Part shown: one piece after another, positions 1-14,902 of the stretch
How positions within the stretch are numbered: position 1 is the stretch's first letter
Layout of the letters: each line of letters opens with the position of its first letter
Assembly (NCBI RefSeq): GCF_000143415.4
Contig: NW_003314463.1
Span: forward strand, 11,885-26,786
Length of the DNA stretch: 14,902 nt
Source: Selaginella moellendorffii
Lineage: Eukaryota > Plantae > Lycopodiophyta
Direction: 5' to 3'
The notes under the pieces: model-generated
The model's database searches: none
What the model was told of the DNA's origin: nothing
Seen by the model: only the letters and a program-made list of their open reading frames with translations
Translations under genes and position numbers: made by a program

Positions 1-823
1 TTCCATGGGCTTGACACTTCGTTCATCAGCCATTCGTATATTAAATGGGGTGGGTTGTATTGAGCCTAGGCTTAATTCTTTAGAAATTCTCTCTTCTAGA
101 ATATTTACACTTAAGCCACTATTGATAAAAGTTCTAGATAATAAATTCTTGCCAATCTTTATATTAATTGTAGGAACTTCATCATCACAATCCCCTAGCT
201 CAATTACAATGGCTGTATATAGGATTAAAGTTTATTCCTTTTTAGGTGAAAACTCTTTGAGCAATGCAACTCTAAGATAAAGTGCTATAGTGATAAGTTA
301 GCCTAGAGTGAGTGTAATTTCAACATTTAAAATGTCTTTTATTGCCTTCTTCTCATCCTTGCCATCTAACTTTAGTATAGGATTTTCCTTTTGTGCTAAT
401 GGTAAATTTGTGTCAGCCTGTAAAGGCATGAGACTCTTTGTGTTAAAATCATTATTTTCTAAATTAACTTATGGTTGCAAGTTTTGGAGTTATTGAGTGA
501 TTTCTGCACTGAATTTTTATTTTTTTTTGGCGCTATTGAGAGTTGGGGATGATTTCTACTTTATCATCACTCCTTTCATCTTGGCTTTCAAATTGAACCC
601 TTCTTTGTTGGGCTTTGGTTATGACACAGAGGCTAGGTAACTCTTCTATATCTGACCATTCTACCTTAACATGCCTAGCTGCAGATTGTGTATCCTTAGG
701 AGGCGTATCATTCTTTCTTGATGATTCAGCTTGATTGTATAGCCTAGGATAGCAAGTAGGAGTTTTAACTTGATCATACTTTTTTGGCATTTTATAATCT
801 CCATAGAGCGTTCCCAACAACAT
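1..823 (-). mobile_element. Degenerate Ty3/gypsy gag-protease fragment (family different from the elements at 5560-14902); continues off the left edge
   Basis: Minus-strand translation: ...LPSLCVITKAQQRRVQF... (533-823 ORF), a frameshift near the T-run at ~515-528, then ...KDILNVEITLTLG*LITIALYLR...DDEVPTINIKIGKNLLSRTFINSGLSVNILEERISKELSLGSIQPTPFNIRMADERSVKPME. This matches the retropepsin pattern (LIDSGSSVNI...PTPFxLRMADxRxVKPxG) with the catalytic D changed to N at 121-123, plus in-frame stops. The upstream boundary is uncertain. Confidence 0.8.
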
Positions 824-975
824 GATATGGTGCTAGTAAACTGATATGAACACATCATGTAGCTGGGATAACTCATCTGGAAGATCCAACTTATAGGATA
901 CATCACCAACTCGCTTCAATACCTGATAGGGCCTGACATGGTTTGGTTCATGATGAGAGTGGAGAACACAAGAAT

Positions 976-1312
976 GGCTACCACAGTTACTTGAGATCCT
1001 GTACTCAAGCCGAGAGGATCATCAGAGACACCCTGAGCAAGCAGACTAATTGGGACAAGACGATACCAGCAGGAGCTCTTCGCTTGCACTTCCACGACTG
1101 TTTCGTCGACAGGAATAGCTTTGCAAGATTTAAATTCTGATCTGGTAACTTTGCTGTTCTTCAGGGCTGTGATGGATTGGTTCTTCTCGACTCAACTCCC
1201 ACCAATGGAAGTAAAGTGTAAAAATTGTCACTTCATGTCTGCCAAGAGCTTCATTTTTTTTTATCCCTGTGCTGACACTCTCACTATAGCTGCCAGAGAT
1301 TCAACCGTCATG
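976..1312 (+). pseudogene. Class III secretory peroxidase fragment (exons 1-2 only, damaged)
   Basis: SCTQAERIIRDTLSKQTNWDKTIPAGALRLHFHDCFV (distal-His motif), an intron at the canonical position with a defective donor and a CAG acceptor at 1162-1164, then GCDGLVLLDSTPTNGS, an unrelated insert with a stop, and CADTLTIAARDSTVM followed by a GTAAGT donor at 1313. Later exons are not recognisable. Confidence 0.9.
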
Positions 1313-1818
1313 GTAAGTTTAGCATCTTTTTAGAAACGCTGGATCAAGTTCTAAGATGGAGAGGAAAGAACGTCAGTTCTCATTAAACAAACCCTGGATA
1401 TTTCGATCTGCTCCAAAACTGTAAAACAGCTGTAAATCTCAAAATCTTAAGATTGTACTCCACATAGACCACTGCAAGAATACAACACTCATATATTCTC
1501 TGCCTTTCAATTCTTTAACGATAGAAAACTGCAACAGAATGACATGGCATCATCATCATCAAATCAAACTCCCTTATTTAAACGTGCTATTGGCATATGG
1601 CATCCGGCGTCTTTTATTCCATTTTTAGAATATTATTTCTGAATATGCTTATAATCTAATGGCTGAAATTCAAAAACTTCAAATAGATGGCATGGATGAA
1701 GTGCTAAAGGGGTGGCAACGCTTCAATTAATGACGCTCCAAATCAAGTGAAATTTTTTAGGGCAATCGGGCAAATTCATACAGGACAAGCTGCCTTTGGT
1801 GGGCGTGTGCATACCCTT

Positions 1819-1941
1819 TGCGAAAGCCAGGATCGTGGATTGTCATCGCTATTCGCGACACACGCACCTTGCCTGGGACAGGTCAAAGGTGGACAGTCTG
1901 AAGAACACAAGCTCCAGCTCCATGACGACTTCCCCACTGTT
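1819..1941 (-). pseudogene. F-box motif remnant
   Basis: Minus frame not shown in the ORF track: SGEVVMELELVFFRLSTFDLSQARCVCRE*R*QSTILAFA, which resembles the F-box consensus (IxxRLxxxDLxRARxVCRxWR). The Trp position is TAG at 1849-1851, with TGA at 1843-1845. Confidence 0.6.
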
Positions 1942-2029
1942 CGCCACATTTTCTGTGCCATACAGTCTTGTTGAAGGAAGGATATTTATACTCACTCAGT
2001 GGTCATGTCATTGTTTGAAATGACTTTGG

Positions 2030-2307
2030 AAGATCAAGAGACTGCGATGGTCTTTCATAGATTATTGCAAACCAAAGGTGCAATAAAACCTTTGTCGTTG
2101 TTTTGTCTCTAAACATTTTTGCTGTGTGCAGGCCGGATCCTCGCCCCTGTATTTCCCATCCGGCCAGATTCCAAAGTCTCTGCAATCCACAAACGTTCTC
2201 CAGGAGCTGGCTGTGAGGTGGAAGAAGCGACGCATCCACAAACTCCATGGTTTCATGTGACTCCATGAACACGTCAAGGATGTGTCCAAGCTTGCTAAGT
2301 GCAACAT
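2030..2307 (+). pseudogene. Unidentified spliced gene fragment
   Basis: AAG|GTGCAA donor near 2078 and a pyrimidine tract ending TGCAG at ~2131 define a ~54-nt intron. The joined frame reads KRLRWSFIDYCKPK/AGSSPLYFPSGQIPKSLQSTNVLQELAVRWKKRRIHKLHGFM*LHEHVKD. Family not recognised. Confidence 0.3.
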
Positions 2308-3130
2308 GCTGCATGCGCTATTGGTGAACAACCGATCAAGGTAGATTTAAAATTCTTTACTTTTTTCTGAAGACAATTTGCAGGGACTGCTGAATCCTGC
2401 AGCTATGGCTAGGCTGGCGCTTGGAGAAGCTTTGACGAACCTTGTTTGGGCTAAGGTACTCTCATCTTAATTGTGTTTACACACCTTATGATCTGTTTAA
2501 CTTTGCAGGTTGAACTTGATTCCGAAATATATGTACAATCCTGCTGTTGCTCTTCGTGACACTGTGATCGAGCTTGAGGTTGCAATAGAAGGTGGAAAGG
2601 ACAGCTTGTCAATGGCTGTTCAAGCAGGTGGTGAAACTGTCAAGGCACTTGCGAATCTCGTCATTAGTCGTATGTGACTTGTCCAGACATTACACTCATC
2701 GTCACCCCTGATTTGAAGGTACTGAAATTCATATCCTTTCATTCAAATCTGATTACTTGCTTCTTCCAGATTGGAGAGGAAGTTGTTCTTTTGTTGGGAC
2801 TGGCAAAGGTCGTCTAGGAGGTTTTGCACTGGCCCAATCTTTTGATCAGGTCAGACAAACTGTGGTTTTCTTTCCTTGCTAGCTTCCACTATGCGGATTA
2901 GTGATACTTGCCTGGACGTTGAAATATTTAAAACGTGCCTTCAATGCGACACAGGTGATCATGTCATTCATCGGTTTTCTTTTTTAAACAATCTGGATTT
3001 TTCTGCGGACAGGACCTTATTGGCAAGAAACTTATTTCTGCAGGACATGATATCAGAGTTATAGTTTCATTGCTATAGTTTCATAGTTTCATTGTCTTTG
3101 CGAGAAATTATGGCATTGAAGTAGACATTC
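2308..3130 (+). pseudogene. purL: Phosphoribosylformylglycinamidine (FGAM) synthase internal fragment, multi-exon, frameshifted and deleted
   Basis: ACAIGEQPIK / GLLNPAAMARLALGEALTNLVWAK / MYNPAVALRDTVIELEVAIEGGKDSLSMAVQAGGETVKALANLVIS-YVTCPDITLIVTPDLK / RLGGFALAQSFDQ / LKRAFNATQ / DLIGKKLISAGHDIS / FARNYGIEVDI. GT-AG introns at 2341-2383, 2456-2508 and 2719-2769. The SGNWMYAAK block is missing. May extend weakly to ~3375 (RDA*...AFQ). Confidence 0.92.
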
Positions 3131-3386
3131 GGACACTCTAAGCATATCCATGGGAGGAGCTATTGCTACAGAAGTCGGGGATGAGACCACTGAACCATTA
3201 GACTCAGAAACAGATCAAGCATCAACTTAAATGCAGTTAAAGACGTGTTCACAACCTTGAGCTTCAGGTAACCTCTATCCCTGCTTCATTGTAAGAGAGC
3301 GCCAGTGCTGAGAATTTCTTCTGTAACTTTTCCACCCTATACACCAGGGATGCATGAAGAACTGGGCATTCCAAGCTTTTTACACT

Positions 3387-3526
3387 ATACAGAAAGGAAT
3401 CATACTATTCAACCAGAAGCCTTGCATGAGTATTGATTTCCTTGTAAAAGCCAAGAAGTGGAGAAAATTCCTGAAGAGGTTGCCAGGTTCCTCCTGAGTG
3501 CCACAGGTCTCAACAGAGGCAGGATC
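3387..3526 (+). pseudogene. BIG-type ARF guanine-nucleotide exchange factor fragment: start of the Sec7 domain
   Basis: IQKGIILFNQKPCMSIDFLVKAKK-(frameshift)-VEKIPEEVARFLLSATGLNRGRI matches the Sec7 N-terminus of plant BIG proteins (LQxGIxLFNxKPxKGIxFL...PEEIAxFLxxxxGLNKxxIG). Confidence 0.85.
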
Positions 3527-3852
3527 CGAGTTGGCAACGTAATCTGGCTGGAAAATTATGGTTATGGTAACAAAGTTTTGAGTAATTTTGGACAAGGTAT
3601 CAATGCTTTATCAATTACAGATTTTTATTACTGCTGCAACAGATAGAGATAGCGGCATTATGCATCTTGCATTTGAACTGGTGGAGAAAGTTGCCAGAAA
3701 TAACTTTCAACACATTACTGAAACCGAGAACACAATATTCACAGACTGTGAATGGCATTCTTGCGTTCATAAGAAAACAAGTTTAGTGACGATATCAGCC
3801 TCAACACTCTCGCTTTTCTGCGTTTTTGCGCCTTGGTGAAGGAGAGCTCAGT
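3527..3852 (+). pseudogene. BIG-type ARF-GEF fragment: HDS region downstream of Sec7
   Basis: RVGNV-SGWKIMVM, intron, then IFITAATDRDSGIMHLAFELVEKVARNNFQHITETENTIFTDC-GILAF-NKFSDDISLNTLAFLRFCA-GEGEL. Matches BIG NVKSGWK...FTTAA...AFExxEKI...ITETETTTFTDC...DISLNAIAFLRFCA. Several frameshifts. Confidence 0.9.
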
Positions 3853-4340
3853 ACTTTCAGATAGTAACAAACATCAAGTTGTTCTGTGCGACTTCATTGG
3901 AATCATCAAAAGACAGCAATCAGTGATTTTGAGAAGTAAGTTTGTTATTACTCTCGTTACCACAGGCTGACGATTCATTCAGATGAGATTGTCAGTAAAT
4001 TGTCATAACAACCAACGAGTTTATATGCCCAAGCAGACGTGTTTGCTTATGGCAAGGTCATTAAGGAATCTCTCACAGTCTAAATGTTTCTTTCTTCATA
4101 TCCCCGAGGAACCTGAGCAGAAGGTGTTCTGGATTATTAGATTCTTCATAGAGTAAGTTCCTGAAGGTTCATTCCTTGCAGCTCTACAGTTACCTTGTTC
4201 TTGCAGACTTTCACAGGCAACCGTCCATCCCTAAGTGTGCTGTATTATAGATCCAGATTACAAAAGATCAAATCCAGATTTTGATTTGATACCAAGTGAT
4301 GTTATCAAATTATCATCTATGTGCTGTTATCTTCAAAGAT
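3853..4340 (+). pseudogene. Unidentified multi-exon gene remnant
   Basis: Repeated + strand splice signals (GTAAGT at 3936 and 4153; CACAG at 3961-3965; TTGCAG at 4201-4206 closing a 54-nt intron) flanking short exon-like blocks with stops. Product not recognised. Confidence 0.35.
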
Positions 4341-5726
4341 GTAGGCAATAACAGCATCAATGCAGGGAAGAATGCTGTATCTGCCATGTGTATAAGTTTT
4401 GGAAAGCATTGCCATAGTTGCTCAAGAAAGAGAAAGAGATTGAAAAACACTAGAGGAAAAACTCATGCATATGTACCATCATTCCCGCCCAGCAAGTGTC
4501 TGGTAAATCTGAGAGAAAAGCTTTCACACTCCCACTGGGACCAAGTATGGAAGTAAAAAAACCAATTTTTTTTTATGATCTAGAGCTACATGCTAACGAT
4601 GAAATTCACGCCTTGCTGTGTCAGACAAATGACCCAACCTGCATAGTATCAAACTTGTAAGAAATGAGTACTACTTACATGAACAACCCCTGAAAATCAG
4701 TGTTGGCAAGGATGCATTCATGTCCTAGGCAATCTATGAGAAGATCCTCTGGGGTTTCAATCCCACAAACAGCAACAACAACCAAACAACCAACTTGAGT
4801 TCCTTCAACTCAATCACGAAGTAGACTGTCTCTCAGTTTCTCCGAGTGACCAAGTCAGCTTGCAGGGAGACTTATGATGCTACAAATATTAAACCTGGTG
4901 AATCAATCCTTTTAAGAGTGCCTTGGCTGGGAATTGAGTAAGCATGTGCATGGCCTTGCCACCAGTTTTCACCATCTATGCTCAGGTTACTACAAGCAAA
5001 AGCTTTGTTAGCTTCTTCTCAGAGATGAAAGAAAAACTCGAGCTACCTTCTGCAGTTCCATAAGCTAAGGAGTCCTTTCTGGTACATCCAAGCACATGAA
5101 GTTCCTTGGGTAAAAAATTGATAGCATAGACTGATTTTGTTTTTGAGTTGTATTTGTTATTATCACAGATTCAACAGCTGAAAGGGTGTTAAATCTTATC
5201 AAGTGGTGGGCTGTTCAATGAGCATGATAAAAATTAAAAATAGTAGAGAAGAAGGAGAAACCAAATGTCATACAAATAGCAGATAGCTTAAAAAAATAAA
5301 AGTTAGAATTTATGCTAGGGTCCTCCCATGATAAATTTAAATGATGATGTAAAACAAAATTAAAAATTTCACAATAATCTTAATAAATTTAAATAATACA
5401 GCTTTTTAATTATTAATAACGTAGCTACTGAATAGTTATATTACTATTGCAGTAAAATTAATGGCATGCATTGGAAATTGGGATTAGAGAAGTAACAAAA
5501 AATATGGAATTTTGTCACACATGATGACATTTTGACCCTTCTATGACAATACAAGTTTATGTGAGACACAAAATCCCTAGGCCCCAAAGTGGAGCCGGAA
5601 AGGGTGCCACGTGGTAGTGGCCGAAGCGAAAGCCAAACAAGCATAAAACGTTTGGACTAAAAGCTCCGACTTGGAAGGTCGAGAGCGGGAGTGGAACTCC
5701 CAACAAAGAGCTCGAGGAGCAAGCAC

Positions 5727-6226
5727 GAGGCGGACCCGAGATGGAGTCCGAGGCGGACCCGAGTTGGAGTCCGAGATGGACCCGAAGTAGAGTCCGAGAT
5801 GGACCCGAAGTGGAGTCCGATATGGAGTCCGAAGTGGAGTCCGAGATGGAGTCCGATATGAAGTCCAAAGTGGAGTCCGAGATGGAGTCCGAAGTGGAGT
5901 CCGAAGTGGAGTCCGAGATGGAGTCCGATATGGAGTCCGAGATGGACCCGAAGTGGAGTCCGATATGGAGTCCGAGATGGACCCGAAGTGGAGTTCGATA
6001 TGGAGTCCGAGATGGAGTCTGAGATGGACCCGAAGTGGAGTCCGATATGGAGTCCGAGATGGAGTCTGAGATGGAGTCCGAGATGGACCCGAAGTGGAGT
6101 CCGATATGGAGTCCGAGATGGAGTCCGAGACGGACCCGAGATGGAGTCCGAGATGGACCCGAGATGGAGTCCGAGATGGACCCGAGATGGAGTCCGAGAT
6201 GGAGTCCGAGATGGAACCGAGACCGG

Positions 6227-6263
<37 letters not shown>

Positions 6264-6290
6264 TCCGAGTCCGAGTCCGAGTCCGAGTCC
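5727..6290 (+). repeat. LTR minisatellite, copy A: ~42 units of 12/11 bp followed by (GAGACC)n(GAGTCC)n
   Basis: Units GAGATGGAGTCC, GAAGTGGAGTCC, GATATGGAGTCC and GAGATGGACCC, then 12 hexamers at 6219-6290. Confidence 0.97.
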
Positions 6291-6339
6291 GAATACTAAT
6301 ACAGGCAGTTGGGTGAAAGCCCAAAGCAATCGTCCCCCA

Positions 6340-6359
6340 GGGGGGGGGGGGGGGGGGGG
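6340..6359 (+). repeat. G20 homopolymer, specific to LTR A
   Basis: 20 consecutive G; the other LTRs have (T/A)GGGGGTTT(T)GGTGAG here. Confidence 0.9.
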
Positions 6360-6368
6360 TTCCAAAAG

Positions 6369-6376
6369 TATAGTAG
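6369..6376 (+). promoter_or_regulatory. Candidate LTR TATA-like box
   Basis: CCAAAAGTATAGTA is conserved in all three LTRs just downstream of the minisatellite and is a short AT-rich island in a GC-rich context. Function is inferred only. Confidence 0.35.
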
Positions 6377-8178
6377 GGAGAGTGTGGGGGTTGGAGCCCA
6401 GTGGAGCCAGTTTGGCCAGGAAAGGCCAGTTTGGCCCAGGAAGGCCAGACCCAGTGTTGGGTGATGAGCTGACCACTGGGAAGTCCAAGACTAGAGTGAA
6501 CACGGACCGACAAGCGGGGTAGCTTGGTGAAGTGTTCAAGAGCCGGCTCTAGTTCCCCCGGGAGATCGACTGGCTGATGCTCCCAGTCCAAGTGTGGGTG
6601 GCACTACCTACTTGGATACCAGGCGTGGCTCAACGGAACCTCGCTCTAAGCTCATGACTAGAGCACCCAAGGGCAGAAGGCGGGGAGAGTACCCAGGTGG
6701 CTCGCGTAAGGCCACGGTGTTCCGAAATGTTGTCCCAAAGGCCCAGACTGTGGAAAGGAAGAGGAGCAGTCCTCTGGGGTAGTGACCAAGGACACAGTCG
6801 TGTGGTGAGGAAGTCCCAGAGGACCGTGGGACTTAGTGGTCGGGCCTGTGGGCCTCGATCCAGTGGCAGTGTTGGCAAACACGGCCAGGGGTAGAAAGGG
6901 ACTTAGGGGAGACTGACAGAGGGATACTGGGGAAGGCTATTCCCCTTGTCGGTGGGCATCCTAAGGATGCTAAAGAGTGGATCTGAGATGACCACTCATG
7001 GATGGTTTGCCTAGTCTTGGAGAGCCAAGACTGTGATACAAGTGGTATTGGTCTACCAGTGTGGCAAAGGTGATTGGGCATTGCCTTAGTGTAACAGGTT
7101 GCCGTGTCGGTGGTACTTTTGAGTGTCGGACATGGGATCGGACACGTGGAGCACTTGGACCAAGTGCAAATGTTGAGTGGCATGGTGTAAGCGACTAAAT
7201 TTTCCATTCTACTTTAGTCACTTAACCACACCTCTGACCACTTGGAGGAGTCTCATTCACCACCTCCATAAGTCCAATCCAGGACTTGGGACTTGCTAGC
7301 CCCGAGAATGGCATCCATGCCACTTAACTTTTGCACTTGGTCCATGTGCTCCACGTGTCCGATCCCATGACCGACACTCAAAGGTACCACCGACATAGCA
7401 GCCCATCACGCTAAGGCCATGCCCAATCACCTTTGCCACACTGGTAGTCCAATACCACTTGCATCACCGTCTTGGCTCTCCAAGACTAGGCAAACCATCC
7501 GTGAGAGGTCATCTCAGATCCACTCCTTAGCATCCTTAGGATGCCCACCAACAAGGGGAATAACCTTCCCCAATATCCCTCTGTCAGTTCCCACTAAGTC
7601 CCTTTTTGCCCCTGGCCGTGTTTGCCAACACTGCCACTGGATCGAGACCCACAGGCCCGACCACTAAGTCCCACGGTCCTCTGGGACTTCCTCACCACAC
7701 GACTGTGTCCTTGGTCACTGCCCCAGAGGACTGTTCCTCTTCCTTTCCACAGTCTGGGCCTTCGGGACAACATTTCGGAACACCGTGGCCTTACGCGAGC
7801 CACCTGGGTACTCTCCTCGCCTTTCGCCTTTAGGTGCTCTAGCCATGGGCTTAGAGCGGGTTCCGTTGAGCCACACCAGGTATCCAAGTAGGTAGTGCCA
7901 CCCACACTTGGACTGGGAGCATCGGCCAGTCGATCTCCCGGGGGAACTAGAGCCGGCTCTTGAACACTTCACCAAGCTACCCCGCTTGTCGGTCTGTGTT
8001 CACTCTAGTCTTGGACTTCCCAGTGGGCAGCTCATCACCCAACACTGGGTCCGGCCTTCCTGGGCCAAACTGGCCTTTCCTGGCCAAACTGGCTCCACTG
8101 CAGTCCTCCCCCTACTATACTTTTGGAGCTCACCAAAACCCCCAGGGTCTGCGAGACGAACGCTTTGGGCTTTCACCC

Positions 8179-8626
8179 NNNNNNNNNNNNNNNNNNNNNN
8201 NNNNNNNNNNNNNNNNNNNNNNNNNNNNNNNNNNNNNNNNNNNNNNNNNNNNNNNNNNNNNNNNNNNNNNNNNNNNNNNNNNNNNNNNNNNNNNNNNNNN
8301 NNNNNNNNNNNNNNNNNNNNNNNNNNNNNNNNNNNNNNNNNNNNNNNNNNNNNNNNNNNNNNNNNNNNNNNNNNNNNNNNNNNNNNNNNNNNNNNNNNNN
8401 NNNNNNNNNNNNNNNNNNNNNNNNNNNNNNNNNNNNNNNNNNNNNNNNNNNNNNNNNNNNNNNNNNNNNNNNNNNNNNNNNNNNNNNNNNNNNNNNNNNN
8501 NNNNNNNNNNNNNNNNNNNNNNNNNNNNNNNNNNNNNNNNNNNNNNNNNNNNNNNNNNNNNNNNNNNNNNNNNNNNNNNNNNNNNNNNNNNNNNNNNNNN
8601 NNNNNNNNNNNNNNNNNNNNNNNNNN
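8179..8626. other. Assembly gap (448 N) inside the LTR minisatellite
   Basis: The N run begins where the hexamer array starts in the other copies. Confidence 1.
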
Positions 8627-9044
8627 TCCATCTCGGACTCCATCTCGGACTCCATCTCGGGTCCATCTCGGACTCCATCTCGGACTCCATTTCGGGTCCA
8701 TCTTGGGTCCACCTCGGACTCCATCTCGGACTCCATCTCGGACTCCATCTCGGGTCCATCTCGGACTCCACTTCGGACTCCAACTCGGGTCCATCTCGGG
8801 TCCACCTCGGACTCCACTTCGGACTCCATCTCGGACTCCATCTCGGGTCCATCTCGGACTCCACTTCGGACTCCAACTCGGGTCCATCTCGGGTCCACCT
8901 CGGACTCCATCTCGGACTCCATCTCGGGTCCATCTCGGACTCCACTTCGGACTCCAACTCGGGTCCATCTCGGACTCCACTTCGGACTCCAACTCGGGTC
9001 CATCTCGGACTCCACTTCGGACTCCAACTCGGGTCCATCTCGGA
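8627..9044 (-). repeat. LTR minisatellite, 3' LTR of B (continues into the gap)
   Basis: Same units in reverse complement; 35-bp higher-order repeat CATCTCGGACTCCACTTCGGACTCCAACTCGGGTC x3 at 8931-9035. Confidence 0.97.
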
Positions 9045-9276
9045 CACTCCCACGTGTCATGTGTTGGTCCTTTTGGGTCCCTTTTTGGAGCCTCGCCTTT
9101 TGCTCGCTTCGTGCTCGTTCCTCGAGCACTTCGTTGGGAGTTCCACTCCCGCTCTTGACATTTCAAGTCGGAGCTTTTGGTCCAAACGTGTTACGCTCGT
9201 TTGGCTCTCGCTTCGGCCACTACCAGGTGGCGCCCTTCCAGCTCCACTTTGGGGCCTAGGGATTTTGTGTCTCACA

Positions 9277-9290
9277 ACTCCACCACCCAT
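9277..9290 (-). promoter_or_regulatory. Polypurine tract
   Basis: Minus strand ATGGGTGGTGGAGT directly before TGTGAG of the 3' LTR. Confidence 0.75.
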
Positions 9291-9380
9291 AGACGAAGTT
9301 CGATATCCTCATCGAACGGTAAACCATTTTGTAAAGTAACACTCGCGTGTGTTACCATTTCCATCCTTGGCACCTAGCCA

Positions 9381-9511
9381 ATATTTGTCAATGGTTTGAC
9401 ATTGAAGGCTCACCATGCCTTCTCCATATTCGTCAATGGTTTAACATTGAAGGCTCACCATGCCTTTTGCATAGGCCTCCATGGTTTGACACCAAAGGCT
9501 CACCATGCCTT
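9381..9511. repeat. 45-bp tandem repeat, ~3 copies, upstream of the PPT
   Basis: ATGGTTT(G/A)ACA..(G/A)AAGGCTCACCATGCCTT starts at 9391, 9436 and 9481. Confidence 0.9.
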
Positions 9512-10019
9512 GCCTATCCTCTAAGGAGGGTAGTCTCTCCAACTTAGAGATTGATTGGACCACATGTAATGGTTCTCTCCTTTTATTGGTTTAGTCCTCG
9601 CTAAATCTCTTAGAGACCCTTCTCTAAGTCAATCCCACTACTCCTTCTCGAGTAGTCTCGATTTCCATCGATATAACCTTTGCACTTTGGAACTTTGAAT
9701 TTTGACTTCTTGGAGTCAATTTCCTAGGTGTCTCCGACACCTTGCCTTGCACCTTTTTGTGCAACTCCACTTCCCATCCTAGGAAGTTCTCTACTCGAGG
9801 GCACCATCATCCTCTTTTCTATTTCGTGCCAAAGTTCCAGTTATCATACTTTGTGCTAGGGCTGTTCATGGCCCTATCATTTGGCTACCTTACCGCTCCC
9901 TCCCTTGGAGCTTCCACTTTCGCCAAATCGGAGCATTTCGGAATCCCTCCTTGGAAACACACTTCCTTTCCCGCAACTTGTTAGCGTCCAACACATTAGT
10001 GTTCCTCGCCTAACTTTGT

Positions 10020-10510
10020 CACTTGGATTCCTTCCAAGGGATTCCACGGCCCTATCTTGGCCACTCATCTTTTGCTCCTATCCGTTGATTGTTGCACCAA
10101 GCAACATCGAATCTCTACCTCCCTTCTTGAGGTATTGTTTCGGTTCCATAGCAAAGACTCTTCTTTGCCAAGTCCGGAGGATGTTCACCCCTAGTACGTC
10201 TCTTTAGCATCTTCTGCTATGGGCTCTATCCACGGCCCAACTTCGTGACCCTCCCATGGGTCTTTTATAGAGACTACTTTCCTCGGACTCACTATGCCAT
10301 CGCACGGACATAGTTTATTTCCCTTAGGTGCTCTTCCCACTTGGTCATCACGACCAAGCCACACCACCTTAAACAATTCAATTTCAACATTTTGAACCAG
10401 GAACTTCATTCCTTAGCCAACCAAGGACCTTGTCCTTATCTGGCCATAAGATCACCTAGTGATCTCACCTTGGCACCTTAACAGAGTTGCCAAGAGGTAC
10501 TTGGTCTTCT
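10020..10510 (-). other. Possible chromodomain remnants downstream of integrase (chromovirus ancestry)
   Basis: Weak fragments KYLL, KFLVQ...KVVWLG, PWEGHEVGPWIEP and PWNPLEGI resemble YLVKWKG...TWEP; the position after GPY/F fits. Too degenerate to be sure. Confidence 0.3.
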
Positions 10511-10541
10511 AGACCTCCAAGTTGTTGACTATAACCCCGGG

Positions 10542-10816
10542 GGCATCCCCCACACTTGGCGGTGCACCCAAGCCAGCCCTTACGGCCAAGGGTTCATAGC
10601 AACTGAGATTAGGTGTCCCCATCTCACTCACCACGACCTTGGTGCCACTTGCACCAAAGCGTTCAAGTTAGATATGCTAAGCTTTCACACTAAGCAATCT
10701 AACCGTGCATCACGACTCCGAGGCATCCCTCGCTTGGCGGTGTGCCCAAACCAGTCTCCCCACTGAGAGTCCATGACCACCGAAATATGAGTGTCCTCAT
10801 ATTCCAAACCATCACC
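10542..10816. repeat. Degenerate ~100-bp duplication with ~180-bp period
   Basis: GGCATCCCCCACACTTGGCGGTGCACCCAAGCCAG...GTGTCCCCAT (from 10542) versus GGCATCCCTCGCTTGGCGGTGTGCCCAAACCAG...GTGTCCTCAT (from 10722). Confidence 0.7.
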
Positions 10817-10821
10817 ACGCC

Positions 10822-10933
10822 CTAGTGATTTGGGACTCGAACCCAAGCACTAGAGGGTCGGGACTCGAACCCAACCTCCGTATATGCATCTACGGACGGC
10901 ATCACACAAGATGCCTAGCGTGACTCCCCACGC
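10822..10933 (-). ncRNA. Putative tRNA-like structured module: five abutting hairpins, two with a TTCGAGT T-loop
   Basis: Minus strand: GCGTG-gggagt-CACGC, GGCATC-ttgtgt-GATGCC, TCCGTA-gatgcata-TACGGA, GGTTGGG-ttcgagt-CCCGACC, CTAGTGcTTGGG-ttcgagt-CCCAAatCACTAG, with spacers of 0-2 nt. Confidence 0.5.
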
Positions 10934-10949
10934 CGGTGCACCAACTTAT

Positions 10950-12030
10950 TTTTAAAGCGCGCTACAGATCACAGCTTAGGAACCTAGTTCCTCCACATTG
11001 CCAAGTCCTCTCACTTGACATGTCTGTGATCATGCATGGACTCCTCCATGCTCGGCCCCATGGCCCACCCTTTTTGAAGTTATCACCTTCAACTAGGGTA
11101 TTTGTTCCCCCGACGTGCCAATCTCGCTTGGCAAGTCCTCCGACCACTGTAACATGGTTCCTGCATAAGCGTGAAAGTCCTTGACCATCGACTTTCGTTC
11201 AAAGCCCTCTCTTTGAACACTCGGGAACTACTTCCCTAACCTTGATAGCCTTGCCTCATGGCAAGCTTCAAGACCACGCTTCTGCTGCGCCACTCTGATT
11301 TCGCGCGTTCCATGAACCATTTACACTTGGCCTTTCTAGGTACTAAGCTACCTAGAATCGTCTTTGGGAACCTTGAAGGAACTCTGTCCCTCAGCTTGCT
11401 AAGGCCTCCCTTTTGCAAGCCTTCCAAATGCCACATAGTCTAACATGGACAATTCCATAACTTAGACTCTTCATGGCATCACGGTTGCTAGCGGCAACAC
11501 CCTCGAGCCCCCACTTGATTCTCCACTCCCAACTGGCATAACCAACCTTGGTTATGCCCTTCGATTTCTATGGTTCAGTTCCATCCCAATACTACTTGCC
11601 TTTGGCTTCACACCTTTCCTTCGGTCATTCTCCTCCAGATCAGGAGGATAGCTTTGCACTTTCTATCATGCCTTAGCAAGTATTCTTAGGGATGAACTTA
11701 CCCAATAGCCCAGGGAGTGGTTCCTCAATCCGGGTATGCTCACCTTATAATCCCACACACTGGGATTACATTGTTGCTTATGGGCCTTTACATGCCCAGC
11801 ACTAGCCTTGCCAAAATTCCATTTTTGGCTTTGTCCAACTCGGGTAGACAGTCCTCTCCTGTCTCCGCAACCTTGGACATTTGGATAGCACCTTCTATCT
11901 ATCATTCGCTAGGGACTTAGTCCCTTGGGCTTTATCCATTGCCCTCGCGACATCAAACACCACTTTCTGGTGTTCTAGAGTGTTCGGGTGTCCCAATGAT
12001 GGCTTTCTTGACAATGAGTATTTCCTTTTA
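10950..12030 (-). pseudogene. Heavily decayed, internally deleted Ty3/gypsy pol (RT C-terminal half, RNase H traces, integrase core and GPY/F region)
   Basis: Residual motifs in gypsy order on the minus strand: EILIV (~12010-12024, cf. DDILIYS), LEHQKVVFDV (11949-11978), K-EFWQ..GHV (~11790-11830), GY-KFIP (~11690-11710, cf. GYYRRFIP), WHLEG (~11420-11435), RFPKTILGSLVPR (~11335-11375, cf. GLPxxIVSDRDPRF), DGQ (11181-11189), QWSEDLP (~11130-11150), VEGD...AWRSPCMITDMSSERTW (~11000-11095, cf. RWxGPYxI). Confidence 0.7.
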
Positions 12031-13405
12031 TGACATTGACTTACTATATCGCAACACAAGCAACTTATCCCCCGTAAGGGTATATGCGACTTCCCTATGC
12101 TATTAAGAAGTCTTGGGTAGCTACCTTCTACCCGTTTAACTAGTTATTTTGCACCTCTTGCTTAGTTGCCTCATAGTTGTCAAGTCCTACAACTCATTGC
12201 TTGGTGCTTTCACACCTCCATCATTATCTGGGTCACCACACTCCAACTGCATGCTTTGCAGCTTAGGCTATGCCATTCCCATTTCCATTGGGATTCCTTT
12301 GGCAAGGGGTTCTCATGAACCCACCAACATAACCTCAAGGTATCACACCTTGGCACATTTGGTGTCTCCACACCATCGGCTCCACGAGCTTACCTCTATG
12401 ACACTTCTTCTTTGTGTCTAAGTCTTTGCCAAGACCAATACCACTCTTTCTCATGCCAACCATCTGTTAGCACTGCATCATAGAGGTCACACACAACTTT
12501 GTGTCAAAGTTGTTTTCTTTTTGGGAACACCTTTCCCACGACTTTAGCATGGCACATTTTGCCATCGATGAGATACCCTCTGTTCTCATCCTTGGATCCT
12601 ATAATCCCCCCCCCCATCCTTTGTAAGGTACAACACACCTTAGTCCAAATGCTTCCATCAGTCCTTTTAGGACCGTCCTTTGACTCTACTTGAGTCATCC
12701 AGCAGTTTTGGACTTGGTTAATCCACAGACCCGTAAGGTCCTACTTATGAGGCACTAGCTCACTGGAATACACTTCTTGCATTCCTGTCCCACTCAAAAG
12801 GACTATTTTCACAAGTGTTACTCTGACACTTGATTTTGTTCTCTGGGGGCAACCTTTGCCCCTTAGGACTACTTGTCCATGTGATGAGAATACCACTCAT
12901 CTCTAAGTACACCCCCCAACTCCTTGGGTTGTTCCAGCATTTATTAAAGGTAGCCCCGGCTACCATTTCAAGGACTTGAGTCCTCTTTCGTATTTGACCT
13001 CCCACGGTCATTACTTCTGGTCTCACATTCATGAGCACCAACCTCAACTATATGAGGATAATCTTATGACTCCTTTATTGTTTTGGAGTCTCTATCTTTC
13101 CCGTGATCCTAACTATAGTTGTTTACCACAACTACCTTAGCCAACTTGCTGAGACAAATGCTCATCCAGATCACATCCTCAACTCAATGAGGAAAACCTT
13201 GCACTGTTCCCAAGATCCCAAAGTCGTTCCATTATTGGCCCTTTTCTATCCACCACCTTGTCTACAAGTTCACACATGAACTGTAATGGAGAGCCATGTC
13301 TTCCTGACTTGCTACTCCTCAAGGATAGGCCCACTCCTCAGACCTTCCAATGCCAACACTAGTGGTGATATACTTGAGCACCAATAAAAGTCGGATTAAG
13401 GAACA

Positions 13406-13417
13406 GCTCCGATACCA
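13406..13417 (-). promoter_or_regulatory. Primer-binding site, initiator tRNA-Met type
   Basis: Minus strand TGGTATCGGAGC, 3 nt after the LTR end ...CTTACA. The canonical plant tRNAiMet PBS is TGGTATCAGAGC; the A>G change gives a G-U pair. Confidence 0.9.
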
Positions 13418-14298
13418 AATTGTAAGCGACTAATTTTTCCATTCTACTTTAGTCACTTAACCACACCTCCGACCACTTGGAGGAGTCTCATTCACAACCT
13501 CCATAAGTCCAATCCAGGACTTGGGATTTGCTAGCCCCGAGAATGGCATCCATGCCACTCAACATTTGCACTTGGTCCAAGTGCTCCACGTGTCCGATCC
13601 CATGACCGACACTCAAAAGTACCACCGATATGGCAGCCCGTTACGCTAAGGCCATGCCCAATCACCTTTGCCACACTGGTAGTCCATTACCACTTGCATC
13701 ACAGTCTTGGCTCTCCAGGACTAGGCAAACCCTCCGTGAGTGGTCATCTCAGATCCACTCCTTAGCATCCTTAGGATGCCCACCGACAAGGGGAATAGCT
13801 TTCCCCAATATCCCTCTATCAGTCCCCACTAAGTCCCTTTCTGCCCCTGGCCGTGTTTGCCAACACTGCCACTGGATCGAGACCCACAGGCCCGACCACT
13901 AAGTCCCATAGTCCTCTGGGACTTCCTCACCACACGACTGTGTCCTTGGTCACTACCCCAGAGGACTGCTCCTCTTCCTTTCCATAGTCTGGGCCTTTGG
14001 GACAACATTTCGGAACACCGTGGCCCTACGCGGGCCTCATGGGTACTCTCCCTGCCTTTCGCCTTTGGGTGCTCTAGCCATGGGGTTAGAGCGAGGTTCC
14101 GTTGAGCCACACCAGGTATCCAAGTAGGTAGTGCCACCCACACTTGGACTGGGAGCATCGGCCAGTTGATCTCCCGGGGGAACTAGAGCCGGCTCTTGAA
14201 CACTTCACCAAGCTACCCCGCTTGTCAGTCCGTGTTCACTCTAGTCTTGGACTTCCCAGTGGGCAGTTCCTCACCCAACACTGGGTCCGGCCTTCCTG

Positions 14299-14348
14299 GG
14301 CCAAACTGGCCTTTCCTGGCCAAACTGGCCTTTCCTGGCCAAACTGGC
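14299..14348. repeat. 19-bp tandem unit GGCCAAACTGGCCTTTCCT with one more copy than in the other two LTRs
   Basis: Three GGCCAAACTGGC here versus two at ~8062-8093 and ~6406-6436. Confidence 0.85.
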
Positions 14349-14438
14349 TCCACTGCAGTCCTCCCCCTTACTATACTTTTGGAGCTCACCAAACCCCCTA
14401 GGGTCTGGGAGACGAACGCTTTGGGCTTTCACCCTCTC

Positions 14439-14803
14439 AGACTCGGACTCGGACTCGGACTCGGACTTGGACTCGGGCTCGGTCTCGGCCTTGGCCCTTG
14501 TCTCGGTCTCGGTCCCGGTCTCGGTCTCGGTCTCGATCCCGGTCTCGGTCTCGGTCTCGGTCCCGGTCTCGGTCTCGACCTCGGACTCCATCTCGGGTCC
14601 TTCTCGGACTCCATCTCGGACTCCGTCTCGGTCCATCTCAGACTCCATCTCGGACTCCATCTCGGGTCCATCTCGGAATCCATCTCGGGTCCATCTCGGA
14701 CTCCGTCTCGGTCCATCTCGGACTCCGTCTCGGGTCCATCTTGGACTCCAATTCGGGTCCATCTCGGACTCCAACTCGGGTCCGCCTCGGACTCCATCTC
14801 GGA
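14439..14803 (-). repeat. LTR minisatellite, 5' LTR of B
   Basis: About 140 bp of GGACTC/GGTCTC hexamers, then ~220 bp of 12/11/10-bp units. Confidence 0.97.
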
Positions 14804-14902
14804 CACTTCCATGTGTCATGTGTTGGTCCTTTTTGGGTCCCTTTTTGGAGCCTTTCTTATTGGTTGTCTCGTGCTTGCTCCTCGAGCACTTTGTTGGGAG
14901 TG

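Follow-up and report, generated by a model that had tools for sequence, protein, structure and literature searches.

A minus-strand element in the window (the whole 14,902-nt stretch of Selaginella moellendorffii DNA analysed here) carries an interior in which short, perfect stem-loops exceed chance 4 to 16 times. On anatomy and classification alone, it is very probably a non-autonomous LTR retrotransposon of the LARD type (large retrotransposon derivative). To explain its structure, we propose that the purine-rich genomic RNA would fold about every 40 nt into a short, perfect and independent hairpin, and that these hairpins may have been maintained by selection on the RNA while a partner's proteins copied the lineage in trans. 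We give their retention by selection a probability of about 50%.

Anatomy of the element

At its two termini the element carries long direct repeats bounded by TG and CA, as LTR retrotransposons do, and these adjoin a primer binding site (PBS) and a polypurine tract (PPT), both read from the sequence. Its parts and surroundings are as follows.

5560 to 7185, plus strand: LTR-a, a third copy of the LTR oriented against the other two, its final ~128 nt missing
7186 to 9276, minus strand: 3' LTR (LTR-b), reading TGTGAGAC...GCTTACA
8179 to 8626: assembly gap of 448 N in LTR-b
8627 to 9045: tandem array in LTR-b
9277 to 9288, minus strand: PPT GGGTGGTGGAGT, immediately upstream of the 3' LTR
9277 to 13420, minus strand: non-coding internal domain, 4144 nt, with a purine-rich transcript
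9381 to 9515, minus strand: 45-nt unit present three times in the interior, two small hairpins per unit
10500 to 10880, minus strand: old internal duplication with a 178-nt offset (10549 corresponds to 10727, and 10606 to 10784)
13406 to 13417, minus strand: PBS TGGTATCGGAGC, 3 nt past the end of the 5' LTR
13421 to 14902, minus strand: 5' LTR (LTR-c), truncated by the window end and terminating in ...GCTTACA
14406 to 14800: tandem array of 11/12-mers in LTR-c

LTR-b and LTR-c are 95.4% identical over 991 shared columns, LTR-a is about 92.5% identical to each, and LTR divergence follows a natural, transition-biased spectrum. The PBS agrees at 11 of 12 positions with TGGTATCAGAGC, the sequence which we take to be the usual initiator-tRNA-Met PBS. 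Because a tRNAiMet PBS is found in copia and gypsy lineages alike, it does not choose between the two.

LTR-a adjoins the 3' end of the element, which is thus nested inside the LTR of another family member. An insertion into a copy of its own family means that the lineage replicated, as the earlier note on this DNA had proposed; that it did so in trans, also proposed there, is a presumption. Searches of protein databases and of metagenome, viral and prokaryote DNA collections returned no further family copies, and our between-copy comparison covers the three LTR copies and the internal duplications.

A dense array of perfect hairpins

We searched 9277-13420 exhaustively for hairpins, defined as perfect Watson-Crick stems with loops of 3-10 nt. 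Stems of at least 7 bp occur in 23 of them: all 20 hairpins that the earlier note had listed are present with the coordinates and stem lengths given there, and three more lie at 10151-10168, 10784-10803 (8 bp) and 12493-12513 (9 bp). Counting stems of 5-10 bp, the interior holds about 107 perfect hairpins, about one per 39 nt or 26 per kb, which take up 39% of its bases with loops counted; about 28% of bases are held in perfect stems. The first ~140 nt past the PBS contain no hairpins. Stems never exceed 10 bp, pairing drops to background directly beyond each of them, and no motif recurs among their diverse sequences.

This density far exceeds what composition provides. Our main null consisted of 100 dinucleotide shuffles of 9277-13420, which gave 24.9 +/- 4.6 stems of at least 5 bp (107 observed), 6.1 +/- 2.5 of at least 6 bp (57 observed), 1.42 +/- 1.1 of at least 7 bp (23 observed, shuffle maximum 4) and 0.39 of at least 8 bp (7 observed). 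Stricter nulls (3-let, 4-let, purine/pyrimidine-pattern-preserving and 20-40-nt block shuffles) left this baseline unchanged. Only inverted repeats are in excess: with arms of at least 6 nt the interior has 57 of them, whereas mirror repeats number 6, direct repeats 10 and complement repeats 12. The excess is likewise tied to hairpin geometry, as of a single strand folding back: loops of 3-7 nt are enriched 10-19 times, and those of 0-1 nt and of at least 13 nt stand at about 1 time expectation (for spacers of 0-1 nt, 0 observed vs 0.87 expected and 1 vs 0.93).

The control region 1-5500 gave 53 stems of at least 5 bp where 45 were expected, 17 of at least 6 bp (12 expected) and 9 of at least 7 bp (3.6 expected). 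Folding energies tell the same story. In 100-nt windows the mean z-score is -2.1 in the interior on both strands, with 51% of windows below -2, and -0.1 in 1-5500; two 300-nt interior pieces fold at z = -6.35 and -2.90, against +0.33 for a control piece. Both the counts and the windowed folding thus uphold the hairpin excess that had been suspected in the interior. At E<=1 the interior matches none of the covariance models of Rfam 15, scanning 10760-10980 separately gave nothing relevant, and ARAGORN found 0 tRNA genes.

Could the pattern be a product of chance, composition or assembly? The composition does have a strong skew, and there is an assembly gap in the neighbourhood. In fact, this explanation is already refuted: the observed counts were never reached in shuffles under six null models, mirror, direct and complement repeats stay at background, hairpins are common to three independently assembled LTR copies, and LTR divergence is natural and transition-biased.

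Coding content of the interior

The earlier note had read the interior as a dead but still traceable pol gene, converted end to end into hairpins. A gag-pol ancestor would fit the 4.1 kb of the interior and its purine-rich sense strand, and non-autonomous elements often descend from autonomous ones. Its traces are nevertheless missing where we looked. The 30 longest stop-to-stop pieces of the interior (20 sense, 10 antisense) gave 0 Pfam matches at E<=1, and so no Ty3/gypsy remnant (RT, RNase H, integrase, protease or gag), although the identical procedure recovered from 836-1018 a decayed piece of a gypsy integrase (E=5.7e-12), as well as other gene fragments elsewhere in the window. The longest open piece in the 4144 nt is 115 aa, protein-database searches with the element's ORFs returned no match, and the interior has no period-3 codon signal, such as was detected at 1-450.

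The hairpins of the LTRs bear on the same question. The earlier note had treated hairpin density as a feature of the internal region, but outside tandem sequence each of the three LTR copies is enriched 2.7-5 times for stems of at least 5 bp; the unique part of LTR-c (13421-14405) has 22 where 7.4 are expected. Since LTRs never were pol, the excess is a property of the whole element and not a product of pol decay. Most LTR hairpins are common to the three copies and therefore predate the insertion of this one.

The traceability of pol is thus largely refuted, and we consider it very unlikely that a recognisable pol gene decayed into this array. What stands of the earlier description is a LARD-type, non-autonomous element with a structured non-coding interior, its PBS and PPT intact between LTRs of 95.4% identity: the internal domain spans several kb and lacks gag, pol and env coding capacity.

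Loops, stems and their evolution

On the transcript strand, loops consist of 38% G, 34% A, 20% U and 7.9% C, the share of C being 17.5% in the hairpin loops of shuffled sequence and 14.5% in 5-nt flanks (Fisher p=1e-4). Most loops measure 4-7 nt, and for stems of at least 7 bp they are 80% purine. G is present in 96 of the 107 loops, C is absent from 72, and the commonest loop is GGAG. This C-poor, G-rich composition is strand-specific and not predicted by a symmetric DNA process, which favours selection on the transcript.

The stems also appear to evolve differently from their surroundings. Among the three LTR copies, substitutions fall on 8 of 181 stem positions, 16 of 90 loop positions and 61 of 594 others (stem vs non-stem 8/181 vs 77/684, p=0.005, on small counts). 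The effect is strongest in the LTR copy from a different insertion (stems 3/181 vs 41/684, p=0.02). Within the old internal duplication, the 8-bp stem 10784-10803 differs from its paralogue 10606-10626 by two G-C/A-T swaps that keep the pairing, and a second hairpin of the same 178-nt offset reads GGGGG/CCCCC in one copy and CGAGG/CCTCG in the other, with one compensatory double change; this evidence comprises two to three compensatory pairs, in two hairpins of one duplication whose homology is statistically secure over about 35 nt only. Lower substitution in stems than in loops and compensatory double changes both favour selection, as do the abrupt stem ends, the 10-bp limit on stem length and the lack of enrichment for loops of 0-1 nt.

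Broken stems show only a small excess, which matches a decay of about 2.3% per site since insertion, so the stems were essentially perfect when this copy inserted. The stems of LTR-b and LTR-c together have taken 5 substitutions since then, with no evident maintenance. This decay speaks against a feature of double-stranded DNA, such as palindromic protein-binding sites or cruciforms acting on the integrated copy. Perfect Watson-Crick stems and strand symmetry would suit such a feature, but the diversity of the stems, in which no motif recurs, and the background level of true palindromes with 0-1 nt spacers do not, and we hold it to be most improbable.

Two observations disfavour selection on the RNA. 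The excess stability is equal on the two strands (z -2.09 on one, -2.05 on the other), and the transcript strand shows no preference for G-U pairs, which RNA-level selection would usually tolerate: stem ends carry 22 GU vs 12 AC, where ~18 vs 15 are expected, and one-mismatch stems do not favour such pairs. These observations lend themselves to a neutral origin, in which a nascent strand, during reverse transcription or DNA replication, folds back, copies a few bases and returns, leaving functionless perfect inverted repeats in sequence free of coding constraint. Strictly Watson-Crick stems with abrupt ends would follow, a loop optimum of 3-7 nt suits fold-back priming as well as RNA folding, and the excess extends throughout the non-coding parts of the element, LTRs included. 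In LTR-c, three specific changes within 20 nt, near 14023-14037, re-register a hairpin as such an event would, a cluster that alone is not significant. Template switching reportedly creates and perfects hairpins, as Monttinen and Loytynoja are said to have described in PNAS in 2022, and mutations of this kind had reportedly been described by Loytynoja and Goldman in 2017. From a single event they yield short inverted repeats that pair perfectly, together with changes that look compensatory, and so resemble the present pattern.

Several features are nonetheless not what fold-back predicts. Template-switch mutations leave the C-poor, G-rich loops of a single strand unexplained, as they do the lower substitution of stems than of loops among the LTR copies; the duplicated hairpin differs in both arms rather than in one rewritten arm, and the hairpins show no arm polarity. 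Template-switch events are reported as rare and scattered, whereas this element has 26 hairpins per kb. To hold about 28% of bases in perfect stems, switches would need to occur nearly a third as often as point substitutions, which we estimate to be far above reported values. A neutral by-product is thus a possibility that we take seriously but rather doubt.

Comparison with known systems

At about 2.1 kb, the LTRs differ in length from those of Sukkula, which measure about 4.4 kb. Sukkula of the Triticeae exemplifies the LARDs (Kalendar et al. 2004, cited in PMC7215508), and LARDs share with our element the LTR pair, the PBS, the PPT, a multi-kb internal domain free of gag and pol, and presumed mobilisation in trans. 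Our literature search found no description of a uniform tiling by ~100 perfect hairpins with 5-10 bp stems and G/A loops, nor of one that continues into the LTRs. TRIMs, Cassandra and other non-coding LTR retrotransposons are likewise non-autonomous, and their RNA fold has been proposed to matter (PMC7215508), as it possibly does here; in size they form one continuum with LARDs (PMC13570524). Cassandra folds into a 'super-hairpin' between its LTRs that has a 5S domain, whereas our element presents a chain of local micro-hairpins, and its interior matches neither 5S nor any other Rfam family.

The resemblance to retroviral packaging signals lies in short stem-loops that would expose unpaired, G-rich loops. 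In HIV-1, the packaging stem-loops SL1-SL4 carry GGAG/GGUG loops bound by nucleocapsid, with a GGAG tetraloop in SL3; the commonest loop of our element is likewise GGAG. Retroviral signals consist of a few hairpins in the 5' leader, whereas ours number ~100 along the entire RNA and leave the ~140 nt that follow the PBS free.

A possible role for the hairpin chain

Returning to a chain of hairpins retained by selection, we envision two functions. By analogy with retroviral packaging stem-loops, loops with exposed G on short stems could offer multivalent sites to the Gag/nucleocapsid of the partner. In addition, a locally folded RNA might evade silencing, its stems being too short for Dicer and its sequence poorly open to small-RNA-guided slicing. 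Both functions are plausible, and neither is separable from the other. More tentatively, the whole RNA of this parasitic retroelement may have become 'beads-on-a-string', in which ~100 hairpins serve as a multivalent decoy for the partner's nucleocapsid, in effect a packaging signal as long as the genome, or shield the RNA from small-RNA-guided cleavage, or do both.

A large part of plant genomes consists of non-autonomous LTR retrotransposons, whose non-coding RNAs compete for the proteins of a partner. The present copy provides an unusually clean and quantifiable signal, with perfect micro-hairpins and strand-specific loops element-wide. Were the pattern neutral, no denser trace of fold-back template switching by a reverse transcriptase would be known, and it would show how RNA structure can arise from mutation bias alone. 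If it is selected, it would offer a concrete, testable mechanism of packaging or silencing evasion, and beads on a string, if that reading is true, would be a design principle undescribed for LTR retrotransposons.

Anatomy of the element

The composition profile and direct reading of the sequence divided the window into zones, in which LTR alignment resolved three copies of one terminal repeat.

1-5559: AT-richer DNA in which gene and transposon fragments are scattered
5560-14902: one repeat family
5560-7185, plus strand: LTR-a, a third, inverted LTR copy, without its last ~128 nt
7186-9276, minus strand: LTR-b, the 3' LTR of the element, with a 448-N gap inside (8179-8626)
9277-9288, minus strand: purine tract GGGTGGTGGAGT, directly before LTR-b
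13406-13417, minus strand: primer binding site (PBS) TGGTATCGGAGC, 3 nt past LTR-c
13421-14902, minus strand: LTR-c, the 5' LTR of the element, truncated at the window end

LTR-b and LTR-c are direct repeats (minus-strand sequence TGTGAGAC...GCTTACA) with 95.4% identity over 991 shared columns, and LTR-a is ~92.5% identical to each of them. TGGTATCGGAGC agrees at 11 of 12 positions with the usual initiator-tRNA-Met primer binding site. Thus, bounded by LTRs, PBS and purine tract, the segment 9277-13420 singled out by an earlier note coincides exactly with the internal domain of an LTR retrotransposon on the minus strand. LTR-a, inverted and truncated, meets the element's 3' LTR tail-to-tail, which places the element inside another copy: it appears to have inserted into the LTR of another family member, whose remaining sequence is to be expected beyond 14902. 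LTR-b and LTR-c differ by 4.6%, with a transition bias, which corresponds to a rough 2.3% per-site decay since insertion.

The 448-N assembly gap adjoins the tandem array of the 3' LTR, so that the real LTR length is uncertain. Such arrays of 11/12-nt units (GAGATGGAGTCC / GAGATGGACCC) occupy 5741-6300, 8627-9045 and 14406-14800, grade into GAGACC and GAGTCC repeats, and vary in length by copy. They produce long spurious ORFs in several frames and sub-threshold Rfam matches to MIR2933 (30.5 bits; gathering score 70). At 6340-6360, LTR-a carries a run of ~20 G where LTR-b and LTR-c have short mixed sequence.

A non-coding interior

The earlier note had read the interior as a dead pol gene, still traceable, rewritten into stem-loops. 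That reading found no support: none of 30 stop-to-stop pieces of the interior (sense strand, 20 longest; other strand, 10 longest) had a Pfam match at E<=1, and a period-3 signal appeared in no 300-nt interior window (mean z -0.08, none above 3). As a positive control, the same methods detected coding remnants elsewhere in the window, and a period-3 signal is present at 1-450. In its left part the window is pieced together from gypsy, protease-like, peroxidase and FGAR-amidotransferase fragments:

1-231, minus strand: protease-like stretch seen by eye, unmatched in Pfam
836-1018, minus strand: Tf2-1-type integrase SH3 domain of a decayed gypsy element (E=5.7e-12)
937-1137, plus strand: class III peroxidase fragment with an LRLHFHDCFV motif, overlapping the gypsy fragment on the opposite strand
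2501-2674, plus strand: FGAR-amidotransferase fragment

Judged by the peroxidase, FGAR-amidotransferase and plant-type gypsy fragments, this is land-plant rather than human DNA. The interior is non-coding and has no traceable coding ancestry, and a rewritten pol is an unlikely origin for it. The element is therefore a non-autonomous retrotransposon of the type of large retrotransposon derivatives (LARDs), with no superfamily assigned.

An excess of short hairpins

Counting a hairpin as a perfect Watson-Crick stem with a loop of 3-10 nt, we searched 9277-13420 exhaustively for stems of at least 7 bp. This returned 23 hairpins, including all 20 listed in the earlier note and three new ones, and an excess over dinucleotide shuffles was found at every stem threshold.

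Interior hairpins, observed and in dinucleotide shuffles
Stem; observed; shuffles
at least 5 bp; 107; 24.9
at least 6 bp; 57; 6.1
at least 7 bp; 23; 1.42 +/- 1.1 (maximum 4)
at least 8 bp; 7; 0.39

The baseline is the same when shuffles keep 3-mers or 4-mers, when they keep the exact purine/pyrimidine pattern, and when 20-40-nt blocks are shuffled so as to keep local composition; these shuffles rule out the trivial causes, namely k-mer bias, purine/pyrimidine tract alternation and local composition. Among interior repeats of the same geometry, 57 are inverted, against 6 mirror, 10 direct and 12 complement repeats, the latter three being background. Folding agrees: interior 100-nt windows have a mean z of -2.1 whichever strand is folded, and 51% of them lie below -2, whereas the mean for 1-5500 is -0.1; at 300 nt two interior pieces give z = -6.35 and -2.90, against +0.33 for a control. 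The hairpin density described in the earlier note is thus real and not due to chance, and an artefact is unlikely. Enrichment is 10-19x at loops of 3-7 nt and ~1x both at 0-1 nt and from 13 nt up. This sharp dependence on loop length matches one strand folded back on itself, which makes double-stranded DNA palindromes an unlikely source.

A per-segment scan extended the enrichment to the unique parts of each of the three LTR copies (stems of at least 5 bp: 22 against 7.4 expected in LTR-c, 13421-14405, and 18 against 6.7 in LTR-b, 7186-8178), but to neither the LTR tandem arrays nor 1-5559. Hairpin richness is therefore a property of the whole element, strongest in the interior; the tiling of the internal region stands, its confinement there does not. 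LTR-a seemed to have extra hairpins of its own, but these came from the poly-G run being counted at several loop sizes. Outside the element, 4001-5000 holds 8 hairpins of at least 6 bp against 2.5 expected, the sole flanking segment above expectation. Perfect hairpins of at least 5 bp are absent from the initial ~140 nt after the PBS (13283-13420, minus strand), unlike in the remaining interior.

The element shares the testable features of LARDs, by definition LTR elements whose multi-kb core is conserved and non-coding (PMC7215508); passages of that source give their describers' view that the cores specify conserved RNA secondary structures. TRIMs and LARDs are treated as one continuum in recent work (PMC13570524). 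The proposal of a LARD-type element with a structured non-coding interior is borne out. In the literature we found no account of uniform tiling by micro-hairpins that have G/A loops and reach into the LTRs, allowing that the 2004 LARD paper could contain something similar.

Hairpin anatomy and possible maintenance

Read on the transcript strand, the 107 interior hairpins are uniformly dense along the domain (median spacing 29 nt, mean total length 17 nt), with stems of 5 bp (50), 6 bp (34), 7 bp (16), 8 bp (4), 9 bp (2) and 10 bp (1). Stem sequences are diverse and self-BLAST of the interior finds nothing beyond a 45-nt tandem, so the hairpins were not copied from one unit. Neither arm is systematically purine-rich, and the arm polarity expected were one arm always the new copy is absent. 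Loops consist of 38% G, 34% A, 20% U and 7.9% C, the last against 17.5% in loops of shuffled-sequence hairpins and 14.5% in flanks (p=1e-4); 96 of the 107 contain G, 72 lack C, and GGAG is the commonest. Pairing just outside the stems is at background (0.24-0.29, baseline 0.24), and one-mismatch stems with at least 7 pairs are ~4x enriched (13 against 3.4), with no wobble-mismatch bias. Allowing for the ~2.3% decay that followed, the pattern is consistent with discrete stems, essentially perfect at the time of insertion.

Comparisons within the window, between the three LTR copies (hairpin columns labelled by per-column majority) and between internal duplications, bear on maintenance. Most LTR hairpins are common to all three copies, and substitutions fall on 8/181 stem, 16/90 loop and 61/594 other positions (stem vs non-stem p=0.005). 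The divergence of LTR-a, which accumulated during family replication, spares stems (3/181 vs 41/684 non-stem, p=0.02); the post-insertion changes in LTR-b and LTR-c show no significant difference (5/181 vs 36/684). An old internal duplication at a 178-nt offset, statistically secure over ~35 nt and collinear further out, holds paralogous hairpins that retain pairing through double changes: GAGATGGG[GACA]CCTAATCTC vs AATATGAG[GACA]CTCATATT shows two clean G-C/A-T swaps and GGGGG[ATG]CCCCC vs CGAGG[GATG]CCTCG one (loops bracketed). In this small sample, both comparisons suggest structure-preserving evolution.

At ~14023-14037, three substitutions that are specific to LTR-c and lie within 20 nt convert GTGGC[9-nt loop]GCCAC into GGCCC[GCGTA]GGGCC, re-registering the hairpin. 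Events of this type are expected of template switching; alone, the cluster is not significant.

Other copies and structured-RNA matches

No further family copy came from word-indexed protein searches, whether the query was an interior ORF, a unique LTR ORF or a repeat-region LTR ORF (one LTR-ORF match was spurious), or from an HMMER search run exhaustively with the 124-aa LTR ORF. Exact-pattern scans found no match in metagenome contigs to the LTR-PBS junction or to a 24-mer conserved in all three LTRs, and no family copy in viral contigs and prokaryote genomes. Rfam and ARAGORN called nothing in the interior. At 10820-10935 (minus strand), D-, anticodon-, long-variable- and T-arm-like hairpins follow in tRNA order, and a 28-nt tandem contains two copies of the T-loop-like 11-mer GGTTCGAGTCC. 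Lacking an Rfam or ARAGORN call, this likeness is unconfirmed; the segment may be the remains of a captured tRNA/SINE, or simply coincidental.

Origin and possible function of the hairpins

We favour, at about even odds (roughly 0.5), the reading that the hairpins are kept by selection on the genomic RNA, because loop composition is strand-specific, stems are more conserved than loops, paralogues are compensated, stem length has a ceiling and stems were near-perfect at insertion. The main rival, which we hold to be possible if rather doubtful, is that fold-back template switching during reverse transcription left the hairpins as a neutral footprint. It better accommodates stems that are Watson-Crick only and leave wobble pairs unused, a stability excess equal on both strands, and hairpins in every non-coding part of the element. 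However, it leaves the loop composition and the stem/loop difference in substitution rate unexplained and, by our own estimate, would need a very high event rate.

Under selection on the genomic RNA, we envision two possible functions. Many short stems could present unpaired G to the nucleocapsid of the partner, the presumed autonomous element supplying proteins in trans, as retroviral packaging hairpins do. Alternatively, the locally folded RNA may resist small RNAs, as it would be a poor Dicer substrate and a slicing target of low accessibility.

Follow-up and report, generated by a model that had tools for sequence, protein, structure and literature searches.

The window, meaning the whole stretch of 14,902 nucleotides that was analysed, contains a minus-strand, LARD-like, non-autonomous LTR retrotransposon of plant type. 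Its parts follow one another in the order 5′ LTR, tRNA-Met-type PBS, 4.1-kb non-coding internal domain, polypurine tract and 3′ LTR, with a further LTR copy alongside:

13421..14902, minus strand: 5′ LTR, partial, cut by the end of the window; it ends ...CTTACA at 13421
13406..13417, minus strand: PBS TGGTATCGGAGC, 3 nt past the LTR end
9277..13420, minus strand: internal domain, 4144 nt, non-coding
9277..9290, minus strand: polypurine-like tract ATGGGTGGTGGAGT, directly upstream of the 3′ LTR start TGTGAGACAC
7186..9276, minus strand: 3′ LTR with TG...CA ends, starting TGTGAG
5560..7185, plus strand: third LTR copy, in opposite orientation (inverted repeats and alignment), without its last 129 nt

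The terminal direct repeats, PBS and polypurine tract are those of an LTR retrotransposon, with TG...CA at the ends of LTRs that are at least 2.0 kb long; positions 7186-9141 repeat the 5′ LTR in blocks that are 94–98% identical. The third copy (5560..7185) meets the 3′ LTR tail to tail, and comparison with this copy at 5560 was used to set the 3′ LTR start. Tandem repeats of 12 nt and 19 nt lie inside the 5′ LTR (13421..14902), and an assembly gap (8179-8626) falls in the 12-nt satellite of the 3′ LTR. When compared with the published motif, PBS TGGTATCGGAGC agrees at 11 of 12 positions with TGGTATCAGAGC, the tRNA-Met type PBS of plants, which is attested in the literature for plant retroelements and pararetroviruses. 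The polypurine-like tract includes GGGTGGTGGAG at 9288-9278, and the sense strand of the internal domain is itself purine-rich (A 30, G 30, T 23, C 18%). No tRNA genes were found by ARAGORN, and an Rfam search of the whole window on both strands gave 0 matches at the gathering threshold, the hammerhead ribozyme also being absent. The locus as a whole consists of nested TEs and a pseudogene, a plant-like FGAR-AT relic recognised by Pfam matches on pieces of 39 and 58 amino acids. The plant-type PBS and this pseudogene speak against a human source for the contig.

A large internal domain devoid of coding capacity between long LTRs is the hallmark of the LARDs (large retrotransposon derivatives, e.g. 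Sukkula). The element resembles these and other non-autonomous plant LTR elements in its long LTRs, PBS, polypurine tract and multi-kilobase non-coding interior, a likeness drawn from layout and not from sequence comparison. Having no coding capacity, it must depend on a partner for mobility. Retrozymes, likewise non-coding and non-autonomous LTR elements, share the tRNA-Met PBS and have highly structured RNAs, which in their case are circular; however, their LTRs measure a few hundred bases against ~2 kb here, and the present element is far larger and lacks a hammerhead.

The longest stop-free stretch in the 4144-nt internal domain is 95 amino acids. None of the retroelement Pfam families matched any of 60 stop-free pieces (at least 24 amino acids) at E ≤ 10, a result to be set beside the FGAR-AT pieces that Pfam picks up in the same window. 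Searches of PDB sequences by phmmer with four internal-domain pieces gave chance matches only, nothing retroelement-like, and the 80-amino-acid piece at 11669-11908 found no gag/pol match by phmmer among 1.84 billion representative proteins. The sole match of this piece, P0001, is a proline/threonine-rich tandem-repeat protein without a Pfam domain; it was rejected because its score is a sum over repeats and the pairwise identity is 9/30. Thus neither a recognisable gag or pol nor the PR-RT-RNaseH-IN order of Ty3/gypsy elements (Metaviridae) was recovered by Pfam, PDB or phmmer searches. An internal piece and an LTR ORF, used as queries in a word-indexed protein search, found no relative, and neither did exact-ORF look-ups or exact DNA patterns in viral contigs. 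When metagenomes were scanned with six back-translated peptides, 0 of the 600 pattern matches were confirmed, and a further metagenome scan with a 24-nt LTR pattern common to the three copies found none; the DNA scans thus covered viral contigs and metagenomes. All internal-domain results therefore describe a single copy of that domain.

An earlier note had read five sites at 11034-11974 on the minus strand as reverse transcriptase and integrase motifs of a gypsy pol in which the changes that destroyed each motif were also those that completed a stem. The translations that it gave are found on that strand (ILGSLVPR, AWRSPC, ..VDGQGLS.., EHQKVVF and KMEFW, the last with KWNFG in another frame). 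By eye and not by any tool, set against the consensus, the look-alikes (EH..VF, K.(E/N)F(W/G), ..LPGLLG.., I..S...PR, DGQ, W..P) stand in roughly the gypsy pol order, and one 80-amino-acid frame runs K-W-N-F-G..GHV..NP..W..P..LR..LG.YW. The KCEFW motif was said to have been shortened, but frame 0 reads K-W-N-F-G, equal in length to K-C-E-F-G. Since no tool detects pol homology here, the identification of these sites as RT/integrase motifs finds no backing; a gypsy pol vestige in the internal domain, if there is any, is eroded past detection, and the agreement with catalytic motifs that the note claimed is therefore a post hoc one.

The five inverted repeats themselves are present exactly as the note gave them and far exceed shuffle expectation. 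They are listed here with three further stems from the same region that it did not include:

11334..11357, minus strand: TTCTAGGTA gcttag TACCTAGAA, stem of 9 bp, loop of 6
11034..11051, minus strand: GCATGGA ggag TCCATGC, stem of 7 bp, loop of 4 (GGAG)
11173..11196, minus strand: GAAAGTC gatggtcaag GACTTTC, stem of 7 bp, loop of 10
11956..11974, minus strand: AACACCA gaaag TGGTGTT, stem of 7 bp, loop of 5
11810..11829, minus strand: GCCAAAA atggaa TTTTGGC, stem of 7 bp, loop of 6
11535..11558, minus strand: GGCATAACCA aggt TGGTTATGCC, stem of 10 bp, the longest of the element
11197-11218: further stem of 8 bp
11748-11768: further stem of 8 bp

Region 11034-11974 thus holds 8 perfect stems of at least 7 bp (loops 3-12) against 0.47 in dinucleotide shuffles, and 13 of at least 6 bp (loops 3-8) against 0.99 ± 1.02, with a shuffle maximum of 5. 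Folded as RNA, the region scores z = −11.0 for the minus and −10.5 for the plus strand. Stems of at least 6 bp occupy 29% of the region, and random 24-nt sites placed in it overlap such a stem in 45% of cases (25% for stems of at least 7 bp). With three more stems of at least 7 bp nearby and an equal density over the whole element, the five are not special to motif sites; they are ordinary members of an element-wide hairpin array.

Approximately 55–85 short perfect hairpins are spread over the entire element. Measured against shuffles, the internal domain contains 55 perfect stems of at least 6 bp (loops 3-8) where 4.70 ± 2.18 are expected, and each LTR copy contains 6-7 where 1.4-1.6 are expected. 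In the 5.4 kb of flank, 13 such stems stand against 9.7 expected, which is the baseline level, so that the ~12-fold excess is confined to the retroelement. There is ~1 hairpin per 50-75 nt in the internal domain, as in those parts of the LTRs that are unique, and the profile per 500 nt is uniform along the element. In the internal domain the excess is restricted to stems of 5-10 bp, and only loops of 3-12 nt are enriched; loops of 13-52 nt occur at background level, giving no indication of long-range pairing. Chance or composition as the source of the stems is excluded by the shuffles, and a genome-wide property is rejected by the flank, which is at baseline in both stem count and fold z. A recurring hairpin motif or MITE-like unit was likewise rejected, as the arms are diverse and the top 5-mer, CCAAG, occurs only 6 times. 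A directional cause, templated mutation and/or selection, must lie behind the formation of these stems.

The stems are strictly Watson-Crick, with perfect complementarity and no reliance on G-U pairs. G-U pairs make up 11% of the pairs in minimum free energy (MFE) folds against 17.5% in shuffles, and interrupted stems show no excess of G:T over A:C. Both strands fold well: the mean fold z per 150 nt in the internal domain is −2.7 for the sense and −3.15 for the antisense strand, compared with 0.0 in the flank. The earlier note had proposed that stepwise change through G-U pairs would point to selection and clustered arm copying to template switching; with no G-U signal and strand-symmetric folding, the evidence leans to templated Watson-Crick copying.

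The loops carry a strand-specific bias. On the sense strand their C content is 6.9% where 18.5% is expected (p = 2e-8), with ~15% in the stem flanks, and 72% of loop bases are purines. GGAG is the commonest loop (3 loops), and GGAG, GAG and GTG recur, so that stable stems present unpaired, purine-rich apical loops. Most C lies in stems, 80% of it being paired in MFE folds. Deamination of C to U in exposed loops was considered and rejected, since T is not elevated in loops; a consistent polarity of the 5′ and 3′ arms was rejected too (27 vs 18, not significant). The segregation of purines onto one arm gave a statistic of 1.14 against a null of 1.00 ± 0.18, which is not significant; a value of ~1.4 is expected if the purine-rich background had simply been copied in inverted form. 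Simple snap-back copying is consequently not clearly supported.

Two sets of internal repeats allow hairpins to be compared between paralogous units:

10534..10848, minus strand: diverged internal duplication, 10848-10715 vs 10660-10534, 64% identity
9381..9515, minus strand: a 45-nt unit in three tandem copies, close to the 3′ end of the internal domain; two short stems in each copy

The duplication has a local alignment score of 67 against a shuffle maximum of 41. Its units carry hairpins at corresponding places, with the inner sequence differing or the register shifted, and one same-register double change from A-T to G-C separates them. RNAalifold on the two units found 6/34 pairs changed on both sides, but the perfect stems of one unit do not share the register of those in the other; such paralogous hairpins, mostly register-shifted, amount to weak evidence of covariation. 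Among the three 45-nt units the oldest has G-U pairs or mismatches where the two younger ones are perfect, and no compensatory changes were seen among the three.

The age of the insertion was read from the LTRs. The 3′ and 5′ LTRs are 95.4% identical over 908 nt, corresponding to ~2% change per site since insertion. This is far short of what would erase all ORFs and domain signal, so that the internal domain was already non-coding when the element transposed. The third LTR copy, ~94.4% identical to both others, served as outgroup for polarising changes. The LTR stems are common to all three copies; the array was in place before this copy inserted. Among the 38 LTR substitutions that were polarised, stems of at least 6 bp are broken by 4 and created by 0, matching simulated random substitutions, which give ~10% stem loss and 1.6% stem gain. 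Since insertion the array has only eroded, at the neutral rate. The earlier note's idea of a directional process holds for the formation of the stems, which is strongly non-random, and is not supported for the changes after insertion, which build no stem of at least 6 bp. In one LTR copy, 4 substitutions are clustered in 14 nt within a quasi-palindrome, with both arms altered, and do not form a clean single event.

Because the array pre-dates the insertion and has since decayed neutrally, it is a property of the transposing lineage and not of pol decay at this locus; it is a trait of a mobile element, not the wreckage of a decaying enzyme gene. The best reading of the data is that it was acquired in the replicative history of the family by templated inverted copying, by selection on the genomic RNA, or by both. 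More specifically, we lean towards a non-coding LARD-like element that was studded with Watson-Crick hairpins before insertion, whose stems arose by templated copying and were kept by selection, an account that we consider probable by a modest measure. Inverted templated copying or quasi-palindrome correction would have produced the stems in the course of many cycles of replication, with template switching by reverse transcriptase or a replicative polymerase as the possible source of the inverted copies; copying of this kind yields perfect stems without G-U pairs and folding that is symmetric between strands. The stems might then have been retained because an RNA rich in local hairpins that expose purine loops was favoured, the benefit perhaps being recognition and packaging by Gag or nucleocapsid supplied in trans, or else stability or inaccessibility of the RNA.

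Each half of this account has precedents that match in part. Template switching creates or perfects short Watson-Crick stems in one event as reverse-complement copies (PMC8794818), and the perfect, G-U-free, strand-symmetric stems seen here resemble template-switch and quasi-palindrome mutations (the Ripley model; Löytynoja and Goldman; Mönttinen and Löytynoja 2022). Unlike the ~12-fold excess seen here, which sits in one retroelement with its flank at baseline, such events occur sporadically and throughout genomes. RNA secondary structures that are well conserved have been described for LARDs, which are non-coding, and for TRIMs (PMC7215508), but this element stands apart from described LARDs in the density and regularity of its very short perfect purine-loop hairpins. 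In retroviruses, apical purine loops such as GGAG are determinants of Gag binding and packaging (PMC8096270), and the packaging signals of HIV-1 (SL3, GGAG) and MMTV (a single-stranded purine loop) share with the array short stem-loops and unpaired G/A-rich loops. Retroviral packaging involves a few hairpins in the 5′ leader, as opposed to ~55-85 over the whole RNA in the present case. The packaging idea, drawn by analogy with retroviruses only, may apply here, and strand-symmetric folding fits a role at the DNA level equally well. We found no description in the literature of very short perfect purine-loop hairpins arrayed so densely and regularly, with such extreme fold z.

The alternative that survives best, though we doubt it, is that the hairpins are functionless, a pure mutational by-product of reverse transcriptase self-priming, snap-back or template switching that again and again writes short inverted copies into DNA under no coding constraint. 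Such a process would leave perfect Watson-Crick stems without a G-U signal on strands that fold equally well, and an excess confined to the retroelement and missing from its flank is what a mutator tied to retrotransposition is expected to produce. The quasi-palindromic cluster of substitutions in one LTR copy can be counted in its favour, as can the documentation of template switching for DNA replication (PMC8794818). Composition-blind copying does not predict the depletion of C in the loops relative to both expectation and stem flanks, however, nor is there a clear template-and-copy asymmetry in the composition of the arms. Interrupted stems are few (13 vs 3.5 expected) beside perfect ones of at least 7 bp (21 vs 1.2); with nearly all stems perfect, they appear to have been kept so up to the time of insertion. 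Moreover, the paralogous units retain hairpins at matching places despite 36% divergence.

In a second alternative, selection acted on the genomic RNA alone, point mutations being sieved for a beads-on-a-string RNA whose purine-loop hairpins would, by analogy, be Gag or nucleocapsid sites; in a variant, hairpins would shield the RNA from silencing or nucleases, and either way the element would gain an edge in hijacking a partner's particles. This explanation, which we also think unlikely, draws on the sense-strand-specific loop bias with its recurrent GGAG, GAG and GTG, on the commitment of most C to stems, on hairpin positions kept in diverged units together with the one clean A-T to G-C swap, on the conserved RNA structure reported for LARDs (PMC7215508) and on the binding of Gag by purine loops in MMTV and HIV-1 (PMC8096270). 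It sits badly with the scarcity of G-U pairs, which selection on RNA normally tolerates and which are rarer here than in shuffles, with an antisense strand whose folding is in no way inferior to that of the sense strand, and with the presence of stems in the U3 parts of the LTR.

Quite improbable is a third explanation, in which the dyad symmetry serves the DNA itself, as in a centromere-type repeat whose cruciform or non-B structure is kept for a chromosomal role. A DNA cruciform model expects just such stems, 5-10 bp long, strictly Watson-Crick and strand-symmetric; an enrichment of dyad symmetries below 10 bp is reported for plant centromeres rich in retrotransposons (PMC9910436), and nested TEs with a pseudogene would suit such a locus. 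The model does not predict the sense-strand loop bias, and the neutral rate of stem erosion after insertion gives no sign of maintenance in place. The published effect in dyad-rich centromeric repeats and retrotransposons is much weaker, a modest shift in density and not a 12-fold excess, and no loop composition bias has been reported for it.

Returning to templated copying combined with selection, its most far-reaching form would make the whole RNA an array of ~55-85 minimal perfect purine-loop hairpins. Templated inverted copying in the course of reverse transcription would both build this array and keep it perfect, and the array could act as a multivalent decoy or super-packaging substrate for a partner's Gag or nucleocapsid or as a silencing-resistant RNA. 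We put this form forward tentatively and think it unlikely to hold in full; if true, it would represent both a strategy of structural parasitism and a retroelement-specific mutational signature, neither of them described before. Should the array prove to be a family trait, it would offer a handle on how LARDs and TRIMs are recognised and packaged by proteins that are not their own. It would equally provide a clean natural test of template switching against stepwise selection as the origin of perfect RNA or DNA stems, since a single sequence free of constraint carries dozens of young stems, each independent of the others, and there are many genomic copies for comparison.

The model of the earlier note, in which an intact gypsy pol decayed at the locus through motif-destroying changes that completed stems, is scarcely tenable, and its in-situ part is already contradicted: besides the failure of every homology search, the LTR identity leaves too little time for decay in place, and the changes since insertion build no stems. 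The ancestral codons on which the link between motif loss and stem gain depends were assumed, and at the overlap frequencies given above a quarter to nearly half of random motif-sized sites would meet a stem as well. For annotation, it follows that motif look-alikes without detectable homology are unfit to serve as ancestral states, and that the age given by LTR identity can place apparent decay before insertion. Stems are as dense in the PBS-proximal part and in the LTRs, which were never protein-coding, as at the supposed motifs.

The earlier note had drawn attention to five inverted repeats between 11034 and 11974. All five were found letter for letter on the minus strand; the translations quoted with them were also all found, but over two reading frames with many stops between.

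11034-11051, minus strand: stem GCATGGA/ggag/TCCATGC
11173-11196, minus strand: stem GAAAGTC/gatggtcaag/GACTTTC
11334-11357, minus strand: stem TTCTAGGTA/gcttag/TACCTAGAA
11810-11829, minus strand: stem GCCAAAA/atggaa/TTTTGGC
11956-11974, minus strand: stem AACACCA/gaaag/TGGTGTT
11535-11558: stem GGCATAACCA/aggt/TGGTTATGCC, not among the five and the longest of the whole element

This last stem is one of three more of at least 7 bp in the same region. Perfect stems of at least 7 bp with 3-12 nt loops number 8 in 11034-11974, versus 0.47 in dinucleotide-preserving shuffles, and those of at least 6 bp with 3-8 nt loops number 13, versus 0.99 ± 1.02 (shuffle maximum 5). The RNA fold of the region has z = -11.0 on the minus strand and z = -10.5 on the plus strand. 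The stems are beyond chance, and the observation is both real and stronger than first supposed.

The region lies in a minus-strand LTR retrotransposon, organized as follows.

14902+ to 13421, minus strand: 5' LTR, ending ..CTTACA and extending past the window edge
13420-9277, minus strand: internal domain, 4144 nt
13417-13406, minus strand: primer-binding site (PBS) TGGTATCGGAGC, 11/12 bases matching the plant tRNA-Met type
9290-9277, minus strand: polypurine-like tract
9276-7186, minus strand: 3' LTR, starting TGTGAG
8179-8626: assembly gap (Ns), within the 12-nt satellite of the 3' LTR
5560-7185, opposite orientation to the element: third LTR copy, last 129 nt missing, tail to tail with the 3' LTR

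At 7185/7186 the truncated plus-oriented LTR copy adjoins the minus-strand element at its 3' end. The junction has the look of a nested insertion, with an older family member as the target, whose other half would be expected outside the window. Every LTR copy (5736-6292, 8627-9045 and 14435-14804) contains a 12-nt satellite, CCGAGATGGAGT with its variants and 6-nt runs of CCGAGA, at differing copy number, and the 3' LTR is of uncertain length because the assembly gap falls inside this satellite. A 19-nt unit, GGCCTTTCCTGGCCAAACT, occurs in 3.2 (14289-14348), 2.2 (8053-8093) and 2.3 (6406-6448) copies in the three LTRs; its copy number has therefore changed since insertion, the first two counts being those of the element's own LTRs. 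The polypurine tract is preceded, at a distance of ~90 nt, by three tandem 45-nt units (9381-9515, minus strand), each with an identical core, AAGGCATGGTGAGCCTT, that forms a small stem.

Counting perfect stems of at least 6 bp with 3-8 nt loops against shuffle expectation, we observed 55 in the internal domain, versus 4.70 ± 2.18 (maximum 13), 6-7 in the unique part of each LTR copy, versus 1.4-1.6, and 13 in 5.4 kb of flank, versus 9.7. Stems of 4 bp occur in the internal domain at about the chance frequency (62 versus 57 expected), and the excess begins at 5 bp (44 versus 14), continuing at 6 bp (34 versus 3.5), 7 bp (14 versus 0.9), 8 bp (4 versus 0.2) and at least 9 bp (3 versus 0.08), which amounts to ~80 hairpins above expectation. 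The enrichment is confined to short loops, with 13-52 nt loops at background, and in 500-nt steps the profile is an even 4-8 stems per step over the element and about zero outside. The mean fold z of 150-nt stretches stands at 0.0 in the flank, reaches about -1.5 to -2 in the LTRs and is lowest in the internal domain, at -2.7 (sense) and -3.15 (antisense). The five stems thus do not stand out from the short perfect hairpins arrayed along the whole element. In one segment of the internal domain, 11976-12275, and nowhere else in it, fold z approaches 0 on both strands (0.6/1.3 and -0.1/0.3); stems are few there, and the segment may be of other origin or age.

The claim that changes destroying conserved reverse transcriptase and integrase motifs are those that complete stems was not supported. 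No retroelement Pfam family matched any of 60 stop-free pieces of at least 24 aa from the three sense frames, even at E ≤ 10; a positive control came from the same window, where this method detected two apparent pseudogene pieces of FGAR-AT (FGAM synthase), 39 and 58 aa long (Pfam PF22689, E = 1e-5 and 1e-4). PDB searches with four pieces gave chance matches alone, with no Ty3 or retroviral reverse transcriptase or integrase, and phmmer, run with the piece most like pol against 1.84 billion representative proteins, gave one match and no pol. That match, a spurious tandem-repeat protein, was rejected as a homologue. Stems of at least 6 bp occupy 29% of the region, and random 24-nt sites overlap a stem by at least 6 nt in 45% (stems of at least 6 bp) or 25% (at least 7 bp) of cases, so that no weight attaches to five chosen stems falling on five weak motif look-alikes. 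Judged by eye against consensus motifs, the look-alikes come in a suggestive order, and one frame, reading K-W-N-F-G..GHV..NP..W..P..LR..LG.YW, is suggestive too; in this frame the KCEFW motif, said to have been shortened into a stem, is not shortened. Distant pol ancestry for part of the internal domain is possible.

The two LTRs are 95.4% identical, which corresponds to ~2% change per site since insertion. The longest ORF of the internal domain is at most 95 aa and domain signal is absent; ~2% change is too little to turn a working pol into such a sequence, and the element was therefore already non-coding when it moved. It is a non-autonomous element resembling the LARD (large retrotransposon derivative) class (PMC7215508), and directional decay of pol in situ, as the earlier note proposed, is contradicted by these LTR data. 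Nearly all LTR stems are common to the three copies, and the others were broken by substitution in a single copy. Each of the 38 sites at which the two LTRs differ was polarised with the third copy as outgroup, and the changes were compared with random substitutions of the same transition bias. For stems of at least 6 bp, 4 of the 38 destroy and none creates a stem (random: loss 10-11%, gain 1.6%); for stems of at least 5 bp, losses and gains number 4 each (random: 15-17% and 5-6%). Losses and gains match the neutral prediction. The array is therefore older than the insertion, and has since eroded neutrally, neither built nor protected. The general idea of a directional stem-making process stands, placed in the transposing lineage before insertion and not at this locus.

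The 5' LTR carries 4 substitutions in 14 nt (~14005-14020, minus strand; alignment columns 406-419), versus 19 in ~900 nt overall, which turn GTGGC..GCCAC (9-nt loop) into GGCCC/gcgta/GGGCC. Either mutations clustered in a quasi-palindrome after insertion, or another copy donated a short conversion tract.

The stems are strictly Watson-Crick with abrupt ends. One-mismatch stems of at least 7 pairs are in modest excess only (13 versus 3.5), their G:T mismatches (2) are no commoner than A:C (2), and G-U makes up 11% of minimum free energy pairs, versus 17.5% in shuffles. Antisense folding is as good as sense. Arm sequences are diverse, and purine segregation onto one arm was not significant. Loop composition is the one strand-specific feature: sense-strand loops contain 6.9% C, versus 18.5% in chance loops (p = 2e-8) and ~15% in stem flanks, and are 72% purine, GGAG being the most frequent. 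A diverged internal duplication (10848-10715 versus 10660-10534, 64% identity) has hairpins at matching places in both units, mostly differing in inner sequence or register, with one clean A-T to G-C swap. In the 45-nt triplet, positions at which both younger units pair perfectly are G-U pairs or mismatches in the oldest.

We suggest that a non-coding element acquired the array over the course of its replicative history. The perfection of the stems, their lack of G-U and the equal folding of both strands favour templated inverted copying or quasi-palindrome correction (PMC8794818), which a reverse transcriptase or a replicative polymerase might have performed. A purely mutational by-product would share this evidence; the array's restriction to the retroelement, stems that were nearly all perfect at insertion and C-poor purine loops point to retention at the RNA level, presumably through selection on genomic RNA. 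Selection with ordinary point mutation only would fit the loop composition and leave the G-U-free, symmetric stems to be accounted for. Dyad symmetries might also have a role at the DNA level, of the kind proposed for centromeric repeats (PMC9910436); this would suit the equal folding of both strands and would not predict the strand-specific loops. Under our preferred combination of inverted copying and RNA-level retention, the most concrete functional guess is a packaging advantage conferred by purine-loop hairpins on a parasite of another element's particles, given that retroviral Gag/nucleocapsid binding and packaging determinants are exposed purine loops (e.g. GGAG) on short stems (PMC8096270). 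These readings of origin rest on one internal domain, other copies or an intact relative having been found in none of the protein index, exact-ORF look-ups, viral contigs and metagenome contigs. The element is of a known kind, non-autonomous LTR retrotransposons whose non-coding domain is structured; it is unusual in hairpin density, perfection and loop composition.

In the flank, the FGAR-AT fragments (purine synthesis; PurM_N-like) lie at 2351-2814 on the plus strand as two colinear pieces with a short, intron-like gap between them, and the piece that follows (..YVTCPDIT..TPDLK) continues in another frame; they look like a frameshifted pseudogene or unannotated exons. Just upstream, at 2062-2102 on the plus strand, are two overlapping, mutually exclusive hairpins of 7-8 bp, TTATTGCA..TGCAATAA and CAAAGGT..ACCTTTG.
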